NCBI GenBank assembly: GCA_964523975.1
Contig: CAZGBM010000002.1
Span: 1,324-65,323 of the forward strand
Direction of reading: 5' to 3'
Length of the DNA: 64,000 nucleotides
DNA from: an uncultured bacterium
Lineage (GTDB): Bacteria > Hydrothermota > UBA3072
Shown: positions 1 through 64,000 of the stretch, piece after piece
Layout: every line of letters starts with the position of its first letter
How positions within the stretch are numbered: position 1 is the stretch's first letter
Program-made: the position numbers and the translations under genes
Notes under the pieces: generated by a model
Database searches by the model: none
Told to the model about the DNA's origin: nothing
The model's input: only the letters and a program-made list of their open reading frames with translations

Positions 1-647
1 CCTCAACAATTCTTTCGGCATCAGAAAAAAAAATAAGAAATTTTTTCGTTCTTTCCGGACATAAAATAATACCTCCTGCGATGATAGCTCTTCTTACGAG
101 TAAGGAAATTAAAATAGATGGATTTATCTGTCCGGGACATGTCAGTGCCATAATAGGAGAAAAACCTTACTATCCAATAGTAGAAAAGTTCGGTATCCCT
201 TGTGTTATAGTGGGCTTTGAACCTCTTGATCTTTTGGAAGGAATAGAAATGTTAGTAGAGCAAATAACAGAAAAGAAAAATCCTTCTGTAGAAAATCAAT
301 ATAAAAGAGTTGTACGTAAAGAGGGAAATAAAAAAGCACTAGCTATAATGAATAAGGTTTTCGACGTAAAGGATTCCCCCTGGAGAGGGCTCGGCACTCT
401 CCCCAAATCCGGATTATACATAAAAGATATCTATTCGGATTTCGACGCGGAGAAACAAATCGATATTAAAATAGAAAAAACTAAACATAATCCAAAATGC
501 ATATGCGGAGAAGTGCTATGCGGAACAAAAAAGCCTTATGATTGCAAATTGTACGGAAAATCCTGTAACCCAGAAAATCCTATTGGGCCCTGCATGGTTT
601 CGTCAGAGGGTACCTGTGCTGCATATTACAAATTCAAAAAACAATGA
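1..647 (+). CDS. hypD: [NiFe] hydrogenase maturation protein HypD (5' end outside window)
   Basis: The reading frame is open from the window edge. The product has a Cys-rich C-terminus (CICGEVLCG...CKLYGKSCNPENPIGPCMVSSEGTC) and a GFEPLDLL motif typical of HypD. It lies immediately upstream of hypE with a 4-nt overlap. Confidence 0.8.
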   Translation, partial: STILSASEKKIRNFFVLSGHKIIPPAMIALLTSKEIKIDGFICPGHVSAIIGEKPYYPIVEKFGIPCVIVGFEPLDLLEGIEMLVEQITEKKNPSVENQYKRVVRKEGNKKALAIMNKVFDVKDSPWRGLGTLPKSGLYIKDIYSDFDAEKQIDIKIEKTKHNPKCICGEVLCGTKKPYDCKLYGKSCNPENPIGPCMVSSEGTCAAYYKFKKQ

Positions 648-1666
648 CAAAAAACAACGAAATTCAAAATAAAAAAATTCTGCTCTCTCACGGAAGCGGG
701 GGAGAAGCGATGCGTTCTCTTATAAAGGAATTATTTCTGGGTAAATTCGGCAATCCTGTGCTCAATGAACTTGCAGATTCTGCAGTTTTGCAATCAACGG
801 GAAACAAACGATTTTGCTTCACAACCGATTCCTATGTTGTAAATCCTCTTTTCTTCCCGGGCGGAGACATAGGGACCTTAGCTATTAACGGGACTGTAAA
901 TGACCTTGCGGTAATGGGAGCAAAACCTCTCTACATCTCATGTTCCTTTATCATAGAAGAAGGCCTTTCCTGGGAAACGCTGGATAAAATTACCGATTCA
1001 ATGGCAAAAGCAAGTAAAAAAGCAAAGGTACAAATTGTTACGGGTGATACAAAAGTCGTAGAAAAAGGAAGCGCCGATAAAATATTTATCAATACTTCAG
1101 GCGTCGGAATTTTACAAAAAAATATATTTCTTTCTAAAAACAATATAAAAACCGGAGATAAAATTATTATAAACGGAGAAATTGGGGCACACGGGTTAGC
1201 AGTAATGAGCATAAGAGAAAAATTTAAAACTGATATAAAAAGCGATTGTGCTCCTTTATGGGATTTAATAGAGGGAATGCTCTCCGTAGGCGGAATAAAA
1301 TTTATGAGGGACCCGACAAGAGGTGGCATTGCTTCAGTCTTTTGTGAAATTGCAGAAAACGGTATGTTTGGGATTAAAATCATCGAAGAGTTTCTTTCCA
1401 TCCCCGATAACGTGTCTTCTTTCTCGGAAATCCTGGGGCTCGATCCACTTTACATAGCAAACGAAGGTAAACTTATTGCGGTGGTATCGAAAAACAAAGC
1501 CTCTTCTATTCTTGCAAGTATGAAAAAACACCCTCTGGGGAAAAAAGCTTCCATAATAGGAGAAATTACCAAAAACAATAAAGGGAAAGTTGTACTTGAA
1601 ACAATCATTGGCGGTTTCAGAATCATCGACCGACTGATAGGAGAACAGCTACCTCGCATCTGCTAA
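644..1666 (+). CDS. hypE: hydrogenase maturation carbamoyl dehydratase HypE
   Basis: AIR-synthase-related fold with an N-terminal LSHGSGG motif. The protein ends in the conserved C-terminal PRIC motif, whose cysteine carries the thiocyanate. Gene order is hypD-hypE. Confidence 0.88.
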   Translation: MTKNNEIQNKKILLSHGSGGEAMRSLIKELFLGKFGNPVLNELADSAVLQSTGNKRFCFTTDSYVVNPLFFPGGDIGTLAINGTVNDLAVMGAKPLYISCSFIIEEGLSWETLDKITDSMAKASKKAKVQIVTGDTKVVEKGSADKIFINTSGVGILQKNIFLSKNNIKTGDKIIINGEIGAHGLAVMSIREKFKTDIKSDCAPLWDLIEGMLSVGGIKFMRDPTRGGIASVFCEIAENGMFGIKIIEEFLSIPDNVSSFSEILGLDPLYIANEGKLIAVVSKNKASSILASMKKHPLGKKASIIGEITKNNKGKVVLETIIGGFRIIDRLIGEQLPRIC

Positions 1667-1674
1667 CGGAAGCA

Positions 1675-2394
1675 ATGCTAAAGAAAAAAGACGCAATAAT
1701 TCTAAAAAGTTTTGACTTTGGCAACACAAGTAAGATAATTCATATATTGACATCCGATTCCGAGCGCCTTTCTCTCGTCGCAAAAGGAGCCAGAAGAACA
1801 AAATCACATTTTGCCGGTAATATAGAGCCATTAAATTTGGCTCAGCTTGTATATTACATAAAACCAGGTAAAGACCTGGGTACTTTAAAAGAAGCAAATA
1901 TAAAAGAAGCTCATCAAAACCTTAAAAACGATTTGTTCCGACTAGATATAGGATGGAGTTTGATATGGATAGGGAGAAAAATACCTTCTCCGATGAATGG
2001 GCTTTTTGGACTAGAAAAAAGAGCTCTTAAGTTTCTCGACAGAGGGTTCAGAGAAGAAGTGCTCGTCTATTTCTTGTTTTCTTTGTTTAAGCTGCAAGGG
2101 ATACCGCCTCAATTAGAAAAATGCGTGTCTTGCGGTTCAAAGAGATTGGATTTCTTTGACATTGATGCAGGAGGAATCAAATGTTCCGCCTGCGCACAAA
2201 AAAAACTGGTTTCTTTCAGAAATTTAGAGAAACCTTTCAAGGAACTCACAAAAGGAAGGCTTCAAGTTTGGAAAGAAGTGAACGAAAAAAACAAAAAAGA
2301 AATTCTGGATATTGTCTTTAAATACGGTATCTATCACTTGGGAGACTGGTTGAATCTCACAATAGATATTTTACCATTCGAAATTAAACCATAA
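1675..2394 (+). CDS. recO: DNA repair protein RecO
   Basis: About 240 aa with an N-terminal OB-fold-like region and a GARR motif. The C-terminal zinc finger reads CVSCGS...CSAC. Confidence 0.75.
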   Translation: MLKKKDAIILKSFDFGNTSKIIHILTSDSERLSLVAKGARRTKSHFAGNIEPLNLAQLVYYIKPGKDLGTLKEANIKEAHQNLKNDLFRLDIGWSLIWIGRKIPSPMNGLFGLEKRALKFLDRGFREEVLVYFLFSLFKLQGIPPQLEKCVSCGSKRLDFFDIDAGGIKCSACAQKKLVSFRNLEKPFKELTKGRLQVWKEVNEKNKKEILDIVFKYGIYHLGDWLNLTIDILPFEIKP

Positions 2395-3059
2395 GATCGC
2401 CAATTTTCCCAGTCGCCAAATATAGTAAGGGTCTTTTCTCCTTCTCTGAAAGAATAAGGTTCATGAAAGTGCCCCATTATTATTGCATCTATCTCTCCTG
2501 AAAATTTATTTGTGGCAAACTTTACAAAGTTACTTTCCATCAAGTTCTTATCCCTGGAATTCGTTTCCGAAAACTTAGATACAGCCTTGGCAATCCGTAA
2601 CCCCAGTTCGGGATGTATCAAAGAAAAAAGTATCCTCGAAAATTTATTAGTTAAAAGAGTTTTTATCATAAAATTAGTATCCATTTCATCTCCATGCTGT
2701 ACCAATATTCTCTTTTCGCCTATCTTAACTATCTCGGGGCCAGGATGTTTAACAATACCAAGTTCCTCGAAAAATCGCCCTATCCAAAAATCATGATTGC
2801 CAATCCAGTAATGTATGTTAATACCTTTCTCTATGGTTCTTTTCAGTTCAAAAAATATATTGAAAAAACTCTTAGGTATAAAAGATTTATATTCAAAATA
2901 AAAATCAAAAATATCGCCGAGCAAAAACAACTCGTCTCCTTCCTTTCTGACTTTACGAAGAAAAGAAAAAAAAGACTCAATTTCTTCCTTTTCTGACCAG
3001 TCCTGGAAGTGAGTATCTGAAATTATAAATACGGTTTTATTCTTCGGTATTTCCAGCAT
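2334..3059 (-). CDS. calcineurin-like metallophosphoesterase, LpxH/YbbF-like
   Basis: Carries the metallophosphoesterase motifs SDTHF, LGDIFD and GNHDF. Its 3' end overlaps recO convergently by 61 nt. Confidence 0.6.
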   Translation of the reverse strand: MLEIPKNKTVFIISDTHFQDWSEKEEIESFFSFLRKVRKEGDELFLLGDIFDFYFEYKSFIPKSFFNIFFELKRTIEKGINIHYWIGNHDFWIGRFFEELGIVKHPGPEIVKIGEKRILVQHGDEMDTNFMIKTLLTNKFSRILFSLIHPELGLRIAKAVSKFSETNSRDKNLMESNFVKFATNKFSGEIDAIIMGHFHEPYSFREGEKTLTIFGDWENWRSYGLISNGKISIVRFNQSPK

Positions 3060-3286
3060 TTTTCAGCCACAGATTATACAGAGTTCTTAATTGCCTCCAA
3101 ACACCTATCTTTTGGCAACAAATTGTCCGAATTTCACAAATGAATCAGGTATAATCACTTTTATTAATATAGAAAATAGAGTTCACCTTTTTAATATTTG
3201 CGTTATTCTTCTAAATTAGTTGTTCCACTATTTTTTAATTCATTTTGGAACTTTTTTCTTTTTGAAGTCTTCTTTTTTTCGGTAAA

Positions 3287-3580
3287 CTATTGGCTAAATT
3301 CTTCCTTCATTTCGCCAATAATTCCTATCGCTTCTTCAAAATATCTTTTCTTAATAAGATCGTTTAGCAATTTAAGGTATTGCTCTTCTTTGGAAAGAGT
3401 TCCTTCTCTTTCATCTTTTCCTTCCAGAGAAATCGGACTGGCTTCTGAAGATTCTTCGAAAAGGCTCTTTTCTTCGTTATCAAAAGCATCTAGAATACCC
3501 TCTTCTTTTTCTCCCTCTTTCTTTCGACTCTCCTCTCTTTTAAAAATTTCCTCAAAAGGAGATTTACTCTGCTCCATCAA
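3287..3580 (-). CDS. hypothetical acidic (Glu/Lys-rich) small protein
   Basis: 97-aa ORF with a 4-nt ATGA overlap to the upstream TPR gene, suggesting translational coupling. No recognisable domain. Confidence 0.4.
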   Translation of the reverse strand: MMEQSKSPFEEIFKREESRKKEGEKEEGILDAFDNEEKSLFEESSEASPISLEGKDEREGTLSKEEQYLKLLNDLIKKRYFEEAIGIIGEMKEEFSQ

Positions 3581-4701
3581 GCCTCCTTCTTTTTGTATAA
3601 ATTAAGCTTCTCTTCCACATCTTTTAAAGTGGGGTCAAGCTCGATAGCCTTCTCCCAGTTTGAAATAGCTTTATCAATCATTTCCTTCTGTTCATAAGAA
3701 TAACCCAGATTCGCAAAAACAACAGCCTCTCCCTCATTCTTTTTACTTGCTTGTTTGAAGATTTCAATTGCCTCATCAATATTTCCTCTTTCAAACATTA
3801 TGAACCCTAACCCGACTTGCGCCTCAAGCACATCGGGCTTATCCTTTAAGACCTTCTCAAATATCTTCCGTGCATCCGCTTGTTTGCCTTCCTTCGAAAG
3901 GGCAATAGCAAGATTCGTTAATATTTCTACAGAAGAATCCTCCAGAAGCACGGCTTCTTTTAGTTGCCGAATCGCTATTTCTACCCTGCCGCCATAAAAG
4001 TTTTTAACAGCCATGTCATTAAGACGGCGCGCTTCTTCTTTTTTCTTCCCCTTTTCAAATTTTTCTCTCTCTTTCTTAATATCTTCCACATATTTTTCAA
4101 TTGAAACGGACAGCTCTTTCAATCCCTTCGAAGACTCTTTGAACTGTAGATACATTTCCCCAAAAACTTTTTGTAGCGCTTCTCTCAGAGCACTTATTTC
4201 TTCCTTGAATGACCCTTCAAGCTTTTCAAAAACTTCTCCGATATGAGAAATACTACTGCCTAAAATATCCACAGAGTTGTCAACTTTATCTTTCAAAGTC
4301 TTTTGAAGTTCATCAATCTTTTCTGCCATTCTCTCGGGACTGTTTTTAACGCCATCCGAAATTTTATCCATCCCGGATTGAACGACTTCTTTAAAAGAAG
4401 AAAATTCCTTTTCAAGTTTATTGTCCAAATCCTTTGAAAAATTTTCAAGAATCGAAGAAATTTGTTCCAATTTTACGTCAAGCAAAGACCTTAATTCATA
4501 GAGATCGTTATGTTGAGATTTGCTTATATTCCTAAGAACCTCACTTATCTCGGTTCTACGATTAACTATCCCATATGATGAACTCCCTTGCTTTTTTTTC
4601 TCCTGTTCCGGTTTCTTTGTTTCCTGAAATCTGTTCTTTTCATCTATGTGTCTGTCCTTATCCTGTTTTTTCTCCTTCTCCTGCTTCTTTTCTTCCTTCA
4701 T
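3577..4701 (-). CDS. coiled-coil / TPR-repeat protein with K/E-rich N-terminus
   Basis: K/E-rich low-complexity N-terminus and a central coiled coil. TPR repeats at the C-terminus. Last gene-but-one of the operon with the 1185-aa TPR protein. Confidence 0.55.
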   Translation of the reverse strand: MKEEKKQEKEKKQDKDRHIDEKNRFQETKKPEQEKKKQGSSSYGIVNRRTEISEVLRNISKSQHNDLYELRSLLDVKLEQISSILENFSKDLDNKLEKEFSSFKEVVQSGMDKISDGVKNSPERMAEKIDELQKTLKDKVDNSVDILGSSISHIGEVFEKLEGSFKEEISALREALQKVFGEMYLQFKESSKGLKELSVSIEKYVEDIKKEREKFEKGKKKEEARRLNDMAVKNFYGGRVEIAIRQLKEAVLLEDSSVEILTNLAIALSKEGKQADARKIFEKVLKDKPDVLEAQVGLGFIMFERGNIDEAIEIFKQASKKNEGEAVVFANLGYSYEQKEMIDKAISNWEKAIELDPTLKDVEEKLNLYKKKEA

Positions 4702-4707
4702 AAAATA

Positions 4708-7700
4708 TCATCTCCTTATTAGAGGTCTTATTCTCCTATACTTTTCCGTCGCTTCTCGTAACATCACCGAGATATAGGAATTCTTCTTTGCTGGCTCCAT
4801 TTCTGTTTTTGAAAGGAGGCTTAAAGCAAGCTCCGTATTTCCACTATGAAATGCAAGGAGCGCTCTCCTTTCTGCAAAAACATCTTTATTTTCCAATCTT
4901 GAAAGACGCTGATAAGCACCCCAATAATCCTTTGTTTCTTCCTGTATAACACTCAAAAGTATTTGCTCTTTTTCTTTGTCTAATTTCTTGGTTTCCTCAT
5001 AAGCTTTGTCGAACTCTTTTAATTTTAGGTATAAATAAGCTCGTTCCTCCGCAGAATCCGTCATTTTAATTTTATCAAGCAGTACCTGTTTTTTTACTTC
5101 TTCTATTTCTTTAACGCTGACTTTGCTTTTCTTACCGAGAAACCACAGGAGAACCTTTTCTTTACTACCCGGTTCTTTAAGTTTACCCAGATAAAATCCG
5201 GCTTTTTCGAGATTGCCGGAAACAAAGTAAAGATAGGCTCCTTCGGCGACAACGTCTTCTTTATCCGAATTTTTTTCGAGCAATTGTTCATATAAAGGTA
5301 ATTGCTCTTTCGTTTCTATTTTTTTTATATAATTAATTGCCGTATCCCAATCGGAAAGAGCAAGACTGATTCTGACAAGCAAAGGCACCATTTCTACATC
5401 GCCGGGCTCAATAAATTCTTTCAGCTTCTCGGCAACCTCCGGATACTCGTTAAGCAATTCTTCCATTTCGACTTTACTCTTTTGCCTATCTCCTACCTGA
5501 TAACGAATCTTGACAAGTATAATGCGCAGAGGTAAGGGAAGCTTACCGCTGAATAAACTTTCGATTTCCCTCAACAAATATTGTCCTTTTTCCTCGGAAC
5601 CATCGAAGAAGTCTTCTACTATACCAACGAGAGGTGCGTTACGTTCTTCGTTTGCGTATATTTTCAATAATTTTCCGACCAATTCGGTTGACAATTCGAC
5701 TTTAGGAAGTAATCCGTTTATCTCTTTTACTACACTGTCTCTCTTTTCTTCATTCTCCCAATAGGCTTCGATAAAATATTCCAAAGCCTTGTCTACATGA
5801 CCTAAATCTTTCTCGATATCTGCTCTCAAAACAACTATATTTTTTTCGATATTTGGATCTTCAAATTTCTCCAGCGCCTCTACAGCCAAGATTTTTAACT
5901 TTGGGTCAAAACGGATCCCTTTTTCTATCTCTTCAATACCGGAGAGATCTTCCTTATGAAGTTTAACTTTACCGTAAAAAATCCTAAGTGCAGCATGAAT
6001 AGGAGCAATATCGACAAGCTTTTCGCATTCTTCCTGCATAACCTCAACCATAGAAGGCTTTTGCCGAAAAGTCTCGTCCAAACAGGAAACCGCTTTATCA
6101 ATATTACCTGTTTCTCTATATAGTTTATAAAGAGTCATTAGTGTTTCGTATTCTGCACTTCCCTCTTTTTTTATCTCTTCAAGTACTTCGATTGCCTGTT
6201 CCGAAAGAGAATCATCCAGTCCTATCGCCCTTCTTACCAAACCCGCTGCATTTGATAATTTGCCGATTTTTGCATTTGCTCTTGCCAGAGAAAGCATTAA
6301 TTCCGGTTGTTCCTCCAATTCCAAAGATTCTAAAACCTGCGACCCCCATTTAATAGCTTCCTCATAATAATTGTTTTGAATCAAAATTTTAGTAAGTGTT
6401 TTAGAAATAATTTCGTTATCTTTCCTCTTCTTCACTTCACCTATCAAAAAAGAAGTTACTTCGCCTACGTAGTCCGTAAACTCTCTGGCAGCATTTTCTA
6501 TTTCTCTGCAACCCTTTTCGTACTCACCTTTATGGAAATACAAAGCAGAAAGAAGTTTCCGTATTCTCGGTTCATCTCGATACGCCTGCAGATATGTCAA
6601 AATAAATTTAAACCTTTCAGGGTCCTCATCTATAGCTTCTTTATAATATTTTTCCGCTTTATCAAATTCTTCCGCCAACCTGTATAATTCGGCTAAAGCA
6701 AAGGGATATGTAAAAGGCGGGAACTCCTTCCTGTCCAGATTTTTGTAAAATTTAAGAAATTGTTCGGTAAATTCCGGCTTCGATTTTACCCTTTTATCAA
6801 ACTCGGTAAGCATAACAGGTATATAATCGGTTTCCTCTCCAATTATCAAATTGACTTTTTGGGCAATCTCTTCAGGCTTTTCGGGAATCTGAAGCATTAA
6901 AGAAATAATCTCGCCTTCTGTACTTACAGGATTCTCTTTTTTAAATTTTTTGAGTTCTTCTTTTATCTGTTCGGTTTTTTCGGAATCTAAAGACATTTCT
7001 TTGTAAATTTGAAGCGCTGCCTCGGTATCTCCTTCTCTTGAAAGCAATCTTGCCTTTAGTAGTAATCCTGTTGAAGGAAGTTCTTTCCCTTCGAACATCT
7101 GATTTAAATTCTCAAGTATTGTAGTTGATGACGTGGGAGATAGTTCAAAGGCTTTTTCTAAAAGACGAACAACTTCTTCTTTCCATCCAAGGGCGCTATA
7201 AACGCTGGCCATATTAAGAAAATTATCAATCTCTTCCGGAAGCTTTTTTTCAAGTTCTTTAACTTTTTTTCCTATTCCTTCATCTGCAACAAGAGAAACC
7301 GCAGAAAGAAATTCTCTTAGCCCTTCAGAATATCTCTCTTTTTTGATATAAGCTTCAGCTAACTGTTTATGAATTATCGGGTTTCCAGGATCTTTTTTAA
7401 CCATCATCTGATATTTTTTTATTGCATCATCGACCTCAAATTCTTCAATAAGGTTCAGCGCTCTTTCATCTTTTCCTGTTTCTATCAACAACTCGCTCAA
7501 ATAATCAAGAACGTCTTTCGATTCCTTGCTGTAAGGCGATAGAAGAACGATGACTCCATCTTGCAGCTCCGAACTTACCTTCACAGCTTCTCGTAGCTTG
7601 GAAGCTGCTTCAGAATAATGTTTATCCTTAAGCAAAAATTCACCTAAACCTAATTTCAAGTTCGCATCTCCGTAATTTTCTCTTTCTGCTCTTCTTAATT

Positions 7701-8265
7701 CGAGGGTAATATCATGCAGATCTTCAGGCTTTTTTTCCAGTATCTTTTTAAACACCTTCATCGTCTCTTCGCTTCTTCTTCCCTCGTTCATTACGGCAAA
7801 AAGGTAAAGATGGGTAAAGTCCCTCTGGTTAAATTCCGTTTTGTTATCAAGGATATTTTTAACAACCTGCTCTTCTCTATTAATAAAAGCTCCCTTGCTT
7901 TCTTCGCTAAGGTCCCTGAAAAGATCGTAAACTCCCTCGAAATCCATTTTCTCCGCCCATTTCTCCATAAGATATTCGGCCAACCGGTCTGGCTTGCCTC
8001 TCCCGTAAAACAAATCCTCTACTTCTCCAATAACTTTTTTCTTAGCTTCAAGAGAAAGAGCCGCTCCTTTCTCTGCCCAGACAATTACTTCATTTAATTT
8101 ATCTATGGCATGGTATGTGTGCATAATCTCAAGAATGAGTGGAAGATCTGAATTATCCTCTCTTAAAGCATTTTGTAATATCTTAACGGCTTTGAGAGAT
8201 TCTCCTTTCGCTGCTACCCTTCGGGCTTTATCAATTACATTAGAGTGATCACTAAAATTAAACAT
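4708..8265 (-). CDS. large tetratricopeptide (TPR) repeat protein
   Basis: 1185-aa uninterrupted ORF with many TPR-like helical repeats of the (A/G)xxYxxxGxxxxA type. Confidence 0.6.
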   Translation of the reverse strand: MFNFSDHSNVIDKARRVAAKGESLKAVKILQNALREDNSDLPLILEIMHTYHAIDKLNEVIVWAEKGAALSLEAKKKVIGEVEDLFYGRGKPDRLAEYLMEKWAEKMDFEGVYDLFRDLSEESKGAFINREEQVVKNILDNKTEFNQRDFTHLYLFAVMNEGRRSEETMKVFKKILEKKPEDLHDITLELRRAERENYGDANLKLGLGEFLLKDKHYSEAASKLREAVKVSSELQDGVIVLLSPYSKESKDVLDYLSELLIETGKDERALNLIEEFEVDDAIKKYQMMVKKDPGNPIIHKQLAEAYIKKERYSEGLREFLSAVSLVADEGIGKKVKELEKKLPEEIDNFLNMASVYSALGWKEEVVRLLEKAFELSPTSSTTILENLNQMFEGKELPSTGLLLKARLLSREGDTEAALQIYKEMSLDSEKTEQIKEELKKFKKENPVSTEGEIISLMLQIPEKPEEIAQKVNLIIGEETDYIPVMLTEFDKRVKSKPEFTEQFLKFYKNLDRKEFPPFTYPFALAELYRLAEEFDKAEKYYKEAIDEDPERFKFILTYLQAYRDEPRIRKLLSALYFHKGEYEKGCREIENAAREFTDYVGEVTSFLIGEVKKRKDNEIISKTLTKILIQNNYYEEAIKWGSQVLESLELEEQPELMLSLARANAKIGKLSNAAGLVRRAIGLDDSLSEQAIEVLEEIKKEGSAEYETLMTLYKLYRETGNIDKAVSCLDETFRQKPSMVEVMQEECEKLVDIAPIHAALRIFYGKVKLHKEDLSGIEEIEKGIRFDPKLKILAVEALEKFEDPNIEKNIVVLRADIEKDLGHVDKALEYFIEAYWENEEKRDSVVKEINGLLPKVELSTELVGKLLKIYANEERNAPLVGIVEDFFDGSEEKGQYLLREIESLFSGKLPLPLRIILVKIRYQVGDRQKSKVEMEELLNEYPEVAEKLKEFIEPGDVEMVPLLVRISLALSDWDTAINYIKKIETKEQLPLYEQLLEKNSDKEDVVAEGAYLYFVSGNLEKAGFYLGKLKEPGSKEKVLLWFLGKKSKVSVKEIEEVKKQVLLDKIKMTDSAEERAYLYLKLKEFDKAYEETKKLDKEKEQILLSVIQEETKDYWGAYQRLSRLENKDVFAERRALLAFHSGNTELALSLLSKTEMEPAKKNSYISVMLREATEKYRRIRPLIRR

Positions 8266-8432
8266 AACTTAAATTAAAATATAACAAAAACGAAAAGTAA
8301 GTCAAGAGTTATTTACTATACTACATTGTACCCCAAAGTCCAAACATTAAGTATCAAAATTTAAAAATGCAAACCAAAGTTCAAAAACTAATTAAAAAAA
8401 TAAAGGAACAACTAATAACAAAAAGGTTCACT

Positions 8433-8654
8433 TTAAGTTATAACCTTTTTGATTTCGGGTATTTTTGCCTTTAAAGCTTTCTCGACAAATCCCTTCAATG
8501 TCATTTGAGCCATCGGACAACCTCCGCAAGCGCCTGTAAGTTGCAATTTTACCGTTCCGTCATTAGATACGCTCAACAATTTTACGTCTCCACCGTGACT
8601 TTTAAGGTACGGTTTAATGTCGTTGGCTAAAACTTTTTTTACTTTTTCTTCCAA
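8433..8654 (-). CDS. NifU-like Fe-S cluster scaffold domain protein (Nfu type)
   Basis: 73 aa with a CGGC Cys pair (TGACGGCPMAQMTLKG), characteristic of the NifU C-terminal/Nfu domain. Confidence 0.7.
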   Translation of the reverse strand: MEEKVKKVLANDIKPYLKSHGGDVKLLSVSNDGTVKLQLTGACGGCPMAQMTLKGFVEKALKAKIPEIKKVIT

Positions 8655-8866
8655 TTTTCCTCCCTAACCTATTTAAGGTCATATACTTTAGTATAACAAA
8701 TAAGTTGACTCAAGTCAAGTGATTCTGCGAACCAGTTTATTGGTAAAATTGGTTAAGAGGAAAACTACAAGATTTATGTATTTTAGGATGGTTTTATGCG
8801 AAAAGTAAAAGGCGAACAACTAATAGCTTAGGGGTGTTGTGTGTCTAGGGTATTCTTCTCTTATTC

Positions 8867-8897
8867 TTGACATATTCGTGTTTTTGGTTATAGTTAT
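8867..8897 (+). promoter_or_regulatory. sigma70-type promoter upstream of ugd (TTGACA-N17-TATAGT)
   Basis: TTGACA at 8867-8872 and TATAGT at about 8890-8895, roughly 45 nt upstream of the ugd ATG. An AGGAG-like RBS (tggaggaaaagtATG) lies between. Confidence 0.45.
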
Positions 8898-8938
8898 TTT
8901 GTTTTTGAGCAAAATTTGAGCAAAAATGGAGGAAAAGT

Positions 8939-10240
8939 ATGAAAATTTGTGTTATAGGTACCGGATATGTAGGATTGGTGGTTGGAACAGGCCTCTCCGA
9001 GACCGGGAATAAAGTTATCTGTGTAGATAGTGATGAAGAAAAAATACAAAAATTAAAAAACAATATAGTACCAATTTATGAGCCTGGGCTGGAAGAACTA
9101 ATTAAGAGAAATCAAAGAGAATATCGTCTTTCTTTCTCCACATCAGTTAAAGATGCCGTTTCGATTTCGGATATTATTTTTATTGCCGTCGGGACCCCGG
9201 AAAAGGAAGACGGATCTGTAGATTTATCTCATGTATATGCTATTGCCGAAGAAATTGGGGAAGCAATGGGCAGTGAGCATAAAATTATAATTAACAAGAG
9301 TACTGTACCTGTAGGAACAGCGAGAGAAGTCGAGAAAAAAATAAAAAGTAAAACCAAAGCAAGTTTTGACGTTATTTCCAATCCCGAATTTTTAAAAGAG
9401 GGTAGTGCCGTTCAGGATTTTATGAAGCCGGATAGAATTATAATAGGGATGGATAATAAAAAAGTAGCCGAAAAAATAATGGAGCTTTATGAACCTTTCG
9501 TAAGAACCGGAAACCCGATTATTGTTATGGGAATCGAGAGTGCTGAGATGACGAAATATGCAAGTAATACGATGCTCGCAAGCAGAATATCTTTTATGAA
9601 CGAAATAGCAAATCTTTGCGAGAAAGTGGGAGCTGATGTTGAAGAAGTTAGAATAGGTATGGGAAAAGATCCGAGAATCGGGTCAAAATTTCTTTTTCCT
9701 GGAATTGGCTATGGAGGGTCATGTTTCCCTAAAGACGTTAAAGGGTTGGTTCAAAAAGGGAAACAATATGGGCTCCCGATGAAATTCTGTGAAGGCGTAG
9801 ATTTCGTGAACGAATCTCAGAAAAAATTAATCGTAAAAAAAATAAAAGCAAGGTTCAATAAACTGAAAGGGAAAAAAATGGCAATTTGGGGTTTATCTTT
9901 CAAGCCTCAAACTGACGATATGAGAGAGGCCCCTTCTGTTGTTACATTAAACCTTCTTCTTTCCGAGGGAGTTCATATAAGTGCGTATGACCCTCAAGCT
10001 ATGGAAAATGCAAAGGAAATTTTCGGAGACAGAATAAAATACTGTGCTACGCCATACGATTGTTTAAAAGGAGCCGAAGCTCTTATCGTTCTTACAGAGT
10101 GGAATGAGTTTAGAAATCCGGATTTCGAGAAAATCGGCAACCTGATGGCAGGGAAGCTGATATTTGATGGCAGAAACATCTATGACCCTGTCAGGGTAAA
10201 AGATTCGGGATTCGAGTATTACGGAATAGGTAGAGGTTAA
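8939..10240 (+). CDS. ugd: UDP-glucose 6-dehydrogenase
   Basis: N-terminal Rossmann motif VIGTGYVGLV and the catalytic-Cys region GGSCFPKD. Length 433 aa. Confidence 0.88.
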   Translation: MKICVIGTGYVGLVVGTGLSETGNKVICVDSDEEKIQKLKNNIVPIYEPGLEELIKRNQREYRLSFSTSVKDAVSISDIIFIAVGTPEKEDGSVDLSHVYAIAEEIGEAMGSEHKIIINKSTVPVGTAREVEKKIKSKTKASFDVISNPEFLKEGSAVQDFMKPDRIIIGMDNKKVAEKIMELYEPFVRTGNPIIVMGIESAEMTKYASNTMLASRISFMNEIANLCEKVGADVEEVRIGMGKDPRIGSKFLFPGIGYGGSCFPKDVKGLVQKGKQYGLPMKFCEGVDFVNESQKKLIVKKIKARFNKLKGKKMAIWGLSFKPQTDDMREAPSVVTLNLLLSEGVHISAYDPQAMENAKEIFGDRIKYCATPYDCLKGAEALIVLTEWNEFRNPDFEKIGNLMAGKLIFDGRNIYDPVRVKDSGFEYYGIGRG

Positions 10241-12384
10241 CCCTCTTTTTTCCCCGGTTTATTATGGTAGTAGTAATATCCGTAATAATATCCGTAATAT
10301 CCGTATTCTTTATTTATATCAACTTTATTGAGTACGTACCCGAGTGCCTTAATTGAAAGCTGTTTCAGAAGTTCGGAAGTTTGAGCTATTATATGGCGAC
10401 TGGTTTCTCCGTAGGCAGCAACCAGTAATGTTTCTTCGACTTCAGCAGCCAATATTCTACTGTCGCTTACTGTCATTAAAGGCGGAGAATCAAGAAGTAC
10501 TATATCATATTCTGTTTTCCATTTGTTCAGAAGTTCTCTCGCCCTATCCGAGTCCAATAATTCCGAAGGGTTAGGCGGTATTTTACCCGATGGAATGATT
10601 TTTAAGCCGTTTACGACAAACGGCTGTATATCATGTTCTTCATTTATGAGTAACTCGGTAAGACCTTTTTTCATTGTTATTCCCAGATATTTTTCTATTG
10701 CGGGTCTTCTAAGATCAGTATCGACAAGAAGAACATTCTTACCGGAGGACACGAATGAAAAAGCAAGATTGATGGCAATCATTGATTTTCCGGAACCGGC
10801 GTCAGGGCCGGTGATTAAAATCGTAGAAGGGAATCCTCCGACTCTCGATAATTTAATATTAGCGCGGAGGCTTCTAAAGGCTTCTGCAATATGGCTTCTC
10901 GATTCTATTTCTGTAAATACATAGAGGTTTTCCTTGGAATTATTTTTGTCTTTTTTATCGTTTTCAATAAGTGGAATTCTGCCGAGAATGGGTAATCCCG
11001 AGTTTCTGGTAATTTCGAACTCATCTCTGACTGCGGAATCTACATAATCTACGACAAATCCCCCACCTATCCCCAGCAAAACTCCGAGTATAAGAAACAA
11101 TATAATTTTCTTGATTTTGGACATTGTGTTCGGCCCACCTGGAACCCGTGCAACCTCAAGTATCGAGATGTCGCCACTTTCTCCGACTTCCGAGATTTGA
11201 GCCTGCTCTCTTTTTTCGAGGAGCATAAGATATATTTTTGTATTTGCTTCTTTTTCTCTTTCCAACCTGGCGAGTTCCAGTTCTCTCTTTGGTATTCTGT
11301 TAAGTTTAGCCTTGTAATAACGTAAAGCTTCCTCTAAGGCTTCAATTCTGCTCTTGGCGACGGCATAATCGATAGTCAGATTGACGGATTGTTGCATAAA
11401 ATCTTCCATCTGGACTAAAGGGTTAATAGTTCCTTCCTTTTGCAGGAGCTCCCTTGCTACCGTGCCCATTTTTTCTTTTAAAGATTGAATTGAAAAGTCG
11501 ATTTTCTGTAATTTCTGGTCTTCGGGAGCATATCCCTGAATCAACAGATTCGCTTTTTCGTTTTCCAGAGCCGTGAGTTGTTTCTTCAAATCTACAAGTA
11601 CATCGTAAGAGGTTTGCGAAGCTTCCGTAAGTAAATCTCTTTGTTGTTCGTTTAATCTGACTTTTATTGCGGTGAGTTTCTTCTCCAGTACCTCTCCCTC
11701 GATAGATGCTGCTTTCAGCTCCTTTTCTATACCGGACATCTGTTTTATGAATTCGTCTGTCTCGGATGAAATTCCGAGGATTCCATATTTTTCTTTAAAA
11801 TTTTTCAATTTCTCTTCCGATTTCTCTAAGTCTTCCCGGAGATTATCTGTCTGTTCTGCAATGAAGTCATATGTGGAAAGGGCATCTTTTTTCTTGATTT
11901 CGATATCGAAATTTCTGTAAGTTTCGGCAAGCCGATTGGCAAATAACTGACTCATATAGGGGTTTGTCTCCGTAACCTTTATTTCAATGATGCGTGATTC
12001 CCCTTTTGCGCTCACTTCGATTCTTCCGTTTTCTATGTCACCCTTAATGCGAGAAAAAACCATTTCTCTATCTCTGATTTCCATCTGCTCGAGTTCCTTA
12101 TCGGTGAAGCTGTTTGCGGTCTTTTCCAGCGCCGGATGACTTTTAATCAGAGATATATGATTTGCAAGTTCTTCTTCGGTAGGAGATCTGTAATATGTGC
12201 TTGTAAAAAGCGATTCCACTCTTTTAACGAGAATTTTGGAAGAGGACGTGAAGTTGGGAGGAGCATAAAAGAAATAAAAAATTGAGAGAACCAGAGAAAC
12301 CACGATAATGCCTAATACTATTCCTCGTCTTCTTCTGATTATTCTGAAATAATCTTTGATATCAATTTCATACCCCTTATTCAT
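10237..12384 (-). CDS. polysaccharide co-polymerase / BY-kinase (Wzc/EpsB-like tyrosine autokinase)
   Basis: N-terminal TM segment, long periplasmic coiled coil and a second TM. The cytoplasmic P-loop domain carries Walker A (GPDAGSGKS). The C-terminal Tyr cluster reads YGYYGYYYGYYYYH. Confidence 0.8.
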   Translation of the reverse strand: MNKGYEIDIKDYFRIIRRRRGIVLGIIVVSLVLSIFYFFYAPPNFTSSSKILVKRVESLFTSTYYRSPTEEELANHISLIKSHPALEKTANSFTDKELEQMEIRDREMVFSRIKGDIENGRIEVSAKGESRIIEIKVTETNPYMSQLFANRLAETYRNFDIEIKKKDALSTYDFIAEQTDNLREDLEKSEEKLKNFKEKYGILGISSETDEFIKQMSGIEKELKAASIEGEVLEKKLTAIKVRLNEQQRDLLTEASQTSYDVLVDLKKQLTALENEKANLLIQGYAPEDQKLQKIDFSIQSLKEKMGTVARELLQKEGTINPLVQMEDFMQQSVNLTIDYAVAKSRIEALEEALRYYKAKLNRIPKRELELARLEREKEANTKIYLMLLEKREQAQISEVGESGDISILEVARVPGGPNTMSKIKKIILFLILGVLLGIGGGFVVDYVDSAVRDEFEITRNSGLPILGRIPLIENDKKDKNNSKENLYVFTEIESRSHIAEAFRSLRANIKLSRVGGFPSTILITGPDAGSGKSMIAINLAFSFVSSGKNVLLVDTDLRRPAIEKYLGITMKKGLTELLINEEHDIQPFVVNGLKIIPSGKIPPNPSELLDSDRARELLNKWKTEYDIVLLDSPPLMTVSDSRILAAEVEETLLVAAYGETSRHIIAQTSELLKQLSIKALGYVLNKVDINKEYGYYGYYYGYYYYHNKPGKKEG

Positions 12385-12944
12385 TTTTTCCCACCTCTTT
12401 TTGTTAATGTTACTCCTTTTTTACAAAGGTAACACATTTCCGGTTGATAATTTTTAATATGAAGTTTAAAAACGGATTCTATTGGGATATCGATTTCTAT
12501 CTTATCTGAAGACCGATCTATCATTACTACTGCGGACAATATCTTGCCTTTATCGATTGCTTTTATCGTTTCCGCAATAGAGTTGCCCGTGGTCAGGATA
12601 TCATCGACTATTACTATCTTATCCATATCTTTTATTGCAAATTCTCTTTTTAACTCTCTCCCATGTTCTGATCTTTCGGCGAATGCGCCTCTTTTCCCGG
12701 TAATTCTTGCCAGTTCGAAAGCAATGATAGCTCCGCCCAATGTCGGGCCAACAAACCAGTCCGTTTCGGGACTCAATTCTTTCATCCTGTTGATGAATGG
12801 TTCCGCCAATGCCGGGTTTTCCAGTATGCGCATTTTTTCGATATATTTATCGGAATGTAATCCTGAGGTAAGCAGAAAATGACCTTCGAGCAAGGCGCCT
12901 GCTTCCTCAAGCTTTTTTTTGTAATCCATCTTTAATTTCCCCAA
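12381..12944 (-). CDS. pyrE: orotate phosphoribosyltransferase
   Basis: Has the HFLLTSGLHSDKY motif and the PRPP-binding VDDILTTGNS motif. Sits in the pyr operon. Confidence 0.85.
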   Translation of the reverse strand: MGKLKMDYKKKLEEAGALLEGHFLLTSGLHSDKYIEKMRILENPALAEPFINRMKELSPETDWFVGPTLGGAIIAFELARITGKRGAFAERSEHGRELKREFAIKDMDKIVIVDDILTTGNSIAETIKAIDKGKILSAVVMIDRSSDKIEIDIPIESVFKLHIKNYQPEMCYLCKKGVTLTKRGGKK

Positions 12945-13635
12945 TTATTTTCTCTGCAGCATTACGTATATTTTGGGCTTTGATGATTGGTCTTCCCACA
13001 ACCAGATAGTCCGAACCATTCTTTATCGCATCTGTTGGGATAGAGAATCTTTTTTGGTCCTCATTCCCTGCTTCTTCGGGTCTTATTCCGGGTGTAGCTA
13101 TGATAAAATCTCTGCCGCAATTCTCTTTGATTATAGTGACTTCTCTAGGAGAAGCCACTACCCCTCTGAGACCCGCGCTTTTTGCGATAGAAGCCAGGTT
13201 CAACACTTCCTCTTTTAAGGTCTTTCCGATGCCCAGTACGTCCTGTAAAAATGCTTCGTCAAGGCTTGTCAGGATTGTGACTCCCAGTATAACGGGCTTC
13301 TCCACTTTTTTATTCCATACGGCTTTTTGCGCCGCTTCCATCATTTCAAAACCTCCGAGAGTGTGCAGAGTCAGGATATCGACTTCCATATCTATTGCGG
13401 CATTAACTGCTCCTGAAACGGTATTCGGTATATCGTGTAGCTTTAAATCAAGGAAGACTTTTTTTCCTCTTTTTTTCAAAATATCGATGACCTGAGGTCC
13501 GACTCGAGTAAATAGTTCCAATCCCACTTTGTAGAAACTCACTAAATCTCCCAGTTCTTCAACTATAACCATGCTTTTTTCGATTGAAGAAACATCTAAA
13601 GAAACTATTAAAAAATCCTTTGCCTCTTTTTTCAT
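12907..13635 (-). CDS. pyrF: orotidine 5'-phosphate decarboxylase
   Basis: Carries the LIVSLDV and FYKVGLELF motifs and a DLKLHDIPNTV region. Confidence 0.85.
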   Translation of the reverse strand: MKKEAKDFLIVSLDVSSIEKSMVIVEELGDLVSFYKVGLELFTRVGPQVIDILKKRGKKVFLDLKLHDIPNTVSGAVNAAIDMEVDILTLHTLGGFEMMEAAQKAVWNKKVEKPVILGVTILTSLDEAFLQDVLGIGKTLKEEVLNLASIAKSAGLRGVVASPREVTIIKENCGRDFIIATPGIRPEEAGNEDQKRFSIPTDAIKNGSDYLVVGRPIIKAQNIRNAAEKIIGEIKDGLQKKA

Positions 13636-14531
13636 TTTTTAATTATATCTCTCAGATTGTTGTATCCTTTCTCTTTCATCCAATATGATAAATTATCCAG
13701 AATTTCAATCGGTGCAAGGGGATTATTAAAAATGATGCTTCCGAGTTGAACACAGGAGGCCCCGGCAATTAAGTATTCGATAACGTCTTTATGGTTTGCT
13801 ATACCTCCCGACCCTATAATGGGTATATCGACCGCATTTTTAATTTTATACACGTTGTATAATGCAAGAGGTTTTATGGCAGGTCCGCTTAACCCTCCCG
13901 CTATGTTTTTGAATAAAGGTTTTTTTCTATCTATATCTATGACAAGCCCGGGAAAAGTGTTGGACGATGTGACGGCGGTCGCTCCTCCTTCTTTAGCTGC
14001 CTGAGCTGTTTCCTCAATATTGCTGGCGGACGGGGATAGTTTAACGATAATCGGCAATTCGGTTTCATTGCATATCGCTTTGGTTATCGAGAAGACCATC
14101 TTAGGGTCTTTGCCGAAACTATCTCCTCCTTCTCTTATATTTGGGCAGCTGATGTTGACTTCGAGGCCGGCAACATCTTTGATTCTGGAGGCAATCATAG
14201 CGAAATCTTCGATTGTTTCTCCGAACACATTTATAAAAATATGAGTTTTTAATTTTGTTATTTCCGGCAAAACTTCTTTATTGAAATGTTCAAGCCCTTT
14301 GTTTTCCAATCCTATAGAATTGATAATCCCGCAGGATGTTTCTGCAATTCTTGGAGGGGGATTGCCTTCTTTTGGCTTCAATGAAACGCCCTTACATATA
14401 ACCCCTCCTAATTTTCCGAAGTCAATTATTCTGGTATATGGTAAGTCCCATACTCCTGAGGCAAGGAGAATAGGATTCTTTAAACTGAGAGACGCCAGTT
14501 TCACCGATAGGTCAATCAAGTTCCACCTCAT
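13632..14531 (-). CDS. pyrD: dihydroorotate dehydrogenase catalytic subunit (class 1B)
   Basis: TIM-barrel DHODH with NISCPN and IGSGGI motifs. Adjacent to pyrK. Confidence 0.85.
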   Translation of the reverse strand: MRWNLIDLSVKLASLSLKNPILLASGVWDLPYTRIIDFGKLGGVICKGVSLKPKEGNPPPRIAETSCGIINSIGLENKGLEHFNKEVLPEITKLKTHIFINVFGETIEDFAMIASRIKDVAGLEVNISCPNIREGGDSFGKDPKMVFSITKAICNETELPIIVKLSPSASNIEETAQAAKEGGATAVTSSNTFPGLVIDIDRKKPLFKNIAGGLSGPAIKPLALYNVYKIKNAVDIPIIGSGGIANHKDVIEYLIAGASCVQLGSIIFNNPLAPIEILDNLSYWMKEKGYNNLRDIIKK

Positions 14532-15249
14532 TTAGCGGAAAGACGGGCCCTTCCGTACATACAAGTTTGTATCCGTCGGTCGTTTTCACCGCGCAGGATT
14601 TACATCCTCCTATACCACACCCCATTATTTTTTCTATATATACATAGGATTTTTCGATTTGTTCTTTGGTCAATATACTTTTTATGCTTTTAATCATTCC
14701 GAGTGGGCCGCAAATGAAAATCTGTTTGCCGTTCAGTTCACCTTTATGTTTTTCTACAAGGTCGGGAACCAATCCTCCTTTTTCTTCCGTAATGGTTTTT
14801 ACTTTGAAACCCCGATTCTTAAATTCCCGAATTGATATAAGGTCTTTTTTGCTTTTGGCTCCGTAAAAAAGTATTCCACCTTTCATGAAACCCGTCTGAT
14901 AATAAATCGGAGCAATACCTATTCCTCCGGCTATAAGAACACCCTTGTCAGGAGGGCAAATTTTTTTACCCAGCGGACCAAGAACCTTAAGACTATCGCC
15001 TTTTTTGACTTCCGATAACAGTTCTGTCCCTTTCCCCGTCACTTTGAAGAGTACGGAAAGAGTTTCTTTGCTTACCTCGAAAAGGGCAAAAGGACGTGGC
15101 AGATACGGGTCAAGCATTGAAAATCCTATCATAATAAAATTTCCACACGCGGCAGATTTATACATTTCTCTATCCGTCAGCGTGACTTTATGATAAGATC
15201 CAAGTTTTTTATTTTCGAGTACCGGTAGTATCCTGAACGTAGTGGCCAT
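14512..15249 (-). CDS. pyrK: dihydroorotate dehydrogenase electron-transfer subunit
   Basis: FAD/NAD-binding ferredoxin-reductase fold. C-terminal 2Fe-2S motif CGIGGCKSCAVK. Confidence 0.8.
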   Translation of the reverse strand: MATTFRILPVLENKKLGSYHKVTLTDREMYKSAACGNFIMIGFSMLDPYLPRPFALFEVSKETLSVLFKVTGKGTELLSEVKKGDSLKVLGPLGKKICPPDKGVLIAGGIGIAPIYYQTGFMKGGILFYGAKSKKDLISIREFKNRGFKVKTITEEKGGLVPDLVEKHKGELNGKQIFICGPLGMIKSIKSILTKEQIEKSYVYIEKIMGCGIGGCKSCAVKTTDGYKLVCTEGPVFPLNEVELD

Positions 15250-16513
15250 AAAGTTCCTTCGCTCTTCTAGCGTATGGAGTATTTGGATATTTTCCCATCA
15301 GCATTGAAAAAAGATTGTTTGCTTCAGCTGAGTAACTTGAGTCTTCAGTTATATCTATATTTAAGAGAGTAAAGATTGCCTTTGGGGCGTATACGCTTGA
15401 CGGGAATGTTTCATATACTTTCTTGTACCATTCAATACCCTTCATTTTTTCCTCTAAATCCCAGTAACAAATTTCTCCTATTCTGAAAAACAAATATGCA
15501 GAATCTTTCTTTTCGAAATTTTCTGTCAATTCATATTCTTTATTGGTTTCTGTTTTCTTTGAAAGCGAATTCAATAGGGAGAGGTTTTCAAATACTCTCT
15601 CTTTTGAGAGTGCCTTTTTGCTTATTTCTCCGAAATCACCTTTGGATGTCGCTTCCTTATATAGCTCGAGCGCAGCGGAAGTGTCTCCCTGACACTCTTT
15701 TATTTCTCCAAGATGATATTTTGCGGTAGCCCCGAGACTGTCTTTTTTTTGCTCAACCAGGCGGAAAGTTTTCTCTGCCTCTTCGAATTTCCCGAGTTTT
15801 TTCAGCGTTTCCCCTTTGAGCAGAGATTGCGAATCGTTTTGTGTTCCTTTTTCAATCACGGATAAAGCTTTTTCCAGGCTATCCATTTCCGAGTATAATT
15901 CTGCCAGGCTATATATGAGTTTGCTTGAGGGTTCTTCTTTGCTTTCCTTGAGTGCTTTTTTGTACATTTCAAGTGCTTTTTCTCTGTTTCCTATAGACCT
16001 GTTTGCGTTACCGATTATATAATAGACAAGTTCGGATTGCTCACCATATTTATCGATGATTTTTTCGCCTTCCTCGATTGTTTTTTGAGGATTATCCGTC
16101 AGAAGGTACAATTCTAATCTTGTTCTAAATGTTTCTATTCTTGTTTCGGAGTCGTTGGAGTTGGAAGCCCTGTCAAGAAATAAAATTGCTTCGTCGGGAT
16201 CCTTTTTTTCGAGGGCTATTTTACCGAGAAAAAGATAACTTTCGTCCCTGAAAGGGGAGGAGGGGAAGCCCTCGATAAGTTTTTTTAAATTTATTCTTGC
16301 TTCATCGAAATTTTTTAAATGGTAATAACTTTTCCCCATGATAAAGAGCGCATCGTCTGCATATTTTGAATCTCGGCGTTTATCAAGTATTTTTTTACAT
16401 TTCTCTATACTCTTATTATAGTTTTCTTCGTCATAATATTTTTTGGCATTATAGAATGTGTTATAATAAACGCACCCTGAGAAGAATAGAAAAACGAGAA
16501 GAGTTTTTTTCAT
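15209..16513 (-). CDS. TPR-repeat lipoprotein
   Basis: Signal peptide with a lipobox (LFFSGC) followed by multiple TPR-like repeats. Confidence 0.5.
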   Translation of the reverse strand: MKKTLLVFLFFSGCVYYNTFYNAKKYYDEENYNKSIEKCKKILDKRRDSKYADDALFIMGKSYYHLKNFDEARINLKKLIEGFPSSPFRDESYLFLGKIALEKKDPDEAILFLDRASNSNDSETRIETFRTRLELYLLTDNPQKTIEEGEKIIDKYGEQSELVYYIIGNANRSIGNREKALEMYKKALKESKEEPSSKLIYSLAELYSEMDSLEKALSVIEKGTQNDSQSLLKGETLKKLGKFEEAEKTFRLVEQKKDSLGATAKYHLGEIKECQGDTSAALELYKEATSKGDFGEISKKALSKERVFENLSLLNSLSKKTETNKEYELTENFEKKDSAYLFFRIGEICYWDLEEKMKGIEWYKKVYETFPSSVYAPKAIFTLLNIDITEDSSYSAEANNLFSMLMGKYPNTPYARRAKELYGHYVQDTTGTRK

Positions 16514-17976
16514 ATTTCTTCTTTTATTATTTCTTCTTTATTGTATGTGATAACTTCCAACAATTCTATAGGGTTGTTTTCGGTATGAACGATTTCCACG
16601 TGCATTTTGTTCTTCTCGCAGGAATATTCAAGAGTATTTTTCCCTTCTGTTTCGAAATAGATGGCCACTCTGGGATTGGCAATAATACGCACTTTTGCGT
16701 TCAATAAAGCATCTCCCTTTTTTTCTAACCAGGTAGTGAACCGCGACAACAGGTAAGGAGCACTTAGAGCGTAACCTTTCCCTTTACAGTAAGGACAGGG
16801 TTCGACGAAGCTCTTGGCTATATTTTTGCGTGCCCTCTCTCTGGTCATTTCGAGAAGCCCATTGGGAGAAAGTTTCGGAACGATTTTGAACCTTGCTTTG
16901 CTATTTTTTAATTGTCTTTTAAATATCTTTAGCAATTCATACTGATTTTCTTTTTTCTGCATATCTATAAAGTCTATTATAATTATGCCGCCAATATCTC
17001 TTAAATTTAATTGTCTTGCAATCTCTATAGCACCTTCACAATTTGTTTTGAATATCATTTCTTCCGTCTTCTCTTTACCTTTGTAAGAACCGGTATTTAC
17101 GTCAAAGACGGTAAGAGCCTCAGTCTCGTCTATTACGATATGTCCTCCGCTTTTAAGATGAATCTTTCTTCTGAATATCGAACGCAGTTCTTGTTCGATC
17201 CAATAATGATTGAATATCGGAGTATGGTTTCTGTATAATTTTACCTTTTTTATCAGAGAGGACTTTTTTCTGCCGAGATATTCTCCTATCTTTTTGAACG
17301 CTTCTTCCGAATCTATAATAAATTCGGAAACAGAATCATCCAGCAGATCCCGTGCCATTCTTATAGGCAGTTCGTCATCTTTCCACAGGACGGTTGGTGC
17401 TTTTACCGTTTTACTTTTATTTTCAATTTTTTCCCAGGTTTTCTTTATTTCCAGAAGGTCGGTTTTCATGACTCTTATATCCTCGCCGGAAGAAGCGGTT
17501 CTGATAATTATACCCATGTCATCCGTATGCAGTTCTCTTGCTATATCTTTTAATTTACGTCTATCTTTCTCGTTTCTTATTTTTCTTGACACGCCGAACG
17601 CATCTTTGAAAGGCATGAGAACGAGATATTTTCCCGGAATCGCTATAAATGTCGTGAGCCGTGCACCCTTTGTTCCGTAAGGTTCCTTTTTGACTTGGAC
17701 GAGGAGCTCCAGATCTTCTTTATCCTCTTTTTTATAAGGCAAGGAAAGATATAGGTCGTTTAAAGGCAGAAATCCGGCTGATTCGGCTCCAATGTCGACA
17801 AAGACGGCATTTAATTCTTTTCGGATTGCAATTATCCTGCCTTTTATTATTGTCCCCGGAGAGTAACAGGAGTTTCCTCTCTCTATATAGAACTCGACCA
17901 GTTCTCCTTTTTCGCGAACTGCAACTCTTACATCATCTCTTCTTACGTTGAGAATTATTTGCTTTTTTGTATTCAT
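16510..17976 (-). CDS. rng: ribonuclease G (RNase E/G family)
   Basis: N-terminal S1 domain and the RNase E/G catalytic core. About 490 aa, consistent with RNase G. Confidence 0.8.
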   Translation of the reverse strand: MNTKKQIILNVRRDDVRVAVREKGELVEFYIERGNSCYSPGTIIKGRIIAIRKELNAVFVDIGAESAGFLPLNDLYLSLPYKKEDKEDLELLVQVKKEPYGTKGARLTTFIAIPGKYLVLMPFKDAFGVSRKIRNEKDRRKLKDIARELHTDDMGIIIRTASSGEDIRVMKTDLLEIKKTWEKIENKSKTVKAPTVLWKDDELPIRMARDLLDDSVSEFIIDSEEAFKKIGEYLGRKKSSLIKKVKLYRNHTPIFNHYWIEQELRSIFRRKIHLKSGGHIVIDETEALTVFDVNTGSYKGKEKTEEMIFKTNCEGAIEIARQLNLRDIGGIIIIDFIDMQKKENQYELLKIFKRQLKNSKARFKIVPKLSPNGLLEMTRERARKNIAKSFVEPCPYCKGKGYALSAPYLLSRFTTWLEKKGDALLNAKVRIIANPRVAIYFETEGKNTLEYSCEKNKMHVEIVHTENNPIELLEVITYNKEEIIKEEI

Positions 17977-19302
17977 TTAAACAGATTGGATTTTAGCCGT
18001 TGTTGCGGCTAACGAAGCCTCTCTTATAATCTCCGAAAATGTTGGATGAGGAAAAACTACCTCCGAAAGTTGCTCTACGCCCAGCTCATTGTCCATAGCC
18101 AGGCTTAAAGCAGATATTAGTTCCGAAGCATTCTCTCCCACTATTATGCTTCCCAGTATTTCCCCATCTTCTGTGTGAATTATTTTGATATATCCTGTTG
18201 TTTGACCGCTTGCTATTGCTCTGCCATTTGAGGCATAGGGAATTTTTGAGACTTTATAATCTATGTTCTCCAAGCGCGCTTTTTCTTCCGAATAGCCTAC
18301 AGAAGCAATTTCGGGATGAGTGTAAACGACTCTTGGTATAGAGTAGCCTTCTTTTTTGATTTTTTCTCCGAGTATGTTCCTCGCTGCAATTTCCGCCTCT
18401 TTGTAAGCAGAATGGGCGAGAAGATGGCCGCCAGTGCAGTCTCCTATTGCATATACGTTTTTGATTTTCGTTTCTAAAAAATCGTTAACTTCAACCACTT
18501 CATTCTTATAAAGAATCTCCCGGGGAAGAGTATCTATATTGGGGATTCTACCAATCGAAACAAGGACTTTTTGAGATTCGATTTTTTCTTCTTTACCGTT
18601 TTTCTTGAAAAACACTTCAAAGTTGTCGTTTTTATTTTCAACCTCGGTAACTTCCGAGGAAAAATAGAACTTTATACCTCTTTTCATCAGACTTTTGCGT
18701 AAAATAGCGGCGGATTCAACGTCCTCGCCCGGTAAGGCTTCATTCTCTTTCTCTATAAAATAAACCTTGCAACCCAGACAGGAAAAGATATATCCAAACT
18801 CAAGGCCGATAAACCCCGCACCTATTATGGCAATAGACTCAGGCAGTTCGGGTGTTTCCAGCGCATCCGTGCTGTCCCAGACATCTTCAGGCGCGGGAAA
18901 AGGAGATTGTATCGGAGTGGAGCCTGTAGCCAAAATTACTCTATCAAATTTTAATACTTTACCGTTAACTTCTATAGAGCCGTCTCTTTTAAGTTTTGCT
19001 TCTTTTTTTATTATCTGGATTTTTTTCTCTTTGAGCAACCCCATAAGTCCCAGAATAACCTTTTTGACAGCCAGTTTTTTATCCTGTTGAATCTTTTTCC
19101 AGTCGATTTTTATCTTGTCCGAATCGATTGAATCGTAAAGACTTACAGAAGCAATAAGAGATTTCGTTGGTATGCATCCGGTATTGAGGCATACCCCACC
19201 TATTTCCCCTTTTTCAAATAACTGGACTTTATTGTTTTTGTTAGCTACCCTGATAGCTGCGCTATATCCAGCAGGGCCTCCGCCAATGATTCCTATTTGC
19301 AT
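17977..19302 (-). CDS. lpd: dihydrolipoyl dehydrogenase (pyridine nucleotide-disulfide oxidoreductase class I)
   Basis: GGGPAGY FAD motif, redox disulfide GGVCLNTGCIPTK and the C-terminal HPTFSE dimerisation motif. The true start is probably MQIGIIGGG at 19302; the ORF track extends to 19374. Confidence 0.8.
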   Translation of the reverse strand: MQIGIIGGGPAGYSAAIRVANKNNKVQLFEKGEIGGVCLNTGCIPTKSLIASVSLYDSIDSDKIKIDWKKIQQDKKLAVKKVILGLMGLLKEKKIQIIKKEAKLKRDGSIEVNGKVLKFDRVILATGSTPIQSPFPAPEDVWDSTDALETPELPESIAIIGAGFIGLEFGYIFSCLGCKVYFIEKENEALPGEDVESAAILRKSLMKRGIKFYFSSEVTEVENKNDNFEVFFKKNGKEEKIESQKVLVSIGRIPNIDTLPREILYKNEVVEVNDFLETKIKNVYAIGDCTGGHLLAHSAYKEAEIAARNILGEKIKKEGYSIPRVVYTHPEIASVGYSEEKARLENIDYKVSKIPYASNGRAIASGQTTGYIKIIHTEDGEILGSIIVGENASELISALSLAMDNELGVEQLSEVVFPHPTFSEIIREASLAATTAKIQSV

Positions 19303-19403
19303 TATATCCGGAAAAGTACAGTATTTAGGCTTAAAAGTCAAGGGTTGGGGCGCTACGCATGAGCGAATTGGCAAAACTGAAATTTGGTTGAGCAGAACTC
19401 TGA

Positions 19404-20318
19404 TTACTTTTCCATAAGATACAGAGCAAGTAATTTTGATATTTCCTGACCTGTGTTCAACTCATAGTATGAATAACCGGGAGATGTGTTAACTTCCAGG
19501 CAGTACACCTGTTCTTGTGCAAAAATAAGGTCGATTCCGGCAAAAGAAAGCCCAAGATTAAATGTAAGTTTTACACATTTATTTAAAATGCTTTCAGGTA
19601 ATTCATATGGTTCGAGTTCAACATTATGGTCGTCGATATGAGAATATCTGTAATCCACGGCAGGTGACTTAATTTTTGTAGCCAGTGCTTTCTTGCCGAT
19701 AACATGTACCCTGACGTTAAACCCGTCTATTTTTCTTTGAAATTGTGTTGGGAGCAAGCAAACCTCATTAAGACGATTTAAATCTTCAGATGTAATTTGT
19801 TGAACGATTGAACGTTCGAAGCTAATGGATTTATAAATAACTTCTCTGTTATTATAGTCTATGAAATCTTTGGCTTCGGCAGGGTCGTTGGTTATTATGG
19901 TCGCGGGGATACTAAAATCCGCTTTTTTTATCAGCTGTGCTTGATAAGGTTTTGAGAAGTTCGAAAGCATTGCTCTTCTTCTATTAACCATGTTTACGGG
20001 TAGAATATCGAACAAATCATATAGAGACATTATTATGGATTTAGTCTTGGTAAGAAGAGCTCTATCGTTTTTTGCAGCCGGCATATCTTCGGCATCCATA
20101 AATCGCAGAAAAACGCTGCGGATATCTTTGATATCTACCGTGTCGTTTCCGACCTTAATCATACCACCTATTCCGTCTTTCCCCAGCGACCACCGCATTT
20201 GTACGCTATCAGGAAGGCTTTCCTGGTCTAGAACCAGAAAATCAGCCTTTTCTTTCTGCAGGGCCTCAATCAAAAGCCGGGTGGGAGATTCATATTTAAC
20301 GCCGCACACAAGTACCAT
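19404..20318 (-). CDS. ATP-grasp ligase, microviridin/RimK-like (second of tandem pair)
   Basis: C-terminal ATP-grasp signature GLSFAGIDLIF...CLEVNTSPGYSYYE. A central NKPYQAQL...FSIPATIITNDP block resembles graspetide ligases. Start is taken at the internal Met; the ORF track extends to 20366, overlapping the upstream gene. Confidence 0.7.
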   Translation of the reverse strand: MVLVCGVKYESPTRLLIEALQKEKADFLVLDQESLPDSVQMRWSLGKDGIGGMIKVGNDTVDIKDIRSVFLRFMDAEDMPAAKNDRALLTKTKSIIMSLYDLFDILPVNMVNRRRAMLSNFSKPYQAQLIKKADFSIPATIITNDPAEAKDFIDYNNREVIYKSISFERSIVQQITSEDLNRLNEVCLLPTQFQRKIDGFNVRVHVIGKKALATKIKSPAVDYRYSHIDDHNVELEPYELPESILNKCVKLTFNLGLSFAGIDLIFAQEQVYCLEVNTSPGYSYYELNTGQEISKLLALYLMEK

Positions 20319-20322
20319 CGAT

Positions 20323-21234
20323 CTAAATAATACAATTAACAAGAGCAATGATGATATCTGAATCATGAACGCGTAGACTGTCGAAGGATAGATTTTTTGT
20401 CATAGAATTTAGATACCATGTGCCCTCTGTGTCGATAGCAAAATAATATTCGGCAACGATAAGATTCAATGAAGAATGTATTTTTAAAAGGGATTCCAAA
20501 ATTTTTTCAGGTATCTCGGAACATTTCATTTTCTTGCCGTGCCGATTACCGTCAATAGAAGTACAAAAAATTTGATTTCCTACTGCACTTATACCGACAA
20601 ACATATTGCCGGGCAATTCACGAACCCGTACTTGATTGAAATATGTTGGGTACCGCTTTAGAAGGACTTCGCTCAATTCCATTTCGAAATATGGGTTTTC
20701 TCCCATGTCTACAAAAGATGCCAAAACCCCCTCATTTAACAATTGAGAAGCCACCATACCCGTTTCTATTATCGAATAACCCGGAACATCTATATCATAC
20801 GCTTGTGCTTTACAATACAACTCCGAAATTGTCGGCATGGCCCCGGATAATTGGTTGCTGCCGGGAGGATTAATAACGGGGCATTTCAAACTTGATAGCA
20901 TGCTGTACCATAAAGCAGTCGTCTCGGTTGCCGCATATTTTGCGTCTCTCTCGGACATATACATCCAATGCTCGGGGACAAAACCGTCAAACTCGACCAG
21001 TACGCCCTCTATTTCTTCCGAGCTTATTTTTTCGGAATGAAACAACAATTTGAAATATTCCTCTTTTTTATTCATATTGAACGTAACGGAAACATCGTTT
21101 GCGATATCGCATTGACGAAGAGTTATTACCTCTTTTCCCAACCTTTGTAGGGAATTTTTCAATTTTTCTGACACTAAGGAATTATAATCTCGCAATATTA
21201 AAATCATTATATTTCTAAAAGATCTGGCGACCAA
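20323..21234 (-). CDS. ATP-grasp ligase, microviridin/RimK-like (first of tandem pair)
   Basis: N-terminal small domain (ILILRDYNSL...GKEVITL), then a WY motif, then CPVINPPGSN, then an ATP-grasp-like C-terminal half. Adjacent and co-oriented with the second ATP-grasp gene. Confidence 0.6.
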   Translation of the reverse strand: MVARSFRNIMILILRDYNSLVSEKLKNSLQRLGKEVITLRQCDIANDVSVTFNMNKKEEYFKLLFHSEKISSEEIEGVLVEFDGFVPEHWMYMSERDAKYAATETTALWYSMLSSLKCPVINPPGSNQLSGAMPTISELYCKAQAYDIDVPGYSIIETGMVASQLLNEGVLASFVDMGENPYFEMELSEVLLKRYPTYFNQVRVRELPGNMFVGISAVGNQIFCTSIDGNRHGKKMKCSEIPEKILESLLKIHSSLNLIVAEYYFAIDTEGTWYLNSMTKNLSFDSLRVHDSDIIIALVNCII

Positions 21235-21285
21235 AACGGAACCTTAACGAAAAACAGGCATGATATTCTCATTTTTGCCGATTAT

Positions 21286-21636
21286 TTATATCTTTTTTTG
21301 ATTTTTCAAACCGGTTTTGAATACTTTAAAAGTTTCCGGAGTTTTTTTATTGAAAAAAGGCGGGAAACTACCGTGGATTTCTTTTAGTAATTTACCGTTA
21401 GATGCGTCAAATAAATAATATCGACACCTGTGCCCCCAGTTATACCCGGATTGTTCATCAATAAAAACAAAGTAACTGGGCTTTTCAAATTTTATTTCCT
21501 GGTCAACTATATCCAGTATCTCTTCTTTATGGTATATTTTTTCATCCAAATACATTACCGATGAATCTTCGCCTGAGCATTCCTCAGCATATATTTTTGC
21601 AACGTTTTTTTTAATCGTGTTTTTAACATCCCCCAT
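21286..21636 (-). CDS. small protein paralogous to the N-terminal domain of the adjacent peptidase; putative ATP-grasp substrate, precursor or regulator
   Basis: 116 aa. Residues ~25-100 align at roughly 45% identity with residues ~25-105 of the 532-aa peptidase, e.g. YFVFIDEQSGYNWGHRC versus HYVFIDEQPGMNWGHAC. Ends in FPPFFNKK followed by the tail TPETFKVFKTGLK. Confidence 0.6.
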   Translation of the reverse strand: MGDVKNTIKKNVAKIYAEECSGEDSSVMYLDEKIYHKEEILDIVDQEIKFEKPSYFVFIDEQSGYNWGHRCRYYLFDASNGKLLKEIHGSFPPFFNKKTPETFKVFKTGLKNQKKI

Positions 21637-21650
21637 TTTCTGTTTCTAAA

Positions 21651-21679
21651 ATTATAAGAGAATCATATCAGGCTGTCAA
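21651..21679 (-). promoter_or_regulatory. consensus sigma70 promoter (TTGACA-N17-TATAAT) directly upstream of the 116-aa gene
   Basis: On the minus strand the sequence reads TTGACAgcctgatatgattctctTATAAT. The -10 ends about 14 nt before the ATG at 21636. Confidence 0.55.
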
Positions 21680-21712
21680 TCCTTTAGCTGTCAGCGAGAA
21701 TGTCTATCGGAA

Positions 21713-21756
21713 CGATTATGGCAGGAGATAACTTATAGTATCTCCTGCCATAATCG
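21713..21756 (-). other. 18-bp perfect stem / 8-nt loop hairpin between the peptidase gene and the small-protein gene
   Basis: CGATTATGGCAGGAGATA-acttatag-TATCTCCTGCCATAATCG. No U-tract follows on the minus strand. Candidate RNA processing or attenuation element. Confidence 0.5.
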
Positions 21757-21809
21757 ATTTTATCGACCTCTCATAAGTCCCGAATTAATAAGTAAAGGTT
21801 TATCGGAGC

Positions 21810-23408
21810 TTATTTTTTCTTATCCTTAAATGCTTTCCCTTTAATATCGGGACGCACATTGGATTTTATGAAAGGCGTCAGCTTATTTACCGCTTTCTCC
21901 AATGCCGTTATTCTGGTACTCAATGACTGAACTTCTCTACTCAACTTTGCACTCTGTGCAGCGAACCCGGATCGAGCCCTCATCAATTGCTCTTCTCGAA
22001 TAGCAGGTATATCGACGTATGAATCGATTTCCTTCTCGAACTCCGATGTGAACATTTTTGCCTCCATCCCGAATTCTTTGAATTCTTTCATTACTTCCTT
22101 ATAGCGATCCTTCAACATTTCTTTGATACCTGACTTTTCAAATTCTTTGAACTCCTTTAGAAGTTTGATAGAGGTACAACAGCTACTCAAGAAGACAGAT
22201 TTCGAAAGGTCGGTTGACGATTCTTGCATCTGCGGGTCGTCTTCGCTTAATGCGAAATCAAAGGCTTCGTATGCAGAAATTTTGCTGTCCAGATTATCAT
22301 CAGGGGAGACGGCAAGCGCTGAACTGTCACCGCGAACACCCGCCATAGCAGAAATCCAGAGTTCTATCCAGGGGTCGAAAAACCAACCGCCTGCCGAAGA
22401 TACTTTTTCCGGAACCGCGGTTTGAATAACCGTCTTATCTGCCGGACTTCCATTAATAACCGGTGGTATAAACGAACCCGAACTGCATTGCTCCATTACA
22501 GCCAGAAGAGTTCTGAATCTTGGTAACGCGGATAGATCGGCTACAAAATCTTCCGCCCAATATTCTCCATCAGGGGTTGACATATAACCTTCGTCCGGCG
22601 TACCGCCCGGTCGGGTACTGTACCAACCATGATTATTCGTAAAGATGTACAAACAATCGTGACTTCCAATCCTCGTAGCAAGTTGACTTATTGCGTTCTG
22701 GAACCCCGTTCTGGTCCCATGTTCATTTACCTGTAGACGAAACGGCGTACCATCTACGGGATAGTCAATTGGATTGGCAAGGTCTTGTGCCGGTTCACAG
22801 AAGGCATCCCAACAGGATATATTCCAGTTGACGTTTCCGTCATGATTACAAACATAGATATCTCCGGGATTAAACCCATAAACATCCAGGAGTGTTCGAT
22901 ATAGAAATTCGAAGTCGTTAACATGTCTACAATTGGAAGAGCCCGAAAACATTATAGCATAACGGTTGCCTTGTAGCTGCCACTTAAAAGGCAGTGGTCC
23001 AAGTAGTTTGTATCCGGTTAGTTTTGCGGGTTCAAGCGGTATTCTATTCATGCGTTTATTCTTATACAGTTTCGCAATTTTCGGAACCCTTAAAGACTCA
23101 AATGTATCGGAAGGGTTTCGATTCAAGAACGGAGGAAATTTTCCGTCTATTTCGGATATAAGCTTTCCCTCTTTAGCGTCATACAATAAATGCTGGCACG
23201 CATGCCCCCAGTTCATACCGGGCTGTTCGTCAATAAAAACATAATGAGCAGGTTTTGCGACAGATATCTTCCTGTCGAAAACGTCTATTTTCGCACCCTT
23301 CTCGAATACTTTACCTTCTATGTACATAGCCGGATCTGCATGCTCACCTCTTTTGCTGAAGTATCGCTTGCTCACGTCTTCTACTATTTTTTTCTTAATG
23401 TTTTCCAT
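21810..23408 (-). CDS. legumain/clostripain-like (clan CD, caspase-fold) cysteine peptidase with N-terminal paralog-domain and C-terminal coiled coil
   Basis: Catalytic-type motifs FTNNHGW (His-Gly) and VMEQCSSGSF (compare legumain EACESGS), plus the block AIMFSGSSNCRHVNDFEFLYRTLLD-YGFNPGDIYVCNHDG (compare legumain AGSxGxxNYRHQAD...). Start placed at MENIKKK, 8 nt downstream of an AGGAG RBS; the ORF track extends to 23444. The C-terminal ~120 aa are K/E-rich coiled coil. Confidence 0.6.
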   Translation of the reverse strand: MENIKKKIVEDVSKRYFSKRGEHADPAMYIEGKVFEKGAKIDVFDRKISVAKPAHYVFIDEQPGMNWGHACQHLLYDAKEGKLISEIDGKFPPFLNRNPSDTFESLRVPKIAKLYKNKRMNRIPLEPAKLTGYKLLGPLPFKWQLQGNRYAIMFSGSSNCRHVNDFEFLYRTLLDVYGFNPGDIYVCNHDGNVNWNISCWDAFCEPAQDLANPIDYPVDGTPFRLQVNEHGTRTGFQNAISQLATRIGSHDCLYIFTNNHGWYSTRPGGTPDEGYMSTPDGEYWAEDFVADLSALPRFRTLLAVMEQCSSGSFIPPVINGSPADKTVIQTAVPEKVSSAGGWFFDPWIELWISAMAGVRGDSSALAVSPDDNLDSKISAYEAFDFALSEDDPQMQESSTDLSKSVFLSSCCTSIKLLKEFKEFEKSGIKEMLKDRYKEVMKEFKEFGMEAKMFTSEFEKEIDSYVDIPAIREEQLMRARSGFAAQSAKLSREVQSLSTRITALEKAVNKLTPFIKSNVRPDIKGKAFKDKKK

Positions 23409-23496
23409 ATAACATCTCCTTTTTATGAAATTAAATATCCCCAAATTCAGCTTTTTACAAATCTCAAATCTTTAAACCGAGTCCTTACGGGTGAGA

Positions 23497-23526
23497 ATAG
23501 TATAATAATTTTACATAATTTGTCAA
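23497..23526 (-). promoter_or_regulatory. putative promoter of the peptidase/ATP-grasp operon (TTGACA-N18-TACTAT)
   Basis: The minus strand reads TTGACAaattatgtaaaattattaTACTAT, about 90 nt upstream of the ATG at 23408. Confidence 0.3.
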
Positions 23527-23782
23527 TATATTTTTTTCTTTTTTTGATAAAAACGCTAAGTGTTATCGGATTTGTGAATCAGGATGTATGTAATTCGGTT
23601 TTTCGACCAAAAAATGCACGAAAGGGTTGCCATATAATATTATGATTTAGCTTACGCAAAAAGCAAATGTAGAGCGTTTGTTGACAATTCTATTTTGTTG
23701 GTTTTCTCGAAATTTAAAAATATTTGATAACTTATCTTTGTTTTTGATTGTTGAAATCTATATTTTTCTAAAACATAGGTAT

Positions 23783-23810
23783 TTGACAAACCCGGAAAAA
23801 ATATTACAAT
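23783..23810 (+). promoter_or_regulatory. sigma70-type promoter upstream of yjbQ-like gene (TTGACA-N16-TACAAT)
   Basis: TTGACA at 23783-23788 and TACAAT at 23805-23810. An AGGAGG RBS precedes the ATG at 23839. Confidence 0.4.
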
Positions 23811-23838
23811 TGTTAAATATGATATCAAGGAGGAAAAG

Positions 23839-24252
23839 ATGAAAAATTATAAAAAAGAATTGTGGTTCAATACGCCCAACAGGGTTGATTTTATCAATAT
23901 TACTACACAGGTGGAAGAAGCTCTAAAAGAAAGTAAAATAAAAGAAGGATTATGCCTTGTTAATGCAATGCATATAACCGCAAGCGTTTTTATAAACGAT
24001 AATGAATCAGGCTTGCACGAAGATTACAAAAAATGGCTTGAAGAGAAAGTCCCTCATGACCCTCCGAGTTATAAACATAATACTTTTGAAGACAATGCGG
24101 ATGCCCATATAAAGCGCCAGCTTATGGGAAGAGAAGTTGTGGTAGCTGTTACCGAGGGACAATTGGATTTCGGCCCCTGGGAGCAGATATTCTACGGTGA
24201 ATTCGACGGGCGAAGAAAAAAAAGAGTCCTGATTAAAATAATCGGAGAATAA
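23839..24252 (+). CDS. YjbQ/UPF0047 family protein (secondary thiamine-phosphate synthase-like)
   Basis: 137 aa with the conserved core [19 protein letters not shown]...NADAHIK of the YjbQ family. Confidence 0.65.
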
Positions 24253-24494
24253 GACTCACCCACCCCCCGCCCGTTTTTCAACCACAAAGCTCACAAAGAC
24301 CACAAAGTTTTTTATTTTAAGCTAACAACTAACAGAAAAAACTATTTTTAACAACAAATCACACAAATAACACGAATAAAGTTTTTGTTACCGGTATCTG
24401 GTATCCGGTATCCGGAATCTAAAGTATAACACGAAACACAAAACTCGTAACCCGAACTTAATTATCTATTTCACCAATATCAAGGAACTTTTGC

Positions 24495-26381
24495 CTAATC
24501 TTCAGCTATTATAGTACAGTTTTTCCCTTCTCCTTTTGCAAAGTAAAGAGCTCTGTCGGCAGCGTCTATGAGATCTGTTTTATTATGCGCGTGTTTAAAC
24601 AACTCAGCTACACCTATTGAAATCGTAACGTTAAACTTAAGCCCATCCGGAGAAATAAACTCTTTTTTTTCTATAGAACTACGCAAATTCTCTGCAATTT
24701 TATAACCCTCCATGGATGTGGTTTTCAGCAGAATAATGGCGAATTCTTCTCCTCCATATCTTGCAAGTATATCAGACGACCTTACGCTGTCTTTCATCAG
24801 CTTGCCAACCTCCCGAAGAATAAGGTCTCCGTTCTGATGACCAAACCGGTCGTTTATCATCTTAAAGTTATCGAAATCTATCATAAGCAAAGTGACAGGT
24901 TCCTCGCCGCGCTCGGCTGCTTTAATTTTATCTTCCAATATCTCCTGAAAAAACCGGTGATTATAAGCTCCGGTTAATCCATCTTTATACCTTGCTTGCT
25001 CATACAAAATAGCTTTTTCTACAGAAGAAGAAGCTATATTAGTAATAATATCGAGCAAATTCAAATCTTTCTCGTTGAAAATTGCTTTATTCTTTGAAAG
25101 AAGTAGTACCCCTCCTTCTACACCTCCCTTGAAAGGTGAAAACATTAGGGATTTAGCACCAAAATCTCTCTCTTCGGGAAACAAAATGGGTCTTTTAATT
25201 TCACCGGTAAGGTCTTCTTTACAAAAAGAAAGATTTTTCTCAAGATAAGTTGCAATGATGCTCTTTCTAAGCCCCTGATAATATCGTCTTCCGTCTTCCT
25301 CTGTGACGTGATACTCGTTGCCTTCTTTAAGCAGAAAAATCGTCCAGACGTCCTTAAAACTCTCTTTTATTGTCTCAAATATTCTTTTTCTGACTTCTTC
25401 CAATTTAATATCTCCTGTTACTCTTTCCGTAAGATTTCGAAGATAACGTAACCTGAAAACCTCAAGCATTGAAAAGTTAATATGATTATAAAGAGAAAAC
25501 AGGGTTGACAAACCTTTGACAACACTTGCTATTATCTCTTTATCTCTCTCTTCAAAAGGTATTTTCTCGATTCTGTCTACAACTAAAATTCCCATAACTT
25601 TATTATTGAACTCAATAGAACTCGCAATAAAACATTTTATATTCTCTTCGTTTTTATAATAACCCAAGTTCGGTGAGGAATTATTGAAATCATTATTAAC
25701 CAAAATACCGGAGTTTTTTACATACCAGGAGAGAGGGCCCTTATTGAGCGAAACCATTTCTTTTATCTCCCCACCGCTTTTTGCTACATGGACCTGAAAT
25801 CTATCAAGTTTATCATCTTTTATCAAAAGAACAACACTAAAGGGATTAAATAATCTGACTATTATATCCAGACTTGCGGATAAAGAGTCATGAAATTTAT
25901 CCGGTATAGCAGCCGGGATATCTTTTTCTCCGGTAATCCCCGTTCTCATTTCTTCTCCCTCGACTTTTATTTTTTTGATTGGATCAATATCTTCTTTCCC
26001 AAGTAATTTAGGCTTTACCCTGTATAAGAAAATTACCGTACCATAAAAAATCAAGTAAGGTATAAATTGTAGTTCGCCAAATAATGAAAATAACGGCAAA
26101 ATTAGCCACCAAAACTTAAGCTTTAATCCTCTCTTATTCAAGATAAAAATAGCAGGAATATATGCAACAGCAAGCGGAGACGACATACCTCCTGCCACCT
26201 GCACGGCAAAAGCTATGCCGGTAAGCGCAAAATAGTAAGATATATCCTCGATTTCTATGATAAAAAAATACAAAACGGCAAGTAGCACAACCGGAATCCA
26301 AACAGGTATTGCTAATGGGAAAGCGACTAGGAGCAGATACCCCAAAAAGAATATAACGGCAGCGCACTTATATAGATTCAT
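24495..26381 (-). CDS. membrane-anchored GAF-domain diguanylate cyclase (GGDEF)
   Basis: N-terminal multi-TM region and central GAF-like domains. The C-terminal GGDEF domain carries RYGGEEF and the downstream DRALYFAKGEG block. Confidence 0.8.
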   Translation of the reverse strand: MNLYKCAAVIFFLGYLLLVAFPLAIPVWIPVVLLAVLYFFIIEIEDISYYFALTGIAFAVQVAGGMSSPLAVAYIPAIFILNKRGLKLKFWWLILPLFSLFGELQFIPYLIFYGTVIFLYRVKPKLLGKEDIDPIKKIKVEGEEMRTGITGEKDIPAAIPDKFHDSLSASLDIIVRLFNPFSVVLLIKDDKLDRFQVHVAKSGGEIKEMVSLNKGPLSWYVKNSGILVNNDFNNSSPNLGYYKNEENIKCFIASSIEFNNKVMGILVVDRIEKIPFEERDKEIIASVVKGLSTLFSLYNHINFSMLEVFRLRYLRNLTERVTGDIKLEEVRKRIFETIKESFKDVWTIFLLKEGNEYHVTEEDGRRYYQGLRKSIIATYLEKNLSFCKEDLTGEIKRPILFPEERDFGAKSLMFSPFKGGVEGGVLLLSKNKAIFNEKDLNLLDIITNIASSSVEKAILYEQARYKDGLTGAYNHRFFQEILEDKIKAAERGEEPVTLLMIDFDNFKMINDRFGHQNGDLILREVGKLMKDSVRSSDILARYGGEEFAIILLKTTSMEGYKIAENLRSSIEKKEFISPDGLKFNVTISIGVAELFKHAHNKTDLIDAADRALYFAKGEGKNCTIIAED

Positions 26382-26512
26382 ATGAAAATAATAATTTTCT
26401 ATCTAAATATTGTCAAGGATAAAGATAAAATTTAGTGTATTTTTTGAAAAATTTTTTTATCTTACCTCTTGACATAATATTAATTTTGACAAATAATAAA
26501 CAGTACATTACT

Positions 26513-27856
26513 ATGAAAACGAGAAAGGAAAGCCAGAACGAATTCGACTGGAAGCAAATAAAGAAGGAACTCCAGAAGGAAATTAACGAATCTGCTTTTA
26601 AAGCTTGGTTTGCAAATATGGATTTGGAAGAGTTAAAGGGTGAGGATGTGTATTTTAACATTCCAAACACGTTTACCCAGCACTGGATAAAAGAACATTT
26701 TATGAATAATTTAACCTCTTCAATAAAAGAAGTTACGGGGAAACTTTATAATGTACATTTTCTTGTAAACAAAAAAACAAATTTGGAAACAAATGAACAA
26801 CAAGAAACAGAAGAGGAACAACAGAAAATACAAAAACCTTTTTTACATGATAAATACACTTTCGAGAACTTTGTTGTGGGCGATAATAGTAAGTTCGCCT
26901 ATGCTGCAGCTATGGCTGTCTCCAACGCGCCGGGCAGAGAATATAACCCTCTCTTTATATACGGGGGAGTCGGATTAGGGAAAACACATCTATTACAAGC
27001 AACTGGAAACAGAGTCTACTCTCAATATCCCAATCTTCGTATACTTTACACTCAAACAGAAGAATTTCTTAATGAAATGATAAAGTCTATTCAGGAATAC
27101 TCGACAGTACAATTTAAACGAAAGTACAGAGAAATAGACCTTCTTTTAATTGATGATATCCATTTTCTCTCGGGTAAAGAAAGATTACAGGAAGAGTTCT
27201 TTCACACATTCAACGCTCTCTTTGAAGCAAAAAAGCAAATAGTTATAACTTCCGACAGGCCCCCCAAGGAGATTTCTGGCCTTGAAGAAAGGGTTATTTC
27301 TCGTTTTCACTGGGGTTTAATGGTAGATCTTCAGCCTCCTGATTACGAAACGCGTTTAGCTATTCTGCGTTCTAAAATACAAAGCGATAATATTCAAATC
27401 AGCGACAGTGTAATTAATTATATAGCCTCCAATATAAAAAACAACATTAGAGAATTAGAAGGGTGTTTAATAAAATTATTGGCGCACGCTTCTATATATA
27501 AAACAGATATTACCGTAGAACTCGCCAAAAAAGTTCTAACTGATTTTATTAAAGAAAAAGAAAAAAGAATAACACTTGAAAAAATCATTAAATCTGTTTC
27601 CGAGTTTTATAATATAGATGCAGATGAAATAAAAGGAGGTAAAAGATCCAAAAGCGTCGCTCAAGCTCGTCAGATTGCCATTTACCTTTCAAGACACTTA
27701 ACAAATCTTTCATTAAAAGAAATCGGTAACGGCTTTGGGAAAAGAGACCATTCTACAATTCTACATTCTTTCAACAAAATCGAAAATTTAATGCGGAAAA
27801 ACAATAGGATAAAAGGGGATATTTCAACCATAAAAAGTAAATTGACGGAAACTTAA
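26513..27856 (+). CDS. dnaA: chromosomal replication initiator protein DnaA
   Basis: AAA+ Walker A motif GGVGLGKTHL and domain IV (KRSKSVAQARQIAIYLSRHLT...STILHS). Start taken at MKTRK at 26513; the ORF track's upstream extension is hydrophobic junk. Confidence 0.9.
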   Translation: MKTRKESQNEFDWKQIKKELQKEINESAFKAWFANMDLEELKGEDVYFNIPNTFTQHWIKEHFMNNLTSSIKEVTGKLYNVHFLVNKKTNLETNEQQETEEEQQKIQKPFLHDKYTFENFVVGDNSKFAYAAAMAVSNAPGREYNPLFIYGGVGLGKTHLLQATGNRVYSQYPNLRILYTQTEEFLNEMIKSIQEYSTVQFKRKYREIDLLLIDDIHFLSGKERLQEEFFHTFNALFEAKKQIVITSDRPPKEISGLEERVISRFHWGLMVDLQPPDYETRLAILRSKIQSDNIQISDSVINYIASNIKNNIRELEGCLIKLLAHASIYKTDITVELAKKVLTDFIKEKEKRITLEKIIKSVSEFYNIDADEIKGGKRSKSVAQARQIAIYLSRHLTNLSLKEIGNGFGKRDHSTILHSFNKIENLMRKNNRIKGDISTIKSKLTET

Positions 27857-28021
27857 TGGAAAAATGTTTTATCAACAATTTATCTACATATAAATATGGA
27901 TAAACATATAGAAAGAATCACGAAAATAAATGAAGAAATTAGATTATCCACTTATCTACAATACCTACAATGACTACTAATTTATTATATTATTATAAGT
28001 AATGGTAAGAAAGGAGGAAAA
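27857..28021. promoter_or_regulatory. putative oriC segment: AT-rich dnaA-dnaN intergenic region with 4 DnaA-box-like 9-mers
   Basis: TTATCAACA (27869-27877), TTATCTACA (27880-27888), TTATCCACT (27944-27952) and TTATCTACA (27952-27960). Each is 8/9 to the TTATCCACA consensus. The region is an AT-rich flank. Confidence 0.55.
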
Positions 28022-29101
28022 ATGTTGTTTTCAGTAAATGCCGAAGATTTTATTAAAGAGTTTAAATCTGTAATTCAAATTGTACCTATCCACACAACTT
28101 TTCCTATACTATCTAATGTGCGGATAAAAATAGAAAAAGAAAAAATAAATATTTTTGCAACTGACCTTGATACTTCTTTGATGTATATTATGGATTTATG
28201 TAAAACAGAAAAAATAGGTGTTATTGTGGTTCCTGCGAAAACCCTATTCTCAATAATGGGAGAAATAAAGGGCGAAACGATTTTCCACAGGGAAGAAAAC
28301 AGAGTAAAGATTGAATATAAAAAAGGCTATTTTTACCTACCTTTAATGGAAGAGGAAGATTTTCCTTCCGAGCCCGTAATAACGGAAGACGAGACCTATG
28401 AGTTAAATACGGAAGAGATCAACGAAATTATAGATAAACTTGTTTTTATTGTTCCCGAGGATTCGGCTAAAAGAAAAATGAGTGGAATGCTATGGGATTA
28501 CGAAGATAAAAATCTGCGTCTTGTAGCAACAGATAGTTTTAGTCTTGGTTACAAAGACATTAAGGTCAATCTTGGAAATAAACCTTTTAAAGTGGTGGTT
28601 CCTCCAAAGATTCTAAGACAGTTAGCTACTTTTAACGTCAAGAAAATGAAAATCGGTGTTGATGAAAGCAGAATTTATTTCTTAGGAGATAAATTTACAT
28701 TAGTCTCAAATTTGATAAAAGTCGATTTCCCAAATTATAAGGCTGTAATATCGGAACAAAACGATAACTTTCTTACCCTGGACAGAGAATCTTTTCTTTC
28801 CTCTCTTAGACGGGTCTCTGTTTTTTCGAATGATAGACCCAAAACTATAAATTTGGATTTAGGAGATAACTTAAACATTGAAGTTTTCTCGGAAATAGGA
28901 GAAAGTAAGGAAGAGTTGGAGGGAGAGTATAAAGGTAAAAAAATAAATATAGCTCTTTCTTCCAATTATTTAATTGATTTTTTAAGAAAGATCAAATCTC
29001 CTAAAGTAATTTTAAGTTTTGAAGCCGAAAATAAACCTATTACAATAGAAGGAGAGAAAAAAGAAATATTTTATCTTTTAATGCCTATAACAATAGAATA
29101 A
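28022..29101 (+). CDS. dnaN: DNA polymerase III beta subunit (sliding clamp)
   Basis: 359 aa with three-domain clamp architecture. Lies immediately downstream of dnaA. Confidence 0.88.
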   Translation: MLFSVNAEDFIKEFKSVIQIVPIHTTFPILSNVRIKIEKEKINIFATDLDTSLMYIMDLCKTEKIGVIVVPAKTLFSIMGEIKGETIFHREENRVKIEYKKGYFYLPLMEEEDFPSEPVITEDETYELNTEEINEIIDKLVFIVPEDSAKRKMSGMLWDYEDKNLRLVATDSFSLGYKDIKVNLGNKPFKVVVPPKILRQLATFNVKKMKIGVDESRIYFLGDKFTLVSNLIKVDFPNYKAVISEQNDNFLTLDRESFLSSLRRVSVFSNDRPKTINLDLGDNLNIEVFSEIGESKEELEGEYKGKKINIALSSNYLIDFLRKIKSPKVILSFEAENKPITIEGEKKEIFYLLMPITIE

Positions 29102-29135
29102 TTCATTAAACAATAAAATTCTATTTAACATCTTA

Positions 29136-29327
29136 TTAAACAACTTTCTTAATTTTATTTGCTTTCAGGCATTTCGAACAAACGTATACTTTCTTGATTT
29201 CTTTATTAATTTCTGTTTTTATCCTATGCAGGTTAGGTTTATGTTTTCTTCTGGTTTTACGTTTAGAATGACTAATTAAATTACCAAAAAAAGCAATTTT
29301 TCCACATACGTAACATTTTCTTCCCAT
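29136..29327 (-). CDS. rpmB: 50S ribosomal protein L28
   Basis: Matches the L28 pattern MGRKCYVCGK...GNLISHSKRKTRRKHKPNL. Confidence 0.75.
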   Translation of the reverse strand: MGRKCYVCGKIAFFGNLISHSKRKTRRKHKPNLHRIKTEINKEIKKVYVCSKCLKANKIKKVV

Positions 29328-29449
29328 TATCACTCCTTTTTCCCGTTATAATAGAAGAAATATTAATTTTGTCAATGAATTTTTTGTATTAAATACCGCA
29401 AATTTAAACCATTGACTTTTCGTATTTTTGTTCTATACTTAAAAGAATA

Positions 29450-30055
29450 ATGAGAAAAGGAGGCAAAATGAACAAGTTTCTATTTGGAATTTTAGTATTA
29501 GTATTTTTAATTATCGGTTGTGCTTCCAGGGGTGTAACTAAAGTGGGTAATATTGAGCTACCCGATTGGTATCTAAATCCTCCAGAAGACCCAAATTATA
29601 TATTTGGCAAAGCTACTTCTACTTCACAGGATTTACAGTTGTCTATAGATAAAGCAAAACAGGAAGCAAGACTTGATATAGCCGAAAATCTTGAATCTCA
29701 TATTATGGGATTAATCAAAAAGTTCGACGAAGAAGTTGGAGGCGTTGAAGACGCAGAGCTTTTAACTCAATTTACCAAAGTTTCGAAAAATATTGTAGAT
29801 CAAACTCTTGTAGGTTCAAGAGAGAATAAAACCAAGGTAAAACAGGAAGGCAGTGGATATAGAGCTTTTGTGTTAATGGAACTTCCTATCGGAAAAGCCA
29901 GAGAAGAACTTTTAAAACAGCTGTCTTCAGATGAAAACATGCAGCTGTATACTCGTTTTAGAGCGTCTCAATCTTTTCAGGAGTTAAAAGAAGAGATTGA
30001 AAGTTTGAGAGAATACAAGGAAGAACAGCAAGAAGGTTTAAAAGAGTTTAAATAA
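29450..30055 (+). CDS. hypothetical lipoprotein (coiled-coil, LPP20-like)
   Basis: Signal peptide with a lipobox (LIIGCAS). Helical, charged C-terminal region. Confidence 0.45.
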   Translation: MRKGGKMNKFLFGILVLVFLIIGCASRGVTKVGNIELPDWYLNPPEDPNYIFGKATSTSQDLQLSIDKAKQEARLDIAENLESHIMGLIKKFDEEVGGVEDAELLTQFTKVSKNIVDQTLVGSRENKTKVKQEGSGYRAFVLMELPIGKAREELLKQLSSDENMQLYTRFRASQSFQELKEEIESLREYKEEQQEGLKEFK

Positions 30056-30242
30056 AAAGCTATATAAGCGGAAATATTTTTACCTCCTTGTTATTTTAAG
30101 TTTTTAATGGTTTTAGTTGAGCCCTGCAGTATTTAATGATATTGCAGGGTTTTTTATTTTAACAAAGATAAAATTTCTTCAAAAGCTGATTATATTCGTT
30201 AAGCCCTTGCAAAATTCGAATATTGTAGTATATTATAATAGG

Positions 30243-30857
30243 ATGATTTTTAAAGCAAAAGAGCGTAAAAATTATCGTCCTATATTAACAGTAGCGATCT
30301 TTATGTTTCTCCTAATACCCACACATTTTTTTTCTCCTACTACACAAATAAGGTGGCATAAAGGGTACGAAGAATTACGTCAACAGGCTTTATTATATGC
30401 CCGTTCCAGCGGCGTAAAAGGAGACAGTGAAATAATCAAAAAGGCTTATGATTATTCCGTTCGCTTCTGGATGAGATGGCCGGTAGTCGTTCGCTGGATT
30501 CAAACAGAGAGTGATTTTATACCAAGTGCGACAAGTAAAGTCAATGCGAAAGGACTTACTCAAGTGATGGCAGGAACGGCCGATTATCTTGGAGAAATAC
30601 TCTTGTATTCAGGGGCTGTTGGTTTAACTATAGAAGAAGAAGAAAAATTGGCTGAAAGTAAATACAATTTATACAAAGTAGAGGATAATCTTCTCTTTGG
30701 TTTTTCTTATCTTAAGTTTTTATCTATGTTTTCGAGTAATCCGGAAGAGGCTTTAGCAAGATATCTCGCAGGGCAGAGATGGGTTGATTTTTTGGACTCA
30801 AGGTACGTTCAAAAGATTTCGGATGGTAAACCCATAATTCTGGATGCTGCTTTATAG
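30243..30857 (+). CDS. lytic transglycosylase (SLT domain) protein
   Basis: The GLTQVMAGTADYLG block resembles the SLT motif GLMQVMPxTA. N-terminal TM/signal segment. Start taken at the internal Met; the ORF track begins at 30117. Confidence 0.55.
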   Translation: MIFKAKERKNYRPILTVAIFMFLLIPTHFFSPTTQIRWHKGYEELRQQALLYARSSGVKGDSEIIKKAYDYSVRFWMRWPVVVRWIQTESDFIPSATSKVNAKGLTQVMAGTADYLGEILLYSGAVGLTIEEEEKLAESKYNLYKVEDNLLFGFSYLKFLSMFSSNPEEALARYLAGQRWVDFLDSRYVQKISDGKPIILDAAL

Positions 30858-31472
30858 CATTTTAACGATAATTTCCATTGCTGCACCCGATATCAGAGGA
30901 AGAGTAAAATTATCGTCTATCCCAAAGGGAAAAAACTCAACTAGAGAGGCAACAACCGAACCAATAAAGAGAACAATTAACTCAGGTTGAGGAAGAAAAG
31001 AAGAGATACTCAAACATATCACGAGACATGCTAAACTTCCTTCCACCGTTTTTTCCGTATCGAGTCTAATCTTGCCCCACTTCACACCTATAATATGCGC
31101 AGCGGTGTCTCCAAACGACAGGAAAAGCAAAACTGCAACGGCTATCCATTTGTCGAAAAAATAAACGGAGAGAAAAGCAGCGGCAACGTAATGAGTGGCA
31201 GCCGTCAGAGTTTCCTTTTCTTTTTTCCAGAGCAGTTTTCCGAAATAATGATTAAAAAATTTACCGAAGGGTTTGACCTCCAGGCGCACAAAATCTATTA
31301 GCAGTGCTAGAAAACCTAAAATAGTAAGAGTTATCACCATCGTAAATCTGGGCATAAAAACGTAGGAAATCGGAATCGCAGCCGTTAACACATGTAACGA
31401 CTTTCGTATGATAACGTATTTCGTCAGAGTTCTCATATTTTTAGAAGTTAATAGAATAAATATTAAAGTCAA
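30852..31472 (-). CDS. CTP-transferase-1 family membrane protein (CdsA/dolichol-kinase-like)
   Basis: Multi-TM protein with the C-terminal motif GDTAAHIIGVKWGKIRLDTEKTVEGSLA, matching the CdsA-family signature SDxxAYxxGxxxGK...KTxEG. Confidence 0.5.
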   Translation of the reverse strand: MTLIFILLTSKNMRTLTKYVIIRKSLHVLTAAIPISYVFMPRFTMVITLTILGFLALLIDFVRLEVKPFGKFFNHYFGKLLWKKEKETLTAATHYVAAAFLSVYFFDKWIAVAVLLFLSFGDTAAHIIGVKWGKIRLDTEKTVEGSLACLVICLSISSFLPQPELIVLFIGSVVASLVEFFPFGIDDNFTLPLISGAAMEIIVKML

Positions 31473-31721
31473 GTTTTTTCGTAGATAGAAAACAATATTT
31501 GATTAAATCAGATAAAAATTTTTATTTTTTTTAAAAAATTACTCAAACAGCCCTTGACTTATCAAAATGATTTTTTATTATAATTATATACATAAAAAAT
31601 GGAGAGAGACAGGTTTTTTATATTAAGTGTTAATGTTATAGGGTTTTTTCGGTATTCGGAAAAAGTGAAGACTTCATATCTCTGGTAAAAGAATGAATTA
31701 TTATTTAAAGGAGGGTAATTA

Positions 31722-33842
31722 ATGGAATGGCTTATTAGGAAAAGGTCAGGGAAAGTTGTTCCTTATAACAAAAAGAATATAAGCGTTGCTATTTCCAAAG
31801 CGTTAAAAGCAATAGGAGCGAAGGAAGACGCCAACGCTATAACCAATCAGGTTGAAACTTCCCTTTACATGAATTTTTTCCGAATCGGCAATATCCCAAC
31901 AGTAGAAGAAATTCAGAACTATGTAGAAGAAACTCTGATGCTGAGGAAGCTACCGGATGTAGCGAGAGCTTATATCCTTTACCGCGAAAAGAGAAATGAA
32001 GCTCGTAAGGTAGAAGATGTTTTCAGGGATGTTGAAGGGATAATGGGAAAATACTTAAAGAAAGAAGACTGGAGAGTTCAGGAAAATTCAAATATGAATT
32101 TTTCTCTCCAGGGATTGAATTTTTATGTTTCTTCTTCTGTTACCGCCCGGTACTGGTTAGGCAAGATTTATAGTCCCAGAATCAGAGAAGCTCACAGTAG
32201 CGGCGATTTTCATATTCACGATCTTGGCATACTCGGTCCTTATTGCGTTGGGTGGGACCTCCTGGATCTCTTAAGAGAGGGATTCAGAGGCATGAGCGGG
32301 AAAGTCGAATCTTCTCCTGCGAAACACTTAAGGAGTGCGCTTGGGCAGGTGGTTAACTTTATATATACTCTTCAGGGTGAGGCAGCAGGGGCGCAGGCTT
32401 TTTCTAACTTTGATACGCTCCTGGCTCCTTTTGTTAAGTTTGACGAATTATCTTATAAGGATACGAAGCAAGCTTTACAGGAATTTTTATTTAATATAAA
32501 TGTTCCTACCAGAGTTGGGTTCCAGACGCCTTTTTCTAATGTTACTCTGGATCTCAAAGTTCCGAAGAGTTTTAAGGACAGAAAAGTTATAGTGGGAGGA
32601 AGAGAACAAAACGCAACTTACGGCGATTTTCAGAAAGAAATGAACATGATAAATAAAGCTTTCGCGGAATTAATGATGGAGGGTGATGCAAAAGGAAGAA
32701 TTTTTACTTTCCCTATTCCCACATATAATATAACAAAAGATTTCGAATGGGAGAATGAGGATCTTATACCGGTATGGGAAATGACCGGAAAGTATGGAAT
32801 CCCTTACTTTAGTAATTTCGTTTCATCGGATATGGAACCTGAAGATGCAAGAAGTATGTGCTGTAGACTTCGTCTCGATAAGAGAGAATTAAGAAAGAGA
32901 GGAGGAGGGCTTTTCGGCTCCAATCCTCTTACTGGTAGTATAGGTGTAGTAACAATAAATATTCCAAGGGTAGCATACCTTTCTGGTGATGAGGAAGAAT
33001 TTTTTGATCGCCTTTCCAATATTATGGAAACAGCGAAGGAGTCGTTAGAGCTGAAGCGAAAAATTGTAGAGGATTTTACAAAAGAAGGATTGTATCCTTA
33101 TACAAGATACTACTTACGAGAGATAAAAAAAGCTATAGGGGCTTACTGGGCAAATCATTTCTCCACGATAGGGTTGATTGGGATGAATGAAGCCTGTGTA
33201 AATATGTTCGGGAAAGGGCTTTTGACTCCCGAGGGAAGTGAATGGGCGCGGAAAGTGCTTGAGTTTATGTTAGAGAAAATTTCAGAATTTCAGGAAGAGA
33301 CGGGAAACCTTTATAATCTCGAAGCGTCACCAGCGGAGAGTGCTTCATACCGCCTTGCGAGGGCTGATAAGGAAAGATTCCCGGATATTTATACAAAGGG
33401 CAAAGCCTATCCGTATTACACGAATTCCGTACATCCTCCTGTTGACGAAGTGGAAGATGCCTTTAGTCTTCTTGAGCATCAGGATCCGTTACAGGTTTTA
33501 TTTACGGGAGGAACAGTCGTTCATATCTTTTTGGGAGAATCTATTGAAGATTGGAGGATGGTAAGAGACCTTACCAGAAAAATAGTAGAGAGATTTTCTC
33601 TGCCTTACTTCAGCTTCACTCCGACTTTCTCAATATGTCCTGTGCATGGTTACATAAAGGGAGAGCATTTTTATTGTCCGTATCCTCACACAGAAGAAGA
33701 GTTGGAAGAATTTGGCGATGTTGCGGAACTAAACAGAAAGCAACTTACGGAAATGCAGAAAGGTTCTTACAAAAAACTTAAAGAAGAAAACAAGGAAAAA
33801 GACAAGAAAGAATTGAAAGTATTTTTAAACAAAGCAAAATAA
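31722..33842 (+). CDS. nrdD: anaerobic ribonucleoside-triphosphate reductase NrdD, lacking glycyl-radical domain
   Basis: N-terminal ATP-cone (VVPYNKKNISVAISKAL) and a class III RNR core. The C-terminal Zn ribbon reads CPVHGY...HFYCP. The ORF stops before any RxxGY glycyl-radical motif. nrdG follows. Confidence 0.8.
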   Translation: MEWLIRKRSGKVVPYNKKNISVAISKALKAIGAKEDANAITNQVETSLYMNFFRIGNIPTVEEIQNYVEETLMLRKLPDVARAYILYREKRNEARKVEDVFRDVEGIMGKYLKKEDWRVQENSNMNFSLQGLNFYVSSSVTARYWLGKIYSPRIREAHSSGDFHIHDLGILGPYCVGWDLLDLLREGFRGMSGKVESSPAKHLRSALGQVVNFIYTLQGEAAGAQAFSNFDTLLAPFVKFDELSYKDTKQALQEFLFNINVPTRVGFQTPFSNVTLDLKVPKSFKDRKVIVGGREQNATYGDFQKEMNMINKAFAELMMEGDAKGRIFTFPIPTYNITKDFEWENEDLIPVWEMTGKYGIPYFSNFVSSDMEPEDARSMCCRLRLDKRELRKRGGGLFGSNPLTGSIGVVTINIPRVAYLSGDEEEFFDRLSNIMETAKESLELKRKIVEDFTKEGLYPYTRYYLREIKKAIGAYWANHFSTIGLIGMNEACVNMFGKGLLTPEGSEWARKVLEFMLEKISEFQEETGNLYNLEASPAESASYRLARADKERFPDIYTKGKAYPYYTNSVHPPVDEVEDAFSLLEHQDPLQVLFTGGTVVHIFLGESIEDWRMVRDLTRKIVERFSLPYFSFTPTFSICPVHGYIKGEHFYCPYPHTEEELEEFGDVAELNRKQLTEMQKGSYKKLKEENKEKDKKELKVFLNKAK

Positions 33843-33858
33843 GGTAAAAGGAGTTATT

Positions 33859-34035
33859 TTGATAGAAGAATTGAAAAAAAACGAAATTGACCTTAAAGAA
33901 AAAGTAATGACCGTGAAAACCGAAGTTTATTCGAGAGTAGTTGGTTACTATAGACCGATTCAAGATTGGAACGAAGGCAAGAGAGAAGAATTTAAAGAGA
34001 GAAGATATTTGAAAATAGAAGAAGAAAAAGAGTAG
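33859..34035 (+). CDS. stand-alone NrdD glycyl-radical domain (58 codons from TTG; 42 from ATG at 33907)
   Basis: Translation gives ...MTVKTEVYSRVVGYYRPIQDWNEGKREEFKERRYLKIEEEKE*. This matches the NrdD C-terminal radical motif RV(V/C)GY...WNxGKxxEFxxR. An AGGAG RBS lies 6 nt upstream of the TTG. Not in the ORF track because it is under 60 aa. Confidence 0.6.
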   Translation: MIEELKKNEIDLKEKVMTVKTEVYSRVVGYYRPIQDWNEGKREEFKERRYLKIEEEKE

Positions 34036-34725
34036 GTGATCAAGTCTTTTTTAGGCAGCAGCATAATAGAGTACCCCGGTAAAATCTCATCAGTAGTTTT
34101 TATAGGTGGATGTAATTTGAGATGCCCTTTTTGTTATAATCCCGATCTAGTTTTACCTGAACTTGTAGAGAAACTGTCTGATATTTCTGAAGATGAAGTT
34201 ATAAAAAAACTGAAAGAAAGAAAAGGGTTTATCGACGGAGTATCTTTTACGGGAGGAGAACCACTTCTTGCACCTGGACTTATGTCTTTTCTTAAAAGAG
34301 TTAAAGACGAGATAGGAATTAAAGTAAAAATCGATACGAATGGAACTTTACCCGACAGATTGAAAACTGCGCTGCCTTTTATTGATTATATATCGATGGA
34401 TATAAAATCTTCGCCGGAGAAATATCCTGTTGCTACCGGAAATAATACAGAATTTAAAAAAGTGGAAGAAAGTATTGAAATAATAAAAGGTATTGAAAAT
34501 TATGAATTCAGAACTACAATGGTGCCCGGTATTGTGGATAAGGATGATATTAAAAAAATATGTGAAAAGATTGGTCCCGTGAGAAAATATGTACTTCAGG
34601 GTTTTAAAAACAGAAAAACTCTTTCTCCGGAATTTTCGGGAAAATCACCTTACCTAAAGAAATATTTGAAAGAAGCTTCTCTGGATTTAAAAGAGTGTGC
34701 CGGTATAGTCGAGATTCGAGAATAA
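34036..34725 (+). CDS. nrdG: anaerobic ribonucleotide reductase activating protein (radical SAM)
   Basis: Radical-SAM cluster motif GGCNLRCPFCYN. Sits downstream of nrdD. Confidence 0.85.
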   Translation: MIKSFLGSSIIEYPGKISSVVFIGGCNLRCPFCYNPDLVLPELVEKLSDISEDEVIKKLKERKGFIDGVSFTGGEPLLAPGLMSFLKRVKDEIGIKVKIDTNGTLPDRLKTALPFIDYISMDIKSSPEKYPVATGNNTEFKKVEESIEIIKGIENYEFRTTMVPGIVDKDDIKKICEKIGPVRKYVLQGFKNRKTLSPEFSGKSPYLKKYLKEASLDLKECAGIVEIRE

Positions 34726-34745
34726 ATATCGTACCCTATCGCTCG

Positions 34746-34792
34746 CCCCGTGGAATAGAAGAAACTACCTGATGAACTCCTATTCCACGGGG
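34746..34792 (+). terminator. 13-bp perfect hairpin downstream of nrdG (possible terminator/structured element)
   Basis: CCCCGTGGAATAG - 21 nt - CTATTCCACGGGG. No clean T-tract follows. Confidence 0.35.
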
Positions 34793-34872
34793 CAAGCAAA
34801 GCCGCTAAAAAGTAAAGATCAAATATCAAAATGTAAAATTACAGATCAAAATTCAAAAATGAATAAAAAAGA

Positions 34873-34990
34873 AACAACAAATCACACGAATAGCACAAAT
34901 ATTAACAAAACAGACATTATTTTCTATATTAATAAAAATGATTATTCTTGATTTATTTGTGAAATTTGTGCAATTTGTTGTTAAAAAATG
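34873..34990. repeat. intergenic inverted-repeat element (copy A of a dispersed family)
   Basis: AACAACAAATCACACGAATAGCACAAATATT ... tattaataaaaatgatt ... ATTTGTGAAATTTGTGCAATTTGTTGTT. Near-identical internal sequence to copy B at 52551-52668. Confidence 0.6.
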
Positions 34991-35082
34991 GGTTGTTGGG
35001 TGAAAAACAATAAAAACTCTGTGCTCTCTGTGGTAAAAAATTTCTGGAGTGGTGGGTATATGGGCTCTGTGTTTTTTTGTCT

Positions 35083-35499
35083 TTAATTTTTAGTTTTTTT
35101 TATACTTACAATTTCCGGTAAAAGAGAACCACTCTTTAATATTTTTTTATCGACAAATAAGAATATAAGAAAGTATAAAAACATAAGTCCCATACCCAAT
35201 AAAAAACCAGCAAGGTCTGTACTCCAGATTTTCTTTCCCAGGAGCACTCCTCCTATAAGAAAAAAAAGAGGGAGACCAAAATTTAAAAAGGTGGCTATAA
35301 AAAAGTTTCTTTTTTTTGTCCCAATCTGCACAATATCTCCTTCTTCTGCACCTTTTTCGTTTTTGCAAACTAATTCTCTTCCATTTTTGTCTATACGACA
35401 AAAGTTGGAAAATTCGCAGGAATCACAGTTGTCCGGAAGGGCTATAAGTACAGTTGCTCTATTTTTATTTGTTTTGATAACTTTTCCTGTTTCTTTCAT
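35083..35499 (-). CDS. RseC/MucC family (SoxR-reducing system) membrane protein
   Basis: N-terminal Cys cluster CDSCEFSNFC followed by two TM helices. The topology is typical of PF04246. Confidence 0.55.
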   Translation of the reverse strand: MKETGKVIKTNKNRATVLIALPDNCDSCEFSNFCRIDKNGRELVCKNEKGAEEGDIVQIGTKKRNFFIATFLNFGLPLFFLIGGVLLGKKIWSTDLAGFLLGMGLMFLYFLIFLFVDKKILKSGSLLPEIVSIKKTKN

Positions 35500-35718
35500 A
35501 GAATTTTTCCCACAAGAGATATTGGGCTATCCGCTTTCCGCTAAACCCAACCCCACAAACCATTTTTCAACATGTAGAAAATGTAGAACCTGTAGTTTTT
35601 TGTTTTTAATTCTATATAGACTACATGACCTACATGTGTAAACTTTTTTGTTTTCTCTGCGGTTAGCAGTGAGAGGTAAGCCGGAAGCGGTTTATTACCT
35701 GCCCACTATTTTCCAATT

Positions 35719-36639
35719 TCATTCAAACAATTCCGTGCTGAGGTAACGCTCTCCTGTATCGGGTAAGATTACAACCACCTTTTTTTCTTTAGGCAAATCT
35801 TTTGCGACTTTTAAAGCAGCCCAGACCGCAGCACCGGATGAAATTCCGGCGAAGATGCCTTCTTCTTTAGCAAGGCGTCTTGTAGTTAGAAAAGCGTCTT
35901 CATCTCTGACGGTTATAATTTCATCTATTGTTTTCTTATTTAAAACTTCGGGGATAAAGCCTGCGCCTATGCCCTGGATTTTGTGGGAGCCAGGATTACC
36001 TCCCGAGAGCACAGGAGAATCTTCCGGCTCCACAGCGACGATGAGAATTTTTCTGTCTTTGATTTCTTTCTTAAGAACTTCACCAACACCGGTTATGGTA
36101 CCGCCTGTTCCTACACCTGCGACGAAAACATCTATTTCGGGAACTTGTTTTAGAATCTCTTGGGCAGTTGTTTCTCTATGCGTTTCAGGATTTGCCGGAT
36201 TGGTGAATTGTCCGGGGCAAAAATATCCTTTTTTTTCTGTTAAATCTTTCGCTTTCTCGACTGCACCCTTCATCCCTTTTTCCCCTGGAGTCAAAAGAAC
36301 TTCGGCTCCAAGAGCTTTTAATATCTTTATTCTTTCTTTACTCATCGAATCAGGCATAACCAAAATTAACCTGTAACCTTTAACAGTTGATACATAAGCA
36401 AGTCCGATACCTGTGTTGCCGCTTGTAGATTCAATCAGCGTATCTCCAGGATTTATTTTTCCTTTCTTTTCTGCTTTTTCAATCATGTGGAGGGCTATTC
36501 TGTCTTTGATGGACCCGAGGGGATTAAAGAACTCAAGTTTGCAATAAATTTCGGCAGAGTTTTTGCCTGGGATGTTGTTCAACTTAACAACTGGTGTGTC
36601 GCCGATCAGTTCCAGAATATTGTTTGCGACTTTAGCCAT
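35719..36639 (-). CDS. cysK: cysteine synthase A (O-acetylserine sulfhydrylase)
   Basis: PLP lysine motif NPLGSIKDR and the [10 protein letters not shown] region. Length 306 aa. Confidence 0.88.
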
Positions 36640-37509
36640 TTATTCCCTTTTTCTTTTTTCCAAGCGGGGATGCTCGGCAACAAAGACCGACGTATAGTCA
36701 GGAATATTTTCGGTAATCCAGGAATTGGCTCCGATGTTCACATGATTGCCGATTTTTACGGGTCCCAGGATTTTGGCGCCTGCTCCGATTACAATATGAT
36801 TGCCTATATCAGGATGCCTTTTGTAACCCTTTTTAACCTTTTCTTCTCCGTTTTTTTCGAAGTGAAGAACTCCGAGAGTAACATCCTGATAGATACGCAC
36901 CCAGTCTCCGATTACAGAAGTTTCGCCAATTACCACACCTGTACCGTGGTCTATAAAAAAGAAATTGCCGATTTTTGCTCCGGGGTGGATATCGATTCCG
37001 GTTTCACAATGAATGACTTCGGAAAGCTCCCGGGCGTATCCGCCCGCTCCTAACGAATACAAAAGATTGGATATCCGATGAATTTCAATAGCGAGAAAAC
37101 CTGGATAGGAACGTATAATTTCAGTATAGGTTCTGGCAGCAGGGTCTCCTAAATAAGCAGCTTTGACATCCCTTTTTAGTTGCTCTCTTATGCGTCCTAA
37201 ATTTTCTAAGACCTTACCGACAGTTTTGTCTACTTCTTTTTTGTTTTCGATGTAAGGGCTTATTCCCTCAGAAAAGAGCTTGCCCAAGTCTTCAATTTTC
37301 GAAGCAAGCTCCTTGACGTTTTCTTTCTTTGCAAGGTAGCCGCAATTCCAGTATTTTGGGAAGAGCACCTGCTTTATCAAGTTTATCTCTTCAAAAGTAT
37401 AGTACCTTGAGGAGAAGTTTTTGGTTAGCGATGTAATAAAAGGAGTCTTATCTTTACTGTAAGATAAAAACAGATTTTTGCTCGCTTTACTGCCCCTTTT
37501 TAAACTCAT
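36640..37509 (-). CDS. cysE: serine O-acetyltransferase
   Basis: SAT N-terminal domain plus left-handed beta-helix hexapeptide repeats (DIHPGAKIGNFFFIDHGTGVVIGE). Adjacent to cysK. Confidence 0.85.
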   Translation of the reverse strand: MSLKRGSKASKNLFLSYSKDKTPFITSLTKNFSSRYYTFEEINLIKQVLFPKYWNCGYLAKKENVKELASKIEDLGKLFSEGISPYIENKKEVDKTVGKVLENLGRIREQLKRDVKAAYLGDPAARTYTEIIRSYPGFLAIEIHRISNLLYSLGAGGYARELSEVIHCETGIDIHPGAKIGNFFFIDHGTGVVIGETSVIGDWVRIYQDVTLGVLHFEKNGEEKVKKGYKRHPDIGNHIVIGAGAKILGPVKIGNHVNIGANSWITENIPDYTSVFVAEHPRLEKRKRE

Positions 37510-37834
37510 ACCATAACCCCTATAACATATAAATAAACATTCTTAATTGTCAAGACTCTAAACACTCTCACCAAAGCCACCAACCGGAATTTTAACCTTG
37601 CAGAAAGCATGTATATGATTACCAAACACTTAGTTTTGCAAACAGATGTTTTGGAGTTTGCGAATGATTTATTATAATAAAAACATGCTTGACAGAAGGG
37701 TTGTTTTTTATTACAATGAAGACATAAGGCGACGATAGCGTGTTTATAAAGAATGTGTTTTGACATAAGAAAAGTTTTTTGTATTCCGGAAAAGGGAAAA
37801 AGATGATAAGCAAAATTAATTCAAGGGGGTTTAA

Positions 37835-38701
37835 ATGATTAATAAAAAAAGTTTTGTCTCAATTGTCAAAATTTCATTAGCGCTGGTTTTTTTAGCGGGG
37901 ATTTTTTCTTGCTGTCGTAAAGAAGTAGAAGAAAAATTGATAAGTGTGGACGAATGTCTTACCATGCAACCGGCGCTAAAATTTGACGAAAAAATACCTC
38001 AACGATATACAATAACCTCAACTTTGTATAATAGAGATATGGAGGGAAATATCGTAGGCACTATACAAATAACAGGAAGGTTTACTCGTTTCGTAGAAAG
38101 CGGAGAAGTTCGCTGCAGATGGAGCGATGTTAGAATGACGTCATCTAAGGACACTTTGGGTGAATACCCGGACGGAAAGCCTCTGGATTATATGGAAGGG
38201 TTTTCTTATGTTCTTTCCGGGGAGATACTGAACGAAGATTTTTACAAAGATTTTCCAGAAGAAGACATGACTTATATGAAAACGCTCATCTGGGATACTC
38301 CGTGGATTGAGGTCGCGTATGTCGCTATCGACTCGGCTGAGTATAATAAAACCCTTTTTTCTGCTGACCTGGAAGAGAAAAAAGTTCAAGTGCAGAATTT
38401 TGCATTGTTGAAAATGAAAAATTTAAAATTGAAATGGGTTGGTATTTCAAAGAGAAATGATGAGATATGTGCCTTGATAGAATTTAAATCCCTTTCGAAT
38501 CCCGTAGAATCAAAATCAAAAGAATTGAGCGTTAAAGGCAGATCCTGTTATTGGGGTAGCTTTTGGGTGTCGTTGGATGATCACCAGGTTGAATATGCCG
38601 AATTCAATGAAGATGTTATAATGGAAATGACTTTACCTGGTTTTCCTAATGGGCAATTATTGAACATGCAGAGGGAAGTAGCGTTTAATAGGATGAGATA
38701 A
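37835..38701 (+). CDS. hypothetical lipoprotein
   Basis: Signal peptide with a lipobox (GIFSCC). No recognisable domain. Confidence 0.4.
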   Translation: MINKKSFVSIVKISLALVFLAGIFSCCRKEVEEKLISVDECLTMQPALKFDEKIPQRYTITSTLYNRDMEGNIVGTIQITGRFTRFVESGEVRCRWSDVRMTSSKDTLGEYPDGKPLDYMEGFSYVLSGEILNEDFYKDFPEEDMTYMKTLIWDTPWIEVAYVAIDSAEYNKTLFSADLEEKKVQVQNFALLKMKNLKLKWVGISKRNDEICALIEFKSLSNPVESKSKELSVKGRSCYWGSFWVSLDDHQVEYAEFNEDVIMEMTLPGFPNGQLLNMQREVAFNRMR

Positions 38702-38838
38702 AAATTAAAAAATGCAAGGATGAAGAGAAAGTTAATATTCTTTTTGGTAATGCCTTTATTTGTTGTATTCTATTTCAATATTTACTACCAGACTGAAAAA
38801 GAATTTGTTGTTAATGGCTTTCTGGAAAAGGGCGTTTT

Positions 38839-39738
38839 ATGGGTTTATATGGCGGGATAGAAGGCGGTGGGACAAAATTCGTCTGTGCTGTAGGTTCCGG
38901 TCCTAAAGATACACGAGATATATTTCGGCTTAAGACAACATCTCCCGAAGAAACAATTGATAGAATAATTGAATATTTTAGAGAACAGAATAAAAAAGAG
39001 CGATTATCGGCTATCGGTATCGGCTCTTTTGGTCCGGTTGATTTAAATAGAAAATCTCCTACTTATGGGTATATAACGGCTACACCAAAAACCAGCTGGC
39101 AGAATACTAACCTTTTAGGGAAAATTAGAGATGCTTTCAATATTCCTGTAGGGTTTGATACGGATGCGAACGCTGCTGCTTTCGGGGAACACCAATGGGG
39201 TGCAGCCAGAGGACTAACCAATTTCGTTTATCTTACAATCGGATGCGGTGTAGGTGGCGGAGGGATGATAAACGGTGAGCTTTTGCATGGTCTTCAGCAC
39301 CCCGAGATGGGACATATTTTCATTCCGCATGACGACAAGGAGGATCCATACGAAGGAGTATGTCCGTTTCACAAGGATTGCTTCGAGGGTTTGGCATCCG
39401 GTTCATCCATAAAAGCCCGGTGGGGGAAACCGGGAGAAGAATTGAGTGAAGCCCATCCGGCGTGGAAATTGGAAGCAAAATATATTTCGCTTGCTTTGAT
39501 AAACTACATCTGTACTTTGTCTCCCCAGCGTATTATTGTTGGTGGGGGAGTTATGAAACAAAAGAAATTACTACCATTAATACATAAAAGAGTCAGGAAA
39601 AAACTGAACGATTATATTCGAGTGCAGGAAATAACCGAAAATATCGAAAAATATATTGTTTTGCCGGAGTTGGGAGACAGGGCTGGCGCACTCGGCGCTA
39701 TCGCGTTAGCGAAAAGAGAATTCGGGAAACAAAGATAA
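38839..39738 (+). CDS. ROK-family sugar kinase (putative fructokinase/glucokinase)
   Basis: N-terminal GGTKF ATPase motif, a DTDANAAA region and a Zn-site-like GVCPFHKDCFEGLASG. Confidence 0.7.
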   Translation: MGLYGGIEGGGTKFVCAVGSGPKDTRDIFRLKTTSPEETIDRIIEYFREQNKKERLSAIGIGSFGPVDLNRKSPTYGYITATPKTSWQNTNLLGKIRDAFNIPVGFDTDANAAAFGEHQWGAARGLTNFVYLTIGCGVGGGGMINGELLHGLQHPEMGHIFIPHDDKEDPYEGVCPFHKDCFEGLASGSSIKARWGKPGEELSEAHPAWKLEAKYISLALINYICTLSPQRIIVGGGVMKQKKLLPLIHKRVRKKLNDYIRVQEITENIEKYIVLPELGDRAGALGAIALAKREFGKQR

Positions 39739-39994
39739 TAGGATGCAGATAAACGCAGATTGACAGGATTTATTATTGTTTTTTCAAACCCATCGCAACA
39801 CACAACAGTTAACCACTGATTTTCGCAGATAAACACGGATATATTTTACTGGGAAATTAACTTTTTGCCTTTAGTTGTTGGTCTAAAAAAAGAAACTTAT
39901 GCTCTTTTCGTTCTTTAAAATAGTTTTTAAGTTTTGGATGTAGTTGGTGTGGGGTGAAACTAAAAGCAAAAGGCGAACCACTAAGAGTTTAGTT

Positions 39995-40339
39995 TTATAT
40001 ATTTTTTCTTATCTCTTCCAGAGATTTTTTCGCATGGGGAGCCATATCGAAGAATTTGTTAAGTTTTTCGCAAATATAATCTTCACAATAAGCGCAATTT
40101 TTAACAGTTTTCTCTATTGCGCAGGCTCTTATTTCACAAATTCCGCAATAGCCTATATGCCTGCCATTTTTTGACAGACATGCATCGCAGTTTATATCTT
40201 CATTTTTAAAGTCATGTTTAAATTCTTTAGACCACTGCTTTGCGGTTTTCTCTCTCTCGACATCATCGTCATTTTGTGTTGCAATAAAGGCCGGGCAATC
40301 GCTGCATACTAGGCCACAAAAAGCAATTATTTTATCCAT
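39995..40339 (-). CDS. cysteine-rich protein (DUF3795-like)
   Basis: 114 aa with 12 Cys arranged in CxxC pairs. Confidence 0.45.
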   Translation of the reverse strand: MDKIIAFCGLVCSDCPAFIATQNDDDVEREKTAKQWSKEFKHDFKNEDINCDACLSKNGRHIGYCGICEIRACAIEKTVKNCAYCEDYICEKLNKFFDMAPHAKKSLEEIRKNI

Positions 40340-40382
40340 ATTTTTCTCCTTGGATTTACCGGTTGTTTTTTATAAGTATTTT

Positions 40383-40406
40383 GTAATGTTTCACGTGAAA
40401 CATTAC
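40383..40406. promoter_or_regulatory. 24-bp perfect palindrome GTAATGTTTCACGTGAAACATTAC at 3' end of rsmG
   Basis: Perfect dyad with core AATGTTTCACGTGAAACATT, overlapping the rsmG stop codon. A second copy lies at 40951-40970. Confidence 0.5.
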
Positions 40407-40969
40407 CACTCCAGAATTGAAACGATGTTGTTTTTTAGATTTAGTTCGTTTTTGAGGGTGAGTTTGTCTCCGGTGTACTTGCCGTAATATAGAATTCTAT
40501 GACCAGTACCTTTCGGTATTTTGTCCGGATTCAGAGCTCGAACCAGAACCCAATCGTAAGATTCTTCAATATCTTCGGCATTTCGAACGAATTTTTGTAT
40601 GATTTTTATATTTAAATTCAGTAACGATGCGATATACTCGAGGAAAATCACGGGCTTGTGTTTTGATTCTGCCAGGTGGAGTATTATACCGGGCTTGAAA
40701 ATTTTTAAAGGAATTCCTGCGATTCCCCCTCCTGCTCCGAAATCAAGTATTTTTTCGTCGTCTTTGATCATTTCGTAAGGGATAAGAGAGGGCAAAAGAA
40801 GCTTTTTTAAAACATCCTCTTTTTTTAGTTTTCGTGAGATAAGATTTATTTTTTTGTTCCATAGAATAAGTTCTTCGAGATATAATAAAAGCTTATCAAT
40901 TTTTCCGTTGGTTGTTTCTATGTTAAGTTCTTTTAAAGATTCCTCAAGAAAATGTTTCACGTGAAACAT
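40403..40969 (-). CDS. rsmG: 16S rRNA (guanine527-N7)-methyltransferase RsmG/GidB
   Basis: SAM-binding motif LDFGAGGGIAGIPL. Length 188 aa. Confidence 0.85.
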   Translation of the reverse strand: MFHVKHFLEESLKELNIETTNGKIDKLLLYLEELILWNKKINLISRKLKKEDVLKKLLLPSLIPYEMIKDDEKILDFGAGGGIAGIPLKIFKPGIILHLAESKHKPVIFLEYIASLLNLNIKIIQKFVRNAEDIEESYDWVLVRALNPDKIPKGTGHRILYYGKYTGDKLTLKNELNLKNNIVSILEW

Positions 40970-40970
40970 T
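40951..40970. promoter_or_regulatory. 20-bp perfect palindrome AATGTTTCACGTGAAACATT overlapping rsmG start codon
   Basis: Identical core to the palindrome at 40385-40404. Overlaps the stop codon of the upstream 127-aa gene and encodes MFHVKH of RsmG. Confidence 0.5.
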
Positions 40971-41352
40971 AATAGTATATTTTGAAAGAAAGCGTGGTTT
41001 TGACAGAACCCATTTGATCAAGAGAGAGATCGCTTTCGAAATTGTAAAGCTGTGCGTCTACATAGGCGTCTAAAATACCTAAGGTCCAGACCAATGCCAT
41101 CCACCAGCCAATTTGCCCTCTTTGATTAAGGAGATTTTGTTTTTCTTCTGGTAATGCGCTGATATCTCTTTCTATTTCGTTTAATCTAATTTGTGTCTGT
41201 ACTTCTTTGTATAAAAGATAAGACTGGGCACCTCCTATTATAATGCCCTTGACGTATCTCTCGGTGTAAAATTGCCCGCCACCCGGGACAAACGTTGTAA
41301 GCAACATTGCTGTTTTCGCAGATTTTGCAAGCAATAAAAATATATAAATCAT
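40969..41352 (-). CDS. hypothetical membrane protein
   Basis: 127-aa ORF between mutS2 and rsmG, co-oriented with both. No recognisable domain. Confidence 0.4.
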   Translation of the reverse strand: MIYIFLLLAKSAKTAMLLTTFVPGGGQFYTERYVKGIIIGGAQSYLLYKEVQTQIRLNEIERDISALPEEKQNLLNQRGQIGWWMALVWTLGILDAYVDAQLYNFESDLSLDQMGSVKTTLSFKIYY

Positions 41353-41353
41353 T

Positions 41354-43471
41354 TCATTTAAGAACGGCTATGGTAACGCCTTCTCCTCCTTCAAAGTGTG
41401 GTGGAGTTTCTATGCCTTTTACCCTTCTGTCCTTTTTTAGTTTTTCGCAAAGCATATTGCGTAATATCCAGCTCCCTTTTCCGTGAAGTATTCTTACTGA
41501 ATTATAATTCGCAAGGATTGCTTTGTCAAGAAATTTGTCGGTAGCTTCCCAGGCATCTTCTTTTGTCATTCCGCGGACTGAAATTTCTAACGGAACGTCC
41601 ATATCTACATTATAGTTGATTCTCGATGGTTTTGGTGAGTGTTTGAGGGACTTCACGCCGTTTTTTTTCTCTTTAGGGGAGGCGCCGGCGAAGGCTTTTT
41701 TGTATTTTGTTATTGATTCTTTGGAAGCTTTTGACTCTTTTATTTCTTTTATGGTTTTTTCGACTGTTGCGCGTGCCCCGGTTAATATATCCGATGCTTT
41801 TTCTTTTGCTTCCTTGAGAATTTTTTTCTCTTCTTCTTTGACATTTTTTATTTTTTTGTCGTATTCTTTCTTTAATTCGGAAAACTCTCTTTTAAGGTTA
41901 AGTATTTCTTGTTCTTGTTCTCGCAACTTTTTGTTTCTTAGAGAAAGTTCTTCTATTAAATTTTCAACCTCAAAAATTTCAGAGTCTACGAAATTTTTTG
42001 CCTCGTCGATAATTTGTTGCGGCAGACCGAACTTCTCGGCAGTTGCTATCGCTTTTGAACCTCCGGGGATTCCGATTTGTAAATGATAGGTCGGGCCGTT
42101 TTCATATTCCATCGCGCCGTTAATCATCCCTTCTTGTTCTTCAACATAAAATTTCAATGGGCTTAGATGGGTTGCTGCAATAACAAGGCTTTCTTTGGAT
42201 TTTAATGTGTTAAGCAAAGCAATCGAGAGAGCGCTTCCCTCAACCGGATCTGTATTGCCTCCGAGTTCGTCCAGCAGTATAAGGTTTTTATCATCTGCCT
42301 CGCTCAGAATTTTTTTAAGTCTAACGATGTATGATGAAAAAGAAGATAGGTTTTCTTCCATTGACTGCTCGTCTTCTATGATCCCTGATATGTTTGTAAA
42401 AGAGCCGATTTTTGTTCCTTCTTTTGCCGGGATAGGGATTCCGGCTAACGAGGACAGGACATTTATACCCACATTTTTAAGCAGTACGGTTTTTCCGCCT
42501 GCGTTTGGACCGCTGATAAGCAGAATTCTCTCATTTGTTCCGAGTTCCAGGTCGATAGGTTCGACATTTTCTTTTTCTCCGAGCAAAAGAGGATGGTAGC
42601 ATTCTTTTAATATTAAATCGCTGCCTTCCGTGAATTCGGGGATGATACATTTGAATTCCTCAGCGTACTTGTTTCTCGACTTGAGCGAGTCTATCTTTAT
42701 CAATATACTGGTGTTTTTGTCGATAGAAGGGAAGTTTTCCTTTATTTCTCCGGTTAGATATTGTAAAATTCTTTTCTTTTCTATATCTATATCTTTTTCC
42801 AACTCCGCAACTCTGTTGTTAAGCGTGACTATTGCGCTTGGTTCTATGAAAGCCGTATTCTGAGTACGGGAAAGGTCCACCATTATTCCTTCTATTTCGT
42901 CTTTTCTCTCGTATTTAACAAGCAGAACTGTTCTACCCAGGCGGGTTGTTATAATTTTATCCTGTAGGAGATTTTCTTTTTCTTTTAATAATTCATTGAG
43001 TTTTTTTTCGATTTTATCGGTAGCGGACGACTTTTCGTTGTAAAGGGATTTTAACAAAGGAGTAGAGGATGGTTTGACAACCCCTGTTTCGTCTATGTAT
43101 CTGTTTATTTCTTCCCTGAGAGGCAAAATAGGATTAAGGGCACCGGCTAATTCTTCAAGTGTTTTGTTGTCTCTGAGAACATTTTTGACTTCTTCGGATA
43201 AATCCAATAATTTTCTATAATAAAGGAGTTCTTCTCCTGATAATATTTCCCCTCTTTCCGGGGCTCTTTCTCTTTTTAAAATATGTAGACCGGGAATGAG
43301 ATGTATGATTTGTTTGCTTTCCGCAAGTTGCTTAAAGGCAAGCAGCCTGTCTTGTTTCGAAATATTTGGCGTTAAGCTTAAAACTGCGGCTCTGCCGGGG
43401 TCCGATTCGGCGTACACGGAGATCTTTTCCAGAAGTACATTTAATCCTATCATGTTTGATAGGGCTTTCAT
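41354..43471 (-). CDS. mutS2: endonuclease MutS2
   Basis: MutS ATPase Walker A motif ISGPNAGGKT, a long coiled coil and a C-terminal Smr domain. Confidence 0.85.
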   Translation of the reverse strand: MKALSNMIGLNVLLEKISVYAESDPGRAAVLSLTPNISKQDRLLAFKQLAESKQIIHLIPGLHILKRERAPERGEILSGEELLYYRKLLDLSEEVKNVLRDNKTLEELAGALNPILPLREEINRYIDETGVVKPSSTPLLKSLYNEKSSATDKIEKKLNELLKEKENLLQDKIITTRLGRTVLLVKYERKDEIEGIMVDLSRTQNTAFIEPSAIVTLNNRVAELEKDIDIEKKRILQYLTGEIKENFPSIDKNTSILIKIDSLKSRNKYAEEFKCIIPEFTEGSDLILKECYHPLLLGEKENVEPIDLELGTNERILLISGPNAGGKTVLLKNVGINVLSSLAGIPIPAKEGTKIGSFTNISGIIEDEQSMEENLSSFSSYIVRLKKILSEADDKNLILLDELGGNTDPVEGSALSIALLNTLKSKESLVIAATHLSPLKFYVEEQEGMINGAMEYENGPTYHLQIGIPGGSKAIATAEKFGLPQQIIDEAKNFVDSEIFEVENLIEELSLRNKKLREQEQEILNLKREFSELKKEYDKKIKNVKEEEKKILKEAKEKASDILTGARATVEKTIKEIKESKASKESITKYKKAFAGASPKEKKNGVKSLKHSPKPSRINYNVDMDVPLEISVRGMTKEDAWEATDKFLDKAILANYNSVRILHGKGSWILRNMLCEKLKKDRRVKGIETPPHFEGGEGVTIAVLK

Positions 43472-43475
43472 TGTA

Positions 43476-43997
43476 TTATATCGTATTCGCCCTAGACCTT
43501 TCTTTTTCGATTTCCTGTGGTCCGGGTATTGGAGATTTCTCTTTATATTGGTTAAGGCCCTTCATTTTTCTTGTCACAAAATCTTCTAAGGGAGGTCGCG
43601 CAATAAGGGCCAATTTGTAAAAAACACAATTGCTTAATTTGCTTTTTGGACCTTCGATAGGAATAAGACTGATAATCAGGAAGAGTAATATTACAATAAT
43701 CAAACCTTTGGCAGCACCTATTACTGCGCCGAGCGTTCGGTCAAAAAAGGCAAGAGGTGTTTTATGGATAATTTTTGATAAGATGGATAGAGAAATGCTG
43801 ATTGCGAAAAAATATGCGAGAAAACTTACTACATACTTCATTCCGCCTATATCTAAGCTTAAGGGGAGATACATAGCCAGAATAAAAGAAACTATTAATC
43901 CGCCAATTTCCGAAACTTCAATAATAAAACCTTTTATCGTTCCTAGGAGACAAAAGCCGAAGATTGGTACAAGAGATACAAAATCAAATAAATTCAT
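43476..43997 (-). CDS. cvpA: CvpA (colicin V production) family membrane protein
   Basis: Four-TM small membrane protein matching the CvpA pattern. Lies upstream of mutS2, as in many genomes. Confidence 0.6.
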   Translation of the reverse strand: MNLFDFVSLVPIFGFCLLGTIKGFIIEVSEIGGLIVSFILAMYLPLSLDIGGMKYVVSFLAYFFAISISLSILSKIIHKTPLAFFDRTLGAVIGAAKGLIIVILLFLIISLIPIEGPKSKLSNCVFYKLALIARPPLEDFVTRKMKGLNQYKEKSPIPGPQEIEKERSRANTI

Positions 43998-44070
43998 TTT
44001 AATATATTTAAAAATGTTTTTATTAGGATACTAAAATAAACTATATCGGCAACCGGTAACTTACTTTTGG

Positions 44071-44259
44071 CTAATAACTTCTTCTCGGTTTGCCGGCTTC
44101 TTTTCTCTTTCTCTGCCTCTTTTCGCTTGGCTTTTCGTAATGTTGATGCTTTTTGATTTCGCTTCTTATTTTTTCTTTCTCACACAGCCGTTTAAATCGT
44201 TTGAATGCTTTTTCAAAAGGCTCCCCTTCTTTAATTATTACTCCTGGCAAAAAAAACAC
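44071..44259 (-). CDS. rpsU: 30S ribosomal protein S21
   Basis: Carries the S21 consensus [19 protein letters not shown]...[15 protein letters not shown]. Confidence 0.75.
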
Positions 44260-44616
44260 ACCTCCTTTAAAGGTTTTAACTTTTTTATTTTTTACACATT
44301 ATATTTTTTACTTTCGTAACCGATTGAATTATAATATAAAAAAACTACAAGTCAAGCCCTTTTGTGTTTGTGTATCAAAAATCTTAGTGGGTTTTCGGCA
44401 TTGATATTCGGGAACATATGATTTGTTATTTTTTTTAGTTTGTTGGGTCGTTAGGTGGTTGAACAGTAAAAACAAAAGAGAAAAAAGGTAGGGGAGTGGT
44501 GGGGTGTTGCATTCTCTGCCTGCCCCGTAGGGAAGAATGACCGTATCGGGGTGTCTCTGCTGTGAAAGAAAGTTTTGAAATTTGCTTTTTAATTTTGCGG
44601 TTAACGACCTCTTATT

Positions 44617-45714
44617 TTACTTCGATACTTTCATATAGATTTTCTCGAGTTCGTTTATTTGTTTTTCGAGGGTAAATTTTTCCTCTATTATTTTTCTTCC
44701 CAGTTTTCCCATTTTCTCTCGCAGTTCTGTATTTTTTATAAGCCAATTTAATTTTTCCGTGATGGCATCGACATTTTTTTCCGGAACAAGGAAACCGGTT
44801 TCTCCATTTATCACCAGTTCTGGAATTCCTGCATGAAACGTCGATACAACAGGTAAACCGGTAGCCATAGCTTCTTTTATTGTATGTGGAATGCACTCTT
44901 TGTCTCCTCTTCTTGAAGTAGTATTCGGAGATAAAAATATATCATTCCGGCCCATCTCTTCCGGGATGTCGTTGGGTGCTTTTGGCCCCAGAAAAATCAC
45001 TTTATCCTGAATGTTTAGTCCTTCAACCAGTGATTTTAATTTTTTTTCCACAATTCCGCCCCCGATAATTCTAAGCTCTAAATTATTGTGTATAGGTAGA
45101 AGATTGTGGAAGGCTTTTATCCCGTAGGGAAAACCTTTCTTTTCTACAAATCTACCGCACATCAGTATTCTTACAGTATTTTCATTCTTTTTTTTGTTTT
45201 TACAAAATTTGAATTTATTGATATCTATTCCACCGTAAACGACAAGAATTTTGTCTTTATTGCAGCCAAGATTTACCACATCTTTTTTCATGTCTTCCGA
45301 GCATACAAGGAACAGATCTCCTTCTACGAATAACCTCCTCAATCTTTTACGATAGATCGGATTCCCGGGTCTTTCGGATACATCCAATCCATGAAAACTT
45401 GTTATTAGCGGAAGGTTTAATTTTTTACAAATATGCAATATCTTCATCCCTCCATCAGCCATGAAAGCGCGGACGAGTTTAACTTTATTCTGTATTAATA
45501 TGTCTTCAAAGAAAGATTTTTTCTTAATAATTTTCGAACTGGATGAATCTGCACCGGAGAAAACTTTCAGCTTGGGAGTCCGATATGCGAAGCTGCCTAC
45601 CATCTCCGTAAGTATTATGGGTTCAAATTCTTTTAAACCTCTGATTTCCTCGTATATAAAAGTTTTAAATCCCGCGTATTTTTTTACATAATTGGCTACT
45701 TTTATTCTTTCCAT
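44617..45714 (-). CDS. glycosyltransferase family 4
   Basis: GT-B fold with the C-terminal EX7E-type motif (ETGFLVP). Length 365 aa. Confidence 0.75.
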   Translation of the reverse strand: MERIKVANYVKKYAGFKTFIYEEIRGLKEFEPIILTEMVGSFAYRTPKLKVFSGADSSSSKIIKKKSFFEDILIQNKVKLVRAFMADGGMKILHICKKLNLPLITSFHGLDVSERPGNPIYRKRLRRLFVEGDLFLVCSEDMKKDVVNLGCNKDKILVVYGGIDINKFKFCKNKKKNENTVRILMCGRFVEKKGFPYGIKAFHNLLPIHNNLELRIIGGGIVEKKLKSLVEGLNIQDKVIFLGPKAPNDIPEEMGRNDIFLSPNTTSRRGDKECIPHTIKEAMATGLPVVSTFHAGIPELVINGETGFLVPEKNVDAITEKLNWLIKNTELREKMGKLGRKIIEEKFTLEKQINELEKIYMKVSK

Positions 45715-45786
45715 TTGAAAATAAAAAAGGGATCGAACGAAATGATTTCGCCCAATCCCTCTTTTTATTTACTTAAAAGGTCACCC

Positions 45787-46275
45787 TTACTTTATCTGTT
45801 TCAGGTCTTCTTCTATCGCCTGAAGGTCTTCTTCGTGTTCGACTTCGTCCGCGAGTATCGATTCTACCATATTGGAAGTAACAAGATCTTTATCACCCAG
45901 GAAGTCACGAAGCTTGCTGTAAACTTCTATCGCGCACTGCTCTCCTTTTATGTTCTGCTCGACTATTTTCTTTACTTTGGGGTCGCCGGGAGCATCGTAA
46001 CCGCAATTGGTCATTTTATACCAGTCTTCCGGTTTGAGAATCGGAACGCCGCCAAGCTGGATTATCCTGTCCACGAGCATCCCTGCGTGTCGCAGCTCAT
46101 CTCCTGCATGTTCGACCAGTTCCGCTACAACGGCTCCTCTCATCGGACCGACAATCACTTTAGAACCTATCCAGTATTGATAATAAGCAAGCCACTCGTC
46201 TGCCAGAGCTTTATTGAGCAACTCGATAAGTTTTTTTATATCAACTCCTACGATTTCTCTTCCTTTCGTGCCCAT
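45787..46275 (-). CDS. ferritin-like diiron protein (Dps/bacterioferritin-like)
   Basis: Ferritin-like four-helix ligand pattern (ELVEHAGDELRH ... EVEHEEDL). Start taken at MGTKG, just downstream of an AGGAGG RBS; the ORF track extends to 46419. Confidence 0.55.
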   Translation of the reverse strand: MGTKGREIVGVDIKKLIELLNKALADEWLAYYQYWIGSKVIVGPMRGAVVAELVEHAGDELRHAGMLVDRIIQLGGVPILKPEDWYKMTNCGYDAPGDPKVKKIVEQNIKGEQCAIEVYSKLRDFLGDKDLVTSNMVESILADEVEHEEDLQAIEEDLKQIK

Positions 46276-46651
46276 CTTTCCTCCTTTTTTGGGATTTTCT
46301 TTTCCGTTTAGTATGATGACTAAATAAGACAATTTGTCAACCCTCCGCACTAAGAAAATTGCCACAGAGACACAGAGAGCACAGAGAAAAAACATATTAT
46401 TTGTGTTAAAAATTTCCACCCTACAACACCAAATATTTAGACAGGATTAACACATACGATTAAATTGTTGGTCTGTTAGTCCGTTGGTCTGTTAAAAAAA
46501 CACACCAACTCACTAACACGCTAACTAAAGAAGTTATTGACATATTTTACAATCAAGATATAATTATACAGAAATTAAGAAGAGAAAGAAAGAACCAATG
46601 TGGTTTCTTTCTAATATGATAAATAAGGAGTGAAAAACTAAAGAATTAATT

Positions 46652-47707
46652 ATGGGCGATAAATTAAATTTAACGAGTCCGGCCATTTTTATTGGAAAAC
46701 AGGGAAGCGGAGTTATCAGCTTTGGTTCAGGACAACCAGATCTCCCCCCTCCAAGAGAGGCTATAGAAGGCATTGATATCAGACATGACCTCAGGTATGG
46801 ACTCATTCAGGGTTGTACAGAATTAAGAATATCATTAGCGAATGAATATCCTTCTTCCTCTGCTGAAAATTTTGTAATTACAAATGGTGCATCAGAAGCT
46901 CTGGATTTAATTTTCAGAGCTATGGATAACGGCAAGGTTCTATTACCGCGACCTTATTATTACTCGTATCCCCCGATTCTGAGATACGCAGGAATGCAAC
47001 CGGTTTATACCAATTTAAAGCAGGGTAGAATGGACATTGACGATTTCAGGAAAAAAATAAAAGGCTGCAAGGCAGTCTTAATAAATTCGCCCTCCAATCC
47101 CACCGGCAGAATCGAAGCTATCGATACGTTAAAAGAAATAGAAGCAGTTACAGAAAAACTGGGTATATATGTCGTTTCTGATGAAGTTTACAAAGATATC
47201 ATTTACGAGAGAGAAAACTACATAATCAAAGGCAGCCACGTAATTACCGTAAATTCTTTTTCGAAAACTTACGCAATGTGCGGAGTTCGCGTTGGCTACT
47301 TATGGAGTCCCGACCAGAAATTCGTAAATAAAATAATAGAAATGAAGACCCATACTTCCATGAATACCAATCTCGTCGGACAGGATATGGCTTTGAAAGC
47401 AATGAAAAGCCCAAAATCATATGTAGTTCGACAACTGGAGATATGGAGAAAGAGAAGAGACATAATATACAAGGAACTAAAGGACATGGGACTTGATCTC
47501 TGGAAACCGGAAGGAGCTTTTTATGTACTGCCAAAAGTCCCTCAACCTAAAAAGTTCGCGACCAAGCTTTATACTGACTATAAAGTAATAGTATATTTGG
47601 GCAGCTGGTTTGGAGCTCCCTCAAGAATCCGTCTCAGCTACGCTCTTGATGAAAAAGAGATGAAAGAGGGATTAAACAGAATAAAGGACTGCCTGAACAA
47701 AATTTAA
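46652..47707 (+). CDS. PLP-dependent aminotransferase class I/II
   Basis: Contains the NSPSNPTG and SFSKTYAMCGVRVGY (Lys) motifs. Confidence 0.8.
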   Translation: MGDKLNLTSPAIFIGKQGSGVISFGSGQPDLPPPREAIEGIDIRHDLRYGLIQGCTELRISLANEYPSSSAENFVITNGASEALDLIFRAMDNGKVLLPRPYYYSYPPILRYAGMQPVYTNLKQGRMDIDDFRKKIKGCKAVLINSPSNPTGRIEAIDTLKEIEAVTEKLGIYVVSDEVYKDIIYERENYIIKGSHVITVNSFSKTYAMCGVRVGYLWSPDQKFVNKIIEMKTHTSMNTNLVGQDMALKAMKSPKSYVVRQLEIWRKRRDIIYKELKDMGLDLWKPEGAFYVLPKVPQPKKFATKLYTDYKVIVYLGSWFGAPSRIRLSYALDEKEMKEGLNRIKDCLNKI

Positions 47708-47919
47708 CTCCCAACCAAATAAGGCTTTTCCCCTTAACTATTAGCAAATACCCTATAACTTCCCTCAACTTACTGCAGTCATCGGACTTCTGTTTTTTTG
47801 ACTAACGACTCGTGACTCATGACACGTGACTGATTTTAGATTCGGAAAATCTAAAATCCCCCCTTGACAAATCCGTAAACTTGTTTATAATATAAACTAA
47901 ACTATACTATAAACCGGAG

Positions 47920-48159
47920 GTGAATATGATAGTTAAAAAAATAATAGATAAGTGTCCGATAGAATCGAATTTCGTAAAGCTGGTTTTTGGGGCGGTTATT
48001 GCAGCTTTGCTGGTATCTCTTGGTATGATTAGCGTATTGAAGTTGTTCGGTTTTTCGGTTAATCCTGTAATCCCATCGGTATTTGCCTCGATTGGTGCTG
48101 CTCTCTATGCTGCAGGGGTAAGAAAAGAAGAAAGAAAATGCAGGCAAAGGGAGAGGTAG
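47920..48159 (+). CDS. small hypothetical membrane protein
   Basis: 79 aa with two predicted TM helices. A GGAGGT RBS lies upstream. First gene of a three-gene cluster that ends in a wHTH regulator. Confidence 0.35.
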   Translation: MNMIVKKIIDKCPIESNFVKLVFGAVIAALLVSLGMISVLKLFGFSVNPVIPSVFASIGAALYAAGVRKEERKCRQRER

Positions 48160-48845
48160 AAATGTATGCGGAAAATAATAATGTAGATAAAGTAAAAAAG
48201 GTTATGGGAGACGTAAAGGCATCCTGGTGGGAAGACGGGATGGTCGAGATTATAAGCGGGATAGTTTTTATTGTGGTTGCGGGGCTATTGAGTGTAATGG
48301 AATTTGTATCCAACGAGAAGCTGCAGGCAGTCTTGGGAGTAGTGTGCGTATCTGTTATGGTAGCCCTTGCGGTACTCGCCCGATGGTTTAAAAGGCAACT
48401 CAAGGAAAAATATGTATGGCCAAAAACAGGGTATTCGAAACCCGGAATCGGCAAAAAGCCATCTCTTCTTTATATTCTATCTTTTGAATTTCTGGTTCTT
48501 TATGTAGGATTGATTTTGTATATCTTCTTGAAATTCAAAACGACCAATCAAATCCCGGTCGGAATAGCTTCTTTTTATCTGGTGAGCACCAAATCAAACT
48601 GGTTTTTTGCCGGTTTTATCGGATTTTTTATCTTTTTTGTTTATTTTGCAGTCTATCTGGCATCCGGATTAAAGAGATTCTTATTGACCGGTCTGCTGGC
48701 ACTTGGTTCGGGTGGTGTCTGTGCGTTTTTTTCGGGAAACGAATCGATGATAGCCATTACAATCATGGTAACAATCGGAATATATTCCTTATTTACTGGC
48801 ATACCGAGATTTCTGATTTCCCGTAGAGGGTCTCAAGATGAGTAA
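48138..48845 (+). CDS. hypothetical polytopic membrane protein
   Basis: 235 aa with multiple TM helices. Overlaps its neighbours, suggesting translational coupling. Confidence 0.45.
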   Translation: MQAKGEVEMYAENNNVDKVKKVMGDVKASWWEDGMVEIISGIVFIVVAGLLSVMEFVSNEKLQAVLGVVCVSVMVALAVLARWFKRQLKEKYVWPKTGYSKPGIGKKPSLLYILSFEFLVLYVGLILYIFLKFKTTNQIPVGIASFYLVSTKSNWFFAGFIGFFIFFVYFAVYLASGLKRFLLTGLLALGSGGVCAFFSGNESMIAITIMVTIGIYSLFTGIPRFLISRRGSQDE

Positions 48846-49158
48846 GAAAATTATCTACGGTAGGATAGGCAATATAGACAAGCTTATTCATGAGCCTTCT
48901 AGGCTGTTAATCGCCTCTATTCTTTCTGGGGTGAAGGAAGCGGATTTTAACTTTCTTTTAAGCCATAGCAAACTCTCAAAAGGAAACCTTTCTGTTCACT
49001 TATCGAAACTGGAAAAGGCTGGATATGTGAATGCGAATAAAAGATTCATAAATAAAATGCCGAATACTGTATATAATCTGACAAAAGAAGGCCGCAAAGC
49101 TTTCGATAGCTATCTTAAGAATATGGAAGGAATAATCAGAAAGAAGAAAGAGAAATAA
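48838..49158 (+). CDS. winged-helix transcriptional regulator (PadR/ArsR-like)
   Basis: 106 aa with an HTH followed by a wing (LSKLEKAGYV ... YNLTKEGRKAF). Confidence 0.5.
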   Translation: MSKKIIYGRIGNIDKLIHEPSRLLIASILSGVKEADFNFLLSHSKLSKGNLSVHLSKLEKAGYVNANKRFINKMPNTVYNLTKEGRKAFDSYLKNMEGIIRKKKEK

Positions 49159-49432
49159 ATTGGGGTTTAGGATTTTGGTAACGGAGTCATGAGTCATCAG
49201 TCTCCACTCCCCAGTCGTGACAATAGAAGCTACAGTATCTACATGTTTTACATGTGTAAATTTTTGAGGTGTGGTGAGGTTTTAAACAAACAAAAAACTG
49301 GGGTTGTGGGATGTGCCTCTGTGTTTTTTTTCTGTGTTCTCTGTGGCAAAAAAAGGGAAGGTGGTGGTGCTTACTTGACTTATAATTGAATATTTTTATT
49401 ATAACTAAGTAATATATTTAAAAGGAGGAGAA

Positions 49433-50077
49433 ATGAACAACCTTATAAATATAATAATCGAGCCCGGTAAAGCTTTCGAACACATAAAAGAAAAAGACGA
49501 CTGGTGGATTCCTTTTCTTGGTCTTGTGGTTGTTACTTTGATATTCCTCTGGATCAGTGCTCCTGCAATGTCACGTATCACCGCTCAACAGATGGCTCAA
49601 ATGGGTATAGACAGACAAATACCTAAGTCTGCAGAATTAATAAAATATGTAGTGGCTCCGATTGCAACTTTTATTGGATTTCTTTTTATATCTCTGATTC
49701 TCTGGTTTTTTGGAAATGCTTTCGGAACTGATTGGAACTATATTAAAGCTCTCGACTTATATTGTTACTCTTCTGTCGTACAGATAATAAGAAGTATATT
49801 AAATACCTCTCTTCTGTTAGTTCGTGGCATTCCCAATATAATGACTTTGAGAGATTTAAACATTGCAACCGGACTCAATATGTTCTTCAGCCCTGAAAAT
49901 CCAAAACTTTATGCTTTTCTTTCGGGTATAGAAGTATTTTCCATATGGCAGTTTGTGTTGATAGGCTATGGAATCTCGGCAATCACCGGTATATCCAAAA
50001 AGAAAGCAGCTATCGTTTCTGTAATACTATACATCTTATCCGTTGGAATTAGTGTTCTCTTTGCAAGAGAGGTATAA
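49433..50077 (+). CDS. Yip1-domain membrane protein
   Basis: Five-TM Yip1-like architecture. Confidence 0.45.
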   Translation: MNNLINIIIEPGKAFEHIKEKDDWWIPFLGLVVVTLIFLWISAPAMSRITAQQMAQMGIDRQIPKSAELIKYVVAPIATFIGFLFISLILWFFGNAFGTDWNYIKALDLYCYSSVVQIIRSILNTSLLLVRGIPNIMTLRDLNIATGLNMFFSPENPKLYAFLSGIEVFSIWQFVLIGYGISAITGISKKKAAIVSVILYILSVGISVLFAREV

Positions 50078-50078
50078 T

Positions 50079-51311
50079 GTGATTCTATTTCTGCTTCTTT
50101 CTCTTAATCTGACTCTTGATGATGCAATCGAAATTGGTTTGAGCGAGAGCCCTTCTTATTTACAGGCAAAAAAGGAATTGATGTTAATACAAAAGACGAA
50201 CGCTTCCGCATATTCAACCCTTCTTCCCTCCGCGTCCGCAGGGTATGTAGAAGCCAGGACTCGTTCAAGACTTGACGGAGCGGAAATTTACGATTCTACA
50301 GATAGCTATTATAACTTTAGAATGGAATGGGATTTAACCCCGGGTGATTTTTTGAATGCTTTTTCTGCTCACTACGGTAATAACACAGCATATTTTTCTT
50401 TTATGGACACGAGGAATCAAACAATATATGAAATCATATCTCAGTATCTCAACACCCTTAAACTTGAAAAGCTATTCGAGAGTAGAGAAAAGGCAGTAAA
50501 ACGCACAGAAAGCAATTTGAATCTCATCGAAGAAAAAAAACGGCTGGGTTCTGCTTCCAAAGCAGAAGTCTGGCAGGGAAAAGTAAACAATTTACAGGCG
50601 CAGTTAGATCTTCTGGAAACAGAAAAGAACCGGAAACTCAGCTTGCTCAGACTGAGGAAAATCATTGGGATGGAAGTAAAAGATACCGTTTTACTGGAGG
50701 AACCGAAAATCGATTTCAGGATACCCGAAAAAGATTCCATTCTAATACTGGCTATGAAGAAAGACCCTCTTCTTAACGAATATGATTCCGAAGTGAGGAA
50801 AGCGAGATTCGACTATTTGAAAACCTCGACAAGTAATCTTTTCACGGTTGCCTTCGGAGCGGTATACCAATACCAGGATGAGCGTATTCCAAGTGTTGAC
50901 CTGGTGCAGAACAATTACGATTATTCGATAGGATTTTCAATATCCGTGCCTTTGTTTACCGGATTTTCCAGGGTTAATGATTTACTTATAGCAGAGTTGA
51001 AAGTGGATTTAGCCAATCTAAAATTAAAGGAAAGAGAAAAAGAATTACGAATATCGGTCGAAGAAGATTACTTGTTATATGGTGAAGCCCGGCAAAGATT
51101 ACAGCTGGCAGAAACTACCGTAAGTTTCGCCGAGGAGAGCCATAAAGCCGCAAGCGAAAGATACCGCCTGGGAGAATCTTCAATGATTGAACTACTGGGA
51201 GCGGAAGAGGATTTGTTAAGGGCACAATATTCCCTGACCGAAGCTCGATTTGACTGGTATCTCTCTCTGTTTAGATTGAAAAGGCTTATGGGGAGGTTAT
51301 ATGAAGAATAA
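50079..51311 (+). CDS. TolC-like outer membrane efflux protein
   Basis: Tandem OEP repeats. Signal-peptide start taken at the GTG at 50079; the ORF track starts at 50043, overlapping the upstream gene. Confidence 0.7.
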   Translation: MILFLLLSLNLTLDDAIEIGLSESPSYLQAKKELMLIQKTNASAYSTLLPSASAGYVEARTRSRLDGAEIYDSTDSYYNFRMEWDLTPGDFLNAFSAHYGNNTAYFSFMDTRNQTIYEIISQYLNTLKLEKLFESREKAVKRTESNLNLIEEKKRLGSASKAEVWQGKVNNLQAQLDLLETEKNRKLSLLRLRKIIGMEVKDTVLLEEPKIDFRIPEKDSILILAMKKDPLLNEYDSEVRKARFDYLKTSTSNLFTVAFGAVYQYQDERIPSVDLVQNNYDYSIGFSISVPLFTGFSRVNDLLIAELKVDLANLKLKEREKELRISVEEDYLLYGEARQRLQLAETTVSFAEESHKAASERYRLGESSMIELLGAEEDLLRAQYSLTEARFDWYLSLFRLKRLMGRLYEE

Positions 51312-52464
51312 GAAAAAGTTGATTATCGGGTCTTCGATAATTTTGATAATTGTTATCATAATATTTGCCAATTTGAAGAAAACAGGCGGCGTAAGCGTAA
51401 CGGCTTCAAAAGTAGAGAAGGGAGAAATAGAAGAGATAGTTTCCGCTCCCGGAGAAATCCACGCAAAGGAAGAGAGAAAAATTAACGCCGAGGTTACGGC
51501 AGAAGTAATTAAATTATATGTAGAAGAAGGCGATTGGGTCAAAAAAGGGCAGATCCTCGTAAAATTAGATTCCACCGAACAGTTTGCGGCATACAACAGG
51601 GCACTTGCCAATGTGAACGCTCAGAGAGCCGATCTTGAATTCAGAACAGAACAAATGAAAAGGAAAAAAGAGTTATATGAAAAAGGTTTGATTTCTCGAG
51701 AAAATTTCGATAATATCGCAACCGAAGTCGAACTCGCCCAAAGCAATCTCGAAAATGCCAGGACCGAGTTAAACAGAGCAAAAAGAATGCTTGAAAGGGC
51801 TACTATCCGCTCTCCTATCATGGGTACCGTAATGGAGATAGATAAAGAGGAGGGAGAGGTGGTTGTGGCTGGAACCATCAACAATCCCGGCTCTATAATA
51901 TTGACCGTTTCGGATCTTGGAAATATGGAAATGGTTGCAGATGTGAATGAAAGTGAAATTCCTCTCGTATCTATAGGAGACACTGCTAGAATAACAGTGG
52001 ATGCTTTTACAGATACGACGTTCACCGGTATCGTATACTATAAAGCAAGTATGCCGAAGGAAGCAAGCTCCCAGGCAGCTGTCGAGTTTGAAGTTAAAAT
52101 ATCAATCCCTCATCATGCCGGGATGCTGCCGGGTATGAGTTCGAACTGCGAAATAGTAACCGCCAGGAAAGATAGCGTTCTCAGGATACCTTTGCAATCG
52201 CTCGTTACTAAAGACAAAAAGAGCGGAGTCTATAAAATAGAAAACGATAAGACGAAATTCGTCGAGACCAAAACAGGAATAATGGAAGGGAAATGGGTCG
52301 AAATTAAAGAAGGCCTCCTGGAAAACGACCTCATTGTCACCGGACCTATTAAAACCTTGATGAGTCTTACGGATAATCAAAAGGCAAATTGGAAAGAAGA
52401 GAAAGAAGACTCTTTGACAGTAGAAGATAAAACTAAAACGAAAAATCGCGAGGATAGCCCCTAG
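51301..52464 (+). CDS. efflux periplasmic adaptor (HlyD/MacA family)
   Basis: N-terminal TM segment, a coiled-coil hairpin and beta-barrel domains. Confidence 0.75.
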   Translation: MKNKKKLIIGSSIILIIVIIIFANLKKTGGVSVTASKVEKGEIEEIVSAPGEIHAKEERKINAEVTAEVIKLYVEEGDWVKKGQILVKLDSTEQFAAYNRALANVNAQRADLEFRTEQMKRKKELYEKGLISRENFDNIATEVELAQSNLENARTELNRAKRMLERATIRSPIMGTVMEIDKEEGEVVVAGTINNPGSIILTVSDLGNMEMVADVNESEIPLVSIGDTARITVDAFTDTTFTGIVYYKASMPKEASSQAAVEFEVKISIPHHAGMLPGMSSNCEIVTARKDSVLRIPLQSLVTKDKKSGVYKIENDKTKFVETKTGIMEGKWVEIKEGLLENDLIVTGPIKTLMSLTDNQKANWKEEKEDSLTVEDKTKTKNREDSP

Positions 52465-52550
52465 CGAGGCAAAGCCTCTAAAATGAAAAAATTAAATATA
52501 AAAATGGAAAATGACAGATTAAAATTCAAAGATAAATTAAAAATAGAAGC

Positions 52551-52668
52551 AACGAATCACACGAATAACACAAATATTAAAAAAATAGTCTTTATTTTTC
52601 TATGTTAATAAAAATGATTGTTTCAAATTCATTTGTGAAATTTGTGCAAATTGTTGTTAAAAAATGGG
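52551..52668. repeat. intergenic inverted-repeat element (copy B), lying between the MFP and permease genes
   Basis: ...AATCACACGAATAACACAAATATT ... ttaataaaaatgattgtt ... ATTTGTGAAATTTGTGCAAATTGTTGTT. High identity to copy A. Confidence 0.6.
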
Positions 52669-52812
52669 TTGTTTTGGGTGGGATATAGATATGATTTTGC
52701 ATTTTTATTTGTCATTTTGCTTTTTAATTTTTTATATTTTATTTACCGGAAAAGGAGTGTAAAATTAAATGAGATATGTTTTTCAGAGAAAGTTACCCTA
52801 TAATACTATGAG

Positions 52813-54057
52813 GTGACCAGAATGTTCAGGGGTTTTCTGATCGAAATTTTGCGCTCGTCAATCGAGTCGATAAAGGCTAACAAGCTTCGTTCTCTGCTTA
52901 CAACTCTTGGTATTGTAATCGGAGTTATGACTGTTATCGGTGTAATGTCTGTTATTTCGGGACTCAAAAATAATGTGGCTAATACTTTTTCACAGCTAGG
53001 TAAAAATGTTCTGTATGTAGATAAATATCCATGGTCCATGGGACATATGAGTAGGGAGGAATGGGATAAGATTAGAAAGAGGGACAACATCGACACAAAA
53101 GAGTTGGAGGCTCTGAAGGAATACGGAACTTCTTTAGAATATGTATCTCCCCTTGTTACAAGAAATTTGAATATGAATAGAGGAGAAAAAGAAGCGGCCG
53201 AAGTCGAGATAAACGGAACTTCTGAAGACTTTGACAGAATACGTAATCGAAACGTAAAACTTGGACGTTTCCTTTCAAAAGATGACTTAAAATACAAGAG
53301 ACACGTTTGCGTTCTTGGGACAAAGGTGGTTGAAACTCTATTCCCGGATGAAAACCCTGTTGGCAATAAAGTAAAAATCCAGGGGAGGCAGTTTAACGTA
53401 ATCGGCGTACTCGAAGAAAAGGGAGAAATGATGGGATGGAATATGGATAATGTTGCGGTTATTCCCTTTACAACAATGACCGAATTCACAGGGAGAAGCG
53501 ATCGTTCTATTACGATAGCAATCTATGCCGAGAATGAAGAAGAAGCAACAGAGGAAATCAGATGGATACTACGGGGAGCACGTAATTTAAAACCCGGAGA
53601 AGAAGACGATTTTTCAATTAATTCTTCTGAAGCCTTGATAACTCAATTCAACCAATTAACCAAAACGATATTCTTAATTTCGATTGCAATTGCCGCAATT
53701 TCCTTAATCGTAGGCGGAATCGGAATAATGAACATAATGCTTGTTTCCGTTTCCGAAAGAACAAGAGAAATAGGCGTCAGGAAAGCAATAGGAGCAAAAT
53801 CAAGTGAAATTCTTGGACAATTTCTTATGGAATCCGTGGTAATATGTCTGGTGGGCGGATTTTTAGGAATTTTACTGGGAGCCTCACTTACAAAGTTAAT
53901 TTCTATTATGAGTAATGGAAATCTGCCCTTCTATATCCCGATATGGTCGATATTTCTCGGCTTTGGTTTTTGCTGCAGTATCGGCATTTTCTTTGGTTAC
54001 TATCCCGCAAGAAAAGCTTCAAAGCTGAGTCCTGTGGAAGCTCTTCGTTATGAGTGA
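52813..54057 (+). CDS. ABC transporter permease, MacB/FtsX family
   Basis: N-terminal TM segment, a large periplasmic domain and three C-terminal TM helices (FtsX). Confidence 0.8.
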   Translation: MTRMFRGFLIEILRSSIESIKANKLRSLLTTLGIVIGVMTVIGVMSVISGLKNNVANTFSQLGKNVLYVDKYPWSMGHMSREEWDKIRKRDNIDTKELEALKEYGTSLEYVSPLVTRNLNMNRGEKEAAEVEINGTSEDFDRIRNRNVKLGRFLSKDDLKYKRHVCVLGTKVVETLFPDENPVGNKVKIQGRQFNVIGVLEEKGEMMGWNMDNVAVIPFTTMTEFTGRSDRSITIAIYAENEEEATEEIRWILRGARNLKPGEEDDFSINSSEALITQFNQLTKTIFLISIAIAAISLIVGGIGIMNIMLVSVSERTREIGVRKAIGAKSSEILGQFLMESVVICLVGGFLGILLGASLTKLISIMSNGNLPFYIPIWSIFLGFGFCCSIGIFFGYYPARKASKLSPVEALRYE

Positions 54058-54727
54058 ATTAATCAAAATGAAGAATGTCACAAAAGTTTATCCGCTTGGA
54101 GAAACCGAGGTTCATGCGCTTACAGGCGTCGATCTCACAATAAAAAAGGGAGAATTTATTTCGATAACCGGTCCCTCAGGTTCGGGCAAATCTACTCTTA
54201 TGCATATAATAGGATGTCTGGACATAGCTACTTCGGGTTCGTATTTTCTGCAGGGCAAAGACGTAAATAAGATGAACGGTAACCAACTTGCCGATATAAG
54301 AAAAGAACTCATCGGCTTCGTTTTTCAGGATTTCTATCTGTTGCCGGATGTACCCGCGTGGTACAACGTTTCCTTACCGATGATATACAACAGAGTTGCA
54401 CCCAAAGAAAGGAAAGAAAAAGCCATCCGGATTTTAAAGAGTGTGGGGCTTGAAGATAGAGTAACCCATCTCCCGAACCAGCTATCGGGCGGGGAACGGC
54501 AGAGAGTCGCTATTGCAAGAGCTCTTGCCAACGAACCGGAAATCATCATAGCGGATGAGCCGACCGGAAATCTCGATTCGGTCCGCGGGGAAGAGATTCT
54601 GAAAATCCTTTCAGACCTGCATAAAAAAGGAAAAACAATTATTATCGTTTCCCATGAAAAATACGTAGCCGAAAGAGGTAATAAAAAAATATACCTTAAG
54701 GACGGACGTATTGAGAGAACGAATTAA
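54050..54727 (+). CDS. ABC transporter ATP-binding protein (MacB/LolD type)
   Basis: Walker A GPSGSGKST, signature LSGGERQR and Walker B IIIADE. Confidence 0.88.
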   Translation: MSELIKMKNVTKVYPLGETEVHALTGVDLTIKKGEFISITGPSGSGKSTLMHIIGCLDIATSGSYFLQGKDVNKMNGNQLADIRKELIGFVFQDFYLLPDVPAWYNVSLPMIYNRVAPKERKEKAIRILKSVGLEDRVTHLPNQLSGGERQRVAIARALANEPEIIIADEPTGNLDSVRGEEILKILSDLHKKGKTIIIVSHEKYVAERGNKKIYLKDGRIERTN

Positions 54728-55832
54728 AATAAAACCGAGTATATTAATAATCAACTGGCAGGACTGGACTAACCCTCTATCCGGAGGAGCGGAAGTCCAC
54801 CTTCACGAAATATTCAAACGTCTGACCGGAGATTTCGATGTCTCGCTTCTTTGCACACACTTCAAAAAAGCGACTCATTTCGAAAAAATAGACGGAATAA
54901 AAATTTATCGCGTTGGTTCGAGAAACACGTTCAATTTTCATGTTCCTAAAGCATATAAAAAAATAAACGAAACTCAAAAATTTGATATTGTTATAGAAGA
55001 CCTTAATAAAATTCCATTTTTTGGTGAGAAATTTATACGTGAAAAGAGAATCGCAATTCTTCATCATCTTTTTGGAAAAGCAATATACACAGAAACCAAT
55101 CCGCTTTTCGCCTCTTATGTTTATTTTTCCGAAAAACTCATACCGAAGTTTTATAAGACTGTGCCGATAATTGCAATATCGGAGAGCTCAAGAAACAAAA
55201 TAGTAGAGATGGGGATCCCCCGAAAGAATGTCGAAATAATATATAACGGAGTTGACCCTAAGTCTTACCGTTCCGGAGTAAAAAAGAGTGTTCACCCGAC
55301 GATTATTTGTCTTAACAGGATGAAAAAATATAAAAGAATGGATATTTTAATCAGGTCAATTCCGGAAGTGCTAAAAGCGATTCCGGAGCTAAAAGTTATC
55401 CTTGTAGGAGAGGGGGATGACCTCCCGCGCCTCAAAGAGATTACCCGAAAAAACGGAATCGAGCATATAATTGAATTTACCAATTTTATCTCCGAAGAGA
55501 GGAAAACCGAATTGCTTGCCAGTTCCTGGGTTTCGGTGAATACCTCGCCTATAGAAGGTTGGGGTTTAACCTCCATAGAAGCTCAAGGCAGCGGCACACC
55601 TTCCGTCGTTCCCGATTCTCCCGGACTCAGAGAAACCGTGAAAGACGGAGTCAGCGGCTATATTTACCCATTTGGTGACACTAATCGCTTGTCCGAAATT
55701 CTTATCAAAGTTTTAAAAAACAAAAAAACACTCGATAAAATGGGAAAAGAAGCAAGGAAATGGGCGGCAAACTTTTCCTGGGATGCGTCTGCGAAAAAGA
55801 TGAAAGAAACAATCATAGCACAACTTTTATAA
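54711..55832 (+). CDS. glycosyltransferase family 4
   Basis: GT-B fold, with the C-terminal EGWGLTSIEAQGSGTP block. Confidence 0.75.
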   Translation: MRERIKIKPSILIINWQDWTNPLSGGAEVHLHEIFKRLTGDFDVSLLCTHFKKATHFEKIDGIKIYRVGSRNTFNFHVPKAYKKINETQKFDIVIEDLNKIPFFGEKFIREKRIAILHHLFGKAIYTETNPLFASYVYFSEKLIPKFYKTVPIIAISESSRNKIVEMGIPRKNVEIIYNGVDPKSYRSGVKKSVHPTIICLNRMKKYKRMDILIRSIPEVLKAIPELKVILVGEGDDLPRLKEITRKNGIEHIIEFTNFISEERKTELLASSWVSVNTSPIEGWGLTSIEAQGSGTPSVVPDSPGLRETVKDGVSGYIYPFGDTNRLSEILIKVLKNKKTLDKMGKEARKWAANFSWDASAKKMKETIIAQLL

Positions 55833-55890
55833 AAGTTTAACCACAAAATAAGCATAATTTTTAATACCTCCCGCCAACCCTTTTTTAACA

Positions 55891-55998
55891 ACAAATAGCA
55901 CAAATTACACAAATATATTAAGAATAAAATTTTTTGTTAATAAAAGTAGAAATTCTTTTGTTTTCATTCGTGCTATTCGTGTAATTTGTTGTTTCTAA
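55891..55998. repeat. intergenic inverted-repeat element (copy C)
   Basis: AACAACAAATAGCACAAATTACACAAATAT ... ATTCGTGCTATTCGTGTAATTTGTTGTT. The arms are imperfect inverted repeats. Confidence 0.55.
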
Positions 55999-56080
55999 TT
56001 CTGGGATGTGTTGGGTTTTAAACAACAAAAATATAGTTTTTTTCTCTGTGTGTTTGTTTTTTCTTTGTGGTCTCTGTAGT

Positions 56081-56569
56081 TTAAATATTCAGACGCCAGA
56101 TTGCAAAATTTAAGACCGAAGCAAAACTTACCCACAGTATATAAGGAATAAGCAACGCCCCTGCAACCCAGGATATCCGGAAGAAAAGTATTATCGATGC
56201 CAATATAGCTATCCAGAGAAATATAATCTCGATAAATGCGGCAAAAGGAGACTGGAGCCCGAAAAACAGAAAAGACCATAATGTATTTAAAACGAGCTGA
56301 AAAATAAAAACAGCAACCGCTATTTTTACGTTTTTCTCATTCAATCCGGTTCTCCAGACAAGATATAAAGAAATGCCCATAAGCAAAAACAACGTTGTCC
56401 AGACGGGAGCAAATACCCAGTTGGGCGGGTTGAATGACGGTTTATTTATACCGGCGTACCAGCGGGGTATAGAAGGAGTGGTAAATAAAGAACCTACAAA
56501 ACCTGCCAGCTGGCAGATAATTATACTCGAAAAAAGAAGTAAAATTTCACTTAACTTGCTTCTCTGCAT
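56081..56569 (-). CDS. tspO: TspO/MBR tryptophan-rich sensory protein
   Basis: Five TM helices, Trp-rich, with the conserved PPNWVFAPVWTTLF block. Confidence 0.8.
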   Translation of the reverse strand: MQRSKLSEILLLFSSIIICQLAGFVGSLFTTPSIPRWYAGINKPSFNPPNWVFAPVWTTLFLLMGISLYLVWRTGLNEKNVKIAVAVFIFQLVLNTLWSFLFFGLQSPFAAFIEIIFLWIAILASIILFFRISWVAGALLIPYILWVSFASVLNFAIWRLNI

Positions 56570-56584
56570 TTTTCCTCCTTAAAA

Positions 56585-57466
56585 TCACATTGCTATCAAA
56601 TCTTTCGTAAAAGAAGAAATCAATCCTTCAATTTCCCATATACGCAGCTTCATCTCTTCTTTATGACCTAAAAGTTCACTCATTTCTTCGTTCAAGTTAC
56701 GCAGTTCATCTGAAGTAATAGTAATTGGTTGGTGCTGAAGATTGATTTTATCAAGCGGAATACCTGGAAAATTTCTCAATAATTCCGGAGTCAATATCAA
56801 AAACTCCATAGAAGTATATCCCTCTTCAGTGCTCATTATCTTAACGGGATAAAACAAATGCTCTGTTTTAAATCTGTATTGTATTGCATCGTTGGTTTTC
56901 AATTCTTTATCCAGAGATACGACATCAAAAACGAACCAGGAGAACTTTTCTTCCAGATATTCTTCGACAACTTTCTTTAGCCCTTCAGGAATCACCGGAT
57001 TCTTGACCCCTGCAGAATCAAGATAATTCTCCACCCATTTAATAAAACTGTCTTTATCTAAAACATGCGCAACGGAAATATCATGTGCTCCTATTTTTTC
57101 ATGAAAGGTAATTTCCCCCGCTACCTGGGATGAACGCTCTTTTCCTCCGTTTCTTTTATGCATTAATAAATGCTGTTCTCTGATTTTTTCGTTTATAAGT
57201 TTGGTAGCTTTCCCGAATACTTCTATGTCGCCTTTTTTTACCGCAGGTTCGGAAGGTAAAGGCAAAACCTCAAGAACTCCTGTAGAATCAGAGGCGTTCA
57301 TATCCGTAGAAAGCAGGAGTATTTCCTCCGTACCATTCCAGGCAATCATAGCTCTCTGCGTGGGTTCGAAAATTCTTACATCGGGCTCAAAAGGAATAGA
57401 ACCACGGTCCGCATAAAGCGCTGTATTTAAAAGCAAGAGAAAGATAAAATATTTCATTAATTTCAT
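56585..57466 (-). CDS. hypothetical secreted protein
   Basis: N-terminal signal peptide. No recognisable domain. Confidence 0.4.
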   Translation of the reverse strand: MKLMKYFIFLLLLNTALYADRGSIPFEPDVRIFEPTQRAMIAWNGTEEILLLSTDMNASDSTGVLEVLPLPSEPAVKKGDIEVFGKATKLINEKIREQHLLMHKRNGGKERSSQVAGEITFHEKIGAHDISVAHVLDKDSFIKWVENYLDSAGVKNPVIPEGLKKVVEEYLEEKFSWFVFDVVSLDKELKTNDAIQYRFKTEHLFYPVKIMSTEEGYTSMEFLILTPELLRNFPGIPLDKINLQHQPITITSDELRNLNEEMSELLGHKEEMKLRIWEIEGLISSFTKDLIAM

Positions 57467-57550
57467 TCTAACCTCCGATAAAAAGTGTAATATTTTTCTT
57501 ATGAAAAGTCAATCTTGGCGCAATCCCATTTTGAACCCTACTATAATTTA

Positions 57551-58006
57551 TTATTGTAAGTCTAAGTCCATCCATACCATGTCGTTACCTTCGCCGATAT
57601 AATTGGGGAATACCGCCGTAGGAGTAAACCCAATACTTTTATATAGTTTGGTGGATTCCCAATTCCATAGAGCAGTTTGAACTGTAATCTTTTTCATTCC
57701 TTCCGATTTACATAAATTTATTATTTTTTTTAGTAAAGAAGTCCCGATACCTTGATCTCTGTGTTTTCTAATTACAATCAGATGTTGAATAATAGCAATT
57801 CTATCCCAATAGGGGAAAGATACAGAAACAAATCCTATAATACAGCCTTCTTTTTCTGCTACTAAAACACTGGCTTTAGGATTGTCAACGTCATTACGAA
57901 AAATAGTTTCGTTTTCATCGGGATTTAGTTCTAAATTTAATTTTAATAATTCTTTGAAATCCGAGGAGGGGTTGTAGAGGCGAATTTGTATGTCACTTTT
58001 TTTCAT
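57551..58006 (-). CDS. GNAT family N-acetyltransferase
   Basis: Acetyl-CoA-binding motif RKHRDQGIGTSLL. Confidence 0.7.
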   Translation of the reverse strand: MKKSDIQIRLYNPSSDFKELLKLNLELNPDENETIFRNDVDNPKASVLVAEKEGCIIGFVSVSFPYWDRIAIIQHLIVIRKHRDQGIGTSLLKKIINLCKSEGMKKITVQTALWNWESTKLYKSIGFTPTAVFPNYIGEGNDMVWMDLDLQ

Positions 58007-58090
58007 TATACTTCTTTACTCCTTTGTAAAAACAATAATAGAAATTCTGTATATGTCAAGAATTTTTATCTCTTCTTGACTTGATAAGTA

Positions 58091-60397
58091 TTGAACTTAT
58101 CTTTACGAGGTATGAATAAAGAGCGAAGAAAAATCGAGATAAGAGGTATAGTTCAGGGTGTAGGGTTTCGTCCCGCCGTCTTTCGCCTCGCAAAAAAACA
58201 TAATCTAAAAGGGTCTGTAGGTAACGATACCATGGGAGTTGTGCTGGATATCGAGGGACTTCCTGATGAAATAGATTCTTTCCTGAAAGAACTAAAAGTG
58301 AATCCTCCTCCGCTTGCGAACATAGAAAAACTCGAATCGAAAAAACTTAATTTAAAAAATTACAAAGAATTCAAAATAATCGAGAGCAAAGAGCAGAAAG
58401 AAAAAACGACCCTGGTTTCCCCGGATATAGCAACGTGTAAGGATTGTCAAAATGAGTTACTGGACTCTACGGACAGGAGATATTTATATCCATTCATAAA
58501 CTGCACAAACTGCGGGCCACGTTTTACGATAACGAAAGAACTCCCTTACGACAGAAAAAACACAACTATGAAGAAATTCGAAATGTGCGAACGATGCAAA
58601 AAGGAATATGAAAACCCGCAAGACCGAAGATTTCACGCACAGCCTGACGCATGCGACGTCTGCGGACCACATCTTGAACTTTTAGACTCTAAAGGAAAGA
58701 AAATCAAAGGTAATCTGATAGAAAAAGCGATTGAATTTTTAAAAAATGGCAAAATCGTCGCGATAAAAGGGCTCGGAGGTTTTCATCTTGCCTGTAACGC
58801 AAAAGATAAAAAAGCTATCAAAACTTTAAGAGAAAGGAAAACTCGTCCGTATAAACCTTTTGCGCTTATGGCAAAAGATACATCCGTGATAAGCAAATTC
58901 GTATATGTCTCGAAGCAGGAACAAGAGCTATTGCAAAGTCCCCGGGCTCCCATAGTCCTTCTTGAGAAAAAGAAAACCGGGGAGCTTCCGGATAATATAG
59001 CTCCGAACAATAAATTTCTCGGCTTTATGCTGTCTTACACTCCCCTGCACATTCTTCTGTTCCAGAAGCCGGAAATTATCGAGGTCCTCGTGATGACTTC
59101 AGGGAACAAAATAGACGAACCGCTCGCTATAGACAATGACGAAGCATTCGAAAAACTCGGAAATATTGCCGATTATTTCCTTATTCACGACAGGGATATA
59201 TGGATTGGGGCAGATGATTCCATCGTGAGGATAATAGACGGCGAGCCTCTCCTTTTGAGACGCTCGAGAGGCTATGCTCCACAGCCCATTAAAAGCCCCG
59301 TTGGAAGTAAAAAAAAGATTATCGGTTTTGGTGCTCATAAACATAATACTTTCTCTATTTCCCGGGGAGATGAAATTTTCATGAGTCATTATATAGGAGA
59401 GACAGACAATCTCGAAACGATAAAAGCATTTGAGCGGGGAATCAGTCATTTTATTAATTTCTTCGATATTCCTCCCGATATAGCAGTGGTCGATTTACAT
59501 CCCGAGTACGAAGCGACAAAGTTCGGCAAGAAATGGGCAAGAGAGAACAATAAACCTTTGATAGAAGTCCAGCATCATCACGCTCACATCGCATCCTGCC
59601 TTCTGGACAACGATATGAATGAAAAAGTAATCGGAGTGGCATGGGATGGAACCGGGTATGGAGCAGATGGAAAAATATGGGGAGGGGAATTTTTGCTTGC
59701 CGATTTAGAAGATTACAAAAGAAAAGCTCATTTGCAGTATATTCCGCTGCCCGGCGGAGAAATGGCGGTGAAAGAACCCTGGAGAATGGGTGCGGCATAT
59801 TTGTATAAAACATTCGGTAAAGACTTTATCAAGCTTGATATAGATTTCGTAAAAAGGCTCGACAGGAAGAAATGGACTGTCATAGAAAATATGATAGACA
59901 AAAAAGTGAATTCACCGGAGACTTCATCGATAGGAAGACTATTTGATGCGGTATCATCTATCATAGGAATAAGAGACACCATAACGTATCAGGGTCAGGC
60001 TGCAATCGAGCTTGAAATGATGGCGAGGGACAGCGGAGGCGAATTTTACGAATTCGAAATCCGGGAAGAAAATGGTATTTACGTGATAAACCCCCTAACG
60101 GTTATACAATCGATAATAGAAGATATTAAAAACGAAGCCGCAGCGGATTCTATCTCTTCAAAGTTTCACTTCGGTTTAGCAGAAATGATTGTGAGGGTCT
60201 CGGGTTTATTACGGGAAGAAACTCGCATAAATAAAGTTTGTCTTTCCGGCGGCGTTTCCCAGAATATGGTTCTGAGGAAATTAACAACCGAAAGATTGGA
60301 AAGAAATGATTTTAAGGTTTACAATCACAAAAATATACCGCCGAACGACGGAGGCATTTCAGCAGGTCAGGTCGCAGTCGCAATGAAGCGTTTTTAA
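58091..60397 (+). CDS. hypF: [NiFe] hydrogenase maturation carbamoyltransferase HypF
   Basis: N-terminal acylphosphatase (IRGIVQGVGFRP), two CxxC-x18-CxxC Zn fingers, a YrdC-like domain and a Kae1-like domain. Length 768 aa. Confidence 0.88.
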   Translation: MNLSLRGMNKERRKIEIRGIVQGVGFRPAVFRLAKKHNLKGSVGNDTMGVVLDIEGLPDEIDSFLKELKVNPPPLANIEKLESKKLNLKNYKEFKIIESKEQKEKTTLVSPDIATCKDCQNELLDSTDRRYLYPFINCTNCGPRFTITKELPYDRKNTTMKKFEMCERCKKEYENPQDRRFHAQPDACDVCGPHLELLDSKGKKIKGNLIEKAIEFLKNGKIVAIKGLGGFHLACNAKDKKAIKTLRERKTRPYKPFALMAKDTSVISKFVYVSKQEQELLQSPRAPIVLLEKKKTGELPDNIAPNNKFLGFMLSYTPLHILLFQKPEIIEVLVMTSGNKIDEPLAIDNDEAFEKLGNIADYFLIHDRDIWIGADDSIVRIIDGEPLLLRRSRGYAPQPIKSPVGSKKKIIGFGAHKHNTFSISRGDEIFMSHYIGETDNLETIKAFERGISHFINFFDIPPDIAVVDLHPEYEATKFGKKWARENNKPLIEVQHHHAHIASCLLDNDMNEKVIGVAWDGTGYGADGKIWGGEFLLADLEDYKRKAHLQYIPLPGGEMAVKEPWRMGAAYLYKTFGKDFIKLDIDFVKRLDRKKWTVIENMIDKKVNSPETSSIGRLFDAVSSIIGIRDTITYQGQAAIELEMMARDSGGEFYEFEIREENGIYVINPLTVIQSIIEDIKNEAAADSISSKFHFGLAEMIVRVSGLLREETRINKVCLSGGVSQNMVLRKLTTERLERNDFKVYNHKNIPPNDGGISAGQVAVAMKRF

Positions 60398-60606
60398 ACA
60401 AAAAAAACATTTACCACAAAGAACACAAAGAGCACAAAGTTGTTTATTCTTTAGCTAACAGCTAAAGGCAAAAAGCTAAATTCTTAGTTTAACAACAAAT
60501 TACACGAATATCACGAATATTTTTTAAACTTGGAACTCAAAACAATCGTCCGTTGATTAATAAGAAGATTACATATATTATTATTCTAAATAATAAGGAG
60601 TTATAA

Positions 60607-61434
60607 TTGAGGGTCTTGTACACAACAGACTTACATGGTAATGAAAGGTATTATAAATATCTGGAAGAAGTTGCTTTTCGAGAGAAGGTTGATGTGGTAA
60701 TTAATGGGGGGGACCTTTATCCGGGAGTTTCAAAAGAAGGACAGAAGAACTTCCTGGATGAGTTTTTCCGTCAACATCTTAGTTTTTTCGATACTAAAAA
60801 AATTTATTATCTTACGTTTCCCGGGAATTATGATCTTAAAGTACTGGATCCTTTGTTTGACAGCATATGCAGTGGGTTTGAGTTTGCTTTGAATCTTAAT
60901 CGCAGGAAGATAAAAATTAATGAATATGATTTTATTGGAATTAATTTGGTTTCCGATTATCCGTTTCGTCTGAAAGATAGGTGCAGAATGGATAACAAAG
61001 AGTTCGAGTTCCCACCCCAGCATGGTTCGGCAATATTTTCTTCCGAAGAGGATTTCAAGGAGATGAGTACTGAGGAGTGGTTTAAGTATGCCCGAAAACT
61101 TCCCACATTGAAGGAAGAATTAGGAAAATTGCCACAAATAGATGACCCTAAAAGGACAATTTATGTAATACATATGCCTCCTGCGAATCTGGGTCTTGAT
61201 GTATGTTATGGGAATAGGAAGGCCGGTTCGGTCGCAATATATGAGTTCATAAAAGAAAAGCAACCACTTCTCACACTACATGGTCATATCCATGAGTCAC
61301 CTCAAGTTTCAGGGGTCTGGAAGGCTAAACTTGGCAGAACAACCTGCATCCAGCCAGGGCAGGAGGATAAATTGACTTATGTTACGATTAATCTTGAAGG
61401 TTCGGATTTGGATGTTTCAAGGGAAAAGGTTTGA
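60607..61434 (+). CDS. metallophosphoesterase
   Basis: TDLHG, GGDLY and GHIHES motifs. TTG start preceded by an AAGGAG RBS. Confidence 0.6.
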   Translation: MRVLYTTDLHGNERYYKYLEEVAFREKVDVVINGGDLYPGVSKEGQKNFLDEFFRQHLSFFDTKKIYYLTFPGNYDLKVLDPLFDSICSGFEFALNLNRRKIKINEYDFIGINLVSDYPFRLKDRCRMDNKEFEFPPQHGSAIFSSEEDFKEMSTEEWFKYARKLPTLKEELGKLPQIDDPKRTIYVIHMPPANLGLDVCYGNRKAGSVAIYEFIKEKQPLLTLHGHIHESPQVSGVWKAKLGRTTCIQPGQEDKLTYVTINLEGSDLDVSREKV

Positions 61435-61619
61435 CTTTTTGTTCAACAAAAAATAAAATAAAACACAGAAGTGGAAATAGCAAATTAGTGAATTAGTTGA
61501 TTGGTGAATTAGTAGGAAAATTGCTAAAAGCCAAAGGTGAAAAGCTAAGAGCTATGTAGAAACCGGTATCTGGTACCTGGTATCTGGTATCTGGTATCTA
61601 AAATTCACCACAGAGTTTT

Positions 61620-62327
61620 TCAGCCGTCGGCTGAAAGCTGTGAGCTTTTTACTTTTTGAAGTCGTCTAAAGAACACAAACAATGCGATTGTGGCAGTCAA
61701 AGTCGCTCCTCCCATTCCTAAATTCAGAGTTAGGAAGATTAAAATTATGTTATCAAATACGTAACCTATTCCTCCTAAAACGCAAATAATCCCGTTAGAT
61801 ATTAATGCATATTTAATCACTTTGTTTAATCGGCTTCCTGTAAATACAGGCGCAATGAAGAAACATGATAAACTGAAAAACAAAGTCCAACCAACCAAAT
61901 TTATTCCGGCAATACCCGATGTCGGGTTAGATTGAATAAATTGTTCCAGTCCGGCAATCTGTCCATTGGCAATACTCAGTCTAACCGAACTAATTTGAAC
62001 AAAGTAGTGGATGCCTATGCAAGTGGCAAATATTGTCGCAAAACAAATGCTGATTCTGCTCAAGATTTTTTTGTCTTCCGGCGCATAGTCATTGATGCTG
62101 TGCAGCATTATTAAAAATGCAGGAGCAAAGAGCAACATTGTAAATTGGGCTAAATACTTAAATGACTGATTGTAGTTATTGGAATAAGTTATAAAATCCG
62201 CAAGGTTTGTCCACTTAAAAATTGGATTTACTTTAAAGATTGCCACAAAGCAAATTGTCCAAATAACAAAAGTAGTAATGCAAATCAAGGCTGTCCAATA
62301 GCCGAGTTTAATTGATAGTGATTTCAT
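61620..62327 (-). CDS. hypothetical polytopic membrane protein
   Basis: 235 aa with about six TM helices. Confidence 0.4.
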   Translation of the reverse strand: MKSLSIKLGYWTALICITTFVIWTICFVAIFKVNPIFKWTNLADFITYSNNYNQSFKYLAQFTMLLFAPAFLIMLHSINDYAPEDKKILSRISICFATIFATCIGIHYFVQISSVRLSIANGQIAGLEQFIQSNPTSGIAGINLVGWTLFFSLSCFFIAPVFTGSRLNKVIKYALISNGIICVLGGIGYVFDNIILIFLTLNLGMGGATLTATIALFVFFRRLQKVKSSQLSADG

Positions 62328-62537
62328 TATACGTCCCCTCCTTCATTTAAATTAAAACGAAATAATTTATTTTTTTAAATTGTAGATATTTAAGAAAAAA
62401 TGTCAAGGAATTTTTTAGCCATCGGATGTTTTACTAATCAACTAATTTACCAATTGACTAATATACTGAATCGAAGATTCTACGGGATTCAAAAAACAAG
62501 ACCTGCCTTGATTGTTTTCCACGCAAATCTATAGTAG

Positions 62538-64000
62538 TTATTCCGCAAAAAACTTTTTCCGCAATCGAATATCCTCTGATGAGCTGCCGATTTGAACTTC
62601 AAATTCGCCCGGTTCGACAATAAAGTCATTCGATTTAATATCATAGAATGATAGTTCGGATGCAGGAAGATTAAACGAAACGGTTTTATGTTCACCCGGT
62701 TTGAGAGTGATACGTTGGAACCGTTTTAACTGGCGGATTGGCACCTTGATAGAAGCTTTTGTATCACGGACGTAAACTTGAACGACTTCGTCACCTTTGT
62801 AGTTGCCGGTATTTCGCACAGTGCATTGAATTTTAATTGCACCGTCCTTGCTAATTTTGTCGGTACTTAATCTCAAATCACTGTATTTGAATGTCGTATA
62901 GGAAAGCCCGTAACCGAATGGGTATAAAACGGGTTTTTCAAAATACATATAGGTTCGGCCATAATTGATAATGTCATAATTGGCAAAGGGCGGCAGCTGA
63001 TCGGTTGACGCGTAGAATGTTTCCGGGAGTTTGCCGCCCGGATTGATGTCGCCAAATAAAACATCGGCGATTGCCGTTCCGGTAGCCTGGCCGGTATACC
63101 ACGCTTCAAGGATAGCAGCAGCATCTTTTTCCGTTCCTGCCAAAGCTACAGGGCCACCGTTAATGAGAACAATGACAATGTTAGAGTTTACTTGTGCAAT
63201 CTCTCGAACCAAATCTCTTTGAACTTGAGGTAATGTAATATCCATCCTGTCATTTTCTTCTTGAGAAATAAGGGGATGTGTTCCAAGAACAAGGATAACC
63301 AGATCGCTTTCTTTCGCGATTTCTTTTGCCTTATCAAAATTTTGTTGACCGAGGTCCCACACCAATCGCGCTGTTGCGCCGAGACTATTATCGAAATATT
63401 CGAATACAATTTTATATTCTTTTCCGGCTTTTAATTCAATGTTAGCTTTGTTTGGCTTTTCACCATGTTCTGTCCAATCTTCAAAAAACAATTGATTGTC
63501 TACATAAAGTCGAGACCCATCATCTGTTCTCGTTCCCAGAGAAAACACACGAGTTTCCGGGGGTATTATTTTACCTGTCCAACGAACCGAGAACTGGTCA
63601 TTTGGCACCTCAGGTGCCGGGGATTTTTCGCCCCATCTAAAATTTATAATGGAATCGATACGAGTTAAAACAGGTTTGCCTGATAAATCCATGTTATCAA
63701 AATATTGACCAATCATTCCTGTTTTGCCGGAGTCATCGATTTTTGTAAAATATTCTGTTTCGATTGGTCTTAAAAGTCCGCCACCAACCCCGCAGCCTTC
63801 AACATAGTTGACTTTAATTCCATAACTCGATGCTTTATTTTTTATTCCCTCAAGCGGACTGATTCGGATATTGGGCCAGCCGCTATAGATACCCAGTTGG
63901 CACTCCTCCGCATTTGGTCCGATTACTGCAATCGATTTTATTTTGTTTTTGTCCAGAGGTAAAATGCCTTCATTTTTGAGGAGGACTATTGCTTTTTGAG
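62538..64000 (-). CDS. glycoside hydrolase family 3 beta-glucosidase with inserted PA14 domain (5' end outside window)
   Basis: PA14 block (FSVRWTGKI...YKIVFEYFDN) within the GH3 C-terminal domain. The frame is open upstream of M at 63716 to the window edge, with GH3-like sequence (AIVLLKNEGILPLDK...IAVIGPNAEE). Confidence 0.7.
   Translation of the reverse strand, partial: QKAIVLLKNEGILPLDKNKIKSIAVIGPNAEECQLGIYSGWPNIRISPLEGIKNKASSYGIKVNYVEGCGVGGGLLRPIETEYFTKIDDSGKTGMIGQYFDNMDLSGKPVLTRIDSIINFRWGEKSPAPEVPNDQFSVRWTGKIIPPETRVFSLGTRTDDGSRLYVDNQLFFEDWTEHGEKPNKANIELKAGKEYKIVFEYFDNSLGATARLVWDLGQQNFDKAKEIAKESDLVILVLGTHPLISQEENDRMDITLPQVQRDLVREIAQVNSNIVIVLINGGPVALAGTEKDAAAILEAWYTGQATGTAIADVLFGDINPGGKLPETFYASTDQLPPFANYDIINYGRTYMYFEKPVLYPFGYGLSYTTFKYSDLRLSTDKISKDGAIKIQCTVRNTGNYKGDEVVQVYVRDTKASIKVPIRQLKRFQRITLKPGEHKTVSFNLPASELSFYDIKSNDFIVEPGEFEVQIGSSSEDIRLRKKFFAE

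Follow-up and report, generated by a model that had tools for sequence, protein, structure and literature searches.

A member of a peptidase-tail / ATP-grasp family: a legumain-like peptidase with a charged-repeat tail, its N-domain paralog, a graspetide-synthetase-type ATP-grasp and its degenerate paralog

Analysis of the window (the whole stretch of DNA that was analysed, 64,000 nucleotides) showed four co-oriented minus-strand open reading frames between positions 19404 and 23526, as had been predicted, and these are referred to as g1 to g4. The genes and the features of their spacers are as follows:

21810..23408, minus strand: g1, ORF of 532 aa; N-domain, legumain-like C13 peptidase, charged-repeat tail
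21286..21636, minus strand: g2, 116 aa, free-standing N-domain copy
20323..21207, minus strand: g3, 294 aa, degenerate (pseudo) ATP-grasp
19404..20318, minus strand: g4, 304 aa, graspetide-synthetase-type ATP-grasp
21713..21756, no strand assigned: perfect 18 bp inverted repeat/hairpin in the g1-g2 spacer
21651..21679, minus strand: sigma-70-like site (TTGACA-17-TATAAT, 12/12) directly upstream of g2, a consensus match only
23497..23526, minus strand: sigma-70-like site (TTGACA-16-TATACT, 11/12) upstream of g1, a consensus match only

The ATG start of g1 has a Shine-Dalgarno sequence (AGGAG) 7 nt upstream. The g3 ORF opens at a TTG (21234) and the g4 ORF at 20366, and their homologues begin at Met10 (ATG 21207) and Met17 (20318), giving proteins of 294 aa and 304 aa, respectively. 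The tiny or overlapping junctions of the original prediction apply to g3-g4 (4 nt), but not to g1-g2 (173 nt) or g2-g3 (78 nt); the next co-oriented gene lies 29 nt beyond g4. A single operon with a promoter at ~23.5 kb had also been proposed, and the 11/12 site is indeed present there; however, the g1-g2 spacer carries its own 12/12 site and the hairpin (folding MFE -53.3 kcal/mol, z -5.8; no U-tract on the minus strand at this hairpin), so that one operon driven solely from ~23.5 kb is not established. The locus lies among housekeeping genes, with dnaA nearby.

Alignments and an AF2 model (pLDDT 84.9) identify g1 as a predicted cytoplasmic legumain-like (C13) cysteine peptidase with a legumain fold and a His/Cys dyad, in agreement with its earlier assignment to clan CD:

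22194..22973, minus strand: legumain-like clan CD peptidase domain of g1, aa 146-405
22626..22637, minus strand: NNHG motif with predicted catalytic His260, aligned with SNHG of Arabidopsis VPE-gamma
22473..22496, minus strand: MEQCSSGS motif with predicted catalytic Cys308, aligned with LEACESGS of VPE-gamma

The Pfam Peptidase_C13 match is weak (residues 149-338, 19.9 bits, under the 22.8 cut-off), and PF01650 is borne by many relatives. For g1, about 50 clusters of full-length homologues were found. The alignment to VPE-gamma spans both the HG and the C-S-G-S motifs; H260 and G261 (70 sequences) and C308 are each at least 90% conserved, and Glu306 sits at the legumain S1 position. Foldseek analysis of the peptidase model gave human legumain as the best match (4n6o_A, E 3.7e-9, TMt 0.67), with plant AEPs/PALs also at the top and metacaspases and PIGK following.

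The peptidase domain is preceded by a domain that is shared with g2:

23079..23408, minus strand: g1 N-domain (aa 1-110), g2 paralog, unclassified alpha+beta domain, putative prodomain/inhibitor
23196..23213, minus strand: conserved loop N66-W-G-H69-A-C71 of the g1 N-domain, between strands 54-60 and 71-77 of the model

The paralogy noted earlier was confirmed by BLASTP (40% identity between g2 and g1 residues 1-108, E 8e-30), and the AF2 model of g2 has a pLDDT of 91.3. Invariant residues of the domain include Asp, His and Asn; H69 does not vary, conservation is at least 90% at N66 and P63, and C71 is invariant among the fusions. Locus L091 shows an analogous case, in which the N-domain of an unrelated peptidase also occurs as a free copy. 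The N-domain is fused to a peptidase of the g1 type in 52 of 57 long proteins, and the pair of fusion and free paralog is ancestral. The N-domain is probably an intramolecular prodomain or inhibitor of a zymogen-like g1, for which Asn66 may be a candidate P1-like residue fitting a legumain-type S1 pocket, and g2 is probably, by analogy, a putative trans-acting inhibitor of the peptidase.

Profile searches matched g4 over its full length to TIGR04187 (ORF residues 18-317, E 4.7e-40), ahead of MvdD (3.7e-26), MvdC (3.7e-24) and rimK_fam (5.8e-13), a lead of ~27 orders of magnitude over RimK-type models; the score of 137.7 is far below the NCBIfam trusted cut-off of 350, and the rimK_fam score is far under its own cut-off. 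The best sequence matches in the PDB were PsnB, CdnC, MdnC, AMdnB and MdnB. Residues K179, R219, D238-Y-R240, E291 and N293 are invariant, R219 being the counterpart of the acid-recognising R213 of PsnB and D238-Y-R240 the retained D(F/W)R loop (10.1101/2021.03.09.434688). As originally proposed, g4 is by sequence an intact ATP-grasp of the graspetide-synthetase type and is predicted to be active. The motif block described for both enzymes (NKxxQL, ITNDP, EVNxSPG) is present in g4 but absent from g3, which resembles the g4 family at profile level only (hhalign 97.9%, E 4.6e-13, 270 columns), with weak matches to MvdD pre-ATP-grasp, TIGR04187 and AMdnB/MdnB/MdnC. None of the catalytic or hallmark residues that g4 keeps invariant is retained by g3, so the locus does not hold the two ligases that had been claimed. 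Judged by its residues, g3 is a full-length, catalytically degenerate ATP-grasp paralog and a putative non-catalytic partner of g4, which it adjoins in 17/17 loci. PsnB acts as an asymmetric dimer with one subunit fully loaded (10.1101/2021.03.09.434688), and graspetide synthetases that depend on a partner protein are now known (PMC13097080). A heterodimer of g3 and g4, asymmetric and genetically fixed, is probable.

The C-terminus of g1, previously described as a K/E-rich coiled-coil tail, is K/E-rich, but is really a short-repeat module with a conserved motif placed after the repeats:

22023..22157, minus strand: charged short-repeat region (g1 aa 418-462), KEFKEFEK…KEVMKEFKEF…, putative ligase substrate
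21843..21920, minus strand: conserved C-terminal motif STRITALEKAVNKLTPFIKSNVRPDI (g1 aa 497-522), putative 'follower' recognition element for g3/g4

The repeat region is a degenerate version of repeats that take the form (KE-phi)n/(EPKxx-phi)n in relatives; the motif has the consensus ExR[LIVM]xx[LIVM]Exx[LIVM]xxLxPFIxxxxRP[DE]L. Across 45 tails, K(i)->E/D(i+4) was the most enriched spacing (529 observed vs 165 expected, z 34.8), an enrichment that is in part a consequence of the repeats having periods of 3 and 6. One subclade has period-4 K[DE]xx repeats without the i+4 spacing, and the window's own tail is degenerate: it has just 4 KxxxE/D pairs, alongside many pairs spaced at i+1 and i+5. 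The tail is predicted to be helical at low confidence (pLDDT 42-75), and could be a mere coiled-coil docking or oligomerisation element.

About 170 related loci were compared. All 17 distinct loci in which the g1 relative has at least 42% identity contain g3 and g4, K/E repeats and PF[IV]..RP, whereas roughly 68 more distant loci have neither the ATP-grasp pair nor the tail features. At the protein level, PF[IV]x2-6RP was present in 19/19 ATP-grasp-linked proteins vs 0 of roughly 68 others, and the charged-repeat region in all ATP-grasp-linked proteins and no others. Sister ATP-grasps (41-44% identity) sit after a shorter g3-like partner (229-251 aa), and a tail-module protein precedes the ATP-grasp in 39 of the 44 sister loci with enough upstream sequence; no tail ORF was detectable in 5/44, nor in locus L094. 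Including sister loci, the tail motif was found in 58 non-redundant examples. Its sister carriers are free-standing proteins of 140-300 aa, S8 subtilases or NAL1/trypsin-like peptidases, the long carriers comprising S8 subtilases (4/10, 41-55 bits) and NAL1/trypsin-like proteins (6/10, weak matches). In many sister operons the tail protein is free-standing and no peptidase is encoded, which makes the tail, not the peptidase, the constant partner. Whether the tail stands alone or sits on any of three unrelated peptidase families, the ligase pair and the tail module strictly co-occur. Gene linkage is kept across distant phyla, and the locus is a member of a widespread, uncharacterised 'peptidase-tail / ATP-grasp' family, in keeping with the original prediction of an uncharacterised modification-type system that combines a legumain-like peptidase with a graspetide-like ATP-grasp. 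Searches of Pfam, NCBIfam, PADLOC and the literature returned no name for the system.

The model that we favour, and regard as reasonably probable, is that g3/g4 modifies the tail repeats of g1 and that the N-domain and g2 act as prodomain and inhibitor. The peptidase would be made in a zymogen-like form, in which the N-domain may offer its Asn66 loop to an Asn-type S1 pocket, and g2 would likely inhibit the peptidase in trans. In the ATP-grasp-linked branch, the peptidase appears to have gained the C-terminal repeat and motif module. A g3/g4 heterodimer would dock on the tail motif as the equivalent of a leader or follower, and the complex would, at the expense of ATP, phosphorylate Glu/Asp side chains within the repeats and couple them to Lys side chains, forming isopeptide macrolactam staples within the tail. 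This proposed Lys-Glu/Asp chemistry is likened to that of CorB, a TIGR04187 enzyme by which five KxxxD repeats in the 22-kDa corallotide precursor are converted to Lys-Asp isopeptides (PMC13097080). Stapling may regulate or stabilise the protease, or may lead to release of a stapled product.

In the original prediction, both ATP-grasps are active graspetide-type ligases that cross-link the folded ~100-aa domain present in g2 and at the g1 N-terminus, and the peptidase then processes it. The domain does occur twice beside the ATP-grasps in the window, with invariant Asp, His and Asn and a conserved loop, but this substrate now seems scarcely probable: g3 lacks all catalytic residues, and the domain is not enriched for Lys/Thr/Ser and Asp/Glu patterns. 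The domain pair exists without ATP-grasp in 66/68 more distant loci, and the adjacent free copy is present in only 4/17 ATP-grasp loci (absent from 13/17), which argues against a folded-domain substrate. Sister ATP-grasp systems lack the domain and carry the tail in 39/44 loci; the ATP-grasp pair tracks the tail, even on unrelated peptidases or alone. It is unlikely, though less so, that the tail is a docking or scaffold tether and the true ligase substrates are peptides cut by the peptidase from other cellular proteins. Such an arrangement was proposed by Makarova et al. 2022 for ATP-grasp branches 7 and 8, which are linked to diverse peptidases and for which no precursor was found (PMC8939145), and heptad-like Leu/Ile/Val residues flank the motif region, which is predicted to be helical. 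However, many sister operons have a free-standing tail and no peptidase, and the repeats consist almost entirely of ligase donor/acceptor residues (E 18.6%, K 15.3%), in numbers that vary as in multi-core precursors.

Glu-rich tails are also substrates of RimK and tubulin glutamylases, and Pfam RimK is the sole above-threshold Pfam match of g4 (39.7 bits vs 21), so g4 might add amino acids (e.g. poly-Glu branches or extensions) to an acidic tail and form no intramolecular staples. This is rather improbable, given the far higher scores of graspetide models (4.7e-40 vs 5.8e-13 for rimK_fam), the invariance of the macrocyclase-specific Arg and D(F/W/Y)R loop, and a tail C-terminus that is basic, not acidic, in the window's clade. 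Caspase-like effectors are common in conflict and defence systems, and the loci are patchily distributed across bacteria and archaea, with variable flanks and IS elements nearby. The protease might accordingly be a toxic effector held by the N-domain and g2, with the ATP-grasp pair as a regulator or activator that makes no stable modified product, which is partly compatible with tail stapling. We regard a defence module as very improbable, as PADLOC gave no matches, neither sensor nor NTPase genes are conserved beside the loci, the window's locus lies among housekeeping genes near dnaA, and tail-ligase co-variation is explained no better than by the stapling model.

Compared with known systems, g1 has in common with legumain (MEROPS C13) the fold, the His-Gly and Cys dyad motifs and the SNxRH and E-x-C S1 elements, and is likened to it in putative control by an appended domain, legumain also being controlled by an inhibitor of cystatin fold, which inserts an Asn. 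Eukaryotic legumains are secreted or lysosomal with a C-terminal LSAM prodomain, whereas g1 has an unrelated, N-terminal alpha+beta domain, no signal peptide and only ~15% identity, and cystatin motifs are absent here. The closest analogy for g2 as a trans inhibitor is Spi, the prodomain-like inhibitor encoded beside SpeB: both are free, putatively or actually inhibitory prodomain paralogs beside a protease gene, but SpeB/Spi belongs to the papain-like clan, with another fold and no ligase.

Among ligases, the best solved-structure sequence relatives of g4 are PsnB and MdnB/MdnC, which share the acid-recognising Arg and D(F/W)R loop, recognise a short hydrophobic motif (LFIEDL, PFFARFL) resembling the tail's (P/H)FIxxxxRPDL, and act on precursors with multiple core repeats, PsnB as an asymmetric dimer. 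Unlike the putative g3/g4 heterodimer, they work as homodimers, take as substrates short, free leader-core peptides in which the leader is N-terminal, form mostly ester links and yield secreted protease inhibitors. The corallotide system CorA/CorB (graspetide group 15) has a TIGR04187-type ATP-grasp, also the best NCBIfam model for g4, and a large (22 kDa) precursor with several stapled K-x-x-x-acid repeats, to which the window's tail is likened (PMC13097080). CorA is, however, a free precursor with no peptidase fusion, and its locus, found in Corallococcus only, lacks a pseudo-ATP-grasp partner and encodes a 2OG oxygenase and a beta-lactamase-like protein in its place; the window-type repeats are far shorter and more numerous, with the recognition motif C-terminal to them.

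The nearest published description, to which the locus may correspond, is that of ATP-grasp 'branch 8' by Makarova et al. 2022 (PMC8939145). Branches 8 and 7 are described there as graspetide-clade ATP-grasps tied to peptidases of several unrelated families, with no recognisable precursor and an adjacent catalytically inactive ATP-grasp paralog, and protease-linked groups are also published elsewhere (PMC13097080), contrary to the earlier claim that graspetide loci have no dedicated peptidase. The inactive paralog is described there as truncated to two N-terminal domains, which fits the sister partners, whereas g3 is full length. The available text makes no mention of C13/legumain, N-domain paralogs or a charged-repeat/FIxxxxRPDL tail, and proposes that the substrates of branches 7 and 8 are encoded elsewhere (PMC8939145). 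The tail, common to three unrelated protease families, may be the 'missing substrate' of this uncharacterised enzyme system.

The locus comprises g1, encoding an N-domain fused to a legumain-like C13 peptidase and a charged tail, g2, encoding a free copy of the N-domain, g3, encoding a degenerate ATP-grasp, and g4, encoding a graspetide-synthetase-type ATP-grasp, in the following setting:

19404-23444, minus strand: the four ORFs g1-g4
23408, minus strand: ATG of g1 (532 aa), with an AGGAG Shine-Dalgarno sequence upstream
21637-21809: g1-g2 spacer (173 nt)
21286-21636, minus strand: g2 (116 aa)
24495-26381, minus strand: gene for a large membrane GGDEF protein, just upstream of the cassette
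26435-27856, plus strand: dnaA, just upstream of the cassette

The g3 ORF opens with TTG at 21234; its homologues all start at codon ten, and the true gene is probably 20323-21207 (294 aa), the start also used in the JGI gene call. Homologues of g4 start at g4 Met17, which gives a gene of 304 aa at 19404-20318. The intergenic gaps are 173 nt for g1-g2, 78 nt for g2-g3 and 4 nt for g3-g4, and 29 nt separate g4 from the next co-oriented gene, which is dihydrolipoyl-dehydrogenase-like; tight coupling among the locus junctions is restricted to g3/g4. A sigma-70-like site matching the consensus at 11/12 positions lies ahead of g1 (23526-23499), and a 12/12 site (TTGACA-17-TATAAT, 21679 to 21651) lies approximately 15 nt ahead of the g2 ATG, where no obvious Shine-Dalgarno sequence is present. 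The g1-g2 spacer also contains an 18-bp perfect hairpin at 21713-21756 (RNA fold z-score -5.8), which was ruled out as an intrinsic terminator because the coding (minus) strand lacks a U-tract. These spacer features may mark either transcription of g2-g4 on its own with almost no leader, or an element that governs processing or stability of the mRNA. Of the original prediction of one tightly packed operon, the four co-oriented minus-strand genes are confirmed, close packing holds at g3/g4 alone, and transcription of the whole set from one promoter is not established, given the spacer hairpin and the 12/12 site before g2.

The identical locus was found on a JGI contig, Ga0315548_1000331, where it is flanked by a YjbQ-like gene on one side and by housekeeping genes on the other, a few kb from dnaA/dnaN. 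The proximity of dnaA, and of dnaN as seen in the related locus L001, places the cassette a few kb from a probable replication origin. Housekeeping neighbours in the window include an lpdA-like gene, RNase G and pyrimidine biosynthesis genes, and the window's flanking genes are conserved in no related locus. Sequence inspection revealed no N-terminus resembling a signal peptide in any of the four proteins.

Profile searches matched g4 end to end with graspetide maturase models (TIGR04187, 4.7e-40, residues 18-317; MvdD, 3.7e-26; MvdC, 3.7e-24), far above biosynthetic ligase models (rimK_fam, 5.8e-13; Ddl, 1e-4), as had been anticipated from its domain layout. The graspetide model scores are all under the NCBIfam trusted cut-offs, which argues that g4 represents a separate subfamily. 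Its best solved relatives in a PDB sequence search were PsnB, CdnC, MdnC, AMdnB and MdnB, with all top matches being graspetide ligases. An acid-recognising Arg (R213 in PsnB) and a D(F/W)R loop are hallmarks of graspetide macrocyclases (10.1101/2021.03.09.434688); R219 of g4 (VRVHV) aligns with PsnB Arg213 (VRVYV), and D238-Y239-R240 aligns with the PsnB DFR, with Tyr replacing the Phe/Trp of the loop. The invariants of the g4 family are K179, R219, D238-Y-R240, E291 and N293. Neither rimK_fam (48.8 against a cut-off of 143.4) nor PRK10446 (26.4 against 331) is passed by g4, the only RimK-type model passed being the generic Pfam RimK ATP-grasp domain; these scores, together with the hallmark residues, rule out an ordinary biosynthetic ligase of the Ddl, GshB or RimK type. 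Homologues of g4 fall into 1488 clusters at E<=1e-10, and the closest non-identical one (P0200, 74% identity) is annotated as coming from a candidate division WOR-3 bacterium.

The second presumed ligase, g3, gave marginal matches (MvdD pre-ATP-grasp, 0.078; TIGR04187, 2.5e-4; AMdnB/MdnB/MdnC, 0.08-0.6). Since a word-indexed homologue search with g3 returned g3 alone, its relatives were gathered from the genes adjoining g1 and g4 homologues, and since direct BLASTP of g3 against g4 was not significant, the two families were compared as profiles. The g3 profile (15 sequences) and the g4 profile (16 sequences) aligned over 270 columns (97.9%, E 4.6e-13), and the g4 catalytic invariants (K179, R219, DYR and E-x-N) were all absent from g3 in this alignment, while the invariants of g3 itself (NPP, ES and W) are unrelated to those of g4. 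The full-length alignment and the loss of the catalytic residues indicate that g3 is a full-length pseudo-ATP-grasp, and the locus encodes one ligase rather than the two originally proposed.

Residues 149-338 of g1 scored 19.9 bits against Pfam Peptidase_C13 (PF01650), under the gathering cut-off of 22.8, so that the proposed C13 assignment was not reached by Pfam but was upheld by motifs and by structural comparison; many g1 relatives of at least 42% identity have a precomputed PF01650 match. The IFTNNHG and VMEQCSSGS segments of g1 align with IFYSNHG and YLEACESGS of Arabidopsis VPE-gamma, and in a 70-sequence alignment H260 and G261 (the catalytic His-Gly) and C308 (the catalytic Cys), as well as H162, N164 and D165 of an SNxRHxND block, are each at least 90% conserved. 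This block is the counterpart of the legumain S1 region, and g1 carries the legumain-type S1 elements SNxRH and a Glu two residues ahead of the Cys. In the AlphaFold model of g1 (pLDDT 84.9) the N-domain and peptidase domain are mostly above 90 and the tail is at 42-75. The top 16 Foldseek matches in the PDB (best E 3.7e-9, TMt 0.67) all belong to the legumains, AEPs or PALs, followed by metacaspases and the GPI transamidase PIGK, and on the predicted structure the g1 peptidase is of the caspase-hemoglobinase fold (clan CD) nearest legumain.

The N-domain (g1 residues 1-108) shares 40% identity with g2 (E 8e-30). An exhaustive g2 homologue search yielded 159 representative clusters; 52 of the 57 long clusters carry the same C13-like domain as g1, and the remaining clusters are stand-alone proteins of ~110-130 aa. 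The conserved core is VFxDxxPxANWGHxCRY…FPP, in which F58, D60 and H69 are invariant and P63, N66, Y73 and P92-P93 nearly so. In the g2 model (pLDDT 91.3) a helix packs against an antiparallel sheet, and the near-invariant Asn66 lies in a long loop joining strands 54-60 and 71-77. The consensus lacks the cystatin signature QxVxG, the 59 members searched gave no meaningful Pfam match, and the N-domain profile found no PDB sequence relative. The N-domain and g2 are proposed to act as a prodomain and inhibitor of the peptidase, a role suggested by the obligatory fusion or adjacency to the peptidase, a possible, weak resemblance to the cystatin/PepSY fold, the conserved Asn loop and a free protease N-domain copy in L091, a sister locus from Algibacter.

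Gene neighbourhoods were surveyed on the contigs of diverse g1 homologues and in 80 genome loci annotated with local HMMs of the four components, and two architectures emerged. Architecture I (68 loci, 31-39% identity to g1) is a two-gene module of the fusion and an adjacent free N-domain gene (66/68), in which no locus has an ATP-grasp gene and the C-terminus of the fusion is either another type of segment, W-rich/helical, or a long additional domain; its taxa include Nitrosomonas, Chlorobiaceae, Acidobacteriota, Chloroflexota, Bacteroidota, Bathyarchaeia, Methanothrix and Heimdallarchaeota. Architecture II (17 distinct loci, at least 42% identity to g1) has g3-like and g4-like genes at every locus and is found in the window, Bacteroidales, Nitrospirota, Ca. 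Sabulitectum, Chloroflexia, Bathyarchaeia, Microcystis novacekii, Myxococcales/Polyangia and others. No third or fourth neighbour gene is common to all loci beyond the module itself, and a PADLOC scan of the four proteins found nothing relevant.

The survey bears directly on what the ligase acts on. The folded ~100-aa domain had been put forward as the substrate, and conserved linkage of the ligases to both the peptidase and the small gene was expected; linkage to the peptidase fusion was seen in 17/17 architecture II loci, but the small gene was kept in only four of them (the window, L009, L011 and L012) and is a regular companion where ATP-grasps are missing. K/E repeats and a PF[IV]x2-6RP motif are present at the C-terminus of 19/19 ATP-grasp-linked fusion variants and in none of the others. 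The ligase pair therefore tracks the tail and not the small paralog, which contradicts the proposal of the folded domain as the ligase substrate.

Several loci depart from the two standard layouts. Fusions of 750-808 aa without an ATP-grasp (L029, L036, L039, L048, L055, L062, L069, L072, L076, L079, L083 and L090) have an extra conserved C-terminal region of ~390 aa (…HDLYLRDNLxDHGREPLIxGGISxSPDIIV…QDNFIYLRVQNRG…) that replaces the short W-rich tail, and a Ca. Acidoferrum locus (L057, 8310-11126) has two tandem N-domain–C13 fusion genes and a free N-domain gene. Some genomes show signs of cassette decay: in L004 (9519-11630) an ISL3 transposase separates the g1-like gene from a g3-like gene truncated at its 5′ end, and in L016 (9585-11390) the g3-like gene and the g4-like gene each appear as two ORFs, through either a frameshift or a long-read assembly error. 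In Ca. Sabulitectum (L007, 10497-11428), two genes lie between g3-like and g4-like, encoding a Cys-rich 172-aa protein (NNCYNYACD… motif) and a 124-aa protein, both without family assignment.

Side-by-side comparison showed that the tails consist of short repeats in variable number, either (KE-phi)n, e.g. KEFKEFKEYKEPKEF, or (EPKxx-phi)n, e.g. EPKQVFEPKQVMEPKQAM, followed by a linker, the motif ExR[LIVM]xx[LIVM]Exx[LIVM]xxLxPFIxxxxRP[DE]L and a basic end. The window tail is degenerate, with KEFKEFEK…KEVMKEFKEF at aa 418-462 and the motif STRITALEKAVNKLTPFIKSNVRPDI at aa 497-522. Across 45 tails, Lys at position i with Glu/Asp at i+4 was the top over-represented spacing (529 observed, 165 expected from shuffles, z 34.8).

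The same module is found in sister systems, whose ATP-grasps share 41-44% identity with g4 and whose upstream g3-like partner is shorter (229-251 aa), with no C13 protein upstream. In L091 a trypsin/NAL1-like serine peptidase of 495 aa is encoded upstream, with KLEKVEKSEKIEK… repeats and RLSQIEQSLSALTAFIGSDLRPDL at its C-terminus. Just upstream of the peptidase gene (4726-6213), a free 79-aa protein (4443-4682) is a paralog of the NAL1_N-like N-terminal domain of the peptidase (31% identity, E 7e-5), so that the pairing of a protease N-domain with a free copy is seen again here, for a protease and a domain that are both unrelated to those of g1. In L092, another sister locus, a 235-aa protein (5479-6186) is made solely of KPEKEx repeats and RLGELEDALERLTHFIGVDLRPDL. 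Scanning the sister ATP-grasp alignment against metagenomes gave at least 590 matches; of the 44 loci whose upstream sequence extended for at least 1.8 kb, 39 had a g3-like partner and 39 an upstream ORF with the tail module. Ten long tail carriers were S8 subtilases (four, 41-55 bits) or NAL1/trypsin-like peptidases (six, weak matches), and the remaining carriers are free proteins of 140-300 aa. Across 58 non-redundant instances the motif has a common consensus; it reads (T)PFI…RPD[LI]K in the C13 clade and HFI…RPDLxxGALxxE in the sister clade, so that the motif variant tracks the ligase clade. What stays constant is the trio of tail module, pseudo-ATP-grasp and graspetide-type ATP-grasp, and the peptidase often carries the tail but can be exchanged; from these comparisons the tail module is likely to be the cognate partner of the ligase pair. 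In L093 (1525-2970, minus strand, and 3807-5270, plus strand) the K/E-repeat protein appears frameshifted, with the repeats and HFIREDLRPDL in different frames, and a Peptidase_C25 gene (gingipain-like, clan CD; 26.5 bits) lies divergently upstream of it.

The candidate precursor is accordingly the g1 tail, with its K/E repeats and FIxxxxRPDL, which is protein-fused and C-terminal, unlike a short peptide with an N-terminal leader. We infer each mechanistic step, namely heterodimer formation, docking, cross-linking and the prodomain/inhibitor role: g3 and g4 would form a fixed asymmetric heterodimer, which would dock onto the FIxxxxRPDL helix of the tail and join Lys to Glu/Asp within the tail repeats. 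Four precedents make this stapling model the most economical. The TIGR04187 enzyme CorB acts on the 22-kDa CorA, whose five KxxxD repeats it staples as Lys-Asp isopeptides (PMC13097080), graspetide ligases recognise short hydrophobic leader motifs such as LFIEDL (10.1101/2021.03.09.434688), PsnB is an asymmetric dimer with one subunit loaded (10.1101/2021.03.09.434688), and graspetide synthetases dependent on a partner protein exist (PMC13097080). The proposed mechanism as a whole is somewhat favoured, and the specific Lys-Glu isopeptide chemistry is predicted with less assurance, at or a little under an even chance. We suggest tentatively that an ATP-grasp/pseudo-ATP-grasp heterodimer staples a portable C-terminal module (charged KxxxE/D repeats with ExRLxxLE…FIxxxxRPDL) on full-size proteins by isopeptide bonds, and that this module is the "missing precursor"; equally tentative is the extension of this stapling to a module that three or more mutually unrelated protease families (C13 legumain-like, S8 subtilase and NAL1/trypsin-like) have acquired and that also occurs as a free protein.

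Graspetide ligases are known for small stapled peptide natural products, and a large protease-linked orphan branch has no identified substrate. The comparative evidence provides a concrete candidate, a portable Lys/Glu-repeat tail with a conserved putative docking motif, carried on proteases or small free proteins. If correct, this would supply the precursor of an orphan ATP-grasp branch of at least 590 metagenomic matches and 1488 clusters (E<=1e-10), extend graspetide chemistry from peptides to whole enzymes, and open a naturally fixed active/dead ATP-grasp heterodimer to mechanistic study. It would also define two uncharacterised families, one being the tail module and the other the legumain-associated N-domain together with the inhibitor-like protein that is its free copy, and a new mode of post-translational protease regulation or armouring, to which the C13 branch would add a new prodomain/inhibitor family. 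For stapling proteins enzymatically, the system is predicted to provide a compact set of tag, ligase and partner.

Searching the literature for ATP-grasp in combination with legumain returned nothing relevant and no name for this system, in line with the original interpretation that it is novel, although the substrate assignment in that interpretation was wrong and one ligase is present in place of two. Protease-associated graspetide groups are listed by Carter et al. 2026, but neither PF01650 (Peptidase_C13) nor the RPDL motif occurs in their tables; matches in their supplements were confined to noise from NMR parameters and a single microviridin-like precursor, which is unrelated. Makarova et al. 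2022 described ATP-grasp branches 7 and 8 as linked to unrelated peptidase families with no detectable precursor, with branch 8 including a truncated inactive ATP-grasp, and proposed that the substrates are encoded elsewhere (PMC8939145). The present system fits branch 8 by description, having a graspetide-clade ATP-grasp, an inactive paralog, varied peptidases and no classical precursor, whereas its C13 peptidase, N-domain and shared tail go unmentioned in that work (PMC8939145). Graspetide-type systems are already known, and what is new here is the specific substrate hypothesis.

Follow-up and report, generated by a model that had tools for sequence, protein, structure and literature searches.

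The 173-nt spacer between a legumain-like peptidase gene and a 116-aa gene, found in the 64-kb stretch of bacterial DNA that we analyzed (hereafter, the window), probably separates a hairpin-ended peptidase transcript from an independent transcription start for the small gene and the ATP-grasp genes behind it, with the small protein acting as a partner of the peptidase and not as a RiPP precursor. This reading draws on sequence features, conservation and covariation, paralogy, fold confidence, and the gene-neighbourhood pattern. The combination of hairpin and promoter is an ordinary kind of intergenic boundary, whereas the surrounding gene system is uncharacterised, and it is this system, rather than the regulatory layout, that offers the more interesting lead.

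In the mechanism that we propose, the spacer would be the boundary of two transcription units within a conserved four-gene module composed of the legumain-like peptidase, its small paralog, and two ATP-grasp genes, g1 and g2 (Table 1). The peptidase gene would be transcribed from its own promoter (23526–23499), and the stem-loop, carried on the peptidase mRNA 54 nt past the stop codon, would most likely work as RNA from the gene strand, whether as a leaky terminator of non-canonical type, as a 3′ end that blocks exonucleases, or as both. A sigma-70 consensus promoter 33 nt past the hairpin would then start a new, almost leaderless transcript, spanning the 116-aa gene and, by read-through, g1 and g2. 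Because a separate promoter would start its transcript, the level of the small gene would be uncoupled from that of the peptidase, and the small protein would be made independently of the peptidase, its relative abundance probably being in excess; the stem at 21248–21279, followed by a U-run after the small gene, could add to this uncoupling. The free domain may bind or restrain the peptidase, by analogy with SpeB/Spi and the staphostatins.

Table 1. Features of the four-gene module and its spacer, with positions in the window
Feature	Position	Strand	Basis or remark
g2, RimK-type ATP-grasp ligase, 320 aa	19404..20366	-	PF08443, E 5e-10
g1, ATP-grasp-like, strongly diverged, 303 aa (or 294 aa)	20323..21234	-	always adjoins g2
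Weak stem GGCA...TGCC, inner ATGA/TCAT, then UGUUUUUCG	21248..21279	-	just 3′ of the small gene
116-aa gene, free-standing paralog of the peptidase N-terminal domain	21286..21636	-	
Promoter -10 hexamer TATAAT, 116-aa gene	21651..21656	-	17-nt spacer; identical in L004
Promoter -35 hexamer TTGACA, 116-aa gene	21674..21679	-	6/6 consensus; identical in L004
18-bp perfect stem, 8-nt loop	21713..21756	-	folding; L004 comparison
Legumain-like (C13-like) peptidase, 532 aa	21810..23408	-	ATG at 23408, AAGGAG Shine-Dalgarno
Promoter-like site TTGACA-N16-TATACT, peptidase gene	23499..23526	-	11/12

Promoter of the 116-aa gene

At 21679–21651 of the minus strand, TTGACA-N17-TATAAT matches the consensus at 12 of 12 positions, in agreement with the first-pass annotation, which had placed such a promoter here. 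The 37.6% G+C of the window makes low-stringency hexamers common, with 53 promoter-like sites at 9/12 or better against 48.5 expected, and would by itself suit a chance origin in AT-rich intergenic DNA. However, exact TTGACA/TATAAT sites spaced by 16–18 nt occur four times in the 64-kb window against 0.12–0.15 expected, and sites with at most one mismatch and N17 spacing occur five times against 0.78 expected, a number that none of 100 shuffles reached.

Fourteen sites in the window score 11/12 or better, of which 11–12 are intergenic and lie upstream of a gene on the same strand; among the genes behind them are dnaA, rpmB, yjbQ, a GGDEF gene, and the peptidase gene. The -10 hexamer of dnaA ends 15 nt before the ATG, that of rpmB 20 nt, and that of the GGDEF gene 6 nt before it, compared with 14 nt for the 116-aa gene (ATG at 21636). 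The promoter layout before the 116-aa gene follows the usual pattern of gene starts in this genome. Given the 14-nt distance, promoter geometry alone predicts a transcription start at about 21643–21645, in keeping with the position of about 21645 given by the first-pass annotation, and the predicted leader of the transcript would be about 8 nt long and devoid of a Shine-Dalgarno sequence. A weak promoter-like site (10/12) is also present on the plus strand at 21623–21652. The DnaA encoded in the window shares 82–91% identity with proteins labelled candidate division WOR-3, which marks the host as an uncultured bacterium of WOR-3 type.

In a large protein collection, 64 homologs of the peptidase were found, and a long spacer such as the one described here was found in one other lineage only (L004/L005/L006), whose peptidase is 77–80% identical. 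The conservation evidence for promoter and hairpin thus comprises two lineages, represented by the window and L004. Across the three flanking genes, 104 of 258 four-fold degenerate sites (40%) are identical between the two, which indicates that neutral sequence is near saturation. Both hexamers are identical at 12 of 12 positions and fall within the identical blocks AAGGA-TTGACA-G and TATAAT-TTTAG, the -35 hexamer sitting in the conserved block AAGGATTGACAG, whereas the promoter spacer of L004 measures 16 nt and has diverged from the 17 nt of the window. Retained hexamers flanking a diverged spacer are the footprint expected of a functional promoter, here in one independent comparison, and promoter activity before the 116-aa gene is very likely, given this footprint and the near-consensus sites placed before other genes of the genome.

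Two close variants (L001 and L078) are one base off the window, outside both elements, and thus carry no covariation information. In more distant relatives with the same gene order, the spacer shrinks to 50–52 nt (L012, L013, and L017) or 3 nt (L014), and neither promoter nor hairpin is present in these four spacers, which makes the hairpin-promoter module a lineage-specific addition that is dispensable for the system. To our knowledge, no promoter or terminator has been mapped in the host; the main value of the module lies in a rare comparative indication of what promoters of WOR-3-type bacteria look like, with E. coli-like hexamers and very short leaders.

Hairpin in the spacer

The perfect stem that the first-pass annotation had located between the peptidase and 116-aa genes is present, with 18 Watson-Crick pairs formed by arms at 21713–21730 and 21739–21756 around a loop at 21731–21738. 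Eight of the 18 pairs are G-C. The RNA fold calculation that had been suggested for it gives -30.2 kcal/mol on the gene strand for the stem-loop with short flanks, and comparison with shuffled sequences places the fold of the entire 173-nt spacer at a z-score of -5.2. No other perfect inverted repeat in the window exceeds 11 bp, this hairpin being the longest by 7 bp, and the chance expectation for such an 18-bp repeat in the window is about 3e-5.

Together with the excess of exact consensus sites and the retention of both promoter and hairpin in L004, this number leaves the reading as chance features of AT-rich intergenic DNA, or as the scar of a REP/MITE mobile repeat, effectively excluded on comparative grounds. 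The hairpin arm has no second copy in the window. A metagenome pattern scan with the arm GATTATRGCAGGRGATA returned at least 120 single-arm chance matches, and none of the matches listed folds into the hairpin, which counts at most as weak evidence against a repeat scar. An Rfam scan of the spacer gave only sub-threshold chance matches to miRNA-hairpin models. A short precursor reading frame hidden in the spacer was considered and rejected: the spacer of the window has no ORF of at least 20 aa, and the ORFs in the L004 spacer are not conserved.

The hairpin lies 54 nt 3′ of the peptidase stop codon, with the -35 hexamer 33 nt further on, and occupies about -69 to -112 relative to the predicted start. 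Since it is 5′ of the promoter, it is absent from the transcript of that promoter and cannot act on it. The earlier proposal of an internal promoter and/or processing hairpin that boosts the small gene therefore survives in its first part, in that a conserved promoter would uncouple transcription of the small gene, and fails in its second, as the hairpin is outside the transcript in question.

In L004, 17 of the 18 pairs are kept and only the terminal pair is lost. Twelve pairs are unchanged, two carry double compensatory changes (G-C to A-U and A-U to G-C), and three become G·U. On the opposite strand, each of these G·U pairs turns into a C·A mismatch, and the L004 stem folds at -28.0 kcal/mol on the gene strand versus -18.2 kcal/mol on the opposite one. 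The pattern of substitution argues that the stem is under structural selection. The G·U/C·A asymmetry and the difference in folding further point to selection on RNA structure in the sense transcript, a signal that is suggestive only, as it amounts to three substitutions between one pair of lineages (p of about 0.125).

The same substitutions weigh on whether the palindrome works as a DNA operator for a dimeric regulator or as an antisense terminator on the plus strand. A terminator scan calls the stem terminator-like on the plus strand only, because the T-rich tail ATTTTAT is found on that strand and not on the other; the corresponding A-rich tract, which on the gene strand comes before the stem, recurs in L004, and the weak plus-strand promoter-like site mentioned above speaks for the same orientation. 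The three C·A mismatches of L004, however, cost about 10 kcal/mol on the opposite strand, and there is no plus-strand gene here in need of a terminator. As for an operator, the centre of the palindrome, about 90 bp 5′ of the predicted start, would be a plausible site for an activator, but its 18-bp arms are far longer than operator half-sites, and the changes in L004 leave 4 of the 18 positions no longer symmetric in the DNA. We regard both roles as highly unlikely.

On the gene strand, no U-tract follows the stem, the tail being UUCCGAUAG in the window and CCAUGGAAU in L004. By E. coli rules, the hairpin is thus not an intrinsic terminator for the peptidase transcript. This absence agrees with a single operon that has an internal promoter and in which the hairpin is a processing or stability element that does not terminate transcription, be it an RNase III or RNase E/G site, a 5′ stabiliser of the downstream segment, or a 3′ stabiliser of the upstream one, so that the two mRNA halves would get different half-lives. 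The long perfect stem suits a double-strand-specific nuclease, although a classical RNase III site would normally be longer than 18 bp; the gaps of 3–52 nt in relatives imply ancestral co-transcription, and RNA-level conservation of the stem is likewise in keeping with a single operon. We consider such an arrangement rather unlikely. It largely overlaps with the two-transcript boundary that we favor, the sole difference being whether the polymerase stops.

Elsewhere in the window, one classic terminator has a U-tract, and a few stems at gene ends lack it. A genome-wide rule of terminators lacking U-tracts was tried as an explanation and set aside, since the examples in the window are mixed and yielded no rule. 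As it stands, the hairpin looks more like the 3′ end of the peptidase transcript than like a booster of the small gene.

Stem-loops followed by a sigma-70 promoter between co-directional genes offer the closest comparison for the two-transcript boundary. The spacer resembles them in its consensus hexamers, 17-nt promoter spacer, and placement directly before a start codon, as well as in its stable stem tens of nucleotides past a stop codon and in the conservation of both elements in a relative. It differs from them in the missing U-tract and in the predicted leader, which would span about 8 nt and lack a Shine-Dalgarno sequence. REP stem-loops are a second point of reference: in E. coli malE-malF, they are intercistronic and set differential mRNA stability. 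The window hairpin, also placed between cistrons, could similarly shield the upstream segment from 3′ exonucleases; unlike REP elements, it is single-copy and is followed by a strong promoter, such that the uncoupling would not be achieved by decay alone.

The small protein and the peptidase

Over 108 residues, the 116-aa protein shares 40% identity (E 1e-29) with the N-terminal domain of the neighbouring peptidase, the paralogous region corresponding to residues 13–120 of the 544-aa peptidase ORF, that is, residues 1–108 of the 532-aa protein. A word-indexed homolog search and a first genome scan with the 116-aa protein returned only the protein itself, and a profile search was needed; carried out exhaustively, it gathered a family of 246 representatives, which occur either as free-standing proteins of 100–140 aa or as the N-terminal domain of larger Peptidase_C13 proteins. 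Residues F58, D60, and H69 of the small domain are invariant, while P63, N66, C71, Y73, and P92-P93 are nearly so. The N-terminal helix of the 116-aa protein begins at residue 4 and aligns with the N termini of its paralogs (MGDVKNTIKKNV, MENIKKKIVEDV, and MQDIKNKIKEDV), and because this alignment holds for all of them, the start codon is secure.

The AlphaFold2 model of the 116-aa protein is of high confidence (pLDDT 90.6, pTM 0.84) and consists of one helix packed on seven strands. A Foldseek search of the PDB with the small domain gave no match. Its resemblance to known folds is weak and confined to the level of fold class, with cystatin, PepSY, NTF2, and VirB8-like folds scoring similarly, and no sequence similarity to cystatins was found.

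Just 3′ of the small gene, the stem at 21248–21279 folds at -5.6 kcal/mol and is followed by a 10-nt tail with seven T. It is possibly a weak attenuator, and it is not clearly conserved in L004.

The peptidase itself is laid out as the N-terminal domain (about residues 1–108), a catalytic domain, and a helical tail of Lys/Glu repeats. Against Pfam PF01650 the window protein scores 19.8 bits, below the gathering cut-off of 22.8, whereas homologs with the same N-terminal domain exceed that cut-off, as exemplified by P0077 at 40.4 bits. Its top Foldseek matches are legumains (E 1e-8, probability 1.00), and the matches include a legumain-cystatin E/M complex, plant asparaginyl endopeptidases/ligases, and GPI transamidase. 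The His-Gly and Glu-x-Cys-x-Ser-Gly-Ser motifs are conserved, with H260-G261 and E306-x-C308-x-x-G311 invariant in 35 homologs, as expected for the His-Gly ... Cys catalytic dyad of a caspase/legumain fold.

A small protein that is a paralog of the N-terminal domain of the adjacent cysteine peptidase recalls SpeB/Spi of Streptococcus pyogenes, in which a small inhibitor encoded next to the protease is homologous to the protease's own prodomain; in the staphopain/staphostatin pairs, a protease goes with a co-transcribed cytoplasmic inhibitor. The pairing of small protein and peptidase recurs in 49 other genomes. Unlike SpeB, however, the window peptidase is legumain-like (clan CD) and not papain-like, two ATP-grasp genes are attached in the clade of the window, and the roles of prodomain and inhibitor are putative here. 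From legumain-cystatin pairs the module differs in that the small domain shows no cystatin sequence similarity, is weak in its fold match, and has no match in Foldseek.

Since the small protein is a folded copy of the peptidase's N-terminal domain, we infer that it acts in trans, as a partner of the peptidase or as its regulator, perhaps a prodomain-like inhibitor, and not as a RiPP precursor. The invariant Asp and His and the near-invariant Cys are not explained by a purely inhibitory role, and they could instead serve a catalytic or metal-binding function.

Gene neighbourhoods and the ATP-grasp genes

The profiles with which we screened 62 genome loci, together with metagenomic loci, represented the peptidase core, the small domain, and both ATP-grasp proteins, and two arrangements emerged. 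In Type A (13 genome loci, from Bacteroidales to Bathyarchaeia and including Microcystis), the peptidase with its N-terminal domain is followed by g1 and then g2 in tight packing. In Type B (49 genome loci, bacterial and archaeal), a free small gene adjoins the N-domain peptidase, usually upstream of it, and none of these 49 pairs has an ATP-grasp gene within 6 kb. Conversely, 11 of the 13 genome loci that contain ATP-grasp genes have no free small gene. This distribution identifies the peptidase, and not the ATP-grasp genes, as the recurring partner of the small protein.

A free small gene within a Type A locus, lying between the peptidase and g1, is found only in the window, L004, L012/L013/L016/L017, and L014. 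The small proteins of this clade are 60% and 42% identical to each other and 36–41% identical to Type A N-terminal domains, to which they are closer than to the free proteins of Type B. Their closeness to the Type A domains suggests that a free copy originated anew among Type A loci.

The two ATP-grasp proteins differ in how readily they can be placed. For g2, the best NCBIfam families are graspetide maturases, with TIGR04187 first at E 4.7e-40, but its scores are below all curated cut-offs (137.7 of 350 bits for TIGR04187, 92 of 475 for MvdD, and 85 of 425 for MvdC). For g1, only a faint match to TIGR04187 was obtained (E 2.5e-4). PADLOC defence models gave no match.

These affinities bear on the suggestion of the first-pass annotation that the small gene encodes a RiPP precursor, in which case a graspetide-type peptide would have its transcript raised above those of its tailoring enzymes by the internal promoter and a processing hairpin. 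The graspetide maturases closest to g2 (TIGR04187, MvdD, and MvdC), the adjoining peptidase gene, a promoter that appears real and strong, and the weak stem with a U-run 3′ of the small gene would all suit this idea. It is nonetheless contradicted at several points. The 116-aa protein is predicted with confidence to be globular (pLDDT 90.6), and the N-terminal domain of the peptidase is its paralog; the positions conserved in its family are F, D, P, N, H, C, Y, and PP, with no core of Ser/Thr/Lys and Asp/Glu; g2 remains far under every curated cut-off (137.7 versus 350 bits); and the hairpin is not part of the transcript that starts at the promoter. The small gene and the ATP-grasp genes also fail to co-occur, given the 49 small gene–peptidase loci without ATP-grasp genes and the majority of ATP-grasp loci without a free small gene, and what accompanies the ATP-grasp genes is the Lys/Glu-repeat tail of the peptidase. 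We thus consider a RiPP precursor very improbable, and the related claim that the small protein is the stoichiometric substrate of the ATP-grasp enzymes is not supported by the same counts (49 loci without ATP-grasp, 11 of 13 without the free gene). The view of the small protein as a stoichiometric partner, with no enzymatic role of its own, may still apply if the small protein binds or regulates the peptidase. Removing the precursor call matters in practice, as it would have pointed genome miners at the wrong peptide.

Type A peptidases end in tandem Lys/Glu repeats, such as IKEWKEPKEWKEIKEWKEPKESLEPKQVFEPKQV... in P0025 and KEFKEF...KEVMKEFKEF in the window, followed by a conserved RLE...KLTPFI...RPD motif. 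The C termini of Type B peptidases carry a Trp-rich IWWWWCW motif instead, or CARDB, FG-GAP, or secretion-tail domains. Because it is the tail, and not the small protein, that co-occurs with the ATP-grasp genes, we infer that the Lys/Glu tail of the peptidase is the better candidate for an ATP-grasp substrate.

The module shares with graspetide (microviridin-type) clusters a RimK-type ATP-grasp protein near MvdC/MvdD/TIGR04187, tandem ATP-grasp-like genes, and a peptidase. It departs from them in that g2 scores far under the cut-offs and no short leader-core precursor is present, the only sequence rich in Lys/Glu repeats being the peptidase's own C-terminal tail. The main text of two large graspetide surveys (PMC8939145 and PMC13097080) does not mention an association with C13/legumain peptidases, and literature searches for a system combining C13 and ATP-grasp proteins returned no relevant paper.

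A bolder extension would be an undescribed, horizontally mobile system of the four genes in which the peptidase, located in the cytoplasm, is restrained by its N-terminal domain and by the free copy of that domain, while graspetide-type ligases cross-link its Lys/Glu tail in place of a separate precursor peptide. We think this unlikely; if true, the protease would carry its own graspetide core as a fusion, and the separately transcribed free domain would explain the consensus promoter.

What the comparison has exposed is a widespread, unannotated pairing, in bacteria and archaea, of a legumain-like peptidase with a free copy of its own N-terminal domain, along with a subgroup whose peptidases have Lys/Glu-repeat tails and occur together with ATP-grasp ligases. 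The pair of peptidase and free domain is also carried by the cultured organisms Alloprevotella tannerae, Pseudarcicella hirudinis, and Thiothrix fructosivorans.

The peptidase tail and the g1 protein

Peptidases of the legumain-like family whose genes have both ATP-grasp genes downstream (homologs P0003-P0052) share a C-terminal end built of tandem Lys/Glu repeats, such as KEWKEPKEWKE... and EPKQVxEPKQV..., and in peptidases preceding two ATP-grasp genes these repeats are accompanied by a conserved RLE..KLTPFI..RPD motif, while peptidases without ATP-grasp neighbors carry other C termini. The substrate of the ATP-grasp enzymes may be this Lys/Glu tail of the peptidase.

The g1 protein, encoded next to the RimK-type ligase gene g2, had no match in a Pfam search and gave only a faint match to an ATP-grasp maturase (E 2.5e-4). 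The bona fide ATP-grasp gene g2 is always preceded by g1. Partner-dependent graspetide synthetases have been reported (PMC13097080), and by analogy with them g1 could be a partner subunit that has degenerated. In Candidatus Sabulitectum (loci L009/L020, 8497-9428), two additional genes lie between g1 and g2, encoding proteins of 172 aa and 124 aa, neither of which was matched by Pfam or by our small-domain profile.

Promoters, leaders and terminators in the window

For the GGDEF gene, dnaA and rpmB, just 6-20 nt separate a near-consensus promoter from the start codon downstream, a spacing which suggests that mRNAs with no leader or a very short one are common in this WOR-3-type bacterium's genome. 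A second perfect TTGACA-N17-TATAAT, located within a long ORF, is a possible internal promoter of the next gene, whose start (41352) follows 149 nt downstream. At the promoter of the 116-aa small gene there are two copies of the heptamer TGACAGC. The second shares bases with the -35 hexamer, and the upstream copy is conserved at only four of seven positions in the diverged relative L004.

The weak stem that follows the small gene is a possible attenuator ahead of g1; no clear counterpart of it was found in L004. Elsewhere in the window, a textbook bidirectional terminator comprises an A-tract, a 20-bp stem and a T-tract (-24.9 kcal/mol), and therefore canonical U-tract terminators exist in this genome.

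Features of the window and of related loci
Feature	Location	Position	Strand	Context
Lys/Glu-repeat tail	window	21810-22170		C-terminal ~120 codons of peptidase gene
g1, 303 aa	window	20323-21234	-	
Near-consensus promoters of GGDEF gene, dnaA, rpmB	window	26381-26416, 26469-26513, 29327-29375		
Second perfect TTGACA-N17-TATAAT	window	41501-41529	-	within long ORF 41354-43471
TGACAGC, two copies 15 nt apart	window	21672-21693	-	
Weak interrupted stem, then UGUUUUUCG	window	21248-21279	-	directly after stop codon of small gene
Bidirectional terminator	window	~45736-45780		downstream of gene 45787-46419 (-)
Two-gene pair	L067, Alloprevotella tannerae ATCC 51259	5926-7659		
Two-gene pair	L064, Thiothrix fructosivorans	5908-8510		
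Two-gene pair	L034, Pseudarcicella hirudinis	5875-8147		
G+C-rich stem-loop	L037	1695-1752		after small gene
G+C-rich stem-loop	L049	3991-4148		after small gene
G+C-rich stem-loop	L063	6301-6346		after small gene
G+C-rich stem-loop	L070	3798-3885		after small gene
G+C-rich stem-loop	L076	3963-4090		after small gene

The two-gene pair in other genomes

The free small domain protein and an adjoining legumain-like peptidase, which bears the same small domain at its own N terminus, form a pair in 49 bacterial and archaeal genomes (L029-L077), cultured strains among them, and no ATP-grasp gene is present near the pair in any of these genomes. The small domain is covered by no Pfam, NCBIfam or PADLOC model.

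Several loci with the small gene in front of the peptidase gene have a G+C-rich stem-loop in the spacer 3' of the small gene. Through these spacer stem-loops, the small transcript could likewise be favored over that of the peptidase.

Follow-up and report, generated by a model that had tools for sequence, protein, structure and literature searches.

A divergent bacterial legumain-like peptidase with a C-terminal tail as candidate substrate of a neighbouring ATP-grasp pair

Results

Genes and signals at the locus

The stretch of DNA that was analysed (the window, 64,000 nucleotides) carries on its minus strand a gene for a peptidase of 532 residues, a gene for a free paralogue of the N-terminal domain of the same peptidase, and the genes of two ATP-grasp proteins, here called GraspA and GraspB, where the GraspB gene overlaps the GraspA gene by 44 nucleotides (Table 1). 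The earlier note on this DNA left the ATP-grasp pair immediately downstream of the peptidase unmentioned. The peptidase open reading frame extends over 21810..23444, and would give 544 residues from a TTG start and 532 residues from the ATG at 23408. The ATG is favoured as the start, because it is preceded by an AGGAG and because the alignment of homologues opens at the same Met. The perfect inverted repeat on the 3' side of the gene was considered as a terminator and dropped, since its coding strand has no U-tract.

Table 1. Position and basis of the features at the locus (residue numbers refer to the 532-residue peptidase).
Feature	Position in the window	Strand	Basis or remark
Predicted promoter upstream of peptidase gene, TTGACA-16-TATACT	23499..23526	-	11/12 consensus positions; consensus match only
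Predicted ribosome-binding site, AGGAG	8 nt before ATG at 23408	-	sequence match
Peptidase gene	21810-23408	-	532 aa from ATG at 23408
N-terminal domain, residues 1-110	23079..23408	-	one helix packed on antiparallel sheet
Conserved hairpin loop D60-x2-P63-x2-N66-W67-x-H69-x-C71	23196-23231	-	N-domain conservation
Linker, residues 111-145	22974..23078	-	low-confidence prediction; distant members of the family have part of it deleted
Legumain-like (C13-like, clan CD) catalytic domain, residues 146-412	22173..22973	-	profile and structure comparison
N159/R161/H162	22923-22934	-	key catalytic-domain residues
H260-G261	22626-22631	-	key catalytic-domain residues
E306/C308	22485-22493	-	key catalytic-domain residues
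S338	22395-22397	-	key catalytic-domain residue
D345	within 22368-22382	-	key catalytic-domain residue
Invariant D390-x-P392	22233-22241	-	key catalytic-domain residues
K/E-rich repeat region of tail (KEF/KEx units), residues 413-494	21927..22172	-	candidate 'core' for side-chain ligation
Conserved tail end, residues 495-524: helix SLSTRITALEKAVNKL then T-P512-F-I-x4-R519-P-D	21837..21926	-	candidate docking motif for ATP-grasp pair
Perfect 18-bp inverted repeat between peptidase gene and free N-domain gene	21713..21756	.	repeat search
Predicted promoter before free N-domain gene	21651..21679	-	perfect sigma-70 consensus TTGACA-17-TATAAT; consensus match only
Free paralogue of N-domain, 116 aa	21286..21636	-	40% identity with residues 1-108 (108 aa aligned, E 8e-30)
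GraspA, full-length ATP-grasp paralogue, predicted catalytically dead, 303 aa	20323..21234	-	hhalign vs GraspB 97.9%, E 3.7e-13
GraspB, graspetide-synthetase-like ATP-grasp ligase, 320 aa	19404..20366	-	TIGR04187, MvdD/MvdC families, RimK Pfam

The three strings that had earlier been quoted from a 532-residue protein are all present in the translation, with AIMFSGSSNCRHVNDFEFLYRTLLDVYGFNPGDIYVC at residues 151-187, FTNNHGW at 256-262 and VMEQCSSGSF at 304-313. The N-terminus, MENIKKKIVEDVSKRYF, was searched for a signal peptide and contains no hydrophobic signal segment, so that the protein is read as cytoplasmic and not as lysosomal or vacuolar. When the four proteins of the locus were compared with the PADLOC defence models, there was no meaningful match, and a known anti-phage system thus finds no support at this locus.

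The legumain-like catalytic domain

The single sequence matches Pfam Peptidase_C13 (PF01650) with 19.9 bits (E 5.9e-4), which is under the gathering cut-off of 22.8. Among homologues, a PF01650 match is precomputed for 18 of 50, and one bears the NCBI name 'C13 family peptidase'. When a profile built from 30 homologues is compared with the sequences in the PDB, there are 12 matches, every one of them to a legumain or asparaginyl endopeptidase, with AtVPE-gamma as the best (E 3.2e-8). The profile alignment pairs the N-x-R-H, H-G, E-x-C and SS-x-G motifs with those of legumain, such that N159, H260-G261 and C308 fall on legumain N42, H148-G and C189; the likeness of N-x-R-H to legumain, which had been pointed out from the letters, thus extends over Asn42, Arg44 and His45. 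Structure comparison gives a caspase-haemoglobinase fold with legumain as nearest structural neighbour, and several plant asparaginyl ligases are among the top matches. Pro-legumain structures match through their catalytic domain only, with target-normalised TM-scores of 0.41-0.47 versus 0.66 for the mature form.

The earlier note had described a legumain/clostripain-like enzyme of clan CD, with a His-Gly followed by a Cys in legumain order. The clan and the order of the motifs are borne out by profile alignment and fold comparison alike, and the legumain half of the name stands, but clostripain or another C11 enzyme was tested as the closest relative in fold or sequence and is not. The earlier note would have been refuted by an HMM or structure prediction that placed the region in a non-peptidase fold; both profile and fold led to legumains. 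The residues R161, H162, H260, G261, E306, C308, S338, D345, D390 and P392 are kept in all 75 family members, drawn from many phyla, and N159 is kept in 69 of them, with Asp in the other six. One detail of the earlier reading did not hold: the Gln of the quoted Gln-Cys motif is variable (Q or P at position 307), and the residue that is conserved beside the cysteine is Glu306, which corresponds to Glu187 of legumain. Identity to legumain, asparaginyl endopeptidase and vacuolar processing enzyme (C13, PF01650) is only about 15-18%. These comparisons of sequence and fold show the middle domain to be a divergent cysteine peptidase of the legumain family (MEROPS C13-like, clan CD), in which the predicted catalytic set Asn159, His260 and Cys308 is intact.

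The S1 pocket of legumain consists of Arg44, His45, Ser216 and Asp231 (PMC4357240). R161, H162 and S338 align with the first three and are all invariant; D345 is invariant and in the expected place, where its equivalence to Asp231 comes from a manual alignment and not from superposed coordinates. Glu306 beside the Cys is counted with these candidate pocket residues. As they are invariant, the idea that the enzyme is Asn-specific gains support, and judged from its sequence the peptidase should cleave peptide bonds, or transfer them, after Asn and perhaps after Asp. An indirect argument in the same direction may be taken from the composition of the attached tail. In K/E repeats that are attached to the peptidase, Asn accounts for 2 of 2353 residues, versus 111 of 4842 in homologous tails elsewhere (Fisher p 5e-17), and Asp is likewise depleted.

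The N-terminal domain and its free paralogue

That the N-terminal domain has a free paralogue, as claimed before, is real. The structure model of the free copy has a pLDDT of 83. Of the 83 loci of the family, about 55 have such a copy next to the fused gene. An exhaustive search of 1.84 billion proteins for the N-domain gave 159 cluster representatives; this search underlies the census, a word-indexed search with the free paralogue having returned only itself. A C13-like domain is present on 55 of the 67 long representatives, and the remainder are fragments or tandem N-domains. The N-domain occurs hardly at all outside this peptidase family, within which it is either fused or encoded as a free copy alongside. 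In its conserved hairpin loop N66 and H69 are termed invariant, Asn66 being present in 136 of 138 copies, and an FPP motif follows at residues 91-93.

At the level of fold, the N-domain matches a cystatin-fold design, PepSY domains and protease pro-peptides. In Pfam and NCBIfam, no cystatin- or PepSY-type match at E up to 1 was obtained with the free paralogue or with residues 1-110. A relation to chlorite dismutase (phmmer E 0.13-0.16) was unsupported by the fold search and was set aside as chance. Cystatins, and the PepSY and FTP pro-peptide domains of secreted proteases, are small helix-on-sheet domains by which a protease is regulated, and to judge from its fold matches the N-domain may be of this broad kind. 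An exposed Asn is what cystatins E/M, C and F use to bind legumain, and the hairpin loop of the N-domain holds an invariant Asn as well. The evidence for the N-domain and its paralogue leans to a regulatory or inhibitor-like role. When fused, the domain would then serve in cis as the pro-domain of the peptidase, and the free copy would act on the enzyme in trans, as an inhibitor or as its first substrate; in doing so the Asn66 loop would be presented to the S1 pocket of the peptidase in the way that cystatins present Asn to legumain.

The same loop allows for a different use of the enzyme. Legumain-family enzymes catalyse transpeptidation, which is favoured near neutral pH, as in the cytoplasm (plant asparaginyl ligases). 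With this precedent, with plant ligases among the top structural matches, with Asn66 in nearly every copy of the loop and with a tail rich in lysine, the peptidase may be mainly a transpeptidase or ligase (compare butelase and GPI transamidase), which cuts the N-domain, be it free or fused, at Asn66 and transfers the C-terminus so formed to an amine, perhaps that of a tail lysine, to give a branched or cyclised protein. However, 67 family loci without the Lys-rich tail keep the N-domain pair. Because most family members are without the tail and yet have the pair, the reaction cannot depend on the tail, and a mainly ligating enzyme of this kind is judged very unlikely.

The C-terminal tail

The C-terminal part of legumain is an LSAM or death-domain-like pro-domain. 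No such activation peptide or pro-domain is present here; residues 413-532 consist of K/E repeats homologous to the tails of unrelated enzymes. Thus the window protein differs from legumain both by this tail and by a family-specific N-domain with a free paralogue. In the repeat stretches of homologues from the C13 clade, Lys makes up 25%, Glu 22% and Pro 7% of residues, and acidic residues occur at -5, -2, +1, +4 and +7 from Lys, i.e., with a period of three. The K-E-x unit holds one Lys and one acid. The repeats of the window's own protein are more degenerate than those of most homologues. AlphaFold assigns low confidence to the tail except for one helix at 472-509, and the extreme C-termini of tails are variable and basic.

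All 16 family loci with a downstream ATP-grasp pair have the tail, and none of the 67 loci without the pair does, counts that ignore shared ancestry. It is found also outside the family. Among 53 related ATP-grasp loci, i.e., those with enough upstream DNA, a protein that ends in the tail motif precedes GraspA-like and GraspB-like genes in 49. The hosts are about 30 stand-alone K/E-rich proteins, seven S8 subtilases, six trypsin/NAL1-like proteases, an M6 peptidase and a tyrosinase, each located just upstream of the gene pair. These classes were assigned by BLAST after trimming of the repeats, since K/E repeats cross-match and inflate the trypsin-like counts. Across the hosts the motif is a helix followed by [P/H]FI-x4-RPD, and the tail ends are homologous between proteins (BLASTP 9e-7; hhalign 98.3%, E 2.4e-14). 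When the tail is on a stand-alone protein or on the tyrosinase, the same gene pair is adjacent and the operon has no protease.

The earlier note had taken the last 120 or so residues for a coiled coil rich in Lys and Glu, by which the protein would oligomerise or be anchored. The K/E-rich character is evident, and the coiled coil has in its favour the long AlphaFold helix at 472-509 and faint matches to Pfam coiled-coil models, in which case the ATP-grasp genes would be functionally unrelated neighbours. Yet a period of three and 7% Pro are ill-suited to a heptad, and the co-occurrence of tail and ATP-grasp pair holds strictly in different phyla and on host enzymes that are unrelated to each other. 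The tail is a module of repeats plus motif which goes with the ATP-grasp pair, and that it is a mere coiled coil is given hardly any probability.

The ATP-grasp pair

GraspB matches the model TIGR04187 with E 4.7e-40 and 137.7 bits, which is well under the cut-off of 350, and matches MvdD and MvdC with E of 1e-26 and 1e-24; no curated model assigns it to a subfamily. Its best sequence matches in the PDB are PsnB, CdnC, MdnC and MdnB. It is homologous to the graspetide ligases MdnB/MdnC (microviridin), PsnB (plesiocin), CdnC (chryseoviridin) and CorB (corallotide). GraspA retains neither the Lys motif for binding ATP nor the E-x-N for binding Mg (LEVN to LNSM), and Pfam and NCBIfam give faint matches only.

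RimK adds poly-Glu to ribosomal protein S6. Since RimK is the only Pfam domain of GraspB above threshold, and RimK enzymes are among its PDB matches, the pair might add amino acids, poly-Glu for instance, to the C-terminus or side chains of the tail without forming cross-links. The graspetide synthetases, however, outscore RimK both among PDB sequences (1e-13 versus 1e-6 to 1e-4) and among family models (rimK_fam at E 5.8e-13 versus TIGR04187). The variable, basic C-termini offer no conserved acceptor, whereas a unit of one Lys and one acid fits a pairing of side chains. Addition of amino acids is for these reasons rather unlikely, and Lys-Glu cross-links are, from the sequences, probably the modification that the tail receives.

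If GraspB belongs with the graspetide synthetases, the locus may still be an ordinary RiPP cluster, in which the peptidase removes the leader from a separate short graspetide precursor and the K/E tail is incidental. Many RiPP clusters encode a protease. Small precursors were predicted for the protease-associated group 32 by Carter et al. (PMC13097080). Against this, no conserved small ORF of 25-95 residues was found in or beside 17 operons; those that seemed conserved were rejected as precursors, being only antisense or out-of-frame shadows of coding genes. The genes of the operon are tight or overlapping, and their spacing leaves no room for a precursor. Makarova et al. likewise report no precursor in protease-linked ATP-grasp branches (PMC8939145). 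Neither the co-occurrence of tail and pair (16/16 versus 0/67) nor a tail that stands alone or on a tyrosinase, beside the same pair in an operon with no protease, agrees with a tail that is incidental. A separate short precursor is therefore improbable.

Discussion

Because homologous tails are carried by unrelated hosts, each just upstream of the same pair of ligase genes, the tail is read as a ligase substrate. On these sequence comparisons it is most likely that GraspA and GraspB act on the tail, which is then not a coiled coil. To see how this may proceed, consider the tail as a mobile module of K-E-x repeats, an amphipathic helix and the motif PFI-x4-RPD, which would be substrate and docking site in one. 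The pair of a dead GraspA and an active GraspB would bind the terminal helix and the motif and, at the expense of ATP, would connect the side chains of Lys and Glu in the repeats through isopeptide (macrolactam) links. The chemistry would be that of graspetides, carried out on the tail of a full-size enzyme instead of on a short precursor peptide. As the same tail is attached to enzymes of unrelated mechanisms, the modified tail is more likely to be a generic module for stabilisation, tethering or assembly than a mechanism-specific inhibitor.

The candidate system has both likenesses to and differences from known graspetide systems. Corallotide has a 22-kDa precursor with five KxxxD rings of Lys-Asp isopeptide type, made by a TIGR04187-type enzyme (PMC13097080), and the candidate tail has repeated units of Lys and acid in a similar manner. 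The P/H-F-I core of the recognition segment is reminiscent of the PFFARFL leader motif. In contrast, the recognition segment is here C-terminal to the repeats, where graspetides have an N-terminal leader; the substrate is a C-terminal module of a 532-residue enzyme, or elsewhere a K/E-rich protein of 160-350 residues, and not a short precursor; a dead paralogue accompanies the ligase in every case; and genes for export or for a leader peptidase are absent.

Two surveys have met with similar loci. In Makarova et al. (2022, PMC8939145), graspetide-type genes of ATP-grasp 'branch 8' lie beside peptidases of several unrelated families; the branch also has a second ATP-grasp that is inactive, and a precursor could not be detected. 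In Carter et al. (2026, PMC13097080), the genes of RODEO graspetide 'group 32' are also found beside peptidases of several unrelated families. By description, the present locus follows the pattern given for branch 8, with a peptidase neighbour, an inactive second ATP-grasp and no precursor. The proteases are there taken to supply peptides, to mature products or to confer resistance (PMC8939145, PMC13097080), and in the text that was searched neither paper mentions a homologous C-terminal tail common to the peptidases.

Taken over all lines of evidence, the best joint explanation is that the gene product is a cytoplasmic protein of three parts, N-domain, catalytic domain and tail, with the tail as ligase substrate, and this appears to us somewhat more probable than not. 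The wider proposal is more tentative, with chances that we put somewhat short of even. It holds that a dead and an active ATP-grasp together cross-link a portable K/E module, ending in a helix and [P/H]FI-x4-RPDL, on stand-alone proteins and on at least five unrelated enzyme families (C13-like, S8, trypsin-like, M6 and tyrosinase). Such graspetide chemistry at the level of proteins would account for the 'missing precursors' in those ATP-grasp branches that are linked to proteases. At the present locus the module would be attached to a legumain lineage that is new and cytoplasmic and that has its own pro-domain/inhibitor pair built on an Asn loop.

Eukaryotic legumains are well-studied lysosomal or vacuolar proteases and peptide ligases with specificity for Asn. 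Their bacterial relatives are, to our knowledge, essentially uncharacterised, and our searches for literature on bacterial legumains returned eukaryotic work only. The family offers a predicted cytoplasmic legumain of neutral pH with a dedicated partner domain, and could give a natural pair of protease and inhibitor or a new tool for Asn-directed ligation. For the puzzle of the missing precursors in the two surveys there would be a simple and testable answer, in that the substrate is a common C-terminal tail on proteases and on stand-alone K/E-rich proteins. If this is true, the side-chain stapling of RiPPs would extend from peptides to whole enzymes, and would come with a recognisable docking motif that may be transplanted for protein engineering.

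Gene and operon

The earlier note had assigned a 532-aa legumain/clostripain-like peptidase to an interval of the window, and this observation is confirmed: the interval lies in a single long ORF and is translated into 532 aa from an ATG that has AGGAG 8 nt upstream and whose Met coincides with residue 1 of all aligned homologues. A promoter-like site, matched at 11 of 12 consensus positions, precedes the gene. The three motifs quoted in the note are found at residues 151-187, 256-262 and 304-313. Four consecutive minus-strand genes encode the peptidase, a free paralogue of its N-terminal domain, GraspA (an ATP-grasp paralogue) and GraspB (a graspetide-synthetase-like ligase). The operon is flanked by housekeeping genes (RNase E/G, a lipoamide-dehydrogenase-like flavoprotein, pyrimidine synthesis, dnaA and dnaN), and the closest relatives of its proteins occur in a candidate division WOR-3 genome bin and in Bacteroidales bins.

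Features of the window and of related loci
Feature	Position	Strand	Remarks
Long ORF	window 21810-23444	-	
Peptidase gene	window 21810-23408	-	ATG start, 532 aa
Promoter-like site	window 23526-23499		
D-x-P motif, residues 390-392	window 22233-22241		
Inverted repeat	window 21713-21756		perfect, 18 bp, 8-nt loop
Sigma-70 consensus	window 21651-21679	-	TTGACA-17-TATAAT, 12/12
Free N-domain gene	window 21286-21636	-	116 aa; 40% identity to peptidase residues 1-108, E 8e-30
GraspA gene	window 20323-21234	-	303 aa
GraspB gene	window 19404-20366	-	320 aa; overlaps GraspA gene
GGDEF protein gene	window 24495-26381		628 aa
dnaA	window 26435-27856	+	
dnaN	window 28022-29101	+	
Extra gene after GraspB, WOR-3 bin	L087 6298-6660		120 aa, no Pfam match
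Tyrosinase gene	L098 3940-5253		PF00264, E 2.5e-38
Type II secretion/type IV pilus genes at stand-alone K/E-tail operons	L084 1-4252; L085; L091 897-2126		T2SSE/T2SSF genes, with the operon directly downstream

The extra gene that follows GraspB in the operon's closest relative is without counterpart in the window, where the flavoprotein gene comes next. Downstream of the peptidase gene, a 173-nt gap holds an inverted repeat that occurs once in the window and has no U-tract on the coding strand; it is followed, just before the free N-domain gene, by a complete sigma-70 consensus. Possibly, they combine an operator or RNA element with an internal promoter that serves the paralogue and the ATP-grasp genes. 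The genes dnaA and dnaN coincide with the minimum of the cumulative GC skew (about 26-28 kb), and the chromosomal replication origin is probably situated about 3 kb from the operon. A gene between a YjbQ-like gene and dnaA encodes a protein that is hydrophobic in its N-terminal half and has a GGDEF diguanylate cyclase domain (E 9e-46) at its C-terminus.

A legumain-like catalytic domain

Taken alone, the peptidase falls just below the threshold of Pfam Peptidase_C13 (19.9 versus 22.8 bits), and its best match among PDB sequences has an E value of only 0.079. Fifty full-length homologues were found, and a profile built from 30 of them retrieves, from all PDB sequences, only legumains and plant asparaginyl endopeptidases/ligases (best 3.2e-8). 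The profile alignment pairs N159-x-R161-H162 with N-Y-R-H of legumain, N-H260-G with its catalytic His-Gly, E306-x-C308-x-S-G with E-A-C-E-S-G, and S337-S338 with the E-S-S segment. The Asn-specific S1 pocket of legumain consists of Arg44, His45, Ser216 and Asp231 (PMC4357240). Residues R161, H162, H260, G261, E306, C308, S338 and D345 are identical across 75 members of the family, which represent many bacterial phyla and some archaea. By our own alignment with a human legumain sequence, whose numbering reproduced all published positions, D345 (F-D-P-W) would be the equivalent of Asp231 (G-D-W-Y). The clan CD, legumain-type dyad proposed in the note is upheld.

A further hint of Asn/Asp specificity comes from the K/E-rich repeats of the tail. 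When these are attached to a C13-like peptidase, Asn accounts for 2 of 2353 residues and is absent from 43 of 45 sequences, while homologous repeats on other proteins have 111 in 4842, all counts ignoring shared ancestry. Asp is also three-fold lower in the attached repeats, ancestry again not being allowed for. These low levels may be an independent sign of what the peptidase cleaves. The evidence supports a divergent C13-like, cytoplasmic peptidase with predicted specificity for Asn/Asp.

Just past the catalytic core, all 75 members, from both clades of the family, share an identical D-x-P motif; an Asp P1 or auto-processing site is conceivable there, as is a structural turn.

The tail co-occurs with the ATP-grasp pair

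GraspB matches the RiPP maturase model TIGR04187 (E 4.7e-40, under the cut-off of the model), and also MvdD and MvdC. Its nearest solved proteins are the graspetide synthetases PsnB, CdnC, MdnC and MdnB, with RimK behind them, and its 3676 homologues at E 1e-10 or better will include other graspetide ligases. GraspA is paralogous to GraspB over its full length (hhalign 97.9%, E 3.7e-13) and, judged from its residues, is almost certainly inactive, since the ATP-binding Lys segment and the Mg-binding E-x-N (LEVN to LNSM) are both gone.

The peptidase family splits into two clades. In the 16 loci of the window-near clade (42% or more identity), GraspA and GraspB are encoded immediately downstream in 16 of 16, and every peptidase ends with K-E-x and E-P-K repeats, a helix, and L-x-P-F-I-x4-R-P-D/E-x-K. 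The 67 loci of the distant clade have neither ligase genes nor tail. Each repeat unit contains one Lys and one acid, and the acids stand at -5, -2, +1, +4 and +7 from each Lys. This spacing, together with a Pro content of 7%, is at odds with a heptad coiled coil. The coiled coil for oligomerisation or anchoring, suggested in the note, is superseded by a better-supported reading, which connects the tail with the pair of ATP-grasp genes downstream.

From the side of GraspB, the contexts of individual homologues and of 80 metagenome loci were surveyed. Almost always, a protein that ends in L-x2-L-E-x5-L-x-H-F-I-x4-R-P-D-L-x2-G-A-L is encoded first, followed by a GraspA-like and a GraspB-like gene. 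Among loci with enough upstream DNA, a GraspA-like gene is present in 58 of 62 and a tail-motif protein in 49 of 53, at least two of the four exceptions being motif variants outside the search pattern. Besides the C13-like peptidases, the tail-bearing proteins comprise about 30 stand-alone K/E-rich proteins of about 140-400 aa, seven S8 subtilases (Pfam E 1e-15 to 2e-6, all above threshold), six trypsin/NAL1-like serine proteases (below the Pfam threshold, GDSG motif present), one M6 metallopeptidase (E 1e-25) and a tyrosinase. The tyrosinase, encoded upstream of an ATP-grasp pair, has a K/E-repeat tail with the HFI....RPDL end, and the tail is therefore not confined to proteases.

Residues 494-521 of the peptidase match the tail end of a stand-alone K/E-rich protein (BLASTP E 9e-7), and profiles of the tail ends of peptidases and of other proteins match with 98.3% probability (E 2.4e-14); the motif itself served as anchor for both sets, and the similarity nonetheless runs through the preceding helix. 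The HMM of the peptidase family also matches the tails of other proteins, via HMM positions 400-508. By these comparisons, the tail ends of the peptidases and of the unrelated proteins are homologous.

Three stand-alone K/E-tail operons lie immediately downstream of type II secretion/type IV pilus genes (Table); a further locus (P0303) is without T2SS genes and has genes for a PilS-like kinase and N_methyl pilins downstream. Such adjacency may be a functional link or just lineage-specific synteny.

The N-domain, fused and free

Residues 1-110 are predicted, with high confidence, to form one helix packed against an antiparallel sheet; no Pfam or NCBIfam model matches either them or the free paralogue. 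When the free paralogue was searched exhaustively against 1.84 billion representative proteins, 159 relatives emerged, about half of them stand-alone (100-200 aa). In 55 of 67 longer relatives a C13-like domain follows, the remainder being fragments, tandem N-domains or likely spurious. Among the 83 family loci, the free N-domain gene is the only widely conserved neighbour, and in about 55 it immediately precedes or follows the fused gene on the same strand. From these fusions and adjacent copies follows that the N-domain is tied specifically to the C13-like peptidase. P0133, P0141 and P0150 have two tandem N-domains and no C13-like domain, a third architecture.

Strands 4 and 5 are joined by a hairpin loop that hardly varies among 138 copies (D60, P63 and N66 in 136 each, W67 and H69 in 138), and P92 is kept in all 138. 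C71 is present in 78 of 79 fused copies and in only 39 of 59 free ones. Tentatively, with the odds somewhat against it, the N-domain may regulate the peptidase by offering Asn66 to the active site, because the pocket is predicted to bind Asn, because the sole invariant Asn outside the catalytic domain is in an exposed loop of this partner domain, and because some domains of its fold class are known protease inhibitors and pro-domains. The fused domain would then be a pro-domain, and the free copy an inhibitor or first substrate. Asp390 of the D-x-P motif (75 of 75 members) is an alternative P1 candidate. The N-domain and its free copy are a family-specific pair, for which a regulatory role is plausible but unproven.

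Discussion

Makarova et al. describe ATP-grasp branches 7 and 8, which adjoin peptidases of several unrelated families and have no detectable precursor, with a truncated, inactive second ATP-grasp in branch 8, and propose that the peptidases cut other cellular proteins and so supply peptides (PMC8939145). Group 32 of Carter et al. comprises 46 clusters in which the proteases are diverse (M6 in 22%) and the predicted small precursors poorly conserved (PMC13097080). Both fit the present system, the likeness being one of description only. Neither paper, in the text covered, mentions a common C-terminal peptidase tail. In the open-access literature nothing was found on bacterial legumains or on protease-fused graspetide substrates, and earlier descriptions elsewhere are possible.

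A conventional precursor does not appear in the present operons: in or beside 17 tail plus ATP-grasp operons there is no conserved small ORF. Most simply, the tail would be a portable module that offers the GraspA/GraspB pair both substrate and docking site. Large substrates with repeated Lys-acid rings have a precedent in corallotide, whose 22-kDa precursor carries five KxxxD isopeptide rings made with a TIGR04187-type ligase (PMC13097080). The tail is unlikely to be a mechanism-specific inhibitor, because it serves serine, cysteine, metallo and copper enzymes alike. In the window, the portable ligase-substrate module would be fused to a legumain-like enzyme. More likely, though speculatively, its role is generic, such as that of a stabilised tether, a scaffold or an assembly element.
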